Shown one piece after another: positions 1-64,000 of a stretch of DNA of 64,000 bases. The stretch comes from Candidatus Eiseniibacteriota bacterium (GTDB lineage: Bacteria; Arandabacterota; Arandabacteria; Arandabacterales; Arandabacteraceae). How positions within the stretch are numbered: position 1 is the first letter of the stretch; each line of letters opens with the position of its first letter. Location of the stretch: contig JAZDEY010000035.1 of the NCBI GenBank assembly GCA_043808325.1, positions 2,853 through 66,852 on the forward strand, read 5' to 3'. The notes under the pieces were generated by a model. It was given only the letters and a program-made list of their open reading frames with translations. It did no database searches and had not been told where the DNA came from. Made by a program: the position numbers and the translations under genes.

Positions 1-660
1 GGAGCGGGACGAGGAGGCGATTCGGGGCTGGGTGCGCAGCGAATGGCCCCGGGTAAAAAAAACGCCTGGAGGCTAAAGGCCAGTCTCGTTTTCATCGATG
101 AGAGTGGGCTCCTCATGGCCCCGCTCGTCCGCCGCACCTGGGCGCCGGTTGGACAGACCCCGGTCCTCTATCAACGAGGGCGGTCCCATGAGCGTATCTC
201 GATGATCGCGGCCATTACCGTCTCGCCCCGCCGACGCAAGGTGGGACTTTACTTTTCGCTCCTGGCCAACGAGAACGTCGTTACCCATTCCCTACTCCGG
301 TTTCTCCGGCAGATCCGACGCCAACTCGGTACGCCGATAATCCTCGTGTGGGACCGGTTGAATGTCCATAGATCCGCCCGAGCGATTCTCCAGCGCCGCA
401 ATCACTCCATCCATTCGGCCTTTCTGCCGCCCTACGCTCCCGAGCTGAACCCCGTGGAGGCTTTCTGGTCGTACCTCAAGATGAACCCTCTGGCGAACCA
501 CGCGGCCCTCGATGTCGAGGAGCTTCACCGGCGCGCCGGGCGTCACGCCCGCGCCATCGCCGCAGATCAGCACTTGCTTCGCTCCTTCATTCGCACAACA
601 CCACTTTCTCTACGTCTCAAATGAGACGTTACTTATGCGATGATCAATAAGCCGCGGCCA
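1..660 (+). mobile_element. IS630-family insertion sequence, right portion. The left end lies outside the window and the right terminal inverted repeat was not delimited.
   Basis: orfB (43..624) has IS630/Tc1-mariner DDE-domain hallmarks (LVFIDESG, PPYAPELNPVEAFWSYLK). Frame 2 at the window start reads ...EEAIRGWVRSEWPRVKKT, ending at a stop near position 75, which is typical of the end of IS630 orfA. The two frames overlap on an A8 run (gggtaaaaaaaacg, ~50-58). Confidence 0.75.
43..624 (+). CDS. IS630-family transposase, orfB / DDE catalytic part. It is probably made as an orfA-orfB fusion by a -1 frameshift.
   Basis: DDE-region motifs. The reading frame is open to position 1 in the same frame. 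A8 slippery heptamer lies immediately upstream. Confidence 0.75.
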   Translation: MAPGKKNAWRLKASLVFIDESGLLMAPLVRRTWAPVGQTPVLYQRGRSHERISMIAAITVSPRRRKVGLYFSLLANENVVTHSLLRFLRQIRRQLGTPIILVWDRLNVHRSARAILQRRNHSIHSAFLPPYAPELNPVEAFWSYLKMNPLANHAALDVEELHRRAGRHARAIAADQHLLRSFIRTTPLSLRLK

Positions 661-1079
661 ATCCCACCCAGTGCCCCCAACATCCGCCCAAACACTGGCG
701 TGCTCTCGGCACCCCCTTCACCCCAAAACATTGCGCCAACTACGGACCCGGCTATGCCCCCTATGAGCATGCCCGCACCCGCGCCGATAACCGCATGGCG
801 AAACCTGGATCCAGAGGGGCGCCACACTTCGATATGCGTGATCGACCGCAGGGGAACTGCCAGCGATCGCTGATTACTCTGCGTGATCCAAAGCGTGTCC
901 CTTGCCGCAGCCAGAACGGTTGCAACATGGTGTGAAAGCACAGGTGCATTCGCATCCACGCGTACCCGCGTGCCCGCCGCGGGAGGAAAAGAGGAGGATG
1001 AAGGCTTCGCGGGCTGTGCAGGCTGCACCCACACCAAAAGACTCATGAGACTACACAAAGTCAAACCTAACCACCGCAT
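633..1079 (-). CDS. Cassette protein A1: signal peptide, periplasmic domain and C-terminal glycine-zipper (GAGAGMLIGGIAG) membrane segment. SlyB/17-kDa-antigen-like glycine zipper. C-terminally shorter than A2/A3.
   Basis: Start taken as MRW (RBS aggagg 6 nt upstream), consistent with A3. Paralogous to 2525..3085 and 4553..5101. Stop lies 9 nt from the IS630 orfB stop. Confidence 0.6.
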   Translation of the reverse strand: MRWLGLTLCSLMSLLVWVQPAQPAKPSSSSFPPAAGTRVRVDANAPVLSHHVATVLAAARDTLWITQSNQRSLAVPLRSITHIEVWRPSGSRFRHAVIGAGAGMLIGGIAGSVVGAMFWGEGGAESTPVFGRMLGALGGIGRGLLIIA

Positions 1080-1179
1080 GAGACACCTCCTGCTAAAGCA
1101 TCGTGATGTCATCTACCTTCGAAACGTCCCGCTATCACTCGTCTTATACCGCGAGAATGGTCTCGGCAACGGCTTCAGG

Positions 1180-1810
1180 TTCTCACGGACGTGTGACAGT
1201 CAGCTCCGCTATCCCCGGCCCCGGTCCTTTATTCTGAGGAGCGTAGGGCTCAGACCAGAAACGCAACGGCGGTCTACATTCACGTTGTACCTTGGGCCGT
1301 AGTCTATCGCAACCGGAATCGATGGCTCAGATAAGAGAAAGTCTCGGGTGAAGATGAACGAAGATGGCAATATCCTGCCCGCTCATCATGGGAGTCTGGC
1401 TTTGACTCGGGATCCGTAGCGATCCTCTCAAGGGCGCCGTGATGGGCGGGGGCACCGCGCCGGTCGACGCTCTTGTCGGCTGAACCGCCACAGGTGTGTG
1501 TCTCATTTACACACGGTCCGGCAAGGGCGTGCCAGGGAAGATATGGCGGGCTCGCTCAATTCATTCGCAGCCAATGATAGATGGTGTCCCCGCAAGAGGT
1601 TGGACAAGCGACGTGGCGCCGCAGCATCCGCACGCGGCATGCATGCGCTTCGCTGATTCCTCGATGCCGGTGGAAGAGCCGGTTTCCTGCTGCTCACCAG
1701 CACGATAATTGAACGCAACGGACCGGAGCGAGATCTGCAATGCGTCTGCTCAATCTGCGGCAGAGCCATGCCATCGGGTCAATTCTCGCCTGGACGGCAA
1801 GTCCTGCTAG
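1180..1810 (-). repeat. Conserved spacer copy 1 (~630 nt) between cassette genes B1 and A1. ~95% identical to 3180..3835.
   Basis: Direct sequence comparison with copy 2: ~13 substitutions plus one 18-nt indel over the ~275-nt stretch aligned base-by-base; the rest was compared by eye. The flanking A and B genes are only ~50-60% identical at protein level. The block begins exactly at the B stop codon and ends ~70 nt before the A start. Confidence 0.8.
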
Positions 1811-2411
1811 CTAAGGTGCCGTGCCCACATAAACGGCATAGATGAAGCCAACGGCAGCGGCGACCGCCAAGCCGATCACGCCGACGCGCCAGCCCGGCGG
1901 GCCCAGACGTATGCCTGCGTGCAGGCCGCCCCCCTCGAGGCCACCCTTCAGGAGATCCATGCCTATGTAAGGAGCAACCCGATCTTTGTAGTTGACGTCG
2001 ACGTGCCCTGCAAAGCCCGGCTGCACATCGCCTCCTGACCACGTGCGACCCAATATCGGCCCTCCCGCGAAGTTCATGCTCCAGTTCGGGCTCATCCATC
2101 GCCTGACCCTGAGCTTTAGCCCCCCACGAACGCATTCCAAATTGTTGTCAAAGGCGATGTAAGTAGTCCCCCCGATGGCATAGCGCTCACGGTAGTTGAC
2201 CATCCATCCGATCTCGGAACTAAGGCAGATCGGGTCGTAGGTCTTAGGCATGTAGCCGAGCCCAAACTCCGTTATCCAAAATGTTTTGCAGGCAGGCGCG
2301 GGTTTCCCTCGGAAACACATCCGTGCGCTAGCCGGGACAGCTACCAGGTACAAGAACGAGAATGCGGCGATCGCCAGAATGACAAGTGCTCTCCCGATGG
2401 TGTGCCTCATT
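1811..2411 (-). CDS. Cassette protein B1: N-terminal signal peptide, ~150-aa Cys-containing extracytoplasmic domain and C-terminal hydrophobic anchor.
   Basis: Start at MRHTIG with RBS aaggaggg. Signal peptide ALVILAIAAFSFLYLVAVPASA. C-terminal VGVIGLAVAAAVGFIYAVYV. Paralog of 3836..4435. Confidence 0.55.
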
Positions 2412-2524
2412 ACTCCCTCCTTTCCCGCGCGGTCAAGACGCATACTATGGCCTCTGCAGCATAGCGCACGCTTCATCAGCACGGATGCTGCATGGCCTCC
2501 CTGCCGTCATCAAGACTCGGGAGC

Positions 2525-3085
2525 TCAGAACACGGGCAGGGTCAGTGCCAGCCCCATGTGACTATCCCTATATGATCTAAGGCTCACCTTCACCGGGAGG
2601 GTCACTTCCTCCCACTTTCCCGTAGGTAGGACAAGCCCGACCGTCGTACCGACCACCAGACCAAGCGGAATGCCCACTATCACACCCCACATAGCCGCGA
2701 TTTTGTCGTCCCCACCCCTACCCTTCGCATCGGTATACGCTTCGAGCGCGCCTAACGCTATGCCCCCGATGAGCATGCCGGCACCCGCACCAATAACCGC
2801 ATGGCGGGCTCGCGAGCCGTAGGCATGCCATACTTCGAGACGGGTAATCGACCGCACGGGCACTGCCCGGGGCCGCTCGTAAGCTCGCCCAAGCCAAAGA
2901 GTGTCGCCGCTGGCAGCCATGACCGTCACAACATGGTGAGACAGCTGATGTGTGCTGGCATCCACTCGTACGCGCTCACCCACGGGGGGAGGAAAAGAGG
3001 CCTTATCGCGCTCGGCAGACTGAACGGGCACAGCCAGAACCATCAGAATCACAAGACCGCACAAACTCATATCTACCCACCGCAT
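2525..3085 (-). CDS. Cassette protein A2 (glycine-zipper membrane protein paralog)
   Basis: MRW start with RBS aggagg. GAGAGMLIGGIALG glycine zipper plus second hydrophobic segment. Confidence 0.6.
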   Translation of the reverse strand: MRWVDMSLCGLVILMVLAVPVQSAERDKASFPPPVGERVRVDASTHQLSHHVVTVMAASGDTLWLGRAYERPRAVPVRSITRLEVWHAYGSRARHAVIGAGAGMLIGGIALGALEAYTDAKGRGGDDKIAAMWGVIVGIPLGLVVGTTVGLVLPTGKWEEVTLPVKVSLRSYRDSHMGLALTLPVF

Positions 3086-3179
3086 GAAACACCTCCTGCT
3101 AACGTGCCGTAACGTCATCGACCTTCGAAAAGTCCCTACCGCAATCCTCGTGATAATGTGAGAATGGCTGCGGCTTCAG

Positions 3180-3835
3180 GTTCTCACGGACGTGTGACAG
3201 TCAGCTCCGCTATCCCCGGCCCCGGTCCTTTATTCTGAGGAGCGTAGGGCTCAGACCAAAAACGCAGCAGTAATCTACATTCGCGTTGTACCACGAACCG
3301 TACTCTATCACAACCGGAATCGATGGCTCAGATAAGCGAAAGTCTCGGGTGAAGAGGAACGAAGATGGCAATATACTGGCTGCTTATCCTGGGAGTCTGG
3401 CTTTGACTTGGGATCCGTGGCATCACCCTCAAAGGCGCCGTGATGGGCCGAGGCCCCGCGCCGATCAACGCTCTTGTCGGCGGAACCGCCACAGGTGTGT
3501 GTCTCATTTACACACGATCCGGCAAGGGCGGGCCATGGAAGATATGGCGGGCTCGCTCAATCCATTCGCAGCCAATGATAGCTGGTGTCCCCGCAAGAGG
3601 TTGGATAAGCGGCGCGGCACTTGCTCCTGCAAGCGACGTGGCGCCGCAGCATCCGCGCACGGCATGCATGCGCTTCGCTGATTCCTCGATGCCGGTGGAT
3701 GAGCCGGTTTCCTGCTGCTCACCAGCACGATAATCGAACGCACGGGACCGGAGCGAGATCTGCAATGCATCTGCTCAATCTGCGGCAGAGCCATGCCATC
3801 GGGTCAATTTTCGCCTGGACGGCAAGTCCTGCTAG
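3180..3835 (-). repeat. Conserved spacer copy 2. Same element as 1180..1810, with an 18-nt insertion.
   Basis: Near-identical sequence, including the shared hairpin-like motif ggtgtgtgtctcatttacacac and the gcatgcatgc palindrome. Confidence 0.8.
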
Positions 3836-4435
3836 CTACGGCGCGGTGCCAGCTGCAAGGAGAGCGAGGAAGCCAAAGGCAGCAGCCACCGCCAGGCCAA
3901 TCACGCAGAGGCGCCACCCGGGGTGCCATCCCGGTAGCCCCAGACGTACGCCTGCATGCAAGCCACTCCCCTCCTCAAGGCCGCCCGCCAGGGCATCCAG
4001 GCCTAAGTAGGGAGCAACCCAATCCTTGTAGTTAACGTCGACGTGCGCTGCAAAGCCCGGCTGTACGCCTTGTGACCCACGACCGAATATTGGCCCTCCT
4101 GCGAAGTTCATGCTCCAATTCGGACTCATCCACCGCCTGACCCTAAGCATGGGCCCGCACCGAAAAGGTTCGCGGAAGGCGACATAAGTAGTCCCCCCGA
4201 TGGCATAGCCCTCACGGTAGTTGACCATCAACCCGATCTCGCAAGTGGGGCAGGCCGGACGGGGCGTTCCCTGCATATAGCCCAGCCCAAACTCCGTTAT
4301 CCAGAATGTCTTGCAGGCAGGCGCGGGTTTCCCTCGGAAACACATCTGCGCGCTGGCCGGGACAGATACCAGGTAGAGACAAGAGAACGCCGCGATTCCC
4401 AGAATGATAAGGCCTCTGGCGATGAACTGCCTCAT
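3836..4435 (-). CDS. Cassette protein B2 (paralog of B1)
   Basis: Start MRQFIARG with RBS ggaggg. Same CFRGKPAPACKTFWITEFGLGY core as B1 and a C-terminal hydrophobic tail. Confidence 0.55.
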   Translation of the reverse strand: MRQFIARGLIILGIAAFSCLYLVSVPASAQMCFRGKPAPACKTFWITEFGLGYMQGTPRPACPTCEIGLMVNYREGYAIGGTTYVAFREPFRCGPMLRVRRWMSPNWSMNFAGGPIFGRGSQGVQPGFAAHVDVNYKDWVAPYLGLDALAGGLEEGSGLHAGVRLGLPGWHPGWRLCVIGLAVAAAFGFLALLAAGTAP

Positions 4436-4552
4436 TACTCCCTCCTTTCCCGCGCGGCCAAACCACATATTGTGGCCCCCGCAACACAGCACACTCTTCA
4501 TCAGCCGGACGCTTGCAAGTGGGCCTCCTGACCATCATCAATGCCCGAAGGC

Positions 4553-5101
4553 TCATAAGAAGGCCACCGTCAGTGTCAACCCGGGACGGCCATTCCCTAT
4601 CGATCTGATGCTCACCTTCCCGGGGAGGGTCACATCCTCCCACTTTCCCGTAGGCAAGACGAGACCGACCGTCGTGCCGATCAGCAGCCCCGTGGGAATG
4701 CCCGTGATCATGCCAGCTGCGGCGGGGGATAGGGCCCCAATGTCACCGCTCACTGCACCCAGCACAGTGAAAGCTACGACCCCTATGACCACGCCTGCGC
4801 CCGCACCTATAGCCGCGTGCCGAGACCGTGAGCCAGAGGGGCGCCACACTTCGAGGTGCGTGATTGACACCACGGGCACGGCACGGGGCGGCTTGTCAGC
4901 CTGCGCGAGCCACAGAGTGTCACTACTCACGGCCCTTACGATTGCGGTATGCTGAACCAGTACAGGTGCGCGAGCATCCACTCGTACGCGCTCACCCATG
5001 GGGGGAGGAAAAGAGGCCTTATCGCGCTCGGCAGACTGAACAGGCACAGCCAGAACCATCAGAATCATAAGACCGCACAAACTCATATTTACCCACCGCA
5101 T
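4553..5101 (-). CDS. Cassette protein A3 (glycine-zipper membrane protein paralog). First unit of the array; no B copy upstream.
   Basis: MRW start with RBS aggaga. GAGAGVVIGVVA zipper. C-terminus similar to A2. Confidence 0.6.
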   Translation of the reverse strand: MRWVNMSLCGLMILMVLAVPVQSAERDKASFPPPMGERVRVDARAPVLVQHTAIVRAVSSDTLWLAQADKPPRAVPVVSITHLEVWRPSGSRSRHAAIGAGAGVVIGVVAFTVLGAVSGDIGALSPAAAGMITGIPTGLLIGTTVGLVLPTGKWEDVTLPGKVSIRSIGNGRPGLTLTVAFL

Positions 5102-5652
5102 GAGACATCTCCTGCTACCACAGCTGTAGCGTTAGTGGCTTTCTCAACGTCGTGATAGATCAGAACCGCAGCTCCTATGCGTTCGGGTCATGCTCCTCAC
5201 TCGACAACCATCTTCACCGTACCCAGCCCTCTGCGCTCCTGCTAAGTAGATAGCACACAACCCGAATTGGAGGCGAGGCCGTGCTCTTCTGGAGATCGTA
5301 CCACACGCCCCGGGCATCCGCAATTGCGAATCGAACCTCCTACGCACGAATCCTGATACTATTTGATACATTCATTCACACCCGTGTGTCTATCTGACAC
5401 AGCAATCATGGACCTACACTGGGAAACGCCACCTCATTTCGATGGGCCGATCGTTCTGCCGCTCGTAACTGTCGTGGGCGCAAAGGCCTGGACAGAGGGG
5501 ACGCGGACGGCATATGCTTTTCGCTTCGGCCGTCGCGCTGGCACGGGGATTGCGACCATCCGAGGGCTGGGTGATTGTAGCCAATGGACCCGTCCGGGCA
5601 GAAACATTTCGCCCGGAGAAATCGTCATTACTCTCGAAAGGAGGATTCATCA

Positions 5653-8253
5653 ATGAGAAGAACCCGCACCAACTTCGTCGTGGCCATGCTCATTCTTACC
5701 TTAGCGGTCACAGTCGTCTTCCTCGGCACCTCCATGGCAGGCTCGGAGTTTCCCCCCTACCGTTCCGAAACCGAATTCATGCTGACACCTCCGGGAGCGA
5801 TCGGTTGGGAGGGCTATGGCTTCACCAATCCGGCCACGCTCACCTATGTCACTGCGCCCGACTTGCTCTTTGCGTGGCGAGGTTCCGAGTCCGGCAGGCT
5901 CGGCCCCAACGCGAGCGACATCACCAAGTGGGGCATCTTCACCGCAGTGCCCGGCCTTGGCTTCGGCGCGATCCACGAGAAGAACGCTCTCGGTAGCATC
6001 ACCGATTACAGGCTCTCACTTGCCACGGGTACCAAGCGGATCGGCTTCGGCGCAAGTTATGGCTGGTCGAGCGGGGACAGGGGGCTCTTCAATCGAACCG
6101 CCGCGATCGGCCTGGGAGCTCTCCTGCGGCCGGCGCGCTTTCTCTCGGTCGGGCTCTCGGGGAGAGCGGCAACCGAGGGCGGCGACAGACAGGGGATTCT
6201 CGATGTCGGCATCCGGCCACTCGGCCGCGACTTCGTTACCCTCTTCGGAGACTATGCCGTCGAGCGGGACCAGATGGTGAAGAACGGCTCGTGGAGCGCA
6301 GGTGCGGCCCTGAGGGTCGCCCCCGGCATCCATATCACGAGCCGCTACTTCGGCGACAATGCCACCCAGGCTGTGACCGCCGGCCTGAGTTTCGATCTCG
6401 GCCGTATCGGTCTCTCTTCCCAGGCCCACTACGACAACAACCAACATCGCGCATATAATACCTACCGCGTACGCGCCGGCGCCTACAATCCCAACATCCT
6501 CGACACGTATGTAATGCCCGAGCGCAAGTACGTCGAGCTCGATCTCTTCGGGCCGCTCAAGTACCAGCGCTTCCGCATGTTCGACGAGTCGAACACGCTT
6601 GCCGGGGTGCTTGCCCTGATCGAAGCCGCCAAGACCGACCCGCGGGTCGCCGGAATTGCCGTTAAGGCCTCGGGCGCGGAGATCGGCCGGGAAATCGCCT
6701 GGGAGATCCGCGAGCAGCTGCGCGACTTCAAATCCACGGGCAAGCCCGTGATCATCTTTCTGGATAACGGCAACATCGATGCCTATCACTTCGCGTCGGT
6801 AGCCGACAAGATCGTGCTCGATCCTACGGGCATGCTCATCTTCGAGGGTTTCCTCATGGGCCGCACCTTTCTCAAGGGAACCCTCGAAAAGGTCGGCCTG
6901 GGATTCGATGAGTGGAGATTCTTCCGATACAAATCCGCCGAGGAGCCGCTCTCACGCGACAGTATGTCCGAGGGCGACCGCGAGCAGCGTCAGCGGCTGG
7001 TCGACGAATACTACCGCGTGGCAAAGAGCGAGATCTGCGCGGCGCGCGCTATCTCGCCGGTGGAGTTCGATCGCTTGGTTAATGAGGAAACCATCTTGCT
7101 GCCAGCGGATGCTTTGAAACTGGGGCTTGTGGACACTCTGGCGCGCTGGGATGCGGCGGAGGACGTGATCAAATCACTCGAAGGCAAAAAGAAGAAGACC
7201 GTCACGGCGGGTTCGCTCGGCATATCCGGCTCATCGCTTGCCGCGCTTGGCGGCGGAAGCACAGCGGGCGGCTCTGAGGCTGCCTGGGGCGACGCGCCGG
7301 AGATTGCGATCATCTACGCAATCGGCGAATGCGCGATGGATACCGGGATCAAGGCCCGCAGTCTCGTCAAGGACGTCGAAGCCGTGACCCAGAATTCAAG
7401 GATCAAGGCAGTGGTCCTTCGGGTTGACTCGCCCGGGGGCGACGCCCTCGCATCCGATATCGTCGCCGAGGCAACCAAGAAGTGCGCCGAGAAGAAGCCG
7501 GTGATTGTCTCTCAGGGAGCCGTGGCGGGCTCCGGCGGCTACTGGCTTTCGATGTACGGGACCTCGATCGTTGCTGCGCCCATCACCATCACCGGGTCGA
7601 TCGGCGTGATCGGCGGGTGGCTCTATAATGTGGGCATCAAGGAGAAGCTCGGCATGACCACCGACCACGTCATGGTCGGCAAGCACGCCGACCTTGGATT
7701 TGGGATGAGGCTTCCCCTTATCGGGGCCGGCGTTCCCGATCGCAATCTCACGAGCGAAGAGCGCGCCAAGATCGAGAATATGATCAAGGTCTTCTACCAG
7801 GACTTCGTGGGTAAGGTGGCGGTGGGGCGCAAGATGAAGTCCGAAGCGGTTGATGAGGTCGGTCAGGGTCGGGTCTGGTCCGGCGCCGACGGCAAGGACC
7901 GGGGCCTGGTGGATGTGTTGGGTGGCCTCGAAACCGCAATCATGCTTGCCAAGGAGAAGGCCGGTATCAAGCCCGACCGTGAAGTGGCAATAGTGGAGCT
8001 GCCGCGGCCCGAGCTCTTCAATATGGGTGTGTTCACACCGAAATTGATTGGAGTCGCCGGAGTCGCCCATCGGCTGGGTATCGGCGGCCTATTGGGTAGC
8101 GGGCTCTCCGGTGTTGCCGGCTTACCGTCCCAGAGCGACCCGCTTCTTGATTATCTGAAATTCCGCCTGGAGCACAACGGCCAGCCCATGCCGATGATGC
8201 CGCTTGAGGACCTTGACATGCTGATGGAGGCCCAGACCGGCGCCGGCAATTGA
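5653..8253 (+). CDS. sppA: Signal peptide peptidase SppA (67K type, tandem S49 domains) fused to a ~290-aa N-terminal beta-rich domain
   Basis: C-terminal S49 motifs AVVLRVDSPGGD and SQGAVAGSGGYWLS. The N-terminal third has alternating aromatic/hydrophobic beta-strand pattern after a signal anchor. RBS aaggagg before ATG at 5653. Confidence 0.7.
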   Translation: MRRTRTNFVVAMLILTLAVTVVFLGTSMAGSEFPPYRSETEFMLTPPGAIGWEGYGFTNPATLTYVTAPDLLFAWRGSESGRLGPNASDITKWGIFTAVPGLGFGAIHEKNALGSITDYRLSLATGTKRIGFGASYGWSSGDRGLFNRTAAIGLGALLRPARFLSVGLSGRAATEGGDRQGILDVGIRPLGRDFVTLFGDYAVERDQMVKNGSWSAGAALRVAPGIHITSRYFGDNATQAVTAGLSFDLGRIGLSSQAHYDNNQHRAYNTYRVRAGAYNPNILDTYVMPERKYVELDLFGPLKYQRFRMFDESNTLAGVLALIEAAKTDPRVAGIAVKASGAEIGREIAWEIREQLRDFKSTGKPVIIFLDNGNIDAYHFASVADKIVLDPTGMLIFEGFLMGRTFLKGTLEKVGLGFDEWRFFRYKSAEEPLSRDSMSEGDREQRQRLVDEYYRVAKSEICAARAISPVEFDRLVNEETILLPADALKLGLVDTLARWDAAEDVIKSLEGKKKKTVTAGSLGISGSSLAALGGGSTAGGSEAAWGDAPEIAIIYAIGECAMDTGIKARSLVKDVEAVTQNSRIKAVVLRVDSPGGDALASDIVAEATKKCAEKKPVIVSQGAVAGSGGYWLSMYGTSIVAAPITITGSIGVIGGWLYNVGIKEKLGMTTDHVMVGKHADLGFGMRLPLIGAGVPDRNLTSEERAKIENMIKVFYQDFVGKVAVGRKMKSEAVDEVGQGRVWSGADGKDRGLVDVLGGLETAIMLAKEKAGIKPDREVAIVELPRPELFNMGVFTPKLIGVAGVAHRLGIGGLLGSGLSGVAGLPSQSDPLLDYLKFRLEHNGQPMPMMPLEDLDMLMEAQTGAGN

Positions 8254-8287
8254 GGTACGCAGGCAATTAGGTGGAGGTGACGGTCGG

Positions 8288-9052
8288 CTAGGCAGGCAGG
8301 CTGAAGGCTCTTCGGGTGTTGGCCTCGGTCAGCCGATCCGCTTCCGCAACGGGTGTGCCGAGGATCTCCGCCACCCTCTCAAGGACATACTTGACATAGG
8401 CGGGCTCATTGCGATTGCCTTTGCCGCGGAAGGGCACCGGTGTAAGATAGGGGCAGTCGGTCTCGACCAGGATTCGATCGAGCGGAGTCTTCGGTAAGAT
8501 CTCCCCGGCCTTGCCGCCTCCATAGGTGATGGGACCCGCAAAGGAGATATAGAGCCCGAGCTCGAGAGCCTGCCGCGCGAGATTGACATCACCCGAGAAG
8601 AAGTGCATCACTCCGCTGGATACCTGTTCTTCCTTGAGGATCTCCATCACTCGGGCGTGGGCATCCCGGTCGTGGACGACCACGGGGAGCCCCTTCTTCT
8701 GGGCCAGTGCGATCTGGGTTCGAAAGGCCTGCTCCTGGACATGCCGCGGCGAGAGATCCCGGTAATAGTCCAAGCCTATCTCTCCGATCGCGACCACTTT
8801 CGGGTCGTCGGCCAGCGCGTCAAGTCTGGCAAGCGCCTCGGCGTCAAGCGTCTTGGCATCATGCGGATGCACTCCCACGGCCGCAAAGATATCGGCGTGC
8901 GCATTGGCAAGGCGGACCCCGGCCTCGCTCGAGGCGAGATCGCATCCGATCGCGACGATCGCCGTTACGCCGGCGTCCCGTGCTCGCCCTAAGACCGCGT
9001 CAAGATCGTGGCGGTAATGCTTGAAGGTGAGATGAGCGTGGCTGTCGATCAA
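8288..9052 (-). CDS. tatD: TatD-family metal-dependent hydrolase / DNase
   Basis: MIDSHAHL start, GEIGLDY, HxxD motifs. Sits downstream of metG as in Bacillus metS-yabD. Confidence 0.85.
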   Translation of the reverse strand: MIDSHAHLTFKHYRHDLDAVLGRARDAGVTAIVAIGCDLASSEAGVRLANAHADIFAAVGVHPHDAKTLDAEALARLDALADDPKVVAIGEIGLDYYRDLSPRHVQEQAFRTQIALAQKKGLPVVVHDRDAHARVMEILKEEQVSSGVMHFFSGDVNLARQALELGLYISFAGPITYGGGKAGEILPKTPLDRILVETDCPYLTPVPFRGKGNRNEPAYVKYVLERVAEILGTPVAEADRLTEANTRRAFSLPA

Positions 9053-9061
9053 GGGGCCGCC

Positions 9062-11113
9062 TCAGGAGATCTTCGAGCCCGGCGCGGCGGGCTTATCCGG
9101 GACCAGCACGATCACCCGGCCGCCATCGCTTGCTGCAAGCAGCATCCCGTTCGATTCGATGCCTCGGATCTTCGCGGGCTTGAGGTTGGTGATCACGATG
9201 ATGTTCTTACCGGTCAACTCTTCCGGCGTATAGTGCTCGGCCACTCCGGCGACGATCTGGCGTTCCTCCCCGCCGATATCGATGAAGAGCTTCAAGAGTT
9301 TGGTTGCCCCGGGAACCGTGGTTGCGCTCTTAACGTGAGCGACTCGGAGATCCAGTCTTCTGAACTCGCTTATATCCAGCAGCGCTCCCTCGGCGGACGG
9401 CGTGCCGGCTTCATCGGGTCTCCCAATCATGGCAGATGAACCCTCCGTTCTCTTGCTGCCAGCGCCAGGGGCGGTCCCCGCTTCAGTGGCAGCTTCTGTT
9501 CCGGTTGCAATTGCAGTTGCAGTTCCTGTTGCAGTTGCCTTTCCGGTCGGAGTCTCCTTGTCGACCTCTATCCTCGGGAAGAGCGACCTCAAGTCGCCGA
9601 TCTTTGACGAGAGCCCCTGCCACGAGTCCCGCCAGGCGAGGGCCGTAGCGAACTTGGCGGGCCCGATCCCCGGAGCAATCCCCAGCGCCGACCATATCTC
9701 CTCAGACTTCGCAGGCATAAACGGGAAGAGCAGTACCGCCGTGTTCCGCAGAACCTCGCATACGTCGAACAAGACAGCGGCGGCCTCCTGCTTGCCCTCC
9801 GGCTTTTTCACCAGTGCCCACGGGGCCTTCTCCTCGACATAGCGATTGGCGTCCCGCACGACTGCGAAGACCTGGGAAAGGGCGCTGTGGATCTCGAGGC
9901 CGTCCATCGCCTTGAAGTATGTTTCGCGCACCTCATCAAGCGATCGCCTCATCCGTCCATCGGACGCAGCGCGTTCGCCGGGCTCGGGAATCCGCCCGGC
10001 GAAATACTGTTGGAGCATGTTGGTCGCCCGGCTCAGGAGGTTCCCGAGATCGTTCGCAAGCTCCGAGTTATACCGGTTGATGAACTGCTCCCAGGAAAAA
10101 TCGCCGTCCTTCCCCCAGACGATCTCCCGTGCCATGAAGTAGCGCAGCGGATCGGCGCCATACTTCTTCACCACCTCCAGCGGGTTGAGGATGTTGCCCA
10201 GGGTCTTGCTCAGGCGCTCGCCCCGGAAATTGACGAACCCGTGCCCGAAGATCGCGCGGGGCAGTTCGATCCCGGCGCTCATAAGCATCGCCGGCCAGAG
10301 AATACAGTGGAAGCGCGTGATGTCCTTGCCTATCACGTGGAGATCCGCCGGCCAATGCCGGGCAAATCGCGCCATGTCATCCGGAAAGCCGACCGCCGCC
10401 AGATAATTGATCAGAGCGTCGAACCACACATAGAAGACGTCGCCGGGCTCACCCGGAACCGCGAGTCCCCAGGTCACCCCGGAGCGCGAGACACTCACGT
10501 CATTGAGTCCGCGCCTGATGAAACTCACGATCTCATTCTTGCGCGTCTCGGGCCGGATGAAGCCGGGATTGATCGCGATGTGCTCGAGCAACCCGTCGGC
10601 GTACTTGGAGAGCGCAAAGAACATGTTCTCTTCTTCGATCCAGCTGGGCGGCATCTTGTGGGTCGGGCATTGGCCCTCCACCAGGTCCTCCTCCTGGAGG
10701 AAGCCTTCGCAAGAGACGCAGTACCACCCGGCATACTTGGCCTTGTAGATATCGCCCTTGGCGCTTATGCGCCGGAAGATTTCGTACACCGCCCGCCCAT
10801 GCCGCGGCTCGCTGGTTCTTATGAAGCCGTCATAGGAGACCCCCAGCTGCCGCCAGGTGTCCTGAAAGGCCCGGGACATCTCGAGGCAGTACTCGTCCGC
10901 AGGCAGACCCTTCTGGGTCGCCGCCTTGAGCACGTTCTGGGAATGCTCGTCATTGCCCATCGAGAAGAAGGTGTCGCGACCGCGCAGCCGCATGTACCTT
11001 GCGATGATGTCGGCACAGATCTTTTCGTACGCCGTGCCGAGATGGGGCAGGTCATTGACGTAGTCTATCGCCGTGGTGATATAGAACCTATTTGTCCCAG
11101 CCGAGTCAGCCAT
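9062..11113 (-). CDS. metG: Methionyl-tRNA synthetase with C-terminal EMAPII-like tRNA-binding domain
   Basis: HLGTAYE / KMSKS-class core and C-terminal tRNA-binding-domain motifs. A Thr/Ala/Gly-rich linker is encoded by a hexanucleotide-periodic repeat at ~9500-9545. Confidence 0.9.
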   Translation of the reverse strand: MADSAGTNRFYITTAIDYVNDLPHLGTAYEKICADIIARYMRLRGRDTFFSMGNDEHSQNVLKAATQKGLPADEYCLEMSRAFQDTWRQLGVSYDGFIRTSEPRHGRAVYEIFRRISAKGDIYKAKYAGWYCVSCEGFLQEEDLVEGQCPTHKMPPSWIEEENMFFALSKYADGLLEHIAINPGFIRPETRKNEIVSFIRRGLNDVSVSRSGVTWGLAVPGEPGDVFYVWFDALINYLAAVGFPDDMARFARHWPADLHVIGKDITRFHCILWPAMLMSAGIELPRAIFGHGFVNFRGERLSKTLGNILNPLEVVKKYGADPLRYFMAREIVWGKDGDFSWEQFINRYNSELANDLGNLLSRATNMLQQYFAGRIPEPGERAASDGRMRRSLDEVRETYFKAMDGLEIHSALSQVFAVVRDANRYVEEKAPWALVKKPEGKQEAAAVLFDVCEVLRNTAVLLFPFMPAKSEEIWSALGIAPGIGPAKFATALAWRDSWQGLSSKIGDLRSLFPRIEVDKETPTGKATATGTATAIATGTEAATEAGTAPGAGSKRTEGSSAMIGRPDEAGTPSAEGALLDISEFRRLDLRVAHVKSATTVPGATKLLKLFIDIGGEERQIVAGVAEHYTPEELTGKNIIVITNLKPAKIRGIESNGMLLAASDGGRVIVLVPDKPAAPGSKIS

Positions 11114-11137
11114 GGAACGCTCTCTTGTGATGATTAC

Positions 11138-12097
11138 CTATGGTTTGCGGCGCGGCCTGTCGGCTTCGCGGCTGTCTCCGGTCTCGTCGGGCGTGCCCGA
11201 TTGATCCGTCTCATCCGGCTCGGCTTTGGCCTTGCCCTCAAGTATCTTGGGCAGCTTCAAAAGCCGCTCGCCCAGTCCTAGTCTCTTTATCTGGTCCAGG
11301 GCCAGCCTCATCTCGTTGCCGTTCTCATCCTCGACGCTTACGGCCTGCGCGAAGATGTCGATCTTGGTAACGGTCGCCTCCCCGTAAGGCGTCACAACCT
11401 TGGCCCCGATTTTGGGCAGTTGCCTCGCGACCTCCATGTAATAGTCCCGCTCGAAGGCAAGACAGCACATAAGCCTTCCACAGGCGCCCGAAATCTTGGT
11501 CGGGCTCACCGAGAGACTCTGGTCGCGAGCCATCTTCAGGGTCACGGGCTCGAACTCCTGCAGGAATGTGGTGCAGCAGAACTGCCGGCCGCATGACCCG
11601 TAACCGCCCAGGCGCTTGGCCTCATCGCGCACCCCGATCTGCCGCAGTTCGATCCTGGTCTTGTAGATCGCCGCCAGATCCTTGACCAAGTCTCGGAAAT
11701 CCACGCGCTCGTCGGCGGTGAAGAAGAAGGTTATCTTGCTGCAGTCCAACTGGTACTCAACGTCCACCAATTTCATCTTGAGATCCCGATCGGCGATCTT
11801 GTTCTCACAGAGCTTCCGGGCGCTCTCTTCCTTGTGTTTGATCTCTTCGTACTTGGCGAGGTCATCATCGCCGGCTTTGCGCAGCACCTCCTGCGTCACC
11901 GGCTTCACTTTCGCCATCCTATCGAGCGGCTCGCCGGTCCGGACCACCTTGCCCATGTCGCGCCCGCGCTCAACCTGCACGACCACGAAGTCGCCCGCGG
12001 CGAGCGGCAGGCCATTGGAATTCCGGAAATACTCCCTGCGCTCTCCCTTGAATTCAACCTGAACTATGTTGCCGCCGTTCGTTCCTTCCATCTCCAC
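11138..12097 (-). CDS. PSP1 C-terminal domain protein (YaaT/RicT-like)
   Basis: Cys-rich PSP1 core (CGRQFCCTTFL...GACGRLMCCLAFE). Located between envC and metG. Confidence 0.75.
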   Translation of the reverse strand: MEMEGTNGGNIVQVEFKGERREYFRNSNGLPLAAGDFVVVQVERGRDMGKVVRTGEPLDRMAKVKPVTQEVLRKAGDDDLAKYEEIKHKEESARKLCENKIADRDLKMKLVDVEYQLDCSKITFFFTADERVDFRDLVKDLAAIYKTRIELRQIGVRDEAKRLGGYGSCGRQFCCTTFLQEFEPVTLKMARDQSLSVSPTKISGACGRLMCCLAFERDYYMEVARQLPKIGAKVVTPYGEATVTKIDIFAQAVSVEDENGNEMRLALDQIKRLGLGERLLKLPKILEGKAKAEPDETDQSGTPDETGDSREADRPRRKP

Positions 12098-12137
12098 CGC
12101 CCTCTATGTCGGAGTTACCTCGTAGTCCGCCCCACCG

Positions 12138-13406
12138 CTATCTGATAAGCCATGCCTGCGGATCCAGGGCTCGCCTGCCCTGCCTTATCTCAAAATGGAG
12201 CACCGCACCCTCCGGGGCGCTGGTCTCTCCGATAAAGCCGACGGGATCGCCTTCCGCAACCTCGTAGCCGGCGGCCACGGCCAGCGATTCCAACCGTCCA
12301 TAGAGCGAGTAGTAGCCGCTGCCGTGATCCACGATCACGCAGTTGCCGAGTCCCGCAAGCGGCCCGGCGAAGCTGACGCTTCCCGCAGCAACCGTCCTCA
12401 CCCGCGCTCCTGCAGTCGCCTTTATATCTATGCCGTTGTTCTTGATTATGGTTCCGAACTTGGGATGGGTCTCGACCCCGAAGTTCGATATCACTTCGCC
12501 CTCGCAGGGCCAGATCAGTCTCCCTATCCGCCCCGCAAAAGAAGTCCCGGCGTAACCCGTCTCTTCCCGCTTGGCCTCCAGCCGGCCCAGCATCTCCTCA
12601 AGATTCCTGCTCGCCTCCTGTAGCTCGCGGGCCATGTTCTCATAATAAGACCGCTTGCTCTTGAGGCGCTCCACGAGCGCGTCGCGCTCTTCTTTTCTGA
12701 TCTCAAGATTGCGGGTCTCTTCCGCGACCTCGCCCTCGGTCTGTTCGAGGCGCACCTTCTTGCCTTCGATGTGATCGACCAGAACGCGCTTGGTTTCAAC
12801 CGTCTCCTCGAAGTCCGCCATCAATTCGCGGTCATGGTCCGCCACAACCGAAAGATAATAGATTCGCTTGGCCAGATCAGCAAAAGACTTGGACGTCAGG
12901 ACAACTTCCATAACCTGGCCGCGGCCGAACTTGTAGATCCCGCGGAGCCGCGACCCGAGCATATCGCTGGCCATCCCTAGGGACGCCTGGGCGTGACCCA
13001 GATCCTGCTGCGCATTTCCCAGGTCATCCAGCAGGACCGCTTTCTGCTGCGAGAGTTTGTTGAGGAGCTGCTGGTTCATGCCCAGTTCCTCATTCAGCCT
13101 CTCCACTTCACCCGCAAGGTCCTGTTCCTGGCCCGCGACGTCGGCGGCCTGCCGGCGCTTCTCCTCGAGGTCACGCCTGATCTGCTGGAGCTCGTCCTCT
13201 TTGGCCTTGATCTCGGCCTCGCCACCAGGGACCCCGAGGCTATCTCCCGCCTGGGTGCTCTCCCCGGCAGCCGCCGGCCGCTCTTCCTCGGCAAATGCCA
13301 CCCAACCGGTTCCGATGTCGACCGCCGGAAGGACGAGGGCCCCTGCGGCAATCAAGACAAGAAGTGCAGATGCCGCCGCAGGCGTGAACGTCCGTCGCGC
13401 GATCAA
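12138..13406 (-). CDS. envC: EnvC-like murein hydrolase activator (coiled-coil plus M23/LytM domain)
   Basis: Long coiled-coil region followed by the M23 domain; immediately downstream of ftsE-ftsX. Confidence 0.75.
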   Translation of the reverse strand: MIARRTFTPAAASALLVLIAAGALVLPAVDIGTGWVAFAEEERPAAAGESTQAGDSLGVPGGEAEIKAKEDELQQIRRDLEEKRRQAADVAGQEQDLAGEVERLNEELGMNQQLLNKLSQQKAVLLDDLGNAQQDLGHAQASLGMASDMLGSRLRGIYKFGRGQVMEVVLTSKSFADLAKRIYYLSVVADHDRELMADFEETVETKRVLVDHIEGKKVRLEQTEGEVAEETRNLEIRKEERDALVERLKSKRSYYENMARELQEASRNLEEMLGRLEAKREETGYAGTSFAGRIGRLIWPCEGEVISNFGVETHPKFGTIIKNNGIDIKATAGARVRTVAAGSVSFAGPLAGLGNCVIVDHGSGYYSLYGRLESLAVAAGYEVAEGDPVGFIGETSAPEGAVLHFEIRQGRRALDPQAWLIR

Positions 13407-14266
13407 GCCCGGTTCCTTTCCTTCATGAATGCTCTGAGCGAGACAAAGCTCCCCAGCATCGCCACCCCTATCCCGAAGACCGCAAAGAGCCCGATCATTC
13501 CCGCCGGCATGAACCTGACCTGCGGGACTCGCACCCCTATCACCCGATAGCCGATGAAGATTGCCACCAGCGAGAGCACGACCGCCGCCGCCCCATGGAT
13601 GCCACCCTCCAGAAGAAACGGCGTCATCACGAAGGTGTCGGTTGCCCCCACCAGCTTCAGTATCTTGATCGCCTCCCGGCGCGCATAGAGCGTGAGTCTC
13701 ACCGTATAGGAAACGGTGACGATCGCCGCGAGGGCGACAACCAGGCCCGCCCCGATGTCGGCAAGCGCCAGCGCCCGCACCAGTCTCTCCAGACGTGCTA
13801 TCCAGCCTGCGCCATAGCTCACGTCTTCAACGCCCGGCATGTCCGCGATCTGGCCCGAGAGGCTCTCCACGATGTTCTTGAACCGGTAGCGGGGCCTGAG
13901 AGTGATCTCAAATGAAGAGGGCAGCGGATTGTCCTCCAGCGCGTCCAGGAGATAGCTCTTGGCGCCGAATTCGCCCTTGAGCCTCTCAAGGGCTTCCTCG
14001 GGGCTCACATACCGAAGTTCCTCGACCACCTTCACGGCCTCGATCTCGGCCCTCAAGGAATCGACCGTCGCCTGGTCGATCCCTTCCCGGAGGAAGGCAA
14101 CTATCTCCACCTTCTCGTGGGCGTACTTCAGAAGCTCCCGGAGGTTCGCCGTCGCAAACAAGAAGATCCCCAGGATCAGCAGAGAAAAGGTCATGATCAT
14201 GATGCACGCAACCGACATGAGGCCTGCGCGTTTGATGCCTGAGAGTGCCTGTCTTAAGTGATACAA
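13403..14266 (-). CDS. ftsX: Cell division permease FtsX
   Basis: Four-TM FtsX topology. Overlaps the ftsE stop. Confidence 0.85.
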   Translation of the reverse strand: MYHLRQALSGIKRAGLMSVACIMIMTFSLLILGIFLFATANLRELLKYAHEKVEIVAFLREGIDQATVDSLRAEIEAVKVVEELRYVSPEEALERLKGEFGAKSYLLDALEDNPLPSSFEITLRPRYRFKNIVESLSGQIADMPGVEDVSYGAGWIARLERLVRALALADIGAGLVVALAAIVTVSYTVRLTLYARREAIKILKLVGATDTFVMTPFLLEGGIHGAAAVVLSLVAIFIGYRVIGVRVPQVRFMPAGMIGLFAVFGIGVAMLGSFVSLRAFMKERNRA

Positions 14267-14937
14267 GTTTCGAATCCCCCGTCAGCAGTGATCCTTCCTG
14301 CTTCGATCTTTATCACCCGTTTGCCCAATCGTTCGGCGTGCCGATAATCGTGGGTCGCCACGAGCACGAGCGTGCCTCCCCGGTTTATCTCGACCAAAAG
14401 GTCGAATATCCGGCCCGCGGTGTCGGGATCGAGATTCCCGGTCGGCTCATCGGCAAGCAAGATCGGCGGCCTCAGGGCTATCGCCCGCGCGATCGCGACC
14501 CGCTGTTGCTCCCCACCCGAGATATTCCCCGGGCACAGGTGCCGCTTCGAGGAGAGCCCAACCGAATAGAGCACGTTGTTGACCCGCTTCCTGAGCTCGT
14601 GGCCGCCCTTGCCCGCCGCCCGCAGCGCGATCGCGACATTCTCAAACGCACTGAGGTCCGGAAGCAGTCGGAAGTCCTGGAACACAACCCCTATTTCCCT
14701 GCGAAGGTACGGGATCTCCCGGCCCTTTATCGACACCGAATCATAATCTCCCACCTCGACCTCGCCGCTTGTCGGAAACTCCTCCATGTAGATGTGCCTC
14801 AAGAGCGTGGTCTTGCCTGCCCCCGATGACCCGACAAGGAAGGCGAACTCTCCCTTCTCGAGCGAGAAGCTCACGTCTTTGAGGGCCGCCCGCCCCCCAG
14901 CGTATATCTTGTCGACTTCCCTGAACTCAACCAGCAT
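14254..14937 (-). CDS. ftsE: Cell division ATP-binding protein FtsE
   Basis: Walker A GSSGAGKTT, ABC signature LSGGEQQR, Walker B. Confidence 0.9.
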   Translation of the reverse strand: MLVEFREVDKIYAGGRAALKDVSFSLEKGEFAFLVGSSGAGKTTLLRHIYMEEFPTSGEVEVGDYDSVSIKGREIPYLRREIGVVFQDFRLLPDLSAFENVAIALRAAGKGGHELRKRVNNVLYSVGLSSKRHLCPGNISGGEQQRVAIARAIALRPPILLADEPTGNLDPDTAGRIFDLLVEINRGGTLVLVATHDYRHAERLGKRVIKIEAGRITADGGFETCIT

Positions 14938-14968
14938 CTTCCGACCTCGCTACTCCATGAGCCTTGCG

Positions 14969-16096
14969 TTATCGCCCGCGCAACCCGACGCGTCCCACTA
15001 TTCTGACACATTCCAGAATCGCATTCACCATACTCTTCTCCGAAGCACAGCCTTCGCCTGCGATGTCGAAGGCGGTCCCGTGCCCGGGAGACGTGCGCAC
15101 AATCGGAATTCCGATTGTGATATTGACCACTTTGCGGTGATCGCCGATCTTCACAGGTATCATTCCCTGGTCGTGATACATTGCCACAATCGCGTCAAAG
15201 CCTCTCGCGAGCGCGCGTTGAAAAATCGAATCTGCCGGGTAAGGCCCCTCGATACTTATGCCTTGCTTCCGCGCCAGGTCGATCGCCGGTCCGATCACAG
15301 CGCGCTCCTCTCGGCCCAGCCGGCCGCCCTCGCCGCTATGCGGATTGAGGCAGCACACGCCTATCACTGTGGGATCGAGTCCCATATAGAGCCGCAGGTA
15401 CTCCTGCGCAAGCTTGAATTTCTCGACGAGGCCTGCGGCCGTGATCGCTCCCGGGACCGCCTTGAGCGGCAGGTGCGCCGTGGCAAAAACCACGCGCAGA
15501 TCCTGGTTGGTCATCATCATCGCATATCGTCGGGCTCCGGTCAGACGCGCGATCAATTCGGTATGCCCCACCATGCCGTAACCTGCGAGCGCAAGCGATT
15601 CCTTTGATACGGGAGCGGTCACCATTCCATCCACACGGCCCGCCACCGCAAGGCGCACCGCCTCCACGATCGCCCCACCCGCAGCCTTCCCGCCCGCCTT
15701 GCTTGCCTTCCCAAGGGGAGCCAACCTGCTCACTCGCTCCGCATTGCGCACCGTGATCGTCCGGGGGACGATCTTGAGCTCGCGAAGCGTGATCACCTTA
15801 CCGTGTCTCGTGGCCGTAGCCGATACCCGCGGCTCTTGTGGCGTGTGCCCCGATTGGGTTTCGACCTCCACCACCAGATGAAGCATGCGCGCCAGGTTTC
15901 TCAGGAATCTCGCGTCGCCCACGAGGAGCGGCTCGCAGGCACGCCTCACGACGGGATCACACAGCGCCTTGAGCGCAACTTCGGGGCCGATCCCGCCGGG
16001 ATCTCCCATGGAGATCGCAATTCGGGGCAGCCGCTCCGCTTGGCCGGTCGCCGATTCTCGCGGTTTCAATTCTTGCTTCTTGGCCTTGGCTCTCAT
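14969..16096 (-). CDS. pdxA: 4-hydroxythreonine-4-phosphate dehydrogenase PdxA
   Basis: RIAISMGDPGGIGPEV, NPHSGEGG, HGTAFDIAG motifs. The ~25-aa N-terminal extension is uncertain. Confidence 0.8.
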   Translation of the reverse strand: MRAKAKKQELKPRESATGQAERLPRIAISMGDPGGIGPEVALKALCDPVVRRACEPLLVGDARFLRNLARMLHLVVEVETQSGHTPQEPRVSATATRHGKVITLRELKIVPRTITVRNAERVSRLAPLGKASKAGGKAAGGAIVEAVRLAVAGRVDGMVTAPVSKESLALAGYGMVGHTELIARLTGARRYAMMMTNQDLRVVFATAHLPLKAVPGAITAAGLVEKFKLAQEYLRLYMGLDPTVIGVCCLNPHSGEGGRLGREERAVIGPAIDLARKQGISIEGPYPADSIFQRALARGFDAIVAMYHDQGMIPVKIGDHRKVVNITIGIPIVRTSPGHGTAFDIAGEGCASEKSMVNAILECVRIVGRVGLRGR

Positions 16097-16127
16097 CGCG
16101 GGCCTCGCCGCACCTCGGGGCGCGCAT

Positions 16128-16394
16128 CTACAACAATTCCTTGCGCCTCGCCTCTCTCACCTTATAAAAGGCCTCGCCGTCTTTTCGCTTATAATTCCGG
16201 GTAGGAAGGCCGACCACTTCTATTTCAAGCAACTGGCGATCTGCCTCTATCGTTATGATATGGCCCGGCCCCACATCCTTGCTCGGTCTCGCCTCTCGAC
16301 CGTCAACTCTGACCTCGCCCCTTTCGCACGCTTCCTTGGCGAGCGTGCGCTGCTTAACCAGGCAGGTCCTCTTGAGGAAAACGTCGAGTCGCAC
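16128..16394 (-). CDS. S4-domain RNA-binding protein (Hsp15-like)
   Basis: S4 fold signature RLDVFL...AKE...GEVRVDG. Confidence 0.6.
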   Translation of the reverse strand: MRLDVFLKRTCLVKQRTLAKEACERGEVRVDGREARPSKDVGPGHIITIEADRQLLEIEVVGLPTRNYKRKDGEAFYKVREARRKELL

Positions 16395-16395
16395 C

Positions 16396-17697
16396 TTACA
16401 TCTTCTTAACGTATATCTCTTGCTTTGCGGCGTCGAGCCACTTGACGAACTCCGCCTCTCGCTTCCGGGCTTCGATCAGGTTCCTGATCCACGGTTTGGC
16501 CTCATCGTAGTCCGGCTTCCTCGCCGCAGTCCGCGAAACAAGCTTCAGAATCTGGCATCCCAGCGCCGTCCGCATGACCTGGGAGACATCCCCGGGATTG
16601 AGCCCGACCAGAGCTTGCTGGTACGAGTCGTCCAGAGAACTCAATTCCACCTCGCCGATGTAGCCGCCCTTTTCTTTGGTGGACTGGTCCTCGCTGTACT
16701 GCCGCGCCAGGGTCTCGAATCCTTCTCCCGCGGTCAGGCGCGACCTTATCTCCTCGGCAAGCCGCAAGGCCTCGGCGGTATCCTCGGCGGTGGGGGCAAA
16801 CTTGAAGAATATGTGCCTTAACCGGTATCTCTCGTCCGTTTTCTCGTCCAGCTTGATTATCTCGATGCCGCCGCCGGTTCTGAAGGGCTCGGAGACCTGG
16901 CCGGAGACAAGTTTCGCCGCAACGCCGGCAACATCGGGCTGAAGATCCGCGAGGTCTACCGCACCGATCTCGCCTCCGCTCCCACGGGTCAGTGGATCCT
17001 CGGACACCTCCCGGGCCACCTTGTCAAAGGCCTCCCCTCGCTTCATCCGATCCATCACGTTGCTGACCTTCCCGACAAGCTCGTTCTCCTTGCTGGGTGA
17101 GATCCGGGGCGTGATGATAATGTGGGCCACACCCACAACCTCGGGAAGACTCGGGATCGAATCGTACTTATTCTGGAAGAACCTCACGAAATCGCCCTCC
17201 GCGACGGCGATCGCCCCGAACTGCTTCCTCATGAACTTGGAAACGTAGAGCTGCTCCTCAATATCTTTTCGGTAGCGCGTCTTCAGGTCGTCGAGCGCCA
17301 CGCCCTGCCTCTCAAGCTCCGTCTGAAACGCAGCCTCGGACCCCGATGCTTTGACCAGGTCCACGAGCCACTGGTCGAGGCCGTCCTCCACCTCGGTCTG
17401 GGTGACCTCGATGCTTTCCTTCTTCGCCTTGGCTATCACGATCCGTCTGTCTATCAAGCTCTCAAGCAGCTCGTCTCGTAGCGCAAGGAGCCCCGCGGAA
17501 TCCGCCGGCATCGCCTCGCCCCGGAGTTTTCTCACGTAGATTTCCTCGCCCAGAGCCCGGTCGATGTCACTCTGGAAAACCGGGGCCTTGTCCACAACCG
17601 CCGCCACGCGGTCGGCGAGCTCCTGGGCGCCGGCGACCGTCGCAGCGGCAACTACAACCACAAGGAACCAGAAAGAGAACCGGAATATACGCCGCAT
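16396..17697 (-). CDS. surA: SurA-like periplasmic chaperone / parvulin PPIase
   Basis: Signal peptide, SurA N-domain, PpiC-type parvulin domain. surA-pdxA synteny as in E. coli. Confidence 0.75.
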   Translation of the reverse strand: MRRIFRFSFWFLVVVVAAATVAGAQELADRVAAVVDKAPVFQSDIDRALGEEIYVRKLRGEAMPADSAGLLALRDELLESLIDRRIVIAKAKKESIEVTQTEVEDGLDQWLVDLVKASGSEAAFQTELERQGVALDDLKTRYRKDIEEQLYVSKFMRKQFGAIAVAEGDFVRFFQNKYDSIPSLPEVVGVAHIIITPRISPSKENELVGKVSNVMDRMKRGEAFDKVAREVSEDPLTRGSGGEIGAVDLADLQPDVAGVAAKLVSGQVSEPFRTGGGIEIIKLDEKTDERYRLRHIFFKFAPTAEDTAEALRLAEEIRSRLTAGEGFETLARQYSEDQSTKEKGGYIGEVELSSLDDSYQQALVGLNPGDVSQVMRTALGCQILKLVSRTAARKPDYDEAKPWIRNLIEARKREAEFVKWLDAAKQEIYVKKM

Positions 17698-17698
17698 T

Positions 17699-19408
17699 TC
17701 ATGCCCCTTGCTGTTTGAGATCTTCGAAGTTTATGACGCCGAGGGCGTCCGGGAAGATCTCAACCTTGTACTCGTCCATCCTGGCCTTCAGCCAGTCGCT
17801 GAACTTCTTGTCCTGCTCCAGCTGAAGCGCCCGCTCGTGCAGGGGTTCCTTGATCTCATCGAATAACATCTGTCTGGGCTCTATGCGCTCAAGCAGCCTC
17901 ACAATCATGGAGCCCGCCGGCCCGAATCCCACCGGCACGGGCACCGGCGCCGAGTAGGTCCCAACCTTCAGAGTATCCAGCACCTGCTGGAGGTCGGGCA
18001 TCTGCTCGATCTCTTCCTTGTAGAGCGGCCGCGCCAGTTCTCCGCCGTTCTGGCCGCTTGCAGCGTCTATGGATTTGGTCTTGGCAAGACTCGCGAAATT
18101 CGCTCCGGCCTGAAGCTGGTCATATATGGCCTTGGCCCCGGGGTCATCGGCCGCAATGATCACGGCGATCCTGGTCTCGGGTTCGGTGATAAGTTCTTGT
18201 TTGTGTTCGTCGTAGAACTTCTGGAGTTGCACATCGTCCAGTGTAACGTCCTTTGTAAGATCATCGTGAAGCGCCGTGATTATTGCTTCCTCGACCGCGC
18301 GGTCGCCCGCCCTTACGGCCTCCGGCCTGGTTTCATACCCCTTGTTGCTGATCTCCGCCTTCCAGAGTTCGCCGGTTACAAAATCCCCGATCATGGACTT
18401 TACCATCCCGGTGTCGGCGCCATAGCCCGGGCGCACGTAATCCGGCAGTCCGTTGATGCTATCCATGTAGTTCTTTACCTTCCAAGTCCCACCCTTCCAT
18501 CGGGCCAGCTCGCGATCCTGCTCTTCATCGGAGAACTCGGGGATCTTGCCTGGCGGAACATCGGCCGCCGGGTAAAGGGCCTTGGTCTTTGCGACGATGA
18601 GATCGACGGCGGCTTCGTTGAAGGTGAGGTCGTAGTCCTTCTTCATCTGAGCGATGATCTCGCGCTGGCGGGTGTTTTCTCCACTGGCCCTGGTCATCGC
18701 CTCAAGTCCGTCGCGGGCCTGGTCGAAGGTGGTCGCCTCCCTTTCCTGCTTTGCGTAGACCTTCACTATGACGTAGTAGGTGTCGTAGGGGATGATCCCG
18801 CTGGTCTCACCCGGAGACATGCTCGTCAGCTTCTCGTCAATGGGTCCCGGCATGGTCCCGGGCGCCCGGAGACCGATGTCGCCGTTCTGGGCCCGCGACG
18901 GATCGATCGAGAAAGCCGACGCGAGCTTTCCGAAGTCTTCGCCCTGCTCGAGGCGCTTCTCGATTTCCTCGGCAAGCTGCTTGGACCTGACAAATATCCA
19001 GCCCATCTGGTAATCGTATTTATCCTTGGCAAACAGGTTCTGGAGGTCCTTCTCGGCGATATTGACCTTTCCTCTCACCATCTCTTCGTAGAAAGTCTGC
19101 CAGGCCTTTCGCATCAGCGCGTCCTGGCGCCCCTGGGCTACTTCGGGCAACCTGTCCAGTCCCCGCTTCTGCGCTTCTCTCTTGAGGACCTCCTTGGCTA
19201 CGATATCCTTGGCGAAGGCCTCCTTCTCGTCGATTGTCTTAAGATCCGGCCGCGCAGCGGGACTCATTGCAAGATAGTCGTCCTCTATCATCTTGACCGT
19301 GATCGCATCCTCGCCGATGCGTGCGACCACCTTGTTGTCGGCCTTGGTACAGGAAAGCGATAATGCGGCGATCGCAAGCAACAGAGGAACGCCAAATAGC
19401 CGTCTCAT
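17699..19408 (-). CDS. Second SurA/PpiD-like parvulin-type peptidyl-prolyl isomerase. Possibly a lipoprotein.
   Basis: Start chosen at MRRLFGVPLLLAIAALSLSC; the ORF track extends to 19450. Parvulin domain near the C-terminus. Confidence 0.65.
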   Translation of the reverse strand: MRRLFGVPLLLAIAALSLSCTKADNKVVARIGEDAITVKMIEDDYLAMSPAARPDLKTIDEKEAFAKDIVAKEVLKREAQKRGLDRLPEVAQGRQDALMRKAWQTFYEEMVRGKVNIAEKDLQNLFAKDKYDYQMGWIFVRSKQLAEEIEKRLEQGEDFGKLASAFSIDPSRAQNGDIGLRAPGTMPGPIDEKLTSMSPGETSGIIPYDTYYVIVKVYAKQEREATTFDQARDGLEAMTRASGENTRQREIIAQMKKDYDLTFNEAAVDLIVAKTKALYPAADVPPGKIPEFSDEEQDRELARWKGGTWKVKNYMDSINGLPDYVRPGYGADTGMVKSMIGDFVTGELWKAEISNKGYETRPEAVRAGDRAVEEAIITALHDDLTKDVTLDDVQLQKFYDEHKQELITEPETRIAVIIAADDPGAKAIYDQLQAGANFASLAKTKSIDAASGQNGGELARPLYKEEIEQMPDLQQVLDTLKVGTYSAPVPVPVGFGPAGSMIVRLLERIEPRQMLFDEIKEPLHERALQLEQDKKFSDWLKARMDEYKVEIFPDALGVINFEDLKQQGA

Positions 19409-19439
19409 GGGATACTCTCCTTTCATACAAGCCAACCTA

Positions 19440-22400
19440 TCACAATTCAAGAACGGCGTTCAATACCTTTCTGGCGATCGCAAGCCTCGCCGCAGCGCCT
19501 TCAGGAAACGCCGTGAGCCTTATGCCTGGCCGCTCGCCGGACTGAAGTTCGATCTCTATGCCACCTCTAACGATGTTCTCGATCGCGCGCTTCGTAACCC
19601 GCTGGTCTTTCTTGCCTTCGAAGAGGAGAAGGGATCGTCTGACCACGATGCGCTCCATGCCGCTTGCGGCCGCGAGGATCCGGATTCTCTGAAAGCCGAG
19701 AAGGTTCTCAGCTTCGCCGGGAACTCGGCCGTAGCGATCCTCGAGCTCCAGCGCCAGCGCATCGACCTCGTCGACCTTGCGCGTCTCGACAAGGCGCTTA
19801 TAGAAGATCACTCGCTGCCTGTCGTCCTCCACGTATGTGTCCGGGATGTAGGCCGGGATATCGGTCTCGATCCTGGTTTCAACTCTTGGCTCGACGGGCT
19901 CGCCCTTGAGCTCCTTGACCGCCTCTTCCAGCAGCTTCACATAGAGATCGAAGCCCACCTCCGCTATGTAGCCGCTCTGCTCCGGCCCCAGGATGTTGCC
20001 TACGCCCCGTATCTCAAGATCGCGCATCGCAATCTTCAAGCCCGAACCGAGTTCGGTGAATTCCACGATGGTCTTGAGGCGCTTGCGCTGCACGTCCGTG
20101 AGCCGCCCCCCTCTCGGTACCAGAAGATAGGCGTACGCTCGATGTCGCGATCTCCCCACGCGGCCCCTCAGTTGATAGAGCTGGGCCAGGCCCAGGGTCT
20201 CCGCGCGGTCGACGATGATGGTGTTCACATTGGGTATGTCGAGCCCTGACTCAACGATCATTGTGGATACCAGGATATCGTATTTCCTATCTATGAAGTC
20301 GAGCATCACCCGTTCGAGCTGGCGCTCGTGCATCTGGCCGTGGGCAACCGCGATCCGCGTGTGCGGGAGAAGACCCGAGACGCGCGCGGCCATCGCGTCA
20401 ATCGACTCCACCCGGTTATGGACGAAGAAGACCTGTCCCCCGCGGTCAAGTTCCCGAAGGGCGGCGCTTACGATTATGTCCTCATCGAATTGGACCACCT
20501 CGGTCTCCACCGGGAGCCGATCCTTGGGAGGCGTATCGATGGTCGACATGTCGCGCGCGCCCATCAGGGCCATGTGAAGGGTGCGCGGGATCGGGGTCGC
20601 GGTGAGTGTGAGTACGTCGATCGTGGCCCTCATCTTCTTGAAGGCCTCCTTGTGGGCAACGCCGAAGTGCTGCTCCTCATCGACGATCACCAGCCCCAGG
20701 TCTTTGAAAACGACGTCCTTCTGGATCAGCCTGTGGGTGCCGATCGCGATATCGACTGTTCCCCGTGCGAGCCCCTCAATGATCGCCTTCTGCTCCTTCG
20801 GCGTGCGGAATCGCGAGAGCATCTCAACCGCGACCGGGTAATCCGCGAGCCGCTCTCCGAAGGTATAATAGTGCTGCTGGGCAAGCACGGTCGTGGGAAC
20901 CAGCACCGCAACCTGCTTGCCGTCCATCACCGCTTTGAAGGCGGCCCTCACCGCCACCTCGGTCTTGCCGTAGCCCACGTCCCCGCACACCAACCGATCC
21001 ATGGGTTTGGAGCTCTCCATGTCGCGCTTGATTTCCCGGGCCGCCCGCGCCTGATCGCGGGTGTCCTCATAGATGAATGATGCCTCGAGTTCCTGCTGCC
21101 ACCTGGTGTCGGCCTTGAAGGCGTGCCCCGGTCTCGCCTGCCTCAGGGCATAGATCCGGACCAGTTCCTCGGCCATCTGCCTGATCGCCTTCTTGGTGCG
21201 GGCCTTGATCCGCTCCCAGCCCGCACCGCCGAGTTTGCTCAGGGCCGGCCCTTCGGCATCCTTGCCGATGTACTTCTGAATCAGGTCCAGCTGTTCGATC
21301 GGGACGTAGAGTTTGTCCCCACCCAAGTACTTCACCAGAAGACATTCCGTCTCGCGACCCTCGACCACCAGCCGCTCGATTCCCCCGTACTGGCCTATGC
21401 CGTGATTGACGTGGACCACAAAGTCACCCGGATTGAGGGCTCGATAGCTCTCGATCGGGCCATCACCCTTGAACCGCGGGTAGCGGTGTTTGCGTTTGTA
21501 TCTGCCGAACATCTCGTGATCGGTGAGTACTTTGAGCTTCGCCTCGGGAAATGTGAACCCCTCTCTCAAGGAGCCCACGCCGATAGCGACTGCCCCGTCC
21601 TCGGGCGAGATGATTTCCTCGAGCCGCTCGACCTGACCGATGTTGTCACACAGGATGTAGGTGCTGTAGCCCTCGCGGGCTGCCTCGCCGATCGAAGACC
21701 GCAGCACTTTGAGGTTCCCTGCGAAAGGCTCCGCGCTTCGGAACGAGAGTACGATCCCGCCCCGTACGGTCTCGAGCGTGTTGACCTCCACGATCCTCTC
21801 GGCGGGGACGAGCCCCAGCTCGCGGTCGAGCTCGCCAAAGACCTTCTCCGGCGGTGGAAACGCGTTGGCCGTTCCCTTCCCGTCTCGGAAGCGCGCTTCG
21901 CTCTCGGCGACCACGGCCTTCGACTTTTCCTCGAGCGTCCCTCGGTCGAGGAGAACGTATCGGGTATCCGCCGGAAGGTAGGCCAATATGGTCACCCGCT
22001 CGGAGTAGAAATACGGCGCATAGGCCTCGATGCCGTCAAAGAAGAATCTCTCCTTGACGTGAATCACCGCGTCTTCGATCTCCGAGCCCTTTAGTCGCTT
22101 GCCTCGGAGCGCCGCCATGAAGCGCTCGACCGCCGCGTCGCTGAGGACAACTTCTCGCGCGGGGAGCACCCTCACTGAGTCGATCTTTCTCGTGGAGCGC
22201 TGACTCAGGGGGTCAAACTCGCGGATCGATTCGATCTCGTCGCCCAGAAGTTCCACTCGCACCGGGTTGTCAAGCCCTTGAGGATAGATATCGATAATGC
22301 CGCCGCGCGTGGCGACCGCGCCCACGTCCTCCACCACCGGGCCGCGCGTATATCCCATCTCGACAAGTTTGGAGAGCAGGTCCTGCGGCCTGATCGACTG

Positions 22401-22832
22401 CGCGACCGCAAGGTCGAGGACATTCGCGCGAAGATCGTGAGGAGGAATTATGCCCCGCAGGAAAGCTCGTAGCGGGATCACTACGATGCCGCTTCTCCTC
22501 TCGAGGAGGGCTGCGAGCGTGGCAAGCCGGGTGCCGACCACAGCCTCGTGCGGCGAGAACTCATCGTAGGGGAGGACTTCCCAATCCGGAAAGTAGAACA
22601 CCTCGCCCTCACCCACAAGGCCATCAAGATCCTCCTTGATTCCCTCGCCGTCGTCGGGGCATATCACTGCGGTCGTCGCGCCGAATTCGCGGTGGATGAT
22701 ATTCAGGAATATGGCGGTGCTCGAACCCGCGAGGCCGCTTAGCCTCACCGGGGCGGTCGCACCTCTCAGGGCTTCGATCGCACGCTCGACCGATTCACTC
22801 CGGCGTATCTTGTCAACTAGTTGGGAGAGCAT
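19440..22832 (-). CDS. mfd: Transcription-repair coupling factor Mfd
   Basis: UvrB-like N-domain, DEEQ helicase motifs, TRG. Start is ambiguous between 22889 and 22832. Confidence 0.9.
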   Translation of the reverse strand: MLSQLVDKIRRSESVERAIEALRGATAPVRLSGLAGSSTAIFLNIIHREFGATTAVICPDDGEGIKEDLDGLVGEGEVFYFPDWEVLPYDEFSPHEAVVGTRLATLAALLERRSGIVVIPLRAFLRGIIPPHDLRANVLDLAVAQSIRPQDLLSKLVEMGYTRGPVVEDVGAVATRGGIIDIYPQGLDNPVRVELLGDEIESIREFDPLSQRSTRKIDSVRVLPAREVVLSDAAVERFMAALRGKRLKGSEIEDAVIHVKERFFFDGIEAYAPYFYSERVTILAYLPADTRYVLLDRGTLEEKSKAVVAESEARFRDGKGTANAFPPPEKVFGELDRELGLVPAERIVEVNTLETVRGGIVLSFRSAEPFAGNLKVLRSSIGEAAREGYSTYILCDNIGQVERLEEIISPEDGAVAIGVGSLREGFTFPEAKLKVLTDHEMFGRYKRKHRYPRFKGDGPIESYRALNPGDFVVHVNHGIGQYGGIERLVVEGRETECLLVKYLGGDKLYVPIEQLDLIQKYIGKDAEGPALSKLGGAGWERIKARTKKAIRQMAEELVRIYALRQARPGHAFKADTRWQQELEASFIYEDTRDQARAAREIKRDMESSKPMDRLVCGDVGYGKTEVAVRAAFKAVMDGKQVAVLVPTTVLAQQHYYTFGERLADYPVAVEMLSRFRTPKEQKAIIEGLARGTVDIAIGTHRLIQKDVVFKDLGLVIVDEEQHFGVAHKEAFKKMRATIDVLTLTATPIPRTLHMALMGARDMSTIDTPPKDRLPVETEVVQFDEDIIVSAALRELDRGGQVFFVHNRVESIDAMAARVSGLLPHTRIAVAHGQMHERQLERVMLDFIDRKYDILVSTMIVESGLDIPNVNTIIVDRAETLGLAQLYQLRGRVGRSRHRAYAYLLVPRGGRLTDVQRKRLKTIVEFTELGSGLKIAMRDLEIRGVGNILGPEQSGYIAEVGFDLYVKLLEEAVKELKGEPVEPRVETRIETDIPAYIPDTYVEDDRQRVIFYKRLVETRKVDEVDALALELEDRYGRVPGEAENLLGFQRIRILAAASGMERIVVRRSLLLFEGKKDQRVTKRAIENIVRGGIEIELQSGERPGIRLTAFPEGAAARLAIARKVLNAVLEL

Positions 22833-24873
22833 CTTGGTCTTCAGTCTTGGAGAATCGGGGCGCGAGCGTGGACGCGAGCAGCGTCTCAACGACGAGGAGC
22901 ACCAGCGCGGCCCAGAGGAACGGGCGGGTGAGATCCCGGCCCTGCCTGAGCATCGCTATAGACTCGCCGACATCATCGGGCGCCGTCACCCGTCTCGTCT
23001 CAAAACGTTTGAGAGCCGACGCTACGTCGCCGGCCGCAACCTTCGAGAGGTCGGATTCCCGGGTATCGACGTTCACGGCGAAGACCGACAGGGTCTCCAC
23101 GTCGCTCCTCAAGAAGTAGACTCCGGGCTCACGGGGCGACCGGATTCTGTAACCCATGCTCTCCCCGATCGCCTCAGGAAAGAGCCGCATGCTGCCCTCG
23201 GGACCATCGAGATAAGCCTCGCCGCTGCGCTCGCCGGTCTTTATCGCAACCTCATCTCCAATCTTGTAAGCTTGATTCAACTTGGCACCGGACGTCAGGT
23301 AGAGCAGTATCTCATGCAGGATCGGCAGAAACTGCGGGGCCAACGTAAAATCGTTCCAGGTGACGTCTCCCGAACTTGCGAAAACCATTACCCGATCGCC
23401 CAGCTCCACGAGCGCGGGAGAGCCGTCCGAGAAATGGGCCACCACCTGTCCCGCCCCCGAGTTGAGCTTCATGAAGGCATAGAAGCGAGTATCTCCGAAT
23501 GGATTTACGTCCGGCTTGAACTTGCCGAATATCCTGTGTCCCCGATCCACCCGCTCAATGGTGTAGAATCCTCCGGTAGCCCCACCCTGTGCAGCCCCGG
23601 CTATCACGAGGCCGCCGATGAGCGGCAGCAAGTTCCGGTTGTAGTCTCCGACATCCACTTTGCTGCCCAGAAAGATGAGGAGGCTCCCGCCGCCGGCGAG
23701 ATAATCTGCGACGGCGCCGGCCTCCGGCGGGGAGAGTCGTGTCACATTGGACATGATCAGTATGTCGAGGCGCGCCAGGGCGGCCCGGCTCATGGCGCCT
23801 TCATCTATCCGGACCGGGGTAAAGCTTCCGCCACCCTCGGGACTCAGAGCCTTGGCTATGTAAGTGTCGTCGCCGACAATGCCGACGGTGCGTTTCCTCG
23901 AGGGCACGGCGAAGAAGCGCTTGTCATCGACCGGGAGTTTGTCTTCGGCGAGCGCGATCTCTCCCCACAGGAAGCCCTGAAATGGAGGCAGCCTGAAGGT
24001 TTCCTTTTCGCGGGCCGACTCGCCGGGTGAGAATACGCTTCGACCCAGGAGGTTGCCCTGGAGGTAGACATCGGCGACCCGGCCCTGGCTCTCAGAGGAA
24101 TTGAAACGCGCGAAGGTGACTTCCAGTTCAAGGTCATCGCTTCCTGAAGGAATTCGAAAACCTATGTCCTCGACGCACGCGTTGGGATCATCACCGCCCA
24201 GGTCGACAACGAGCGCTCTGCCGCTCGACTTCTCATCGCCCGGGCTGCGCTCGACGCCCTCCCAACCCAGCTTTTGCATATCGGAGATGATATATATTTC
24301 CTTGTTAGGATTTGCTGATCTCGCAAGCACGGCGACGGCTGTCTCAAGCGGTGAGGCCATGTCCGTGGCAAGATCGCTGCATGGAACCTCGCCCAGCCGC
24401 TCCCGCAGCCTTCCGGCATCGCGCGTGCCCCAGATCTCCGAAAGGTTCCGAGACGGAGCCGACGCCGTCAGTAGAAAGACCTCGTCGGATTGATTGAAAT
24501 GCTTGAGTATCTCCACCGTCTTGGTCTTCGCGCTCTCAAATACCGTTCCCCCATCGGACTGCCGTGTCATGCTGAAGCTGTCATCGAGGATCACGGCCGC
24601 GGTCGTAGGCAGATGCCCCCTGACCGCTCTGCCGCGCATGATGGTGGGCCGGGCAAGCGCTAGGGCGATGAAGAGAACGAGCAGGGTTCTCACGACGAGG
24701 AGCAGGATCTGCTTGAGGCGGAAACGGCGCGATCGCTTCCTCATCATCTCGCGCAGGAACTCGAGCGACGGGAAAACCTCGATTCTCGCACGCTGCCGGT
24801 GAAGCAGGTGGATGATCAGGGGCACAACGGCCGCGATCGCCGCAATGAGATACCAGGGATTGAGAAAGTTCAT
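22813..24873 (-). CDS. BatA-like membrane protein with N-terminal double-transmembrane domain
   Basis: MNFLNPWYLIAAIAAVVPLIIHLL... pattern typical of BatA_N/TIGR02226. Directly downstream of MoxR and DUF58. Confidence 0.65.
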   Translation of the reverse strand: MNFLNPWYLIAAIAAVVPLIIHLLHRQRARIEVFPSLEFLREMMRKRSRRFRLKQILLLVVRTLLVLFIALALARPTIMRGRAVRGHLPTTAAVILDDSFSMTRQSDGGTVFESAKTKTVEILKHFNQSDEVFLLTASAPSRNLSEIWGTRDAGRLRERLGEVPCSDLATDMASPLETAVAVLARSANPNKEIYIISDMQKLGWEGVERSPGDEKSSGRALVVDLGGDDPNACVEDIGFRIPSGSDDLELEVTFARFNSSESQGRVADVYLQGNLLGRSVFSPGESAREKETFRLPPFQGFLWGEIALAEDKLPVDDKRFFAVPSRKRTVGIVGDDTYIAKALSPEGGGSFTPVRIDEGAMSRAALARLDILIMSNVTRLSPPEAGAVADYLAGGGSLLIFLGSKVDVGDYNRNLLPLIGGLVIAGAAQGGATGGFYTIERVDRGHRIFGKFKPDVNPFGDTRFYAFMKLNSGAGQVVAHFSDGSPALVELGDRVMVFASSGDVTWNDFTLAPQFLPILHEILLYLTSGAKLNQAYKIGDEVAIKTGERSGEAYLDGPEGSMRLFPEAIGESMGYRIRSPREPGVYFLRSDVETLSVFAVNVDTRESDLSKVAAGDVASALKRFETRRVTAPDDVGESIAMLRQGRDLTRPFLWAALVLLVVETLLASTLAPRFSKTEDQDALPTS

Positions 24874-24883
24874 CGCGTGCTAT

Positions 24884-25792
24884 TTACCCCAATCTCTGCC
24901 GTTTCTCAAGGTAGGACAGGAGAGCCACATCGAAGGCAGTCGAAGTCCGTATGGGAACATAGTCGATCCCGCTCTGCCGCAATACGGTGCGATAGCGGTC
25001 TATCCAGGCGCCGACCCGGCTCACGTATTCGCGCCTTATCTCCCAGGGCACCGCCGGGACTTCCTCGCGCGTCTCCAGATCCCGCAAAATCACTTCGTGG
25101 TCGAAGGGGAAAGTGACCTCATACGGGTCAAGCACGTGAAACACGATCACCTCGTGCTTCCTGTGCCGGAAAAGCTTCAAGCCCCTTATCACGCTTTGCT
25201 CGTCGTCGAGGAGGTCGGACACCACGATTATCAGTCCCCTGCGCGTCACGCGCCGAGCGAGATCTTCGAGCGTCGATCCCAGGTCGGTCTCCTCACGCGC
25301 CTCCACCTCGGAGAGCTCCTTCAATATGGAGTGAAGATGGCGCCTCATGGACCGCGGAGGAATATATCGCCGCAGTTTGGTATCGAAGACCAGGAGGCCG
25401 ACCGAATCCTGCTGCTTGAGCATCAGGTAGGCGAGCGAGGCCGTGAGATAGCAGCCGTACTCAAGCTTGGTGATGCCGTCGGACTTATAGCCCATGGACC
25501 CGCTGCCGTCCAGAATCAGATAAGCGCGGAGGTTGGTCTCCTCTTCGTATTCCTTTATGTAGAACCGATCGGTCTTGCCGTAGACCTTCCAGTCGATGTG
25601 CCGAATCGGATCGCCCGGCATATACTGGCGGTGCTCGGCGAATTCAACCGAGAATCCCTTGTACGGGCCCCGGTGAAGGCCCGACACAAAGCCCTCGACC
25701 ACCAACCGCGCTTTGACGTCCAGGCCCTTGAGCCGGGAGATTACGGCGGGATCCAGGTACTTGCGAAAAGGTTCGATCACTCTGTCTGCCAC
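24884..25792 (-). CDS. DUF58 family protein (MoxR-associated, VWA-like)
   Basis: Conserved DUF58 core ...EFAEHRQYMPGDPIRHIDWKVYGKTDRFYIKEYEEE... Confidence 0.75.
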   Translation of the reverse strand: MADRVIEPFRKYLDPAVISRLKGLDVKARLVVEGFVSGLHRGPYKGFSVEFAEHRQYMPGDPIRHIDWKVYGKTDRFYIKEYEEETNLRAYLILDGSGSMGYKSDGITKLEYGCYLTASLAYLMLKQQDSVGLLVFDTKLRRYIPPRSMRRHLHSILKELSEVEAREETDLGSTLEDLARRVTRRGLIIVVSDLLDDEQSVIRGLKLFRHRKHEVIVFHVLDPYEVTFPFDHEVILRDLETREEVPAVPWEIRREYVSRVGAWIDRYRTVLRQSGIDYVPIRTSTAFDVALLSYLEKRQRLG

Positions 25793-25838
25793 GCGTGGCC
25801 TCCACAGTCTCCCTCGCTGTCTCCAAGCTTACGGCGTG

Positions 25839-26846
25839 TTACCTTTCGGCAACCTCCGGGATTTCTTTGAGGAGTCTGTCGATGATATCAACCGTGGTGA
25901 TGCCGTCGGCCTCGGCGCTAAAATTGGTGACTATCCTGTGGCGCAGCACCGGCTTTGTCACCTGGCGAACGTCATCGCAGGACGGCGTGTAGCGGCCGGC
26001 AAGGATCGCCCGGGTCTTGGCGCCGAGAACGAGATACTGCGAAGCCCTGGGGCCGGCGCCCCAGCTGACCCAGTCCTTGATGAATTGGGGGACGCCCTGG
26101 TCGGTGGGCCGCGTTGAGCGAACGAAATCCACGGCATATTTGACCACGTGCTTGGGCACGGGGACTCTGCGCACCAGGCGCTGAAGCTCCATGATGTCGG
26201 CAGCTGCGAGCACGCGCTCCAGCTCGGGCGCATACGCGCTGGTCGTGGTCTCGACGATCTCGAGTTCCTCATCATGCTTGGGATAATCCACATAAATGTT
26301 GAACATGAATCGGTCCAGCTGGGCCTCGGGAAGCGGATAGGTGCCTTCCAGCTCGATCGGATTCTGAGTCGCGAGCACAAAGAACGGTAGATCCAGATCG
26401 TAGGTCTCCCCGCCTGCGGTCACCTGCCGCTCCTGCATCGCCTGGAGGAGCGCCGACTGGGTCTTGGGCGGGGTTCGGTTGATCTCATCCGCCAGTACGA
26501 TGTTGGCGAAGACCGGGCCCCGGACGAACCGGAAGGCTCGTCTGCCGGTGGTCTTATCCTCTTCGATGATGTCGGTTCCGGTTATGTCGGAGGGCATCAG
26601 ATCGGGAGTGAACTGAATCCGGTTGAACTTGAGGTCAAGGATGCGCGCGATCGTGCTCACCAGGAGTGTCTTGGCAAGCCCGGGGACCCCGACCAGCAGG
26701 CAGTGACCGTCCGACAGGAGTGCAATCAACATCTCCTCGATCACCCGCTCCTGTCCGATGATCACCTTCTTCACTTGTCCGACGATCTTCTCTCGTGCCT
26801 TATTCAGGTTCTCAACAGTCTCGATGTCTCGGTTTGCGCTCGTCAC
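25839..26846 (-). CDS. MoxR-family AAA+ ATPase
   Basis: AAA_3 motifs GQERVIEEMLIALL..GHCLLVGVPGLAKT and downstream sensor motifs. Confidence 0.85.
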   Translation of the reverse strand: MTSANRDIETVENLNKAREKIVGQVKKVIIGQERVIEEMLIALLSDGHCLLVGVPGLAKTLLVSTIARILDLKFNRIQFTPDLMPSDITGTDIIEEDKTTGRRAFRFVRGPVFANIVLADEINRTPPKTQSALLQAMQERQVTAGGETYDLDLPFFVLATQNPIELEGTYPLPEAQLDRFMFNIYVDYPKHDEELEIVETTTSAYAPELERVLAAADIMELQRLVRRVPVPKHVVKYAVDFVRSTRPTDQGVPQFIKDWVSWGAGPRASQYLVLGAKTRAILAGRYTPSCDDVRQVTKPVLRHRIVTNFSAEADGITTVDIIDRLLKEIPEVAER

Positions 26847-26915
26847 AACTTACCCTCCAGTTCGATTGCCCGCACCCGTCGTCCCCGTGCCCCGCCGGCA
26901 CGCGAGGGTGAGGGC

Positions 26916-27422
26916 TTAATCCGCTATCCCAAAACGTTTCTCCTCGGTGACCTTCTCGGGCCGTGTCACTAAAATGCCCTGTATGGTATAAGCCCCAAGC
27001 GCCGCATTTGTTCCATCGGCCAACTTCTGGTTCCACTGGGCGCCGTAAATCACGGAGTCGTGCGGCGCAATTGCGGCACCGGAGAGCACTTGGGCAAACA
27101 TCATTTCGTCCGACCATCGCCAGATGATATCTCTTCCTTTTCTCACGACGAAGTCGGCAGTCTGTGCGGTTGGGAAGACAAGGCTGAGTGGCCTCGCGGT
27201 AGTATTGCTCACCACCAGCCTGACCATTACCTTCTCTCCGATCGCATAGCTTCCCGCATTGAGCCGCACCGAAAGCGCCAGCGATTCCGCTGCCACGGCG
27301 CTCCCCGGAGGCGAAGGACTCTTGGCCCGGCCGCCGCAGGAGAAAAGCCCACTCGCCACGATCATCGCAAGTGCAGCAGCCGAGATAGCGAAAATGAATG
27401 CCGCCCTTCTCTCTGGCCTCAT
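26916..27422 (-). CDS. Secreted lipoprotein, tentatively BsuPI-like (intracellular proteinase inhibitor fold)
   Basis: Start at MRPERR with RBS ggaagga. Lipobox-like LFSC. FVVRKGRDIIWRW...YGAQW resembles the BsuPI domain; this is recognition only. Confidence 0.4.
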   Translation of the reverse strand: MRPERRAAFIFAISAAALAMIVASGLFSCGGRAKSPSPPGSAVAAESLALSVRLNAGSYAIGEKVMVRLVVSNTTARPLSLVFPTAQTADFVVRKGRDIIWRWSDEMMFAQVLSGAAIAPHDSVIYGAQWNQKLADGTNAALGAYTIQGILVTRPEKVTEEKRFGIAD

Positions 27423-27568
27423 ATCGTCCTTCCAGGGGAGAAAGCCCAACCGGTAAGCCCGTGTAGCCTAAACTAACAACCGCCCTGCCGGGATGTCAAA
27501 CTATATCGGGGTTCCGGGGCTCGGAGTTCCGCGGGATTGCATGCGGGGGCCTTTACGGGGCCGGCAAC

Positions 27569-28438
27569 TTATTTGTACATTGCCTTAATGCTTCCCCAGG
27601 TCGCCGGCACGGTGGCAGCGCTCCACTCGCAGAATGACGCCCTCCACAGCGCTTCGAGGTAACCGTAGGGAACAGCCCCGGCGGGGTCCGGGACGGGATC
27701 AGGCACGCCCCAGGCGGGTTCCATTCCATAATAGTAGGTACGAACGGCCGCTCGCGGGTACACGTAGGGATATGTGCCCATCTGGCAGCAACTTGAGTTT
27801 GCCGGGCAGCCGGCGGCACAAGCGCTCACATTGTCAAGCACAAGCAGGGGATGGCCGGTCGGGTTCTTCCAGGTGATCAGGGCGACGAAGTCACCCCGGC
27901 ACTGGGCAAGATCAAGTCCGTCAACCGCGCCGCCGTTGGTGAAGTCTATCACGACCGGTGTGAAGGCGGCCGTATCCGTGTAGGCCACGGCGAACTCCCT
28001 GTTCGCAAGCAGGTTCCCTGTCGGTTCCCCGTTCCCGTCCGAGCCGAAGACCCTCAAGATCATGTCCTGATCGGCCGGCGGAGGAAGAGCGTCGTAGAAA
28101 ACCAGCTCAATTGTATCGAGCGTGAGACAGGCCGCCGTATCGCAAGCTGTGGCCCACGGCACTACGTCGGTCATCGTGAAGCGGACCACGTAGGTCTCAT
28201 TCTCCCCAATACCCTCCACGACCGTAACATAGGCGCACTCCTCAAGCAGATAGGAGTAGCTCAGGCCGCACTGGACCGCGAGGTTCTCGGTTCGAAAATC
28301 CCGGAGATCTGTCATATCGTTAAGGGTAAGCGGTACAGACCTCAGCTCACTGGCAGCGAGATTCCGCGCACCCGAGCCGACAAGGAGCATGGTGATTGCC
28401 CCAAGAGCCAGCAGAGTAATGATTGGTGCGGTCTTCAT
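27569..28438 (-). CDS. Secreted Cys-rich hypothetical protein
   Basis: Clear signal peptide and many Cys. No family recognised. Ends ...ATWGSIKAMYK. Confidence 0.5.
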   Translation of the reverse strand: MKTAPIITLLALGAITMLLVGSGARNLAASELRSVPLTLNDMTDLRDFRTENLAVQCGLSYSYLLEECAYVTVVEGIGENETYVVRFTMTDVVPWATACDTAACLTLDTIELVFYDALPPPADQDMILRVFGSDGNGEPTGNLLANREFAVAYTDTAAFTPVVIDFTNGGAVDGLDLAQCRGDFVALITWKNPTGHPLLVLDNVSACAAGCPANSSCCQMGTYPYVYPRAAVRTYYYGMEPAWGVPDPVPDPAGAVPYGYLEALWRASFCEWSAATVPATWGSIKAMYK

Positions 28439-28789
28439 AATTGCAGGTCCCCCTCGCGATTCCTTCGCGATTCCTTGACCTTGGTCCCCTCCTTCCTGTA
28501 TCGGTCGCTACCCTTCCGGGCTTGAGCCGCTTCCGGCCGGCCACCGCAGGCCCTACCTGGAAGGTATCCTGTCTTCGGGCTTGCCAATACAGCGATTGCC
28601 GTTTTTGCGAACCCCTAATTCTCAACCCTATTTCAAATTGAAACCTGTGGAAAACCGCTCTTATACTTGTTTCAAGCCCGGCCATAACCCATTGATTCTA
28701 CAAGACATTCTCACTTATCAACACCCCCCGTGACGTTATCCACATTTCCACATCGGCGATTCCTGGGCCGGAGCGCAACCTCCTGACCG

Positions 28790-28897
28790 AGCGAGGCCTG
28801 GTGCCTCGGGGCGGGAGCTCTTCGCTCAGAGGCCTGCCGGAAGTGGCCTTGGGGCCTCGGGGCGGCAGCCCTTCACTCAGAGGCTCGGCGCCGGTGG
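28790..28897. repeat. Two tandem ~54-bp imperfect direct repeats in an 860-bp non-coding region
   Basis: ggcctggtgcctcggggcgggagctcttcgctcagaggcctgccggaagt / ggccttggggcctcggggcggcagcccttcactcagaggctcggcgccggt. Confidence 0.7.
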
Positions 28898-29178
28898 CCC
28901 TTGCTGCGATACTACACTTGCTTCGGGCCACTCGTCACCTCGCTACCGAATTGGAGTGGGCGAGGGAGGAGGGTTGATGCGTAGGCGAATGGGGTTACTG
29001 AGCCGGAGCACAACCCCCCGCCGAGCGCACCGAACGTGCCGGACCGAGCGAGACCGCAGGGTCTCGGATAGCGGATTCATATTATCATATACGAATATGA
29101 TTATGTCGTTGGGCCGGGGCCGGGATTGCTCGCCCCTTATGCGCCGTTCGCAGATGGGGAATGCCGTAGGCCTAATAA

Positions 29179-29209
29179 GAAGAGACCGTGCGTGCGGCAC
29201 GGCCTCTTC
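29179..29209 (-). terminator. Candidate rho-independent terminator of the giant surface-protein gene
   Basis: GC-rich stem gaagagaccgtgc/ggcacggcctcttc with one mismatch. On the minus strand it is followed by TTCTTATT. Lies ~100 nt after the stop at 29306. Confidence 0.4.
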
Positions 29210-29305
29210 CTCTCACCACCTGTCCACCGCGGTTGCCTCGGCCCCTCGTGGGTCTGCCAATATCCCCGGCGGCTCAGTTAAAGACTGCTCCCCTCCCCAT
29301 CCCGA

Positions 29306-32300
29306 TCATTCGACGACAACTAGTTTCTTGGTTGTGTTCTCGGTACTAGTCGACAATCTAACAAAGTAGATTCCCACAGGAACCTTCTGGCCCGACTGGC
29401 TCATGAAGTTCCAGGTAACCGAATGGCTCCCCGCGCCGACATCGGTATCCATGAGATTCGCAACCACACGGCCGTGTATGTCGTAGATATCGATGCGCAC
29501 ACGGTCGGCGCCCGCGGTATAGAACGCGAGGCTTACTTGAGACTCGCCCCTGGCACCGATCTGGTCGCCGAACTCAAAGGCAGCGGCGGCCGACGGGCTC
29601 ATACTGCCTTCGTCGTCGCGTCCGGGCACCCTGATGCAGTCAGACCCGGTGAACCGAGTACCATTCCTAAGCACGCCCGTGAGCGTGACCTTGACAGTCT
29701 GACCTTTGATGAGGCTCAGGCCAAGCCTCCCGATGCCCTTGTCCGGGAACTTGAGCACCAGGTCGAGGTATCCATCAGGACCTTGATCGCTGCAGCCGCA
29801 GAGCTGGCCCATATAAGGGGTCCCGCCATCTTCATACGACCACTTCTCCGGGGCAAGCGACGCGCTCGAGCCTTCGGCCGTCAATCTGATCGACGGCGGG
29901 TCGATATCCCTGACGTTGAGGCTCCTGGTCCCGAGAATCGCTACCCTCAGCACGCCTTCGGCCTTGGGATTGACCACATTCGGACAGTCGCCCGGATTCA
30001 CATCGACATAGACCCGAATCTCGTTAGCCACGACCTGGGTGGTCTCGGCGGCCACAACCGGCATCGGCGTCTGGGTGCTGGTGACCGATGCCGTGTTGAT
30101 GAGATCACCCGTCGGGGTGCCGTCATTAACCTTGACCCACAGGTGCACCAACAAGGAGCTATGGGCAGGCAACGGATCGAGATTCCACGTCACCTGATGG
30201 GTGGGGACGTCGAGCGTATAGGGGCTCGTCGCCCACACGAAACTGACGTCCGCGGGCATCTGGTCCATGATGGTCCCGCCGGTCACCTCGACGTCGTTGT
30301 CATTGTAGCAGCGTATCTCGTAGCGGACCGTATCGCCCGGAGCAACCGGCGCCGTCAGGTTATCCGTCTTGGTGAGCCTGAGCGGCACATACGGGTACTG
30401 GCAGACGTCTATCGAGAGGTTGTCCCCGGCATGGTTACCCGGAGCCTCCCAGTAGATCCAGCATTCGTTGTAAAGCACGCTGCCGTAAGCCACGCTAGGA
30501 TCGACCTGTACGTCGAGCTCGACCGAACCGCTCGCCAAACCGGCCAAGGTGCCGATCGTCCAGAGCACGCTCGGAGGCGGACCTGGCCGGTAGAGCCCAC
30601 CATGGGTGTCGGTCACTATCAGGCCGGGGGACACCGGTTCGAGCACCAACACGTCGGCGACAGGTATGGCATTGGGGTTATGGTAACTCAGCGTATAGGT
30701 AATCGTGCCGCCAGGACTGACGCAATCCGTAACGCTGGAGGTCTTATCGATCTCAAGCGGCAACAACGGACAGGCGTCCCGAATGATCGTCTGGCAGCAA
30801 CTTGCGGCGTTGCCGCAGCCATCGGAGGCCGTCCAGCACCTGGTGTAGGTCATCTCCCCAGGATTGGGACCGGGCACCGATGTGTCTTGACTGACGACTA
30901 CCTGTGGTGCCCGATTGCAGTTATCCACGGCCGTAGGCGGCGTGAAGATCAAAGGATCGCTGCAGCCAATGCGGCCATCTGCCGCACAGGTTATCGTCGG
31001 TGGAACCGTGTCCACGATCGTGATGGTCTCGAGACAGGACGCTGTATTGAGACAATCGTCGTTCGCCGTCCACTGGCGTCGGATCTGGTATGATCCCGGA
31101 CAGGCACCCGGCACGATCGTATCATTGAAAGTAATGGCCAGGTTCTCGTCGCAGTTGTCGCTTGCGGTCGCCACGCCGAAATCGCCTATTGAGCTGCACT
31201 CGAAGGTTCTATCCGACGGACACATGATAGTCGGTGGAACCGTGTCCCACACCCGAATCGTCTGGGTCACATCGGTATGGTTGCCGCAAGGGTCGCTCGC
31301 GCGATAGGTACGCGTGATCAACTCGGGACAGGTCTGGCCGTTCGGCTGGTCACCGACAAACACCACGGTGACGAGACCGCAATTGTCGATCGCGCTCACG
31401 CTTGTCGGATCCGGATCAGGCACGTCGCCCGAACACTGGACATTGACATTCGATAGCGGGTCAACCTGCGGAGGAGCCGTGTCGTCGATCTGCACCGACT
31501 TCTCGCAGTGGCTGATCGGACCCGCGGCACCCATCACATCGAGGATAACCAGGAAGGATGTGCCACAGGCAGATCCGGCCTGCACCTGGGCCACGGGACC
31601 GTTATTGGGCCCCACTATAGTGCCGCTTCCCGCGACCGTCCATACAAACCCGATCGTGCCCGGAGGCGGTGGGCCGGCAAGCTGGAACGGATTCACCGAG
31701 CTCGGGCATACCAGGTCGGGCCCAGTAATGATGCACCCGCAGCCTACCTTCACTATATTCTGGCAGCACGGCAGTGACGTGTTGCCGCAAGCATCGGTCG
31801 CCGTCCAGCACCTGGTGTGAGTGACTTCACCCGCACCCGGCCCGGGGGTCGAGGTTGTTGAGACGACATTCAGCACCGGCGACGGGTCACAGTTGTCGGT
31901 GACGGTCGGATCGGTGAAGACCGGCGTCTCGTCACACTCGATGGTCACATTCTGGGCGCAGGTGATGACCGGCGACTGAGTATCCCGCACGGTGATTGTC
32001 TGCACACAGGTCGAAGAGTTGCCGCACGCGTCGGTCGCGCGGTAGGTCCGCGTGATCGTCTGGTTGCACGCAGGCCCGCTGGGCACATCGCCGACATAGG
32101 TAATTACCGCGCTGCCGCAATTGTCGGTCGCCGTCACGAGCCCGATGTTTGGATTCGGGATATTACTCAGACACTGTACTGTGGTTCCTTGAGGACAAGC
32201 TGTGATCTGCGGCGGCGTGGTGTCATGCACTGTGATCGTCTGCATGCAGGTCGCAGTGTTGCCGCAGGCATCGGTCGCAGCCCAGGTCCGCGCTATGCTG

Positions 32301-34012
32301 TAGTTGCCCGCACAATTCCCTGGGGTCACCACATCACTGTGGGCAACCCCGGGCGCCGGATCGCAATTGTCGATCGCTGTCGCTGTACCCGTGTTGCTCG
32401 GATCGCTCGAGGCACTGCATTCAATCGTGGTGTTCGCCGGACACGTGATCTCAGGGACCGTCGTGTCATCCACCGTGATCACCTGCTGGCACTCCGCCGT
32501 GTTGCCGCACGCGTCGATCGCCCTATACGTACGTGTTACCGTGAGAACATTCGCTCCCACGCAGGTACCGCTCTGGACGTCGCTCCGCCAGGAGATGGCT
32601 ACATCACCACAGTTGTCCCCCGCTATCACCGCGCCGGTGTTGATCGGGGGCACCTGCGTCAGGCACTGTACCGTCGTGTTCCCGGGACAAGATGAGATTG
32701 TCGGCGCTATGGTGTCGCTGGTCGTCGCTGTCTTCTCGCATGTGCTCGAGAAACCGGCGGCGTCCACCACCGTCAGGTGCACCGTATATGTTACGCCGCA
32801 GCCACCACTGGTCTTCACATTTACCGACTGGCCGCTCGGAGGAGACTGAAGCGTACCGCTGCCCGTCACCGACCACTGGTAAGACTGCATCCCAACAGGC
32901 CCGGAGTACGAACTGGTCGCATTCGGGCATACCGTCGTGGGGCCATTTATCAAACACGCACAAACATGCGTAGTGTGGTCCACTGTCCGCGGCGACGGCG
33001 TCTCGGTGGCAACCACCGAGCACGTGTTGGAGAAGGATGACCCACCCGCCGTACTCGCCTTCACCATCACTACCAGGTCCAGGCTACCACCTGCACTACC
33101 CGCCACCGTACCTATAGTCCAGGTCACCGTGCGAGTCCTGGCGTTATAAGAACCTCCACCAGTCGACGACACATAATCCACCTCGGCAGGTAGAGGATCG
33201 GTGATCTCGACATGAGTAAGCGCCGTCCCGTTGGTATTGGTGTACCCTATGGTGTAAGTCATGTTCGCGCTCGGGAAGGCACACCCATCAGAGGCAATCC
33301 CATCGCCCTTGGTCAAAGTGATCGGTTGCAGGGCAACTCGGCAGGGCTCATCACCAGTGAGCCCACCGACGCCACCCGAGCTGATAAGGATCGGGAAGTC
33401 CTGGTACGGACCTGTCACAAAATCGCAATCAACCACGTCGAGCTGATTGGTCGCAGGGTTCGCAACCGGGGTCACGTAGCCCGGGCCCGTGGCTGCCAAC
33501 CAGATGTAGCCTGTGGCCAAGCCCCAGCCGTACTGGCAAGTCGTCCATGCAATCGCGGTGCCTTCCCCGGAATAGAGGATGCCGCCAACCGCAATGTCGC
33601 CCTTGCAACGGGTCCAGCTGCCGCTACCCCACTCGATCGGCCACGTCAGACCGAACTCGTGGGTGGTGTACGAAGCGAGGTCATAGAACACTGGCATGGC
33701 ATCTACGTCACCGGTGGGTACCCAGGTCTCATTGATGCCTTCGCAGGCCGTGAACGCGGGATAACTCTTGGTGCATGAAGTCGGATGCGCCTTGAGGTGG
33801 ATCGCGATCTTGCAGCCAAGGTTCTGCCCTGCGAAAGCCGGGGCCGTTGCCGTCCCAACGGCAAACGCCAAAGCTAGGACTGCCACCGCGAGACACAGTG
33901 GCTTGGAGATCCGGTGTTGCATGGAACACACTCCTTTCAACTCACCTTCGGTTTTCGCTCGTAAGAAAAATGCGGAGAGGCTGGATTGTGATTCCCTGAG
34001 CAGACCTGTCAC
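29306..34012 (-). CDS. Giant (1568-aa) cell-surface protein: signal peptide, DUF11 repeats, multiple HYR-like Cys-rich repeats, and T9SS-type C-terminal sorting domain
   Basis: N-terminal signal MQHRISKPLCLAVAVLALAFAVGTATAPAFA. Repeated ATDNCG...TRTYRATDACGN...TITVxDTTPPxIT units. DUF11-like LTKT...VTWTIG segments. C-terminus ...VGIYFVRLSTSTENTTKKLVVVE matches the Por_Secre_tail / FlgD-Ig-like pattern. Confidence 0.8.
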   Translation of the reverse strand: MTGLLRESQSSLSAFFLRAKTEGELKGVCSMQHRISKPLCLAVAVLALAFAVGTATAPAFAGQNLGCKIAIHLKAHPTSCTKSYPAFTACEGINETWVPTGDVDAMPVFYDLASYTTHEFGLTWPIEWGSGSWTRCKGDIAVGGILYSGEGTAIAWTTCQYGWGLATGYIWLAATGPGYVTPVANPATNQLDVVDCDFVTGPYQDFPILISSGGVGGLTGDEPCRVALQPITLTKGDGIASDGCAFPSANMTYTIGYTNTNGTALTHVEITDPLPAEVDYVSSTGGGSYNARTRTVTWTIGTVAGSAGGSLDLVVMVKASTAGGSSFSNTCSVVATETPSPRTVDHTTHVCACLINGPTTVCPNATSSYSGPVGMQSYQWSVTGSGTLQSPPSGQSVNVKTSGGCGVTYTVHLTVVDAAGFSSTCEKTATTSDTIAPTISSCPGNTTVQCLTQVPPINTGAVIAGDNCGDVAISWRSDVQSGTCVGANVLTVTRTYRAIDACGNTAECQQVITVDDTTVPEITCPANTTIECSASSDPSNTGTATAIDNCDPAPGVAHSDVVTPGNCAGNYSIARTWAATDACGNTATCMQTITVHDTTPPQITACPQGTTVQCLSNIPNPNIGLVTATDNCGSAVITYVGDVPSGPACNQTITRTYRATDACGNSSTCVQTITVRDTQSPVITCAQNVTIECDETPVFTDPTVTDNCDPSPVLNVVSTTSTPGPGAGEVTHTRCWTATDACGNTSLPCCQNIVKVGCGCIITGPDLVCPSSVNPFQLAGPPPPGTIGFVWTVAGSGTIVGPNNGPVAQVQAGSACGTSFLVILDVMGAAGPISHCEKSVQIDDTAPPQVDPLSNVNVQCSGDVPDPDPTSVSAIDNCGLVTVVFVGDQPNGQTCPELITRTYRASDPCGNHTDVTQTIRVWDTVPPTIMCPSDRTFECSSIGDFGVATASDNCDENLAITFNDTIVPGACPGSYQIRRQWTANDDCLNTASCLETITIVDTVPPTITCAADGRIGCSDPLIFTPPTAVDNCNRAPQVVVSQDTSVPGPNPGEMTYTRCWTASDGCGNAASCCQTIIRDACPLLPLEIDKTSSVTDCVSPGGTITYTLSYHNPNAIPVADVLVLEPVSPGLIVTDTHGGLYRPGPPPSVLWTIGTLAGLASGSVELDVQVDPSVAYGSVLYNECWIYWEAPGNHAGDNLSIDVCQYPYVPLRLTKTDNLTAPVAPGDTVRYEIRCYNDNDVEVTGGTIMDQMPADVSFVWATSPYTLDVPTHQVTWNLDPLPAHSSLLVHLWVKVNDGTPTGDLINTASVTSTQTPMPVVAAETTQVVANEIRVYVDVNPGDCPNVVNPKAEGVLRVAILGTRSLNVRDIDPPSIRLTAEGSSASLAPEKWSYEDGGTPYMGQLCGCSDQGPDGYLDLVLKFPDKGIGRLGLSLIKGQTVKVTLTGVLRNGTRFTGSDCIRVPGRDDEGSMSPSAAAAFEFGDQIGARGESQVSLAFYTAGADRVRIDIYDIHGRVVANLMDTDVGAGSHSVTWNFMSQSGQKVPVGIYFVRLSTSTENTTKKLVVVE

Positions 34013-34194
34013 CAGCCGATCTCGATGCCGACGTCACCGTCTAATCGAACTCGGACCGGAGACAGTTCTGCCCGCCTCTCGGCACACTCTCACAGCGCCT
34101 CTGTCTTCAGCGTCCTTACCGCAGCTAATGAAGCACGAATCCGTTCTTATTTTTCCAGATTGATTGTACCATATATCTTACGGGTTGTCAACGT

Positions 34195-35325
34195 ACCAAG
34201 TTGACTCATAATAAATGTATTCGAAAGGGGTTCGTTGCCTCAGAAATAAAAAGTATTCGGAATAGTTCTCGTTTACCCTCCGTGAGCCGGCAGGATCGGC
34301 ACTCAGGAGGTCAGACATCGCTACCGGGGAGCCCGGAAGAGGGGCAAGGGTCTGGTTCTGGATGAGTTTGTTGCCTTGACTGGCTACAACCGTTGTTATG
34401 TGGCGCGGCTCTTGGCGGGAGAGCGCAAGAGGCTTGAGATCAAGGGGCGCTCGGGGACCAAGCCGGGCAGTCTCTTGAAGCACAAGATCCCCATCTGCAC
34501 CTTCGCCGACTGGGACGATGCCCGGGTGGGCTTTCTCCAGGTCGACTTGGTTGGTCACGAGGGCGGCAACCCAAGAGGTGACTTCTGCCAGAGCCTTTCT
34601 GCTACCGATGTCGCCACCGGCTGGATCGAGACAAGAGCCATAAAGAACAAGGCTCAGGTGTGGGTCTTCGAGGCTCTTCAGGATACCAGGGAGAAACTGC
34701 CCTTCCCGATGCTGGGCATCAACTCAGACTCCGGCAGTGAATTCATCAATGCCCAACTGTTTCGCTACTGCAAGGCCGAGAAGATCACCTTCACCCGATG
34801 TCGCGAGGGACGCAAGAACGACAACTGCTATGTGGAGCAGAAGAACTATACCGCCGTCAGGCAGACTGTGGGCTATTTCCGCTATGATACGGACAAGGAA
34901 CTCCAACTGCTCAGGCGCATCTACAACATCTACCGGCTTTACGCCAACTTCTTCTTGCCTCAGATGAAACTCACCGACAAGACACGCGATGGTAGCAAGG
35001 TCACCAAGCACTATGACCGAGCACGGACGCCCTACGCTCGGGTCCTCTCATCCAGGGAAGTCGCCGACCAGGTCAAGAGGGCACTCACAAGCCAGTACGC
35101 GATTCTCAACCCGGCGGCACTGCGCAGAGACATGGCCGTGCTGCAGCAGAAACTATACAGGATCGCGGCCTCAAAGAGACGGCCCCTAACGGCCCAGGAG
35201 GTCATGGAGGATGTCGCTTATGCTGCTGTCTCCTAACCCACCTTCATCGGGATCATTTCAGATACATTTATTTATGAGGCAACGAATCCCATTTCAGATA
35301 CTTTTTTACTTGAGGCAACAGGCGG
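34195..35325 (+). mobile_element. Compact IS-like element (~1.1 kb) with rve-type DDE transposase and complex subterminal repeats
   Basis: Left end ...gaaaggggttcgttgcctcagaaataaaaagtattcggaat is an imperfect inverted match to the right end (reverse complement gaaatgggattcgttgcctcataaataaatgtatctgaaat). Each end carries two copies of a ~28-nt motif containing ttgcctca. Confidence 0.6.
34376..35236 (+). CDS. DDE integrase-core (rve superfamily) transposase. The start is unclear: no ATG, frame open back to 34286, and it is possibly N-terminally truncated or uses TTG/CTG.
   Basis: D (DLVGHEG), D (GINSDSGSEF) and E (CYVEQKN) catalytic-triad spacing, plus an HTH-like LDEFVALTGYNRCYVARLL stretch upstream. 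Confidence 0.6.
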   Translation: MTGYNRCYVARLLAGERKRLEIKGRSGTKPGSLLKHKIPICTFADWDDARVGFLQVDLVGHEGGNPRGDFCQSLSATDVATGWIETRAIKNKAQVWVFEALQDTREKLPFPMLGINSDSGSEFINAQLFRYCKAEKITFTRCREGRKNDNCYVEQKNYTAVRQTVGYFRYDTDKELQLLRRIYNIYRLYANFFLPQMKLTDKTRDGSKVTKHYDRARTPYARVLSSREVADQVKRALTSQYAILNPAALRRDMAVLQQKLYRIAASKRRPLTAQEVMEDVAYAAVS

Positions 35326-35451
35326 ATGGCCGCGGCTATGGGCTTGACAACTCCTATGCAAACCCTACAATCCGGCATATACTCTCGTATACTCAGGATA
35401 TGGCGCGTGGATGCTCCTGGCCCAGGCGTGGTCCACCTTAGGAGGTTCGGC

Positions 35452-36981
35452 ATGGCTGCCTTCGGACTCCGGGCGAGATTGCGACAAGCCCGATCGCGCA
35501 GTCCCAAGCCCAAATATTATGATGTTTCGCGCCTCGCCCTTCTGGTACTGGTCATCTTGGCCACCCTGGCAGCCAGTCACGCCGGTCGTTGCTTCGGGGC
35601 TGAGGAACCATCGCCCGGCACACCGCTGTCTCCCCTCACCCGAACCTGGGCCGTGAGCGACGCTCTGCGCTACCCGGTCGGCGACAGGCATCTCGGCGGG
35701 GCTCTGCGCTTGAGATACGTAGACCACGAGAATGCCAATCAACTCGGCCTTGAAGATGATCCCCACCGCCAGTTCCTCAGGCTCCGGACCCAGGTCTCAC
35801 TCGACTACCGGGGCTCCCAGGTCCTACGGCTTTTCGCGATGCTCAACAAGGAATCCACAAAACACATCACGTGTGGATCGTGTGGCGGCGGCTTTGACGA
35901 GATCATCTTCGAAAGCCTCTACCTGGAAGCGACCAAGCCCTGGGGTCTCCCCTTCGGGATTCGCCTCGGCCGACAGGACCTCTTCTACGGGGACGGCTTG
36001 GTCGTGGCCGACGGCACGCCGCTTGATTGTTCGCGGACGTCGTACGTCAATGGTGTACTCCTTACATCTAGAATTCCCCTCTGGTCCTTTGATGCATTCT
36101 GGCTGCGGGACCCGCGGCGGGAAGACTTCCTCCCGCGGATAAACAACAAGTACACCCAGCTGGCCGAGGCCGATCAGACCGCATGGGGCCTCTTCCTGCG
36201 GCGCGAGCCTTCCCCCGGCACCAGGCTTCGCTACGAGTTAGAACCATACTACGTTTTCTTGAGAGAGCACAGTGCCGGCAGGACGTCGAACACGTACACG
36301 ATCGGCACCAGGCTGGCGCTCGCGCTCGGTCGGGGGCATTTGATCGGCGAGTTCGCCTATCAAGGCGGGAAGATTCCCGAACCCGCATACTTGGAGTTCG
36401 ACCCAGAGGGGATCCTGACTGGCCCACAGAGCGTGTCGGCCTACGGCGCCCACGCAAGGCTTGAGGCACATCTTGGGCCGATGTTGCCCGTCGATATGGC
36501 GGCAGGTTACATCTACGTGTCGGGAGACGAGCGCGAGACCCGCAACAAATCCGAGGGCTGGAATCCCGTTCTCGGGAGGTGGCCTTTGTGGAGTGAGCTC
36601 TACGTGCACACGCTATGGGCCGAGCGGTATGTCCGGCCGCAGCTCCAGGGCTTCGGTTACTGGCAGAACCTCGCGATGCCCTTCGTGAAAGTCGCCTACC
36701 ATATTCACCGCTCCTTGAGCTTCGAGGCCAAGTACCTGTGGCTTTACGCCAATGAGGACGTGCCCGCGTTCAATGTACCGCTGTGGGACGATCCCAATCT
36801 TGAGGGTCCGCGCGAACGCGGGGAGCTCTACGGCCTGAAACTTGGCTGGGAGTTTGCCGACCTTCTTGCCGGTCACCTGCTGTACGAGAATTTCAGGCCC
36901 GGGCATTTCTATCCTAAGATCGACGGCTTCAAGCCCATGGATGCAAGCTACCTGAGGTTGGAGCTGTCGAGGTCGTTTTAG
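35452..36981 (+). CDS. Alginate-export (AlgE-like) family outer-membrane beta-barrel
   Basis: RBS aggagg. Signal peptide ALLVLVILATLAASHA. LGRQDLFYGDG and other alginate_exp-like motifs. C-terminal ...LRLELSRSF. Confidence 0.6.
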   Translation: MAAFGLRARLRQARSRSPKPKYYDVSRLALLVLVILATLAASHAGRCFGAEEPSPGTPLSPLTRTWAVSDALRYPVGDRHLGGALRLRYVDHENANQLGLEDDPHRQFLRLRTQVSLDYRGSQVLRLFAMLNKESTKHITCGSCGGGFDEIIFESLYLEATKPWGLPFGIRLGRQDLFYGDGLVVADGTPLDCSRTSYVNGVLLTSRIPLWSFDAFWLRDPRREDFLPRINNKYTQLAEADQTAWGLFLRREPSPGTRLRYELEPYYVFLREHSAGRTSNTYTIGTRLALALGRGHLIGEFAYQGGKIPEPAYLEFDPEGILTGPQSVSAYGAHARLEAHLGPMLPVDMAAGYIYVSGDERETRNKSEGWNPVLGRWPLWSELYVHTLWAERYVRPQLQGFGYWQNLAMPFVKVAYHIHRSLSFEAKYLWLYANEDVPAFNVPLWDDPNLEGPRERGELYGLKLGWEFADLLAGHLLYENFRPGHFYPKIDGFKPMDASYLRLELSRSF

Positions 36982-36991
36982 GCCGCGGCGA

Positions 36992-38449
36992 TCAAGCCTT
37001 CCGCGCCGGTCTCACAATCCGCCAACCCGCAAAGCCCGCGATCCCAAAGAGAGCGAGAATTATCCAGACCGCGCTCAGTCCGATCACCTTCGATGCCTGG
37101 ATTATCCACAGATCATACAGGCGCGGACTGGTCGCAAAGAGCGCCTTCAGATGAACCGCGATCGGGGAGAATTGCTGGATGTTGGTCTCGGCCCAATCCA
37201 GCTTCTTTATCTTGATCCAGTAGTCATAGGGCGCGGTGTAGTTGATCAGGACTCCGGCCGTTTGGACTCCGAAGCCTAGGATGCCCAGAATCACGGCCAC
37301 CACCACCAGCCACCTCTTGGTGCGCGCGGCCACAAGCCCGGGAAGAAGAAGTAGCGGGATCACCGGCAACAGAAAACGCGGCCCCCAGCACCAGCCGCCG
37401 TGCCATGCCCACCACTTGGAATACACTGCGAAGGTGTACGCGATGATGCAGACCATGAGCCACGCCTCGGCGCGATATCTCCTCACGAACTCGCGCAGCC
37501 CGAGCGCGAAGATCACCACCGCAGGCGCATATAGGAAAATACTGCGATAGGGACTTGCCAGATTCCACCACAGGCCCTTCGCGAGCGGCAAGGAGAAGCC
37601 CTTGTCAAAGGCCGTATGATAACCGGTCAAGAAGACGTCTCCGAATCGCAGGAAGTTGAGAAGCCCCAGAATCGCGACGCCCGGGGCGCACCCGAGCGCG
37701 AACCACATGGCTCGGCGTGCCCCAACCCTGGTGTTCCCGGATGACAACACCAGATAGGCTGCGAAGACCACCGCTATCGGCAGAAAACTCGCCCGCGTAA
37801 GGATACCCAGCCCCGAGGCCAGTCCGGCAAACAACATTCTCCGCCCTATCTCGCTCCTTCCCGCTCCGACCAGCAGCAAGAGGCTGCCCAGGAGGCAGAC
37901 CGCAAAGAGCGGTTCCGCAAAGAAATCTCGCGAGTAGACCCAGAAAGGCGTAGCAAACCCAAGGAGAGATGCCCCCCAGAGCGCGCCCTTCCGCGATAGG
38001 CCGAAATGCCTCAGGAGACCCCAGAACAGAAGACACACAAGCGCAGTCACAAAAGCATTGGTGAGCGCGGTGAAGAAGACCCTCGCGCCTTCAAGGTCGT
38101 TGAGCTTTATCAGCTGCTGGGCATCGGCGACTATAACGCCCGACTTATCAGGAATATTCACGTGGTCGCTGTAGTTACTGAAGACCGGGTTGTGCGGGGA
38201 GCCGTATTCCACCAGACTGCCGATCCAGTAGAGCGGCAGGCTTACCAGATTTTCGCCGATCCCGAGCTTGCTGTACTGCCGCCTATCCTTCCCTTCCACC
38301 GTCATCATGAACTTGGGAATCGCGAGCGTTCCATGCCGCGCGATCGCCTGCGTGACGTTATACGTCAGGTAGCTGTCGACCGTATAGATGTGTCCGGCCG
38401 TCGTGGCCACATAAAGGGCAACAAAGAACAGAAAGACGCTGAGGCGCAT
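36992..38449 (-). CDS. Polytopic membrane glycosyltransferase, GT39/ArnT-PMT-like
   Basis: N-terminus MRLSVFLFFVALYVATTAGHIYTVDSYL... and ~11 predicted TM segments typical of PMT_2/GT39 proteins. Confidence 0.55.
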   Translation of the reverse strand: MRLSVFLFFVALYVATTAGHIYTVDSYLTYNVTQAIARHGTLAIPKFMMTVEGKDRRQYSKLGIGENLVSLPLYWIGSLVEYGSPHNPVFSNYSDHVNIPDKSGVIVADAQQLIKLNDLEGARVFFTALTNAFVTALVCLLFWGLLRHFGLSRKGALWGASLLGFATPFWVYSRDFFAEPLFAVCLLGSLLLLVGAGRSEIGRRMLFAGLASGLGILTRASFLPIAVVFAAYLVLSSGNTRVGARRAMWFALGCAPGVAILGLLNFLRFGDVFLTGYHTAFDKGFSLPLAKGLWWNLASPYRSIFLYAPAVVIFALGLREFVRRYRAEAWLMVCIIAYTFAVYSKWWAWHGGWCWGPRFLLPVIPLLLLPGLVAARTKRWLVVVAVILGILGFGVQTAGVLINYTAPYDYWIKIKKLDWAETNIQQFSPIAVHLKALFATSPRLYDLWIIQASKVIGLSAVWIILALFGIAGFAGWRIVRPARKA

Positions 38450-38491
38450 TCGCCTACTCTTCGCCGGCTACATCATGCATCAAGTCTGCGG

Positions 38492-38902
38492 CTAGATTTT
38501 CGATTCCTGTACATCCTTAATGATCTTGGGCTTCGGCGGTACGAATCCCTCGCCTTCCTTCCTCATCCTGGAGCGCCCTTCGAAGAAGACCCCGTCCTCG
38601 ATCACCAGGCTCACGCTCTCCACATCGCCCAGCAGTTTCGCTCCCGCCTCCAGCTCCACCTTCTTCTTGGCAAACACGTTGCCTTCCACGGTCCCGCTCA
38701 CGACGGCGTGCGCGGCGTGGATCTCGCCCTTCACCTGACCGCCCTTGCCGACGATCACCGAATCGGACGACATGATCTTGCCCTCAAAATCCCCATCCAC
38801 CCGCACGCTCCCCTTGGCATCGATGTCCCCGGTGAACTTACAGTCATGGCCGAGAATCGTGCTGATGGTTCCCTGAGCCTCTGTGGTTTCTTTTCCGAAC
38901 AT
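38492..38902 (-). CDS. Bactofilin
   Basis: Start at MFGKE with RBS ggaggg. Beta-helical repeat pattern IxGxVxGdv repeated; DUF583 type. Confidence 0.75.
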   Translation of the reverse strand: MFGKETTEAQGTISTILGHDCKFTGDIDAKGSVRVDGDFEGKIMSSDSVIVGKGGQVKGEIHAAHAVVSGTVEGNVFAKKKVELEAGAKLLGDVESVSLVIEDGVFFEGRSRMRKEGEGFVPPKPKIIKDVQESKI

Positions 38903-38958
38903 TCCTCTTCCCTCCGTTCTGGAATAACTTCGCATTGCTATCTGTCGGTCACCAGTTG

Positions 38959-39834
38959 TCAGCTCTTTGTCAATTCCATGTAAACTCCGGGATCAACCGG
39001 TTTACCGTTCCGCAGGATCTCGAAATGAACATGCGGAGCGGTACTCTTGCCAGTACTGCCGACGGTGGCAATGATCTGGCCCTTCGTCACATGATCGCCC
39101 TCCTTTACCAGTGTCTTGTCGTTGTGACCATAGATCGTTGACAGCGAATCGCCGTGCTCGACCACAACAAGATTACCATAGACTTCATCCCACCGCGCTT
39201 CTTTCACTACGCCGTCAAGAGCACACCTTACTGGTGTACCCTTTGAGGCAACTATGTCGATTCCCGGATGCTCTGCCTTGCCTCTTGCCTCAGCGATGAA
39301 TCCGCGCGAGATCCAGCCATCCGCCGGGAGCATCATGCCTTTGGGATAGGAAGCAAATCCCGTATAGAAAGGTTTCATGATACCGTATGTGTATCTGCGA
39401 GGCCAGAGATTTGTCACGGGGCTCTGTTCTCCCGCCGATCCCGGCCCGGCGCTCTTTTCCTCGGTGATGCCCGCCCAGGTTTCGATCTGCTGCTTGAGTT
39501 GCTCGATCCGTGCCAGCTCCGCCTGGATCTCCTTAACCTTCTCGTTCTCGGTGCGCAGGCTCTGATTCTCCGCCCGGAGTCTGGACGCGCTCACGGCAAG
39601 CATCGCCATCTTGGTGTAGGTGACTCCCACAAAACCGATTCCCGCAAAGAACACGCTTACCAGGACCAAGAGTATCACGCCGACATTGGCCGGCAAATCG
39701 AAGGTGACCGTGGTCCCAGTGCCATGCGGGGTTACGATCAGCGAGAAGCCCTTGCGCATGTGGGCCAACACCGGACGCAGCTTCTTAATCGCTCCCCTGG
39801 CGCGCGCCATCTGGTTTCGCATCGGGTAGTTCAC
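38959..39834 (-). CDS. M23-family metallopeptidase with N-terminal TM and coiled coil
   Basis: HPGIDIV...HxH (HVHFEI) LytM motifs. Confidence 0.8.
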   Translation of the reverse strand: MNYPMRNQMARARGAIKKLRPVLAHMRKGFSLIVTPHGTGTTVTFDLPANVGVILLVLVSVFFAGIGFVGVTYTKMAMLAVSASRLRAENQSLRTENEKVKEIQAELARIEQLKQQIETWAGITEEKSAGPGSAGEQSPVTNLWPRRYTYGIMKPFYTGFASYPKGMMLPADGWISRGFIAEARGKAEHPGIDIVASKGTPVRCALDGVVKEARWDEVYGNLVVVEHGDSLSTIYGHNDKTLVKEGDHVTKGQIIATVGSTGKSTAPHVHFEILRNGKPVDPGVYMELTKS

Positions 39835-40685
39835 ACTATCGCCATCGCCTCGATGATCCGGGTAAGATCGTCGTTGGAATAGAACTCGATCTCGATCCTG
39901 CCGTGTCCGCCCTGGCCGATGACTCTCACGCGTGTTCCGAGTTTGTGCATCAGCCGGCGCTCGATCTTGGCGATCTCGGGATCCGACCGTTCCGCATGTA
40001 CCTTACGCGCGGCTCGGGGCTTCAAGCGCTGCCGCACGATCGTCTCGACCTGCCGCACCGAAAGCCCGCGGTGAAGCGCGGTCCTGTAAACACCGACGAT
40101 CTGTTTCTCATCCTCGAGCCCCAGAAGCGCCCTTGCATGTCCCGCGGTGATCTTGCCTTCCTCAACGCCCCGCTTGACCTCCTCGGGAAGATTGAGAAGC
40201 CGGAGCGCATTTGCAATCGTGCTCCTGTCACGCCCCAGTTTCTTGGCAAGTTGCTCCTGGGTGAGTTTGAAACGCTTGACGAGCTCGCGATAGCCTCTTG
40301 CTTCATCCAGCGGGTTCAGGTCCTCCCGCTGAAGATTCTCAACCAGAGCGATCTCGAGGGCCTCGGAATCCGATACCTGCCGCACTACCGCAGGGATGGT
40401 GCGCAAGTTCGCCAATCTCGCGGCTCTCATCCTGCGCTCGCCGGCCACAAGCTCGTACCGGCCGGCCTTTCGCCTGAGGATCACCGGCTGAAGCACGCCC
40501 TTCTCGCTGATCGATTGCCTGAGATCTTCAAGGGAGGCTTCATTGATCCGCGTCCTGGGCTGATACGGATTCGCCGCGATCTCGTCGAGCGCCACCTCGA
40601 GGATGCTGCCCTGGCCGCTCATGGTCTCGGGCCTAAGGTCCGGAATCAGTGCATCAAGCCCTTTGCCAAGGGCCTTTCTACTCAC
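39831..40685 (-). CDS. parB: Chromosome partitioning protein ParB/Spo0J
   Basis: ParB box GERRxRA, HTH. Confidence 0.9.
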
Positions 40686-41442
40686 GTGTCATCACCTCCT
40701 TCGCAAGCTCCATGTAACTCCTAGCCCCCGGGCACATCACGTCATAGAGCAGAATCGGTTTCCCGAAGCTGGGGGCTTCACTCAGTCTGACGTTTCTCGG
40801 TATCACCGCTCGGTAAACGCGGTCGTCAAAGAACTTCCTGGTCTCCTCCGCTACCTGCAGCGACAGGTTGAGCCTGCTGTCAAACATCGTCAACAGCACG
40901 CCCTCGATCGCGAGGTTGGGATTCAGGTTCTTCTGAACCAGCTTGATCGCATTGATCAGCTGCCCCAGGCCCTCGAGCGCGTAGTATTCGCACTGGACCG
41001 GTATAATCACGCTGTCCGAGGCAGCAAGCGAGTTGACGGTAAGCAGCCCAAGCGATGGGGGACAGTCGATGATCACGTAATCGTAGTCTTCCCGGATCGG
41101 CGCCAGCGCTTTCCGCAGGCGCATCTCGCGCGCCATCATGCCGACAAGTTCGATCTCGGCGCCAACCAGCCGTTGGTGCGAAGGCACAAGATCGAGTCCC
41201 GGCACTGCCGTTTTGACGATGCACTCCTCAATCGGCACATCATCGACCAGGACCTCGTAGATGCATCTGGCCCCATCCCCCGAGACCGTAACCCCGAGGC
41301 CGCTCCCGGCATTGGCCTGAGGATCGACATCCACAAGCAGCGTCTTCTTGTCCGACACACTGAGAAAAGCCGATAGGTTCACCGCAGTCGTGGTCTTCCC
41401 GACCCCGCCTTTCTGATTGGCTATGGCTATAACCTTACCCAA
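40678..41442 (-). CDS. parA: Chromosome partitioning ATPase ParA/Soj
   Basis: Deviant Walker A KGGVGKTT. Confidence 0.9.
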
Positions 41443-41532
41443 TTCCCCACCTCCGGATTACGCCCGCCGTGCCCATCGTCCACCCTTCCTCGCACCCCGA
41501 TCCACCGAGTTTGCTCCAGCAGCGCTCGGCCC

Positions 41533-42279
41533 TCATTCTACATCATCTCGTTTTGCTATAACAAATAATCTCAATGGGTTACATTCGATAGCCCAGGGGC
41601 TGGCTACGACTGCCACCATACTTCCACCGTGATCAAAGAGGTAGCCTTTCGCCCGGTTGACTTCCTCTATGGACCGACTCCCCTTGTAGGCGACCAGCCT
41701 TCCGCCGGGCTTGAGCAGTGGCAAGCACCATTTTAGAAGCAGTCTGAACCGTGTAACCGCTCTTGCCACAATAAGATCAAAACCTTCTGAATATTTGGCC
41801 CGAAAGGCCTCGCTATCGACCCGGTCGATCTCGAAGGCCGCCCGGGCGCCACAGACTTCCTCCAGAAATCCCCTGCGCTTCCGCCGGGAGTCACAGATCG
41901 TGAGCTTTATATGAGCGGAAAGCGTCGCCAGCACAAGGCCGGGCAAGCCGTTGCTTCCCCCCAGGTCAAGCACCTCAAGATCCCGGCGGGGCCTCAAGAG
42001 CGGAAGGAGTGAGGCCGCATCGCAGAAGTGATATGAGACCAATCTTGCTATATCCTTTCTCGATACCAAGTTCACCGTCTTATTCCAGCGAAATATCGCT
42101 CCAACCAGACCCATCAGACTTTCGCGGGCGCCCTCTTCGATCTCTTCGCCGCTCCTGGCAATCAGGTCGATCAATCTGGCCACATCAACCTCAAACGACG
42201 CAGGCAAAGCTTCCGGCTCGGATGCCGACTCCCGGTCAGGTACCATTTCCTGCCGATCCGCCATTTTCTTCCGGTCCAT
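41533..42279 (-). CDS. rsmG: 16S rRNA (guanine527-N7)-methyltransferase RsmG. Start uncertain; it is probably an internal Met, since the ORF overlaps the mnmG stop.
   Basis: SAM-binding [12 protein letters not shown]. gidA-gidB synteny. Confidence 0.85.
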
Positions 42280-44092
42280 GTTTGGTCATATGTATAAGCA
42301 CGCTGGTCACGTCGGCCGGCGTGATACCGGGAACCCTGGCCGCCTGCCCAATGGACGCCGGCCTTATTCGGTCCAGCTTCTCTTTGGCCTCCCGGGATAG
42401 CCCTGGCATGTGTCTGTAGTCAACCCATGATGGAATCCGCTTGTTCCCTTTACGATTAAGATCTTCTGCTCTAAGGAGTTCCCGCCCGATATAGCCTTCG
42501 TATTTGACCTCGGTCTCCACCTGGGCGAGGGTCTTCTCGTCATAGGAATTGAGCCAGGGTGCCAGATCCGCCAGATGCCGCCAAGTGATGCCGGGCCGTC
42601 GCAGCATTTGCTTCAGCGTTATGGGCTCCTCGCCCACCCTGACCCTGGTCGATTCCAGCAATCCCGAGATCTCTTGCCGTACTTGTAGACGGTTTCTGAC
42701 CTCATCAAGCCAGGGCCTGGCGACGAGGCCAAGGGCGTGCCCATAGTGCATCAGCCTCTCGTCGGCATTGTCTTGTCGAAGCAACAGCCGGTATTCAGCC
42801 CGGGAAGTAAACATCCTGTATGGCTCGTCCGTACCGCGGGTCACCAGGTCATCGATCATCACGCCGAGATAGGCCTCGCTCCTCGACAGTACCAGTCCTT
42901 CCCTCCCCACAAGCTTAAGCGCCGCGTTGATGCCCGCCATTATGCCCTGCCCCGCCGCCTCTTCATAGCCGGATGTCCCATTTATCTGGCCTGCAAGGAA
43001 GAGCCCTTCGATCTTCTTGGTCTCAAGCGTGGCCAGGAGCTCAGTCGGGGCCACAAAGTCATATTCTACGGCGTAGCCAGGCCTGACTATTTCGGCATGC
43101 TCAAGCCCCGGGATGGTCCTGACCATACTGATTTGAACGTCCTCCGGAAGGCTTGTCGCAAGCCCGCTCACATAGTACTCAAGGGCCTGCGAATCCTCCG
43201 GCTCGAGAAAGAGCTGGTGGCTCGCGCGGTCCGGAAACCGGACTACCTTGTCTTCAATTGAGGGACAGTAGCGCGGCCCGATTCCCTCGATCCTGCCGGT
43301 GTAAAGCGGAGATCGATCGAGGTTGGAGAGGATAGTAGCTCGCGTATCCTCAGTAGTTCTCGTGAGATAGCAGGCCGCGATCGAATCGATTTTGTCTCGG
43401 GTCCGGTATGAGAAGGGCTCTATCCCGTTCTCTCCGCACTGGGGCTCGAGCCCGTCGAACTCGATCGACCTTCCCCGGAGTCTCGGCGAGGTTCCTGTCT
43501 TAAGCCTTCCCATGGCAAGCCCGGTCTCTTTCAGGCTGGCGGCCAGCCCGTAGCTCGCGCATTCCCCGTTGCGACCACCTGGGAAGCTATGAAGCCCGAT
43601 ATGTATGGTCCCCCGAAGGAAAGTCCCGGTAGCAATTATCACGGCTTTGGATCTGAAGCGGTAACCCACCTGGGTCTCCACCCCCGCGATCCGGTCCCCA
43701 TCAAGCAGAAGCTTCTCGGCCAGCCCCTGTCTCAGCTCAAGCCTCGGCTGGTCCTCCACGGCGCGGCGCATATGCATCCTGTAGGCTTGCCTGTCATTCT
43801 GCGACCGGAGCGACCAGACTGCGGGGCCTCTGCTGCGGTTGAGCATTCGCATCTGGAGCGCCGTGAGGTCGGCAACCCGCCCCATCTCTCCCCCAAGCGC
43901 GTCTATCTCTTTGACCAAATGGGACTTAGCAAGCCCGCCGATTGCAGGATTACACGACATCTGTGCCACGCTGTCCACGTTCAGGGTGAGCAAGAGAGTC
44001 TCACACCCCATCCGTGCTGCAGCGAGGGCAGCCTCGCATCCGGCATGGCCGGCTCCAATCACAATCACGTCGTAGGTTTTTGGGTGGTCCAT
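42236..44092 (-). CDS. mnmG: tRNA uridine 5-carboxymethylaminomethyl modification enzyme MnmG (GidA)
   Basis: FAD-binding [16 protein letters not shown]. Confidence 0.9.
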
Positions 44093-44118
44093 AGTCTAAT
44101 GTTTCACGTGAAACACTT

Positions 44119-45471
44119 TTACTTGCCTATGCAGAACCTCGAAAAAATCGCATCCAGGATTTCCGAGGTCACTTTCTTCCCGGTTATCTCACCAAGGCAA
44201 TCGAGCGAGTACCTCACATCTGAGGCCATGCACTCCAGAGGCAATCTATCCTGAAGGGAACCGCCGGCCCGATCCACAGCCGCCATGGCGTCCCGGAGTC
44301 GGCCGGCATGCCTTTCATTTACAACGATCTCGTACCCAAGATCGCCGATCTTGGCCCTGGCCAACCCTGCGAGACCCTCCATCAACTCCGGCAGTCCCCA
44401 TCCCTTTAGGGCCGATACCCGGAGATGTTGCTCGCCTGCCCAATCCCGGGCGGCGGGGAGATCGCTCTTGTTGGCCACGATCACCTTGGGCTTGGCCTCA
44501 ACCTCCGCCATGATCTCGCAATCCTCGGGCTCGAGCGCTCCGCTGCCATCCAGCACCACCAGCGCCAGGTCGGCTTCGCCGATCGCATCTTTGGTACGCC
44601 GCACCGCCTCCTCTTCGATCACATCGGAGGCCCGCCTCATACCTGCGGTATCATGGATCCTGAGCACCAGGCCGTCCACACAGACCAGGTCATCCACCAC
44701 ATCCCTGGTCGTACCCGCGACCTCGCTGACTATCACGCGGTCCTTTCCCACGAGGCGGTTAAAGAGGCTCGATTTGCCGACGTTCGGCTTGCCGACCACG
44801 ACCACATCGAGGCCCTCCTTCAGGTACTTGCCACTCCGGTGGGCTCGAAGAAGATTGCCGATCTTATGGGCCACGCCATCCAGCGCCCCGGCAAGCCCTA
44901 CAAGGTCGACGGCTTCGACCTCCTCATCCACGAAGTCAATGTTGGCCTCAATCGTGGCCAGCCACTCAAAGAGGATGCGCTCCAAACCCTCGAGCTCCCG
45001 AGAGAGCCCGCCCTTGAGCTGCCGCAACGCAACCTGAAGGGCCTTGTCGCTACTGGCTCTGATGACCTCCTCCACGGCCTCGGCCTGAGCGAGGTCCATC
45101 TTGCCGTTGAGGAAAGCCCGCTTGGTGAACTCCCCGGGCTCGGCCGGCCGCGCGCCTTCCTCGACGAGTCTCCTTAGGAGAAGCCTCGGGGCAAGCAACC
45201 CCCCGTGACAGGTGATCTCAATTACATCCTCGCCGGTCACCGAGCCGGGGCCCCTCATCACGAGCACAAGCACCTGATCGATGCAGGCACGATCGGCGCC
45301 GACGACCTCTCCGAAGAGGATCGACCGGTCTTGCGCCTGGGAAGGCGTCTGCCTCCCCCTGAAGATCTTATCGCAGATCGCGGTCGCAGCATTGCCGCTC
45401 ATTCTGACAATGCCGAGGGCCCCCACGCCGGGCGGCGTGGCTACGGCCGCGATCGTATCACTCTCTACCAC
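44119..45471 (-). CDS. mnmE: tRNA modification GTPase MnmE (TrmE)
   Basis: DTIAAVATPPG N-domain, G-domain GKPNVGKSSL, C-terminal CIGK. Start set to the GTG near 45471 to give ~450 aa; the ORF track extends to 45696 and would overlap jag. Confidence 0.8.
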   Translation of the reverse strand: MVESDTIAAVATPPGVGALGIVRMSGNAATAICDKIFRGRQTPSQAQDRSILFGEVVGADRACIDQVLVLVMRGPGSVTGEDVIEITCHGGLLAPRLLLRRLVEEGARPAEPGEFTKRAFLNGKMDLAQAEAVEEVIRASSDKALQVALRQLKGGLSRELEGLERILFEWLATIEANIDFVDEEVEAVDLVGLAGALDGVAHKIGNLLRAHRSGKYLKEGLDVVVVGKPNVGKSSLFNRLVGKDRVIVSEVAGTTRDVVDDLVCVDGLVLRIHDTAGMRRASDVIEEEAVRRTKDAIGEADLALVVLDGSGALEPEDCEIMAEVEAKPKVIVANKSDLPAARDWAGEQHLRVSALKGWGLPELMEGLAGLARAKIGDLGYEIVVNERHAGRLRDAMAAVDRAGGSLQDRLPLECMASDVRYSLDCLGEITGKKVTSEILDAIFSRFCIGK

Positions 45472-46201
45472 GCCTCTCTCCACCGTATCTCTCTTCACCC
45501 TGTCGTCCTCCGCCGCCGGAACTATGCCCGCCTCGGCTCGCGGGCGAAACCACCACATTCTTGAAATCTCCCTCGCCGATCGTGAAGGTCTTGATCTGGG
45601 GGTCGTCGGCCAAGGCCAGGTGTACAACCCGCCTCTCTGCGGCCGAAAGGGGCTCCATCTGCATCTCCTTGCCGGTCGACTTCGCCCGGGATGCAAGCGA
45701 CATCGCCTTGTTTTTCAAGGCACTCCCGCGGCGCTTCTTGTAGCCCCCCACATCGACATCCATACGTACGCTCTTCTTGAGCTGCTTGCCGACCATTCGT
45801 CTTACGAGGTGCCCCAGATCGTCAAGGCTCTCGCCCTTCTTGCCGATCAGGAGCCCGTCCACACCCACAGTCTCTATGTCCACCCGGTGAATATCGTCCT
45901 CGACTTCTATCTTCACTTGCGCGGTAATACCCGTGAGTCTGATCAGGTTGGTCACCAGCTCCTCTATCTTGGCGCTCACCTCGTCGGCAGCAACACCCGT
46001 TTTGCGCACTATAACTTTGGCCGGCTTTGTTCCGATCAGACCGAACACACCCTGGCTGCCTTCTTCCAAGACTTCGTACTCCACCTGGTCCCGGGTCAAG
46101 CCCAGCCGTTCAACTCCTTTGGCGATCGCACTCTCGACGGTCTTGGCCTCCTCGGTGGTCTCCCTAAGGTTCTGCTTCCGATCGACTTCCTGGTCGTGCA
46201 T
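45458..46201 (-). CDS. jag: Jag/KhpB (Jag-N, KH and R3H domains)
   Basis: KH and R3H motifs. yidC-jag synteny. Gly/Arg-rich C-terminal tail. Confidence 0.8.
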   Translation of the reverse strand: MHDQEVDRKQNLRETTEEAKTVESAIAKGVERLGLTRDQVEYEVLEEGSQGVFGLIGTKPAKVIVRKTGVAADEVSAKIEELVTNLIRLTGITAQVKIEVEDDIHRVDIETVGVDGLLIGKKGESLDDLGHLVRRMVGKQLKKSVRMDVDVGGYKKRRGSALKNKAMSLASRAKSTGKEMQMEPLSAAERRVVHLALADDPQIKTFTIGEGDFKNVVVSPASRGGHSSGGGGRQGEERYGGERRGRE

Positions 46202-46203
46202 GA

Positions 46204-47916
46204 CTATCCTCCGGTGGTTACTTGTTGCTGTTCCAGCCTGTCCGCCCGATTCATGAGATACTGGTGGATGATGGTGAGTATGTTGTTAACCAGCCAATAG
46301 AGAACAAGTCCGGACGGGAACCTGAAAAACATAAAGGTAAAGACTACCGGCAAGAGGTAGGTCATCATCGCCTGTTTGGGATCGGACGTTGTCATCTTCT
46401 GCTGGACGAACATCGCGATGCCCATGAGGATCGGGAGTAAGCTGACGACGGAGCCAATGAAAGGAATAGAGAAGGGCAGCCTCGCAATCACATCCGGGGC
46501 CGAGAGATCCTTGATCCAGAAGATGAACTCGGCCTGTCGCAGCTCGATCGTCTTGGAGAGCACGTTAAATAGGGCGATAAAGACCGGCATCTGGAGGACA
46601 AGCGGCAGGCACCCACCCATCGGGTTAACCCCTCGCTTGCGATAGAGCTCCATCACTGCCTTGTTAAGGGTCTGGGGGTCTTTCTTGTGCTTCTCCCTCA
46701 ATGCCGTCATCTCGGGCTGCAGCTTCTGCATCGCGCGCATCGACTTCATGCTTTTCTGGGTTAGCGGGTGGAACAGCAGTTTGGTCAGGCCCGATAAGAG
46801 GATTATGACCCACCCGTAGTTGGGGATGACCTTGTAGCAGGCAACTAAGAACATGAATATCAACTTGCTCAGCGGGGCCATCCATTTCCAACCGAAATCC
46901 ACGGCCTTCTCGAGCCGGTGCCCGATCGCCTTGAGCTCCTGATAGTCCAGAGGGCCCACGTAGACCATGAAGCCCAGCGGCTTGACGGGATCCCGCTCGG
47001 CCTCAACCACCATACCTATCGATTCACCATTGCCCGGGAATGATCTTGATATCACTTGGGTTTTGCCGGTCGGGACGAAGCCGGCCCAAAAGTACTTGGT
47101 CCTCAGGCCGGCCCACTCGATCACCCCACCCACTGAGAACTGTTGGTTCTTCCTGACCTTGCCGGCATCGGCTTTCACCAGGCCTTGATCGGTCAGGGTG
47201 ATGGCTGTGAAGTTACGGAGATCGTCGTTGCGATTTAGCTCTGTACTCTGGAGTCCCGATTGCCAGCCGAACTCCACGGCCCGCACGGCCTCGGAGCCTG
47301 GACCGATAACTTCGATGTCTACCATTATGATATAGGTGTCGCTTCGAAACCGGCAGGTCTTAGTGACGGTTAGGCCTTCGGCGGTCGTCAGCACAAAGGC
47401 AAGGGTGGTCTCAGCGCCCGCCGGTACGGCAAGCGATTCCGCCGACACCGTAAACGCCCCGGCCGCCAGATCGATCCGATCCCCCGTCTTGGTAAGAAGC
47501 GCCACGCCGAAGGGCCGGATGTCCCCGGCCGCAACCAGCTCCACCGGCCCGCCTTTGCTTAAGGGATAGCGCGTCAGCGTGAAGCTCGTGAGCACCGCCC
47601 CGCGACTCGAGAACCTCGCAGTGTAGAGCGGCGCCGTGACAACTATCTCTCTTCCCGGTCCCTCCTCCGCAGGAAGAATCCCAAACGCCGGTACGACCGT
47701 GCCCGTCTGCTGCTCGGCCGTCCCACTCTCCGCCTGTCCGCTTGCCTGGCCGGTTGCGCGCTCGGGCGCACTCGGGGATGTGTCCGAGGTGCCCGCCTTG
47801 CCCGCGGTATCCGGTGGCTGGGCCGGCTGTCGCTGGCTTCCCGAGTAGATCTGGAGCAGGACGAGCACGCCGAGCATCAGTGCCATTGCAATCACAAACC
47901 GTTTGGTGTCGTTCAT
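46204..47916 (-). CDS. yidC: Membrane protein insertase YidC
   Basis: YidC periplasmic domain and 5-TM core. Confidence 0.9.
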   Translation of the reverse strand: MNDTKRFVIAMALMLGVLVLLQIYSGSQRQPAQPPDTAGKAGTSDTSPSAPERATGQASGQAESGTAEQQTGTVVPAFGILPAEEGPGREIVVTAPLYTARFSSRGAVLTSFTLTRYPLSKGGPVELVAAGDIRPFGVALLTKTGDRIDLAAGAFTVSAESLAVPAGAETTLAFVLTTAEGLTVTKTCRFRSDTYIIMVDIEVIGPGSEAVRAVEFGWQSGLQSTELNRNDDLRNFTAITLTDQGLVKADAGKVRKNQQFSVGGVIEWAGLRTKYFWAGFVPTGKTQVISRSFPGNGESIGMVVEAERDPVKPLGFMVYVGPLDYQELKAIGHRLEKAVDFGWKWMAPLSKLIFMFLVACYKVIPNYGWVIILLSGLTKLLFHPLTQKSMKSMRAMQKLQPEMTALREKHKKDPQTLNKAVMELYRKRGVNPMGGCLPLVLQMPVFIALFNVLSKTIELRQAEFIFWIKDLSAPDVIARLPFSIPFIGSVVSLLPILMGIAMFVQQKMTTSDPKQAMMTYLLPVVFTFMFFRFPSGLVLYWLVNNILTIIHQYLMNRADRLEQQQVTTGG

Positions 47917-47927
47917 TCACTCAACCC

Positions 47928-48194
47928 CTAAGGAATTGGGTCCAGCCCACTGCCTCCGAAGGGATGGCACCTGAGAAGCCGGCGTAGGGCCAGCGCGCCA
48001 CCCCTGACGAGCCCGTACTTTTTCAAGGCCCCAATCGCATACTCCGAGCAGGTCGGAACGAACCTGCATGAGCGCGGCAGAAGCAGCGAAAAGAATCCTT
48101 TGTACGCTGCAACCGACGCTACCGCCCCGCGGGTCAAGAACCTGTCAAGCCCCGCAATCACTGACCTTGCTGCTCGTTCGTCAGAAGATGGCAA
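47928..48194 (-). CDS. yidD: Membrane protein insertion efficiency factor YidD
   Basis: CRFVPTCSEYA motif. Confidence 0.8.
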   Translation of the reverse strand: MPSSDERAARSVIAGLDRFLTRGAVASVAAYKGFFSLLLPRSCRFVPTCSEYAIGALKKYGLVRGGALALRRLLRCHPFGGSGLDPIP

Positions 48195-48532
48195 CTCCGG
48201 AGCATCCCTTTCATCTCCGCCTGGACTTCTCGGGCACCGGCCTTCGCAATGCCTCGCCCGGCTATGAAAACCACTTTGAAACCCTGCGGCCTGGAGGCGG
48301 CCTTCAGAGCCCTGTAGGCCTCGCGAAGCAGGCGTCTCGCTCGATTGCGTTCGTGCGCCGCACCGACGCCGCGGCCGGCAATGAATCCGGCCTTGCGCAC
48401 GGCCGCGCCATTGATGAGGAAGTAGGCCTTGAATCTCTTTCCGACCAGGACAGAACCCTTGCCAATAACCTCTTTGTATTCATGCTGCTCGGTGATTCGC
48501 TCCCGGCGTCTGAGCTTCCGATCACACCGCAA
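48158..48532 (-). CDS. rnpA: RNase P protein component RnpA
   Basis: AHERNRARR motif. rpmH-rnpA synteny. Start ambiguous; it overlaps rpmH by 11 nt. Confidence 0.8.
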
Positions 48533-48656
48533 TCCTCTTCCTCCCGCGCTTTCTCCTGCGCTGGAGCACTGCCCTACCTGCCTTTGTACTCATGCGTTTT
48601 CGGAAGCCATGTGTCTTCTTTCGCCTGGTGTTGTGCGGTTGATACGTCCGCTTCAA
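48522..48656 (-). CDS. rpmH: 50S ribosomal protein L34. Below the ORF-track size cutoff; TTG start.
   Basis: Hand translation of the minus strand gives (M)[43 protein letters not shown], preceded by RBS aaggagg. Confidence 0.85.
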
Positions 48657-49207
48657 TTGCTTACCTCCTTTTGCGATACTCGACTTGAGGGATTCTATGT
48701 TGTAACCGCCTTAACTGTCAAGCGATTTTCAATCCCTTGCAGGCCGTGGTTTGTCTTTCCCGATCGTGGCGAAAAAATAGCTTGCCAGATTTTGGCTGCG
48801 GTGATAAGATCGCCTACGCGTGTCGGAGGGCAGAGCCTCAAATGTGGATAAGTCAGAGGCAGGCCGTGTTGAGATTGCTGTCGCGTCGCACCCGGACAAC
48901 CTGCACAACATACATTGATCAACCTGCATTCTATTTGTGGATAACTCTACTTACCCTCTGGCTATGCGCGGTTATATTTACTTGTTTGCCAACAGGTTAC
49001 ACGGTTATCAACGGCTGTGGAAAACCTGGGGGTTTCATAACTCGGTGTTCTGATTCCTTCCTCGCTTGACCTGAGCCGCCAGACTTAGGAGATACCACCT
49101 CCCGGGATTGTGGACAAGTTGTTGAGAAGTGTTTTTGGAAGTTGCAAGTGTTGTCGAACCTAGGAAAGCTGTAAGAGTGTTTTAGAGTGTTTTGAGGAGC
49201 TTGACCC
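48657..49207. other. oriC part 1: rpmH-dnaA intergenic region with DnaA boxes
   Basis: Perfect TTATCCACA boxes (as tgtggataa) at 48843..48851 and 48936..48944. Near-consensus boxes at 49005..49013 (ttatcaacg), 49016..49024 (tgtggaaaa) and 49109..49117 (tgtggacaa). Locally AT-richer. Confidence 0.8.
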
Positions 49208-50554
49208 ATGGAACCTTCACCGACAGAAATCTGGAACCAAGCACTTACCATCCTTGACTCCAAGATCGACCGGCACACGCTCGAGACCTGGATCCTTCCC
49301 GCCAAGCCACTTGGGCTCGCGGACGGCATGTTCACCCTGGCTGTACCGAGCAACTTCTTCGCAACCTGGCTCGAGGCCCATCACGCCCCGGTCCTGAAGG
49401 ATGCCCTCCGCGAGGTAACCGGGACCGCCTGCGATCTGGGGTTCACGGTCGTATCCGCCGATAGGCCGCCGTTTGAGGCCGTGGCTCAGCCCACCCCTCA
49501 GGCCGAGCCTCGCAAGCGAACCACTAACAGCGTCTATCTCAACCCAAGATACACCTTCAAGAGTTTCGTCGTGGGCGGCAACAACAAGATGACCCACGCC
49601 GCTGCGCTTGCCGTTGCGGAGAAGCCTGCCCGCGCCTATAATCCGCTCTTCATCTATGGCGGCGTCGGGCTCGGCAAGACCCACATCATGCAGGCGATCG
49701 GCAACCACGTCCTCGATACCACCGATGATCTGCGGGTATGGTACGTTTCCTCAGAGAATTTCATGAACGAGATGATCTACTCCATCCAGCACGGCAGTAC
49801 CCTAGCTTTCCGCAACAAGTACCGCGGCATGGACCTCTTGCTGATTGATGATATTCAGTTTCTTGCCGGCAAAGAGAGCACTCAAGAGGAATTCTTCCAT
49901 ACCTTCAATACCCTCTACGATGCCCACAAGCAGATCGTCGTCACGAGCGACCGCCCGCCCAAGGCCATAACCGATCTCGAGGAGCGGCTGGTGTCGCGCT
50001 TCGAATGGGGCCTGGTTACGGATATCCAACCTCCGGACTTCGAGACGCGGGTTGCGATCCTGAGGAAGAAGGCCGAGGAGGACCGCCTGGCGATCCCCGA
50101 TGAGGTCCTGCATATGATCGCAGATGGGGTGAAATCCAACATCCGCGAGCTCGAGGGCTCGCTGGTGAAACTTGTGGCCTCATCCTCCATACAGGGAAGC
50201 CCGATTACCCCTGATTTTGCGCGAGCGGTGCTTAAGGATATTTTCAGGCCCGCGATGAAGACAGTCTCAATAGAGGACATCAAGGTGACTGTCGCCAAGC
50301 ATTTCAAGCTTGCCCCCGAAGTACTTGTGGGCCGAAAGCGCACCTCCGCAATCGCGCTGCCCCGCCAGGTGGCGATGTATATCGCCCGAGTGCTCACCAA
50401 CATGTCCCTTGCCGACATCGGATCGTGTTTCGGCAAGCGCGATCATACGACCGTAATACACGGGTGTGACAAGATTGCGGAAATGCTTAAGACCAAACCG
50501 GATTTCAAGGCCCTCGTGGATCGCATCATTGAGGAAATCAAGCAAGCCGCCTGA
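49208..50554 (+). CDS. dnaA: Chromosomal replication initiator DnaA
   Basis: AAA+ motifs (GGVGLGKTH) and domain IV DNA-binding region. Confidence 0.95.
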   Translation: MEPSPTEIWNQALTILDSKIDRHTLETWILPAKPLGLADGMFTLAVPSNFFATWLEAHHAPVLKDALREVTGTACDLGFTVVSADRPPFEAVAQPTPQAEPRKRTTNSVYLNPRYTFKSFVVGGNNKMTHAAALAVAEKPARAYNPLFIYGGVGLGKTHIMQAIGNHVLDTTDDLRVWYVSSENFMNEMIYSIQHGSTLAFRNKYRGMDLLLIDDIQFLAGKESTQEEFFHTFNTLYDAHKQIVVTSDRPPKAITDLEERLVSRFEWGLVTDIQPPDFETRVAILRKKAEEDRLAIPDEVLHMIADGVKSNIRELEGSLVKLVASSSIQGSPITPDFARAVLKDIFRPAMKTVSIEDIKVTVAKHFKLAPEVLVGRKRTSAIALPRQVAMYIARVLTNMSLADIGSCFGKRDHTTVIHGCDKIAEMLKTKPDFKALVDRIIEEIKQAA

Positions 50555-50599
50555 TCGCGCAGCCCCTGAGGCTCCGAAGCCCTGAGCGATGGTGTACTC

Positions 50600-50885
50600 T
50601 ATTGATCCTAAAGCTGTTGCGCGTTGTTGCCAACCCGTGGAGAACCATGTGGAGAGCTGGTGGGAGGGATGTGGACTAATGAGTGGCGGAGGGGGCCCTG
50701 TGGAGAAGTGCCGCTTTGTCCACAGGTAGCCTACCAGCTGCCCACAGGCGATCCCTCTCGGCTCGCCGCCCGCCGGTGGAGTCACCATCTGCAAATCCTC
50801 AACACCGAGCGCAAGAGTTTCCCCAAATCCACACGACCTGCTAGTTCTTCTAGATTTCTTATATAAGATTCTAGATAGAAGAGTC
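50600..50885. other. oriC part 2: dnaA-dnaN intergenic DnaA-box cluster plus AT-rich DNA unwinding element
   Basis: TGTGGA-type boxes at 50648..50656, 50670..50678, 50699..50707, 50716..50724 (reverse) and 50825..50833. AT-rich ttcttctagatttcttatataagattctagatagaag at ~50845..50882 with two TTCTAGAT copies. Confidence 0.7.
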
Positions 50886-51029
50886 CCACCGGATCGCTTC
50901 CCCAAATCACCTCCCGACGTCCGGGAAGCCCCCAGCAAAACCGATCGAGATTGCTTACCCAAAAACGTTTTGACACGCACCGGTTGTTAACCTACAATAA
51001 GAGGCCGTGAGAGAAGAGGAGGCGGGAAG

Positions 51030-52145
51030 ATGAAAGTCAGGCTCAATCAGGAACAGTTCTCGCGAGTGCTAGGTCTAGTGACGGGTGTGGTTCCCCCGAC
51101 ATCCGCGATTCCGGTTCTTTCTAATTTGCTCTTCGAAGCCGAGGCCAACAAGGTGAAGTTGTCGGCAACAGATCTTGATATCTCCGTGATCAGCACTCTC
51201 GAGGGCGAAGTAAAAGGTTCAGGCTCCGTAACCATCGCTGCCAAACGTTTTCAGGAAATCGTGCGCGAGCTCGCCGGCGAAGAAGTTGTGATTGAAGTAG
51301 ACGGCAACAAGATAAGCGTGACGTCCGCGCGATCCAGTTTTCGAATGATGGGGATGGAGAAGGAACAGTTCCCGAAGATCGCTGACCTGGAGAAGAAAGA
51401 TCGGCTCAACATAAGCTCCGGGGCACTTGAGAAGATGATCCGTCGGAGCATCTTCTCCGTCGCCAGGGACGATACACGGCCGGTCCTGAGCGGCGTACTC
51501 TGGGAGATGTCTCCCGAGGAGCTTGCAATGGTGGGCACCGACGGGCACAGGCTTGCACGGATGGCAATCAAAGGCGACTTCGGAATCAAGCAGGAGATGG
51601 GAGTGATCATACCGCCCAAGGCCCTCAATCAGATATTGCGGCTCCTGCCGGGTGATGGCCAGGTCGGCGTTGTAATCGATAATGCCTTCGTCGGTTTCTT
51701 CGTGGGCGACACGGTGGTCTATACCCGACGAATTGAAGGAACCTTCCCGAACTACAAGCAGGTGATACCTAAGGGCAATGCAAATCTGCTGGTGGTGAAG
51801 CGTGACGATTTGATGAGTGCCACGCGACGAGTCTCGCTACTTGCGGACTCGAAGACCCACAAGGTCAAGATGCTGCTTGCCAAGGACTCGGTGAAGCTTA
51901 CTGCCAGCACGCCGGACCTCGGCGAGGCGGAGGAAGAGGTTCCGGCCACGTACACCGGCGATGAAATGACGATAGGCTACAATGCTGCCTACATAATCGA
52001 CGCCGTCAGGAACACCGACAGCGACGAGATCAAATTCGAACTTGGCTCACCCGTGGGTGCCTCCATCTTGAAACCGGCCTGCGAACCGGAGGGCGAATCC
52101 TATCTCTGCCTGGTGATGCCGCTGAGGCTCGCGGAGCAGGAGTAG
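51030..52145 (+). CDS. dnaN: DNA polymerase III beta sliding clamp
   Basis: Three-domain clamp. RBS gaggagg. Confidence 0.95.
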   Translation: MKVRLNQEQFSRVLGLVTGVVPPTSAIPVLSNLLFEAEANKVKLSATDLDISVISTLEGEVKGSGSVTIAAKRFQEIVRELAGEEVVIEVDGNKISVTSARSSFRMMGMEKEQFPKIADLEKKDRLNISSGALEKMIRRSIFSVARDDTRPVLSGVLWEMSPEELAMVGTDGHRLARMAIKGDFGIKQEMGVIIPPKALNQILRLLPGDGQVGVVIDNAFVGFFVGDTVVYTRRIEGTFPNYKQVIPKGNANLLVVKRDDLMSATRRVSLLADSKTHKVKMLLAKDSVKLTASTPDLGEAEEEVPATYTGDEMTIGYNAAYIIDAVRNTDSDEIKFELGSPVGASILKPACEPEGESYLCLVMPLRLAEQE

Positions 52146-52175
52146 GCTCAGGCACAAGGCCCGGGGTGCGACCGT

Positions 52176-53283
52176 TTGCACATCCAAAGGATCCGTCTCA
52201 CAAGTTTCCGAAACTTCGCAGACGCGGACGTAGAATTTGCAGAGCACCGCAATCTCATTGTCGGTGCCAATGCCCAGGGCAAGACCAATCTGCTTGAAGC
52301 GATCCACATCCTTGGAGTAGGGCGCTCTCACCGCGATCGCAAAGACCAGAACCTTGTGACGTTCGGCGAGATCTTCTACCGGATCGAGGGAACCTTCCAG
52401 CATATCGGCGTGAAGACCGTGATTGAGGTCGCCTACAGTGAGGACCGCAAGCGCATCAAGATAAACGGGAAGGACTCCCGGCCGGCAAGTCTGATCGGAC
52501 TCTCACCCGTAGTGATCTCCTCACCGGATGACATCGACCTGGTCAAGCGCTCTCCCGGGTATCGCCGGGCATTTCTGGATATGGCGATATCGCAGGTGAG
52601 CCGGGAATACCTTGGGACGCTTCAGAGCTACGCGCGTGCGCTGGCGCAGCGTAACGTGCTCCTCAAGCGCGCGCAGGAACGCACGATTGGCAGGGGCGAG
52701 ACCGATGTCTGGGATGACGCGCTCGTTGACCTGGGCGCGAAGATCGTGGCGATGCGGCTGGCATTCCTCGCCGAGATAGAACCCGGTGTGGAGCAGAACT
52801 TCAGTGTGATGAGCGGAGTCGCGACCAAGATCGATCTAGTCTACGAACCTAGGGGTTTCACGGTGGGCAATTCCATGGGCAATTCCACGGTGACCGAGGT
52901 GCGGGCCGGCTTGGCGGAGGCCCTGCGCGCCAACCGGGCGCTTGAGCTCGCCCGTGGCTTCACTCTCTTCGGTCCACACGTGGATGATTTCAAGTTCATG
53001 TGCGATGGACGGGACACCAGGCTCTTCGGGTCCGAGGGAGAACAACGGACGGCGGTCCTGGCCCTGAGGTGCGCCGAGGTCAATATTACCCGGGCCAAGA
53101 TCGGTCACTATCCGATCGTGCTCCTGGACGATGTCTTCGCGGAGCTGGATGAGGGACGCAGCAAGGCACTTACATCTTTAATTTCGGGCTTCGATCAGAT
53201 AGTATTGACGTCGTCGAGACCGGGTCCCCTGGGGGACGGCGAGATGCGAAAAATCGTGGTGACTCGGGGGAGGATATCCTACG

Positions 53284-53291
<8 letters not shown>
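52176..53291 (+). CDS. recF: DNA replication and repair protein RecF
   Basis: Walker A GANAQGKTN and SMC-like signature. Confidence 0.9.
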
Positions 53292-55663
<2,372 letters not shown>

Positions 55664-55672
55664 GAGGGAGCG

Positions 55673-56623
55673 ATGAAGGGAACGATGAAGACCGGTACGA
55701 CGATCAGATTGTTTGCCGGCCTGGTGCTTTTCGGCGTGCTTGCTCTGCCCCTGGCGGCCCAGGCCGATCTCACGGTCAAGGAGCAGGTCGGGATGAGTGG
55801 GATGATGGGCATGATGTCATCCAAGGGTTCCGAGACCACCTACATCAAGGGTGATAAGATGCGGTCCGAGAGCAATATGGAAATGGGTGGCATGATGGGC
55901 GCGATGGGCGGCCAGGGGGCCAAGGAACAGGTGACCATAACCCGGCTGGACAAGGGCGTGATGTGGTTTTTCAACACCGGCGACAGCACCTATACCGAGA
56001 TCTCCCTGAAGGGCGAGAAGGCCGATGAGGTGGCGGCCCAGATCAAGGTCAAGGCCGTGACCGTGAAGAAGACCGGCCAAACCAAGCAGATTACCGGCTT
56101 CAAGTGTGATGGCGTTTTGATTGAGACAACCGTGGAGGTCGCTGCGGGGAAGGATGAGCCGCCGATTACGCAAAGCGTGCAGGTGCTCTTCTGGATGAGG
56201 CCTGAAGTCAAGGATCTCCAGGAACTGCGCAGTTTCTGGGAGCAAACCGCCGAGATGTGGCAATCCTCGCAGGGCGCGGAAGGCATGGGCGACCAGATGA
56301 AGCTCATATGGGACAAGATGAAAGAAATCCAGGGCGTACCGCTCGGTATGGAGATGACCATGGAAAATCCCATGGGTAAGACGGGCGCGGGCGACCAGGA
56401 TGAGATGAAAGAAGCCATGAAGGCAATGCAGCAATACATGAAGAGCCAGGGGAAGGCTCCCGCAGAGGAGCCCAAGGGAACCGAGAGCGATAACCTCAAG
56501 ATTACCCGCGAGGTGGTCTCGATCTCCAAGGGCGCCCTGAGCGATGTTTTGTTTGAGGTGCCCAAGGGTTACAAGAAAGTCGCCCAGAGCATGCCGGAGA
56601 CGATGAAGGGCATTGGGAAGTGA
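55673..56623 (+). CDS. Secreted methionine-rich protein
   Basis: Signal peptide. Met clusters MSGMMGMMSS, MEMGGMMGAMGG, MEMTMENPMG, MKEAMKAMQQYMK. Confidence 0.55.
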   Translation: MKGTMKTGTTIRLFAGLVLFGVLALPLAAQADLTVKEQVGMSGMMGMMSSKGSETTYIKGDKMRSESNMEMGGMMGAMGGQGAKEQVTITRLDKGVMWFFNTGDSTYTEISLKGEKADEVAAQIKVKAVTVKKTGQTKQITGFKCDGVLIETTVEVAAGKDEPPITQSVQVLFWMRPEVKDLQELRSFWEQTAEMWQSSQGAEGMGDQMKLIWDKMKEIQGVPLGMEMTMENPMGKTGAGDQDEMKEAMKAMQQYMKSQGKAPAEEPKGTESDNLKITREVVSISKGALSDVLFEVPKGYKKVAQSMPETMKGIGK

Positions 56624-56659
56624 GGGAGGGGTGAGTCCATCTTCTCGCCCTGCTGCGCC

Positions 56660-58417
56660 TTAGTATTCTACGATCTCCGGCTTGATCGCCAGGAACTCGA
56701 TCGACCGGAACCGTTCCTCTGAGAACGTGGTGAAGGAATAGGCGGCGTGATCGATCGGGAGTCTCGGATACCAGGCGAAGCGCAATTGCACCGGCCCGAT
56801 CCCGAAGCCATCCTTGTGCAACCGGACCCCTAACCCAAGGCCCGAGTAGTAAGCTTGCGCGAGGATGTTCCTGCGTCCGGAGCCGATGATATCCAGGTCC
56901 GCAAAGGTGAAGACCGCGAAGGTAACTCCTCTCGCCCTCCAAGGGGTGAATGCGACGGATTCAAGGTTGAGCTGCAGGTGCTTGCTTCCGGTCATACTGC
57001 TGTTGTAGGCCGCGCCCCGGATGCTCTCGTCGCCATTGAAGTCGATGCTGTCGTCCGCGAAGCGGTGGATCCCGGTGGTGTATTCCGCTTTGACGAATTG
57101 GCGGAAGCGGAACCCTCCGACCTGCAGAAGATTGCTAAAGTAAAGGGTCCGCAGTCGGATTACTCCCTGTTCGATCGTTCCGCCTTTGGGATACCCGCCG
57201 ATCCGCAGCTCACCGACTCCGTAGCCCAGAATGCCGATCTTCTCTCCCGCCGCCAGTATAGCGGCGGCATAGTTACTCCGGGTGAACTCCTCATCTGCCA
57301 ATCCGTAGGTGACGCGGGCCAGGAAACCGTAGGGAATATCCTCCGTCCGGCCGAAGTTGTACAGGAGATTCGTGCGGTAATACCAGCTCTGGATGTAGGT
57401 GAGGCTTCCCAGAACGTGGTCCATGTTGCGATACTGATAGAAGGTGGATGGCGTGACCGGCGGGCGCCTGGTGAACTTCAGATGCCGGACCCGGCCTGAG
57501 ACGAACAGGAGGCGGCGTCGCCCGGCCTCTTTCTGACTGCGCCATTGATGAACCGTTCTTCCCGCCCAGAGATCGACCAGATCGGAGCTGTTATCAGCTT
57601 CGGAAGTTAATGAATCCGGTACTGCGATCGAGGTCCGCCTTATGTCCAACCCTCCCGCGTATCTGAGGACGGGAGAGATAAGCTCCCGGGAGAGCGCGAG
57701 ACCCGCCGTTTCATTGCCGGGCATTTTCAAGTACTCCAGCGTTCCAGTGATGAACGAGCCGTGGATGTTGGACACTGAATAGGTCGCGTGGAATCCCAAC
57801 CTGGGGGTGGCGTTGGGAGTCAGCTTGCCCACCACGGAAACCTGGTGCCCCAGCCCCAGTAGGTTCTGCTCGGCCAGGCCGCCTTTCAGGCGGTTTCCGC
57901 CTTTCAGGCTTCCTGAGAGCTTGAGGGTCCATGTCTCCTTCACGATCACCCGCACGTCGACCGAATCGCTGCTTCCGGGAATCCGCACCACGACGATCCG
58001 GGCATCTCCGATGAAGGACAGGTTCCGGAGGAGGCGCTCGCTGTCGGCCAGCCGGAAGGGATCGATGGTGTCCCCCTCCCGGAAGAGGAGGTTTTGGCGA
58101 ATGGTGGTCTCGCGGGTCTCGAAATTCAGGTGGTTGAGGAATCTCGCCAGCCATGATTTCGTCACCCGGGTGGTATCGTTGACCGACGGGCCGAATACAT
58201 CGAGATTACCGACCCGGATCATCCGGACGCGCTTTCCCGCATAAACGAGGAACTTCAGATCGCTCCGCTCCAGGGCAGGTCCCTGCTCGCTCAGCGCGAC
58301 CTCGGCCGAGTCCGGGTTCACGCGCGCTGCGGGCTCGGCTTGCTCCGCGGAAACCCATGCAGGTAAGGCCCCAAAGGCTAGTTGCAGGAGGAGAAGGATT
58401 ATCAGACGTCGGTACAT
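56660..58417 (-). CDS. Omp85/BamA-family outer-membrane protein (POTRA plus surface-antigen beta-barrel)
   Basis: Signal peptide, POTRA-like N-terminal domain, C-terminal beta-barrel ending in an aromatic residue. Confidence 0.6.
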   Translation of the reverse strand: MYRRLIILLLLQLAFGALPAWVSAEQAEPAARVNPDSAEVALSEQGPALERSDLKFLVYAGKRVRMIRVGNLDVFGPSVNDTTRVTKSWLARFLNHLNFETRETTIRQNLLFREGDTIDPFRLADSERLLRNLSFIGDARIVVVRIPGSSDSVDVRVIVKETWTLKLSGSLKGGNRLKGGLAEQNLLGLGHQVSVVGKLTPNATPRLGFHATYSVSNIHGSFITGTLEYLKMPGNETAGLALSRELISPVLRYAGGLDIRRTSIAVPDSLTSEADNSSDLVDLWAGRTVHQWRSQKEAGRRRLLFVSGRVRHLKFTRRPPVTPSTFYQYRNMDHVLGSLTYIQSWYYRTNLLYNFGRTEDIPYGFLARVTYGLADEEFTRSNYAAAILAAGEKIGILGYGVGELRIGGYPKGGTIEQGVIRLRTLYFSNLLQVGGFRFRQFVKAEYTTGIHRFADDSIDFNGDESIRGAAYNSSMTGSKHLQLNLESVAFTPWRARGVTFAVFTFADLDIIGSGRRNILAQAYYSGLGLGVRLHKDGFGIGPVQLRFAWYPRLPIDHAAYSFTTFSEERFRSIEFLAIKPEIVEY

Positions 58418-58704
58418 TGGCGTGGGGCAGGATCCTTCAGGAGGTAGTCCTTCTCGATCTCGCCGAGTGCCCTCACTGGACTGGAAACCGACGATGTCGG
58501 GATCGCCTGCCGGACCTCCTCGGGCAGATCCTCGAGTTCCGTGAGGTTGGCGCGGCCGACCGCGACGGCACGTTCCATGCCGTTCTCCAGTTCACGCACG
58601 TTGCCCGGCCAGTCGTACCGCAAGAGCTGGTCCGCGGCGCGCGCAGTACTGAGGCCGAAGTGGTTGATCAACTCCTTGCGCAGGTTTCCTTTCGCCGTTG
58701 CCAA
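58402..58704 (-). pseudogene. Relic fragment of a sigma-54-dependent transcriptional activator (end of AAA+ domain and linker only)
   Basis: ...LLRYDWPGNVRELEN...LEDLPEEV...EIEKDYLLK. No AAA+ core upstream and no HTH downstream. Overlaps the Omp85 start. Confidence 0.6.
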
Positions 58705-58897
58705 GGTCTTCGACGCGCATGGCCCCCTCCTTCTTTTTGATCGATCATGCGTCGTTTTGATGGAGTTGTCAAGCGCTTGTATCGTTGCGCTCCCAACAAA
58801 TCAAGCACTTACGTGGGGGCACGCAAATTGCTGATGGACCGTATTGGGCCCTATTGGGCCCTGACGGTGGCAATTCATCACGGATCCAGAGGAGAAC

Positions 58898-59191
58898 ATG
58901 ATGGCAGCGGCCGTGGAGAAGATGGACGCACAGCTCAAGCTTTGGAGCTTGCAAATAGACAAGCTCGCATCTAAGATCCAGATGCCCGGCGTCCAGGCTG
59001 GATTCGACGCCCTCATGTACATCGACGAACTGAAGGGCTTGCACGCGATAGCGCGGTCGAAATTTGACGAGTTCAGGGAGTTCAGGGCAGCGGGTGATGC
59101 GGTGCGGGCGCGCCTCAAGGCCGAGATGGAGGGCGCCTGTAACGAACTGGATGCCGCCTTCAAGACCGGAAGCCATCGCCGTAAGCGGTGA
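58898..59191 (+). CDS. Hypothetical 97-aa helical / coiled-coil protein
   Basis: RBS ggagaa then ATGATG. GC-rich third positions. Heptad-like hydrophobic spacing. Confidence 0.45.
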   Translation: MMAAAVEKMDAQLKLWSLQIDKLASKIQMPGVQAGFDALMYIDELKGLHAIARSKFDEFREFRAAGDAVRARLKAEMEGACNELDAAFKTGSHRRKR

Positions 59192-59311
59192 AAATGCTGA
59201 GAGCGAGGCGGATCGCTGATTCCGCCGGAATTAGAGTCGATGAAAGTCAAGAACCTTGACCAAGGGTGACTCCCCTCGGTCGGTTGCAGAAAAGAAAGGA
59301 GGTCACCTTCC

Positions 59312-59974
59312 ATGAAACGGCTTCCAGCCAGCATTGGCATCCTCATCCTGATCGCCGTGGCGATCATGGTGGGCTGCACGAAGGATCAAGAGGGCGTCCG
59401 GAGCGGGACAGCCGCGCGAACCTCGGCGGTAGAGAAGCCGCGCTATGAGACACTCGTCATTCCGGATGGGACCAATGTCGTCGCGTCGCTCGACACGAGG
59501 CTCTCCACGGAAACGGCCCAGACCGGCAATACGTTCGGGGCCACGACAATCGAACCCATCATCGTGGGCGGAAAGACGGTCGTTCCGGCCGGTGCAAAGA
59601 TCCAGGGAGTGCTGCGCGACGTCCAGGCATCCGGCCCGATCAAGGGCCGCGCTCGGATGACGCTCGCGTACGAAGGGATCGTCGACTCGGAGGGCAAGAC
59701 CCACGCGATCTCCACAGTACCGCTCACGCTGCAGGCAGCCTCCAGCACACACGGAGACGTTGAGAAGATCGCGGCAGGGGGCGTCCTCGGCGCGATCATC
59801 GGCGGGATCGCGGGTGGAGGGAAGGGTGCGGCGATCGGAGCAGGCGCCGGAGCGGGCGCCGGGACCATTCTCATGCTCGCGACCAAGGGTGACGAGGTGG
59901 AGCTCGAGGCAGGCCAAAAACTGAACGTCGCGATGACGTCCTCCACGAGCATTCAGGTCCTGGTTCAAAGATGA
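59312..59974 (+). CDS. Lipoprotein with C-terminal glycine-zipper segment
   Basis: RBS aaaggagg. Signal plus Cys (IMVGC). GAIIGGIAGGGKGAAIGAGAGAGAG. Confidence 0.6.
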   Translation: MKRLPASIGILILIAVAIMVGCTKDQEGVRSGTAARTSAVEKPRYETLVIPDGTNVVASLDTRLSTETAQTGNTFGATTIEPIIVGGKTVVPAGAKIQGVLRDVQASGPIKGRARMTLAYEGIVDSEGKTHAISTVPLTLQAASSTHGDVEKIAAGGVLGAIIGGIAGGGKGAAIGAGAGAGAGTILMLATKGDEVELEAGQKLNVAMTSSTSIQVLVQR

Positions 59975-60105
59975 TCCGGAATCCATCGCTGGCCGGCACC
60001 ATCGATCGGACTCCAATCGTAGATCAGGTCCAGCCGCCGAAGGACCGCGCCAATGCGGGCTCCGGCGGTTCAAGCCGCAGGCACAGGTAATGAGAGGAGA
60101 ATAGG

Positions 60106-60612
60106 ATGAAGAACACTCGATTGATTCTGATTGCAGCTGCACTGGCCGTAGCCCTGGGTCCCGCCCTTGCACTGGCAGGTCCTGACACCGACGTCGGCTT
60201 CCGCGGCTGGGGCCCGCGGGTCGGACTGTCGCTCGACCCCGACCAGGTCCACTTCGGGGCTCACCTCGACTTCGGAAACTTCGCGGAGCACGTCCGCTTT
60301 CAACCCAACGTCGAATTGGGCTTCGGGGATGACTGGAAGATTTACACTGTCAACGCTGAGGCGGCGTATCGCTTCCGCTCAAGCTGGGACGTCTGGACTC
60401 CGTACCTCGGCGGCGGTCTTGGCGCGAACATCAAGAGCTTCGACAACGGGGAACACAACAACTCGGAGACCGACCTGGGCGTCAACCTGCTCGGCGGGAT
60501 CGAGAAGGGACTCGCAAACGGTGACCGTTTCTTCATCGAGGCCAAGTTCAGCCTGAACGATAATGATATGCCGAACGCCAAGATCACAATCGGCTGGACG
60601 TTCTATCACTAA
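60106..60612 (+). CDS. Small outer-membrane beta-barrel protein (OmpW/OmpA-TM-like)
   Basis: Signal peptide; amphipathic beta-strands. Confidence 0.55.
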   Translation: MKNTRLILIAAALAVALGPALALAGPDTDVGFRGWGPRVGLSLDPDQVHFGAHLDFGNFAEHVRFQPNVELGFGDDWKIYTVNAEAAYRFRSSWDVWTPYLGGGLGANIKSFDNGEHNNSETDLGVNLLGGIEKGLANGDRFFIEAKFSLNDNDMPNAKITIGWTFYH

Positions 60613-60687
60613 GACGCGGGGCGCAGAGAGGTGCCGTCGGTTGGCGCCACCCCCCTCGTTTCCCGGTAGCACAGAAGGAGGTTGCAC

Positions 60688-60837
60688 GTGTTGTGGACGA
60701 TCGCAGTCGTACTCATCATTCTATGGCTGCTTGGCCTTGTTACGTCCTTCACCATGCACGGCTTCATCCATGTTCTACTCGTCATCGCCGTGATTGCTGT
60801 GCTGGTCCGCATCATTCAGGGGCGAAGGGTGCTGTAG
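60688..60837 (+). CDS. DUF1328 / lmo0937-family small membrane protein (49 aa). Below the ORF-track cutoff.
   Basis: RBS gaaggagg 6 nt upstream of GTG. Hand translation: (M)LWTIAVVLIILWLLGLVTSFTMHGFIHVLLVIAVIAVLVRIIQGRRVL*. Confidence 0.7.
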   Translation: MLWTIAVVLIILWLLGLVTSFTMHGFIHVLLVIAVIAVLVRIIQGRRVL

Positions 60838-60986
60838 ACGGTGCTTCAGCCAGAAGAAGCGTGGGACATAACGCCCATTGGCGTCGCGCTCGTGGTCCTG
60901 GGAATCGTTGTTTTGGTCCGTCGATGAGAGCAGTAGCCGGTTGGACACTTGCGATCTATCGACAACTTTACGGAGGAGGGTTTGAC

Positions 60987-61649
60987 ATGTGGATCACTCG
61001 AGGGGTTCTTGTTGCAGTTCTAAGTCTGTGCTTTGTGCTGCCGGTGGCTGCTCAGTACATCGGCGTCATGCAGTCCGCCGAGACGATGGACAAGGGCACG
61101 TTCAAACTGATGGTTGCCCCGATCTTGGCATTCGGCAAGGACGGAGCAAATACCGCGGCATTCGGCAAGAACGCAGCAGATAACGAGTTTGGGGTCGCGG
61201 TCCGTGGGGGGTACGGATTCGCCGACCGCTTCGACGCCGAAGCCAAGTTAGGCTTTTTCGAGAATGGCACCTTCGTCGGCGCGGATGGCGAGTTGTGGAT
61301 TCTAAAGGGCAAGGAAAAGGATGTCGGCCTGGATTTCTCCTTGACGGGCGGCGTCCACTGGATGTCCGGGAAAAATGGGAATCTCAGCACCATGGGGTTC
61401 GAGATCACGCCGCTGTTGAGCGGGCACGTGAACACGAGCCTGGAGCTATACGGCGCTCTCGATGCCTCGTTCGAGTCGAGAAAGGATGCTCCGCCGGTGG
61501 TCGACGACACGTTCACGAGATTGCACCTGGTGCCCGGATTTGAGTACCGCCTGTCCGACTCAGCCGACCTGGTTGGCGAGATCGGTATCGGGCTTAACGA
61601 TGAATCGTCTAGCTATGTGGGCGTCGGCATCGCTTTCTACCTCCGCTGA
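60987..61649 (+). CDS. Secreted beta-rich putative outer-membrane protein
   Basis: RBS ggaggagg. Signal peptide LVAVLSLCFVLPVAAQ. C-terminal ...GIAFYLR. Confidence 0.5.
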   Translation: MWITRGVLVAVLSLCFVLPVAAQYIGVMQSAETMDKGTFKLMVAPILAFGKDGANTAAFGKNAADNEFGVAVRGGYGFADRFDAEAKLGFFENGTFVGADGELWILKGKEKDVGLDFSLTGGVHWMSGKNGNLSTMGFEITPLLSGHVNTSLELYGALDASFESRKDAPPVVDDTFTRLHLVPGFEYRLSDSADLVGEIGIGLNDESSSYVGVGIAFYLR

Positions 61650-61749
61650 TAAGGAGTGGAGTGGTCATCGCCGTCGCTGTCTCGTGTCTCCAGCTGACTT
61701 GGGCCGGGGGCACGTGCAGGTGCGCATAGATCAGGAAAGGGCAGGGGAA

Positions 61750-61962
61750 ATGAAAATCATTGGAATCGTACTCGTGGTCCTTGGAATCCTCGCGCTGGTT
61801 TACGGCGGAATCAGCTACAACAAGAACCGGACGGTCCTCCAGATGGGTTCGGTGAGCGTTACCGCCACTGAACACAAGAGCATTGCAGTCCCGGCAGTCG
61901 TCGGTGTGGTTGTGCTGGTCGGCGGCGTCGTACTTCTGGTGACCGGCAAGCGCCGTCCCTAG
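61750..61962 (+). CDS. Small two-TM membrane protein (70 aa)
   Basis: Two hydrophobic helices IIGIVLVVLGILALVYGGI and VVGVVVLVGGVVLLVTG. Confidence 0.45.
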   Translation: MKIIGIVLVVLGILALVYGGISYNKNRTVLQMGSVSVTATEHKSIAVPAVVGVVVLVGGVVLLVTGKRRP

Positions 61963-61998
61963 CGCGCATCATTTCATTCAGAAATGGGAGGGCACAGA

Positions 61999-63444
61999 AT
62001 GGCCAGGCGCAAACTCGTCTCCACGGTTGCAGCGCTTCTCGTACTCCTTCTGATCTCGCTCTCGTGTGCCATCAATCCGGTCACCGGCAAGAAGGAATTG
62101 ATGCTGGTTACGGAGAAGGACGAAATCGCCCTTGGAAAGCAGGCCGATCAGGAAATCGGCCAGACCTACGGCATCTACGAAAACTCAGCGTTGGCGAATT
62201 ACGTCAATCGGGCGGGTCAGAGCATATCCAAGACAACGCAGCGGCCGAATATCGAATATCATTTCCAGGTGCTGGACTCGCCGGTGATCAATGCTTTTGC
62301 CGGGCCGGGTGGATACATTTACGTGACACGTGGCATTATGGCTTACTTTACCGACGAGGCCGAACTGGCCGGGGTCCTCGGACACGAACTCGGCCATGCG
62401 AACGCCAGGCACATAGCCCAGCAGATGAGCCGAATGCAGCTTACCCAGCTCGGACTCGGCGTCGGCATGATCCTTTCTGAGGATTTCAGGAAATACGCCG
62501 GCCTGGCCCAGTTCGGCGTGAGCATGCTGTTTCTCAAGTTCAGCCGGGACGACGAGCGCCAGGCGGATGACCTCGGAGTCGAATACGCCAGCAAGTCGGG
62601 TTACGACACTAATCGGATGGCCGCGTTTTTCCAGACCTTGGAAAGAGTCAATCTGGGCGGTAGCAGCGGCCTGCCGGATTGGTTTTCAACCCATCCGAAT
62701 CCGGAGAACCGAGTTGCGGCGGTCATTAATATGACCGCGGAATGGCGCCAGAAACTCAGCCGGACTCAGTACACGGTAAAGCGTGACGATTACCTGAAAA
62801 TGGTTGACGGACTCATATACGGTGACGACCCGCGCCAGGGATACGCGGAAGACAATGTGTTTTACCATCCGACTATGAAATTCACCATCCCGATTCCGAG
62901 CGGCTGGCAGGTCAGCAACACGCCCGCACAGGTCCGAATGGTCTCGGACAAACAGGACGCCGTCATTCTGCTTATGCTGGACGATTCCCGCTCGATCTCT
63001 AAGGCGGCAGATCGATTTGTGCAAAACGCCAATGCCGCCGTGCAGTCCAGGGAAAAGCTGGTTGTCAACGGACTTCAAGCTGAAAAAGTCGTTGCGCGGC
63101 TGGTATCCGAGCAAGACACACTTCAGACCATGTCCTACTTCATTGCCAAAGGAGGAGCTATTTATGCTCTTCATGGACTGACCGGACGAAACACATTCTC
63201 ACAATACTCGCCTACGTTTTCCCGAACATTCGGGGGGTTCAGGAATCTGGACGATCCTTCGAAAATCAATGTGCGACCCGATAGGCTCGCTGTCAAATCG
63301 GTCAGCAAGGCCGGCAGTTTGAGAACGATCTTGAAGCAATTCGGTACGCCGGACAGCGAACTCGAGAATCTGGCCGTTCTAAATGGGATGCAGCTGGAAG
63401 ACAATGTGAGCACGGGAACCTTGATAAAAACTGTGGTGAAGTGA
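61999..63444 (+). CDS. M48-family Zn metallopeptidase (BepA/YcaL-like), periplasmic
   Basis: HELGH zinc motif. Signal or lipobox ISLSC. RBS gggaggg. Confidence 0.75.
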   Translation: MARRKLVSTVAALLVLLLISLSCAINPVTGKKELMLVTEKDEIALGKQADQEIGQTYGIYENSALANYVNRAGQSISKTTQRPNIEYHFQVLDSPVINAFAGPGGYIYVTRGIMAYFTDEAELAGVLGHELGHANARHIAQQMSRMQLTQLGLGVGMILSEDFRKYAGLAQFGVSMLFLKFSRDDERQADDLGVEYASKSGYDTNRMAAFFQTLERVNLGGSSGLPDWFSTHPNPENRVAAVINMTAEWRQKLSRTQYTVKRDDYLKMVDGLIYGDDPRQGYAEDNVFYHPTMKFTIPIPSGWQVSNTPAQVRMVSDKQDAVILLMLDDSRSISKAADRFVQNANAAVQSREKLVVNGLQAEKVVARLVSEQDTLQTMSYFIAKGGAIYALHGLTGRNTFSQYSPTFSRTFGGFRNLDDPSKINVRPDRLAVKSVSKAGSLRTILKQFGTPDSELENLAVLNGMQLEDNVSTGTLIKTVVK

Positions 63445-63845
63445 TCTCACTTAGTCGCCGGGGTGGTCGTGCGGGCACATTCGGACGCGGTTCACGATAA
63501 CGGGATTCGGAGAGGCCCAGCCCATTGCGAGCAACGACACCGCTGAAGGCCAGCAGCTCAATCGCCGGGTCGAAGCTGCAATCTATGCAAATGCTAAGAT
63601 AAAGGAAGTCGCCACGGAAAAGACCCGGGGCTAGACCGATCGGAATCGAGCCTTACGGTATGAACGGGGGTGTCGGCGACCTCGGCCGATGGATTCTCCG
63701 GGGCATAGGTTACGGAAATGAAGTCTTCACGGGCACCCAAACCGGACAACACTCTGAAAGGAGGGTAGAAGCGTTGTTACGGTACAGGTGGCTGATTGAT
63801 TCTGTGTTAAACCGTGCATCACACCACGAAAGGGGCGCAGCAGAT

Positions 63846-64000
63846 ATGTTAACACGAGCAGGGTTACTAGCTATCGTCATGATGTGTGTCCTGGTTTATG
63901 CGGGAATTGCGGTAGGACAAGACAATCTTCAGACGTACTTCAACGACACCGCATGCAAAGTGAAGGCAACGGCCGACCCGTCGCAGAAGCGTGCAATCCT
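63846..64000 (+). CDS. Hypothetical secreted protein, 5' part only; runs off the window
   Basis: RBS aaagggg. N-terminal signal peptide LLAIVMMCVLVYAGIAVGQD. Confidence 0.35.
   Translation, partial: MLTRAGLLAIVMMCVLVYAGIAVGQDNLQTYFNDTACKVKATADPSQKRAI

Follow-up and report, generated by a model that had tools for sequence, protein, structure and literature searches.

A tandem array of paralogous, predicted envelope-protein genes in a Candidatus Eisenbacteria contig, with well-conserved spacers most simply explained by gene conversion

A 64,000-nt stretch of a Candidatus Eisenbacteria MAG contig (the window) contains a tandem array in which two kinds of gene, designated A and B, alternate with a long non-coding spacer that is far more similar between its copies than the genes on either side. 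The array is viewed as an ordinary set of paralogues whose well-conserved spacers are most simply explained by gene conversion, and not by a new system. The scenario would begin with an old tandem duplication of two small exported envelope-protein genes, the third A copy being truncated at an insertion sequence (IS). The paralogues would then have diverged under purifying selection that was relaxed in loops, while gene conversion within the array kept the non-coding spacer similar (concerted evolution), and the same conversion process would recently have homogenised the 5' ends of A1 and A2.

Anatomy of the array

ORF calls and alignment give the minus-strand order A1-B1-S1-A2-B2-S2-A3, with a repeat unit of about 2.0 kb present as two full units and a third, truncated copy of A. 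The features are as follows.

4974 to 5117, minus strand: young tract in A1, from the Shine-Dalgarno sequence to codon ~43
4553 to 5101, minus strand: A1, 182 aa, V1694_04295 (ORF, NCBI annotation, family alignment)
3836 to 4435, minus strand: B1, 199 aa, V1694_04290, 75% identical to B2
3171 to 3838, minus strand: S1 spacer core, 668 nt, beginning at the B1 stop codon (bounds from nhmmer and alignment)
3086 to 3170, minus strand: j1, a stretch of diverged sequence that precedes A2 and ends with the Shine-Dalgarno sequence AGCAGGAGG
2958 to 3101, minus strand: partner of the young tract, in A2
2525 to 3085, minus strand: A2, 186 aa, V1694_04285, paralogue of A1 with 64% amino acid identity
1811 to 2410, minus strand: B2, 199 aa, paralogue of B1
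1170 to 1813, minus strand: S2 spacer core, the second copy, 644 nt, lacking 24 nt present in S1
1080 to 1169, minus strand: j2, diverged stretch upstream of A3, with its own Shine-Dalgarno sequence
633 to 1079, minus strand: A3, 148 aa, truncated A paralogue
1 to 624, plus strand: IS630-family (DDE_3) transposase gene (Pfam DDE_3, E=1.6e-27)

The transposase frame is open to position 1, being cut by the start of the window, and is convergent with A3. The gene order and coordinates of the first-pass annotation were confirmed, and its picture of diverged paralogues in a repeating scaffold adjoining an IS was borne out. NCBI annotation calls no gene in the spacers. Long non-coding stretches are rare in the window, where the median gap between long ORFs is about 66 nt.

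As the source is a MAG, and as the two spacers share an exact 88-nt block that short k-mers could bridge, the tandem order might be an assembly artefact in which loci of related strains were joined through the spacer. This is very improbable, given that the genes are 65-80% identical in nucleotides and thus far too diverged for a collapsed or duplicated repeat, that three different A and two different B genes stand in one consistent order, and that tandem A genes also occur in independent assemblies of relatives.

The A and B proteins

The A proteins begin with a signal peptide, followed by a small Sm/SH3-like beta domain, a pair of glycine-zipper helices and, at the C-terminus, a beta tail. 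They belong to a large, widespread and uncharacterised family without a Pfam model, which comprises 1,573 representative clusters (50% identity) at E<=1e-3 with mostly near-full-length matches (HMMER). The family alignment is marked by the motifs GxRVRV, DTL, S[IV]TRLEV, two glycine zippers, RWExVxL and a C-terminal tail of the form RVS..P.R.G..L.L.V.F, the last residue of which is usually aromatic. Every one of these motifs is present in A1 and A2. A3 ends just past the start of the second glycine zipper, lacks the last ~40 family residues and abuts the IS, which probably truncated it.

Among described proteins, A most resembles the glycine-zipper 2TM lipoproteins (SlyB, YfgH, Pcp; PF05433, PF13441, PF13488), in that it is exported and has two GxxxG-type helices. 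Unlike the SlyB and Pcp lipoproteins, the A proteins of the window fall below the Pfam cut-offs: A1-A3 gave no match to PF05433 above the gathering score, and their sole glycine-zipper match was to PF13436 (E=0.099, 12.9 bits against a cut-off of 27). When 25 members of the A family were scanned, five or six matched each of PF05433, PF13441 and PF13488, with best E-values of about 4e-7 to 4e-5. The A N-termini read MRWVDMSLCGLVILMVLAVPVQSA followed by ERD, with their only N-terminal Cys at the start of the hydrophobic core and inside it, and a lipobox of the form L-[AS]-[GA]-C could not be read in any of them, which again sets them apart from the lipoproteins. The N-terminal Sm/SH3-like domain and the conserved C-terminal RWExV...RVS...F tail are further differences, as SlyB lacks such a tail.

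The B proteins have a signal-peptide-like N-terminus, a predicted 8-stranded barrel and a C-terminal hydrophobic helix of about 20 residues. The structure models are of low confidence (pLDDT 57 and 47, the former for B). For B, a barrel like those of OmpA, OmpW and NspA is tentatively predicted, and B would probably reside in the outer membrane. The mature N-terminus carries a conserved Cys-x8-Cys loop, CFRGKPxPxC, and the residues after the hydrophobic helix are ...GTAP, ...GLAP or ...GLAE in the B proteins and in P0003 and P0004. Set beside the known small 8-stranded barrels (OmpA N-domain, OmpW, NspA, OprF N-domain, PagL, Opa), B matched no Pfam or NCBIfam family at E<=1 and no PDB sequence, and where small outer-membrane barrels end in an aromatic beta-signal, B ends in its hydrophobic helix. 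The B family is very small and rare; a B-profile search of genome contigs returned no match. The earlier placement of A and B outside the cytoplasm agrees with the signal-peptide-like N-termini of both, the glycine-zipper helices of A and the outer-membrane-type barrel predicted for B.

Under stress, outer-membrane proteins become encircled by rings of SlyB and YfgH (bioRxiv 10.64898/2025.12.22.696046), and the position of A beside a predicted barrel suggests, by analogy, a partnership of the SlyB/YfgH type. The linkage of A and B is not conserved. Relatives of A elsewhere are often arranged as tandem A-A pairs or fused, without B, and A-B is not a conserved module because B homologues elsewhere stand alone. 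A reading of A and B as an obligate two-gene cassette was therefore not supported.

Age and selection of the paralogues

The A paralogues share 50-64% of their amino acids and B1/B2 share 75%, where an earlier estimate gave ~50-60% for both kinds. Synonymous divergence between paralogues is about 0.5-1.2 (0.52-1.19), and dN/dS is 0.33-0.41 overall. In B, omega is 0.23 in the strands and 0.79 in the loops, and amino acid identity between B1 and B2 is 0.35 in predicted surface loops against 0.84 in strands, with differences and indels clustering in the loops. The paralogues are old and under purifying selection that is relaxed in loops.

These values bear on the proposal of a polymorphic surface-variation or effector/immunity system at this locus, in which selection keeps the A and B copies different and the scaffold constant. 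Both products are predicted envelope proteins, the differences between B1 and B2 are concentrated in predicted surface loops, and exclusion of conversion from the genes would give a sharp edge at the stop codon. We nevertheless think the proposal unlikely. No region reaches a dN/dS of 1, and the loops do not exceed 0.8, which does not bear out diversifying selection; outer-membrane barrels ordinarily have fast loops; homogenisation has also affected part of A1/A2; and A and B are unlinked in other organisms. Polymorphic toxin systems (CDI, Rhs) carry tandem 'orphan' toxin-immunity cassettes, and the array is like these in that diverged two-gene units are repeated in tandem beside mobile DNA. 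It differs in the signal peptides of both proteins, in a dN/dS of less than 1 and in a gene pairing that is not kept in other organisms. An effector/immunity module also found no backing in domain content, as no toxin, immunity or defence domain was matched in Pfam or NCBIfam and PADLOC reported nothing significant. The remark that the locus was not recognisable as a described system was upheld by searches of Pfam, NCBIfam, PADLOC and PDB sequences.

The spacer

The two intervals that separate a B stop codon from the start codon of the following A gene measure 750 and 731 nt. The first-pass annotation, which gave ~630-nt spacers ~95% identical, was right about the strong similarity and inexact in its figures: the cores are 668 and 644 nt long and 92.7% identical over 641 aligned columns, with 47 substitutions (7.3%, p=0.073) and one 24-nt indel, the gap in S2 being flanked by CGCTT repeats. 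The left edge of the identity block is exactly the B stop codon, with silent differences in three of the last four B codons and then a single difference in the next 68 nt. The ~85 nt that immediately precede each A start have diverged to a neutral level (j1/j2 ~55-65% identity). Spacer divergence is about 7-fold below that of neighbouring four-fold sites, and the proposed check of paralogue dN/dS against spacer divergence, when run, gave 0.077 for the spacer against a dS of 0.52 for B1/B2 and 0.62 for A1/A2. This contrast between spacer and synonymous divergence is far beyond chance. Substitutions are unevenly distributed along the spacer (8/207, 9/145, 29/200 and 1/90; chi-square ~22 on 3 df, by hand calculation on the counts), with a nearly invariant 88-nt block at the 3' end, an unevenness that either variable constraint or several conversion events could explain.

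A hidden gene in the spacer is rejected by the substitutions, of which more are non-synonymous than synonymous in all six frames, by the lack of any ORF with a Shine-Dalgarno sequence kept in both copies, and by the protein searches: spacer ORFs had no match in Pfam or NCBIfam, a 96-aa spacer ORF had none among 5.8 billion proteins, and tblastx produced matches at chance level only, both across all the loci retrieved and elsewhere in the window. A structured RNA is likewise unsupported. Rfam 15 returned nothing at gathering score in the window and nothing at E<=1 in positions 1-6000; the whole-spacer folding z-scores are -1.15 and 0.06, and in scans of 120 nt at a time no unusual stability is shared by S1 and S2; RNAalifold found one compensatory pair only, and in a threading test the real substitutions disrupted the S1 fold as much as random ones. 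A group II intron, DGR or integron attC was rejected on the absence of an RT gene, of an Rfam domain V match and of similarity between the spacer and A/B. No copy other than S1 and S2 occurs in the 64 kb, and no homologue was found in loci with A or B relatives, genome representatives, plasmids, phages, viral contigs (two scans) or predicted proteins.

It is possible, if doubtful, that purifying selection maintains the spacer as a functional non-coding element, such as a long regulatory leader or promoter region for the downstream A, an unstructured RNA or a DNA-level site. Its low divergence relative to four-fold sites, its two sharp edges, the left one at the B stop codon, its uneven internal divergence with the conserved 3' block and the rarity of long non-coding stretches in the window all speak for such an element. 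Yet it belongs to no Rfam family, its folding stability is not raised globally or locally, its substitutions do not spare structure and it lacks homologues in all the collections named above. Moreover, A1 has no spacer upstream; alignment of the region preceding A1 with the spacer or with A scored at shuffle level, and a decayed fragment of either at that position was rejected. Finally, the occurrence of a tract of similar age in A1/A2 means that conversion alone can give the pattern.

Gene conversion in the array and its proposed role in the spacer

The A1 tract differs from its A2 partner at 6 positions in 144 nt, has sharp ends and is absent from A3. Over codons 1-45 of A1/A2, dS is 0.06 and 2 of 26 four-fold sites differ, as against ~0.5-1 in the rest of the gene, and the age of this 5' tract is similar to that of the spacer. 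Since the tract is young in A1/A2 and not found in A3, gene conversion acts in the array. The 'conserved scaffold' of the first-pass annotation would be better read as gene-conversion tracts, the second of which lies in A1/A2. Conversion is also the cause that we favour for the spacer similarity, and for conversion-driven homogenisation as the account of the spacer we would put the chances at about even. Because no orthologous array locus was found (B-profile contig search, genome representatives, predicted proteins), conversion and constraint are not separable here. Against the conversion reading, the retention in two copies of a non-functional spacer of 650 nt would be unusual in a window with such short gaps; the position of the identity edge exactly at the B stop codon and the uneven divergence within the spacer also count against it.

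Tandem paralogues in bacteria can evolve in concert through gene conversion, familiar examples being the duplicated tuf genes, rRNA operons and the Neisseria opa/pil loci. The array resembles these in having short near-identical tracts, silent sites included, with sharp ends within old and diverged paralogues. It departs from the usual case in that a non-coding spacer makes up the largest homogenised tract, with the genes mostly spared, and the direction from donor to recipient is not demonstrable.

The 8-mer TAGCAGGA follows the TAGC at the left edge of the core, which places it just within the core, and recurs ~725 nt downstream, at the ribosome-binding site of A; all six copies in the 64-kb window lie within the array locus, on one strand. 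TAGCAGGA is the exact starting point of the A1/A2 tract, and the spacer tract begins 4 nt before the 8-mer, at the B stop codon. There is a slim chance that the array has, in its spacer, a functional non-coding element of a new kind, and one form of this reading would have TAGCAGGA mark the start site of directional conversion; were that so, the array would carry a built-in mechanism of homogenisation or cassette exchange.

The two copies of the 8-mer ~725 nt apart also resemble an 8-bp target duplication, and together with the razor-sharp edges and the adjoining IS they invite the view of the spacer as a non-autonomous mobile or inserted element, one that recently entered both B-to-A junctions, or entered one and was then copied into the other. 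This seems quite improbable: the spacer has no terminal inverted repeats (TIRs) or subterminal hairpins, is unlike the neighbouring IS and is present in two copies only in 64 kb with none found elsewhere, and the sequence from one 8-mer to the other is not young throughout, since the ~85 nt that separate the core from the second 8-mer have diverged to the neutral level. A MITE derived from IS630/Tc1-mariner was rejected on its lack of TIRs and of similarity to the adjacent IS, and on the two copies.

Significance

The array would be of greater importance only if the spacer were a functional element or a conversion hotspot. If the conversion reading is true, what the locus offers is modest: it flags a large family without a Pfam model in which an Sm/SH3-like domain is combined with a glycine-zipper hairpin, a motif now associated with the way SlyB and YfgH stabilise the outer membrane, and it adds a new and very small protein family in which a predicted barrel is joined to an unusual helix at the C-terminus. 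It would also provide a clean case of concerted evolution mostly confined to non-coding DNA.

Organization of the array

The minus strand of the window carries a tandem repeat, with a unit of ~2.0 kb and a start-to-start spacing of 2001-2040 nt, in which genes for glycine-zipper proteins (A1-A3) alternate with genes for predicted-barrel proteins (B1, B2), and a non-coding spacer core (S1, S2) lies between each B gene and the next A gene. By exact protein matches the window lies on a 92-kb contig of a Candidatus Eisenbacteria MAG, in which B2, A2, B1 and A1 bear the locus tags V1694_04280 to V1694_04295; the tags are consecutive, and the NCBI annotation therefore has no gene in the A2-B1 spacer.

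Features of the array locus
4553-5101, minus, A1
3836-4435, minus, B1
3171-3838, minus, spacer core S1
2525-3085, minus, A2
1811-2410, minus, B2
1170-1813, minus, spacer core S2
633-1079, minus, A3
window start to 624, plus, DDE_3 (IS630-type) transposase ORF, frame open at the window start
1088-1095, 1802-1809, 3094-3101, 3827-3834, 5110-5117 and 5237-5244, minus, copies of the 8-mer TAGCAGGA

The array described in the first-pass annotation stands overall, with the B paralogues less diverged and the spacers slightly more diverged than was stated there. It is a real tandem array of paralogues of two uncharacterised envelope proteins; that the tandem order arose as an artefact of assembly is unlikely, as the copies have diverged from one another and relatives carry independent tandem A arrays.

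A3 ends just past the start of its second zipper and ~10 nt short of where the transposase gene ends, and we infer that the IS element caused the truncation. Within the window (1-632) the transposase frame runs open to the first position, so the element extends upstream. The transposase stop codon is overlapped by a perfect hairpin (613-630, ACGTCTC-AAAT-GAGACGT), and the A3 stop codon lies 9 nt further on the opposite strand. Divergent from the array is a gene for an 889-aa SppA-type peptidase (5584-8253, plus) with two Peptidase_S49 stretches. The stretch that scores best spans residues 635-795, and for the N-terminal part the Pfam matches listed include none that is significant; the 482 nt between A1 and this gene are among the larger gaps of the window.

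Divergence of the paralogues

Amino-acid identity is 64% for A1/A2, 55% for A1/A3, 50% for A2/A3 and 75% for B1/B2. By the Nei-Gojobori method, dS is 0.62 for A1/A2, 1.0-1.2 for A1/A3 and A2/A3, and 0.52 for B1/B2, with dN/dS of 0.33-0.41 across the A and B pairs. From these values the duplication is old, and purifying selection acts on the genes. Differences and indels between B1 and B2 fall in predicted long loops (amino-acid identity 0.35 in loops versus 0.84 in strands). The locus had been read as one of possible surface variation, but diversifying selection is not detectable, omega being 0.2-0.4 in strands, zippers and tails, 0.7-0.8 in loops, and nowhere above 1.

The spacers

Aligned over 641 columns, the S1 and S2 cores show 92.7% identity; they differ by 47 substitutions and a single 24-nt indel, and their divergence (0.077) is ~7-fold lower than that of adjoining silent sites; the ~85 nt immediately upstream of the A starts are not conserved. 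Exactly two copies are present in the window and no others were found in any searched collection. Non-coding stretches of this length are rare in the window, where long ORFs are separated by a median of ~66 nt. The 24-nt segment, present in S1 only (3604-3627) and bordered on both sides by CGCTT direct repeats, fits either a deletion or a duplication by slippage; although its length is divisible by three, coding constraint is seen in no frame.

A coding role was rejected, as non-synonymous changes exceed synonymous ones in every frame. The ORFs that both copies contain encode products with many amino-acid differences, have no protein or family match, and lack Shine-Dalgarno sequences, whereas A and B have strong ones. 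A known RNA was likewise ruled out, and no structure was detectable: whole-spacer folding z-scores were -1.15 and 0.06, no 120-nt window on either strand was unusually stable in both copies, and RNAalifold gave one compensatory pair. Substitutions of S2 threaded onto the S1 fold were as disruptive as random ones, with 88% (minus strand) and 27% (plus strand) of random placements giving an energy at least as low. The spacers contain no internal repeats or TIRs and have no similarity to the neighbouring IS element.

A1 and A2 share a second young tract, which starts at the Shine-Dalgarno sequence and reaches roughly codon 43 (5117-4974 and 3101-2958), with 6 differences in 144 nt and 2 of 26 four-fold sites differing. 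Its dS is 0.06, against 0.6-2.2 across the remaining gene. The tract has sharp boundaries on either side, one falling in the middle of a domain, and is absent from A3. Silent-site identity in a single pair out of three paralogues is a signature of conversion rather than constraint, and because the tract is of the same age as the spacers, the same process can explain them. Concerted evolution is thus the most economical explanation of the conserved spacers, and we would give it an even chance. Rivals are kept alive by the left edge of the spacer, which is exactly the B stop codon, by uneven divergence within it (8/207, 9/145, 29/200 and 1/90), and by the placement of TAGCAGGA; the main one, a functional non-coding element of unknown kind, seems to us rather unlikely.

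All six copies of TAGCAGGA in the 64-kb window lie at the array locus, against a chance expectation of ~1.2, and no shuffle reached six. Three are at A ribosome-binding sites, two are just within the left edges of the spacers, and the sixth precedes the A1 site by 127 nt. The A1/A2 tract starts exactly at TAGCAGGA, and the spacer tract starts at the B stop codon, 4 nt ahead of the 8-mer. The 8-mer may be the vestige of a ribosome-binding site from a time when B and A were tightly joined; alternatively, it may stem from an old target duplication or serve as a signal for recombination.

The B proteins

Homologues of B are only a handful, at 41-56% identity: the proteins P0003 and P0004 (with the cluster of the latter), one at locus L003, and a disrupted copy in L004. 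The four full-length proteins aligned (B1, B2, P0003, P0004) have in common a CFRGKPxPxC loop and a signal peptide with A-x-A-Q/R at its end; at the C terminus all carry a hydrophobic segment that finishes in G(T/L)A(P/E). The AF2 model has eight antiparallel strands and a C-terminal helix (pLDDT 57, pTM 0.53), and B has no sequence-level match in the PDB; from the model, an outer-membrane barrel can reasonably be proposed.

The L004 homologue (5043-5567) appears disrupted, tblastn spanning residues 14-155 only and the ORF beginning in mid-gene, and the terminal part of a 1,274-aa ORF on the opposite strand overlaps it. In another organism (L001 1832-2640 and L012 7511-8319) a gene for a 67-aa two-helix membrane protein lies 8 nt upstream of the B homologue, with which it may form a small operon; the window has no counterpart of this gene.

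The A family and its pairing with B

Nothing in Pfam or NCBIfam matches the A proteins above threshold. A full HMMER run of an A1-A3 profile over 1.84 billion representatives retrieved 1,573 proteins at E<=1e-3, of which 54 reach E<=1e-10. The majority are ~180 aa long and align across almost the full length; the named ones are all 'hypothetical protein', one being from a Gemmatimonadales MAG. In an alignment of 25 members, a signal peptide is followed by the motifs GxRVRV, DTL and S[IV]TRLEV, two glycine-zipper segments, (D)RWExVxL, and a tail RVS..P.R.G..L.L.V.F whose last residue is usually aromatic. The Pfam models Gly-zipper_YMGG, Rick_17kDa_Anti and Gly-zipper_Omp are each matched by 5 or 6 of the 25; the best E-values lie between 4e-7 and 4e-5.

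The closest relatives (loci L006-L008 and L011) are fused double-A proteins or adjoining A genes, so the family habitually amplifies in tandem; L006 (74-1135), L007 (213-1274) and L008 (65-1392) encode either double-A fusions (353 aa) or three A-like segments in a row. A Peptidase_M14 gene comes after the fused gene in L006.

A and B are not a module. B homologues on other contigs have neither an A gene close by nor DNA resembling the spacer downstream (L012 has the start of another gene 157 nt past B), and no B is found close to A relatives at their loci. PADLOC returned nothing significant, and the earlier suggestion of an effector/immunity system is unsupported.

SlyB and YfgH are glycine-zipper 2TM lipoproteins that ring outer-membrane proteins under stress (bioRxiv 10.64898/2025.12.22.696046). 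The A hairpin is similar to theirs, but A lacks a lipobox and its Pfam scores are under threshold, so that it does not qualify as a member of that group. By analogy, the encircling of outer-membrane proteins by SlyB and YfgH offers a testable idea of what A might do next to the barrel-like B.

Follow-up and report, generated by a model that had tools for sequence, protein, structure and literature searches.

Among the nearest described counterparts of the locus analysed here is the HMA4 triplication of Arabidopsis halleri, for which mosaic divergence arising through interlocus gene conversion in tandem paralogues has been described (bioRxiv 10.1101/2025.10.29.685298; see also PMC3749932), and gene conversion is likewise reported for the repeated antigen genes of Mycobacterium tuberculosis (PMC12046097, PMC13061034). 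The present locus resembles both cases in consisting of tandem paralogues in which sharp-edged tracts of high identity sit within much older divergence, and in that the position of the tract varies with the pair of copies compared; it differs from them in that its main tract is an entire intergenic spacer, the coding sequences having escaped. A further parallel is offered by rRNA operons, the copies of which evolve in concert together with their spacers (reviewed in PMC6002687), in that repeats within a genome, non-coding spacers included, are kept similar by gene conversion. In the operons, however, it is functional RNA genes that are homogenised, whereas here the genes have diverged and the spacer alone appears homogenised.

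If the spacer is instead compared with the large RNAs that Rfam lists as OLE, GOLLD, ROOL, HEARO and raiA, it is like them in being several hundred nucleotides long, intergenic and devoid of coding signal, but unlike them it has no Rfam match, no excess stability, no covariation between its two copies (a comparison of little power) and no homologues found in other genomes. A different comparison is with paralogous families of surface proteins, such as bab/sab/hop in Helicobacter pylori and vsp/vlp in Mycoplasma, in which the 5' ends or upstream regions are homogenised. What the present array shares with these families is that the products are secreted or envelope proteins, that the 5' UTR and signal-peptide region are near-identical (here in B2 and B3) while the mature parts diverge, and that a conserved non-coding stretch lies upstream of some of the copies. 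It differs from them in giving no sign of phase or antigenic variation (neither an invertible element nor a site-specific recombinase, and neither a homopolymeric tract nor a silent cassette, was seen), in having an environmental Eisenbacteria metagenome-assembled genome (MAG) as its host, and in that its conserved block, at 650 nt, comes after gene A and does more than precede gene B.

The array lies on the minus strand, within the first 5.2 kb of a 64-kb window (the whole stretch of DNA that was analysed), and in order of transcription it reads B3-A2-S2-B2-A1-S1-B1, where A (two copies) and B (three copies) are genes and S1 and S2 are the two copies of the spacer. The repeat unit (B, A, spacer) recurs at a spacing of about 2.0 kb, the repeats being paralogous within one genome. 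A1 (1811..2410, minus strand, with its TAG stop at 1811..1813; NCBI V1694_04280) encodes a secreted or membrane protein of 199 aa, and its paralogue A2 (3836..4435, minus strand, stop at 3836..3838; V1694_04290) a protein of the same length, with 75% amino-acid identity to the first; both are present at NCBI as proteins of a Candidatus Eisenbacteria MAG, and the PGAP locus tags run consecutively, so that the depositors' annotation has no gene inside the spacers. B1 (633..1079, minus strand, ATG at 1079..1077) has a signal peptide and a glycine-zipper-like segment, B2 (2525..3085, minus strand) is the paralogue downstream of S2, and B3 (4553..5101, minus strand) is a further paralogue, the region upstream of which contains no spacer-like block. 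The products of both A and B are small, have signal peptides and fall in no Pfam family.

At the B1 end the array is bounded by an ORF on the plus strand (43..624) for a DDE_3 (IS630-type) transposase (PF13358, E 1.6e-27), which adjoins the 3' end of B1, only 9 nt separating the end of this ORF from the B1 stop codon; at its other end the ORF runs off the start of the window. B1 is also shorter at its C-terminus, where it does not have the part common to B2 and B3 (...PTGKWE.VTLP.KVS.RS...), and below position 730 or so it gradually ceases to resemble B2. Given that the shared C-terminal part is missing and that the transposase is 9 nt away, the array looks as if it has been cut short by an insertion sequence at this end.

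The spacer is non-coding and occupies 1170..1810 in S1 and 3171..3835 in S2, in each case running from the stop codon of A to the region upstream of the next B gene (B1 for S1, B2 for S2). When 1165..1815 was aligned with 3166..3840 there were 601 matches, 50 mismatches and one 24-nt insertion, giving 92.3% identity. The insertion, which is the sole indel, is present in S2 only (3606..3629), the corresponding junction in S1 falling between 1604 and 1605; by manual count its sequence, TAAGCGGCGCGGCACTTGCTCCTG, agrees with that of the next 24 nt, CAAGCGACGTGGCGCCGCAGCATC, at 13 of 24 positions, a partial likeness that could reflect either an old local duplication or chance. In 60-nt windows identity is at least 0.80 throughout the block, excepting two windows that lie across the indel (0.60-0.65), and the sliding-window profile jumps at both block edges. 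On the A side the edge coincides with the stop codon to the base: the 29 nt that follow it are identical between the copies, while among the last four sense codons of A three differ at synonymous positions between A1 and A2. On the B side the edge lies about 90 nt upstream of the B1 start. The tract takes up nearly all of the intergenic region and stops short of the coding sequence; the gene-free interval, at about 700 nt, is long for a bacterial genome.

Within the block the substitutions are unevenly distributed, their density being 10.7% in 1165..1500 and 4.4% in 1500..1815, a two-fold difference between the halves for which a chi-square test on substitution counts gives p ~0.004. The longest stretch identical between S1 and S2 is an invariant run of 88 nt (1170..1257), the chance of which is about 0.04 in an approximation where 50 substitutions are placed uniformly. 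The roughly 90 nt between the spacer block and the start of B are otherwise poorly conserved, apart from a motif upstream of B1 (1108..1131) and of B2 (3109..3133), reading GTCATCnACCTTCGAAAnGTCCC on the plus strand and containing the palindrome TTCGAA; it is missing upstream of B3, and may belong to a B promoter or operator.

A sequence-only reading of the same DNA had already pointed to a second copy of the block, and this is indeed present (1170..1813 and 3171..3838). The motifs it named can be found as well, namely ggtgtgtgtctcatttacacac at 1493..1514, gcatgcatgc at 1637..1646 and gtgtgacagtcag at 1191..1203, as can the ORFs that it described at 1496..1708 on the plus strand and 1503..1769 on the minus strand. 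Its account of the differences needs to be revised, since the count of about 13 substitutions is approached only within the half 1500..1815, which contains 14 of the 50, and the indel, put at 18 nt, is actually 24 nt long. Its anchoring of the block, from the B stop codon to some 70 nt upstream of the A start, was the wrong way round, A and B both being on the minus strand. On the central point, that the block is conserved far above the flanking genes, it gave a fair description: divergence in the block is 0.077 per site, as against pS values of 0.375-0.60 in the genes.

The extent of that contrast can be seen from the other segments of the unit. The coding sequences of A are 79.5% identical and those of B1 and B2 63.7%, for which the Nei-Gojobori method gives pS 0.375 and dS 0.52 (A1/A2) and pS 0.60 and dS 1.2 (B1/B2), with dS 0.62 for B2/B3; purifying selection on the genes is moderate by the same method (dN/dS 0.33-0.41). 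As for the other non-coding parts of the unit, the B-to-A intergenic region is 74.6% identical and the B-proximal upstream region 69.9%, so that 25-30% of their sites differ and the spacer is 3- to 4-fold less diverged than they are. Fisher tests of the identity contrast between the spacer and the other unit segments gave p values from 3e-7 to 9e-32. Set against the pS of the genes and the divergence of the intergenic parts, the figure of 0.077 for the spacer argues that the unit is old and that only the spacer is young.

A protein-coding gene within the spacer was considered as a candidate and rejected, the evidence from phase, synonymous excess, GC3, Pfam and the protein database being negative in every case. 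The substitutions fall on the three codon phases 19, 17 and 14 times, i.e. without periodicity; each of the six frames contains 29-35 non-synonymous against 7-12 synonymous codon differences, together with 3-9 stops; and GC content by codon position is flat in the block (0.61/0.60/0.54), whereas GC3 reaches 0.70-0.78 in genuine genes of the window (the A genes and two with housekeeping roles). Six-frame translations of the spacer gave no match to Pfam, and no conserved small ORF with a ribosome-binding site is common to the two copies. There is a minus-strand ORF that is open in both (88/96 aa), which by manual count shows 8 amino-acid substitutions and an 8-residue indel, with 12 nucleotide substitutions; a search of 5.8 billion proteins gave no relative of its 96-aa form. 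Translation past the stop codon of A was also considered, with a negative result; it would extend the protein by about 38 codons to the next stop, with 4 amino-acid changes between the copies.

That a non-coding block should have diverged 3- to 4-fold less than the remaining non-coding sequence of its unit is what might be seen if it were a functional element held by purifying selection, either an RNA found with A (derived from its 3' UTR, or intergenic) or a long leader or promoter for B. Several features of the locus can be read in its favour: the sharp boundary exactly at the A stop codon; the fact that the block accompanies both copies of A (there being two A genes, two spacers and three B genes); the heterogeneous density of substitutions, including the 88-nt invariant run, which differential constraint would yield; and the unusual length of the gene-free interval. 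Taken with the evidence in the next two paragraphs, this explanation is nevertheless judged rather unlikely, and its more specific version, an orphan functional RNA or cis-regulatory module of some 650 nt that is coupled to A and has been kept nearly unchanged by purifying selection while the genes diverged, is thought less likely again.

Among the checks proposed in the sequence-only reading were an Rfam scan, a covariation test and the prediction of promoters and terminators, and none of these spoke for a functional element. At gathering thresholds Rfam gave 0 matches over the whole window, and in E-value mode, over 1050..3900, it gave four matches at chance level (E 1 to 8.6), all scoring less than half the gathering score. 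Consensus folds of the two copies (RNAalifold, which has little power with two sequences) had compensatory changes in 0 of 189 pairs on the minus strand and in 1 of 187 on the plus strand. The scan for promoter and terminator consensus sequences found nothing in the block common to S1 and S2. Folding free energies, for their part, did not stand out from those of shuffled sequence on either strand, whether the block was taken whole or in 120-nt windows: relative to dinucleotide shuffles the z-scores of the whole block (both copies, both strands) were -0.14, +0.50, -1.26 and +0.63, and no 120-nt window had z < -2.5 in both copies, the best of them reaching only -1.2 to -1.9. This window surrounds a small hairpin, GTGTGT/ACACAC with a 7-nt loop (1496..1514), that is identical in S1 and S2. 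Nor does the block contain internal direct repeats that would hint at an operator array. Two candidates picked out individually were rejected: a helix assembled by hand from the substitution clusters at 1266-1272 and 1292-1296, which is unconvincing (one compensatory, one wobble and one disruptive change), and a sigma-54-like TGGCAC...TTGC at about 1535..1522 on the minus strand, which when examined by eye proves to be wrongly spaced (GG-N9-GC) and to be altered by mutation in copy 2. Nothing in any of the tests run supports the reading of the spacer as a structured RNA. There is in addition a more general argument against constraint, in that conservation as even as this, over 650 nt at a dS of at least 0.5, would place the spacer among the most constrained RNAs known, and a constrained RNA at that distance would be expected to have saturated variable regions; even identity over 650 nt together with a single indel is easier to reconcile with recent common ancestry than with constraint.

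A functional element might also be expected to have relatives, and none came to light in the protein database or in collections of genomes, metagenomes, viruses, plasmids and phages. Within the 64-kb window there is no further copy of the spacer. The probe ACGTGTGACAGTCAGCTCCG had no match in GTDB species-representative genomes and viral contigs, and CCCCGGTCCTTTATTCTGAGGAGC and CACAGGTGTGTGTCTCATTTACACAC had none in JGI metagenomes, all of these being exact DNA probes of 20-26 nt that were chosen from the most conserved stretches and that diverged homologues would escape; blastn of the spacer against plasmids and phages likewise gave no match. The family of gene A is itself tiny, with 12 relatives among 5.8 billion proteins, and the nearest of these outside the MAG is 51% identical. 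At seven loci with A relatives (L001-L007) neither blastn nor tblastx revealed anything similar to the spacer, B was absent from the neighbourhood, and no long stretch devoid of genes came after A; at these loci A is followed by the next gene after about 15-110 nt, by unrelated sequence or by the end of the contig. With no spacer at the A relatives and none upstream of B3, which evidently manages without one, the block is lineage-specific and is no regular companion of either A or B. As regards A itself, what its family conserves is a signal peptide, a hydrophobic C-terminus and two motifs, C-x(3)-KP-x-P-x-C with its two invariant cysteines and G-x(2)-LR-x-R-x-W, and its distant relatives at L004, L005 and L007 sit in same-strand runs of small unannotated genes.

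The fact that the block is unrelated to the sequence around A homologues elsewhere, together with its sharp edge at the stop codon and the IS630-type transposase at the end of the array, might suggest that a non-autonomous mobile element, or what is left of a decayed gene, was inserted independently downstream of each A. This is considered very improbable. The two copies have in common no terminal inverted repeats, target-site duplications or conserved subterminal hairpins, the window holds no third copy, and the 20- to 26-nt probes from the block went unmatched in genome, metagenome and viral collections, while for a decayed gene both a Pfam match in some frame and a codon-position GC signal are lacking. 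The position of the block, which is the same relative to both repeats, is more simply regarded as inherited with the tandem repeat. Integron attC sites were also considered, by reasoning only, and rejected; such sites are roughly 60-140 nt long, so that a block of 650 nt is too long, and the genes here are paralogues rather than unrelated cassettes.

A different kind of evidence comes from the 5' ends of B2 and B3, where there is a second tract of high identity. It covers 2959..3101 on the B2 side and 4975..5117 on the B3 side (both minus strand), corresponding to codons 1 to about 42 together with some 16 nt of 5' UTR, and contains 6 mismatches in 143 nt, whereas a sliding-window comparison shows its flanks to be only 58-62% identical. 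In codons 1-45 of B2/B3 the value of pS is 0.05-0.08, compared with 0.4-0.6 further downstream in the gene; B1 does not have the tract. Selection on the protein cannot explain the homogenisation of synonymous sites, and recombination can, so that the tract, as judged from the sequences themselves, bears the mark of recombination that recently carried sequence from one paralogue to another. In divergence it is on a par with the half of the spacer that is better conserved (4% and 4.4%). With this second converted tract in it, the array is one in which patchy interlocus gene conversion operates, and such conversion accounts for the spacer with the fewest assumptions.

It is accordingly gene conversion, among the two explanations put forward in the sequence-only reading, that has gained from the present analysis (through the tract in B2 and B3), and the structured RNA, leader or operator array that has lost by it (through Rfam, folding, repeats and the search for homologues). 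That reading had also named what would count against function, namely that no homologous spacers should exist elsewhere and that the identity should be explained by a very recent duplication in which the A and B genes were replaced by recombination; no homologous spacers were found elsewhere, and recombination would account for the identity, so this much of the statement agrees with the findings, whereas the replacement of the genes is another matter (see below). On balance it is rather more probable than not, from a comparison of two copies with no outgroup, that the identity of the spacers stems from interlocus gene conversion between the repeats.

The sequence of events under this explanation would be as follows. 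The unit (B, A, spacer) would have been duplicated long ago, and its genes would since have diverged (dS ~0.5-1.2) under moderate purifying selection; A1/A2 and B2/B3 would derive from one duplication event, with B1 older still, and the similarity of dS between A1/A2 and B2/B3 is consistent with one event. Non-reciprocal homologous recombination would then have overwritten one spacer with the other, probably on several occasions, the process presumably being that which also gave rise to the tract in B2 and B3, which would leave the spacer as the largest homogenised patch in the array. Its halves, differing two-fold in divergence, and the 88-nt identical run could then represent successive conversion events of different ages, and the content of the spacer would be quite ordinary, comprising a 3' trailer for A and the promoter and leader of B. 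That the edges of the tract fall at gene ends may mean that conversion cannot enter diverged coding sequence, or that it is selected against there; on theoretical grounds, one might suppose that mismatches in the selected, diverged coding regions block conversion and thereby fence in a neutral spacer that is still converting. There are nonetheless points on the other side. An edge lying exactly at the A stop codon counts against conversion, as a random end-point would rarely fall there, and so does the extent of the tract, which is the whole intergenic region minus coding sequence; the uneven substitution density and the 88-nt run, as already mentioned, would equally be yielded by differential constraint, a functional element would leave a tract of just this shape, and the unusual length of the gene-free interval is not something that conversion accounts for.

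The coincidence of the divergence boundaries with the gene ends would also be accounted for if it were the spacers that dated a true recent duplication, A and B having been replaced later by divergent alleles from other strains, with the spacers as homology arms. The arrangement of the locus is suitable for this, S2 and S1 being direct repeats that bracket B2-A1, and the products of A and B, as secreted or envelope proteins, are of a kind that often undergoes allelic replacement. Such a history is, however, distinctly improbable given the pattern of divergence: the dS of A1/A2 (0.52) is about that of B2/B3 (0.62), which fits one old duplication and not independent imports; the dN/dS of 0.33-0.41 gives no sign of diversifying selection; and the B-to-A intergenic region, which the supposed cassette would include, has kept pace with the genes in its divergence. 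Donor alleles, moreover, did not come to light, the nearest A homologue being 51% identical.

Since the source of the sequence is a MAG, it must also be asked whether the arrangement might be an artefact, produced by a short-read metagenome assembler that joined non-contiguous loci or strains via near-identical stretches, and the identical runs of up to 88 nt inside a repeat are of the sort that might lend themselves to this. The 50 differing sites show that the copies are distinct sequences and not a collapsed repeat, and although misassembly could change the order of the units it could not have created the contrast in identity between spacer and genes; an artefact of this kind is therefore regarded as hardly credible. 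One other feature of the window may be mentioned here, a 1568-aa ORF on the minus strand (29306..34012) with HYR-like (PF23237, PF02494), DUF11 and FlgD-Ig domains, inside which a 75-nt sequence is repeated (at 30809 and at 31781) and the product of which is probably a large surface protein.

As to what the spacer means for its host, were the functional reading true it would represent a new large non-coding element in an uncultivated and poorly studied phylum (Eisenbacteria), although the present data contain no positive sign of one. If interlocus gene conversion is the true explanation, the array would be a case of ordinary concerted evolution in a lineage-specific tandem array, and a caution follows that, inside a single genome, greater conservation of a spacer than of the genes beside it does not imply function when the copies being compared are paralogues able to recombine.
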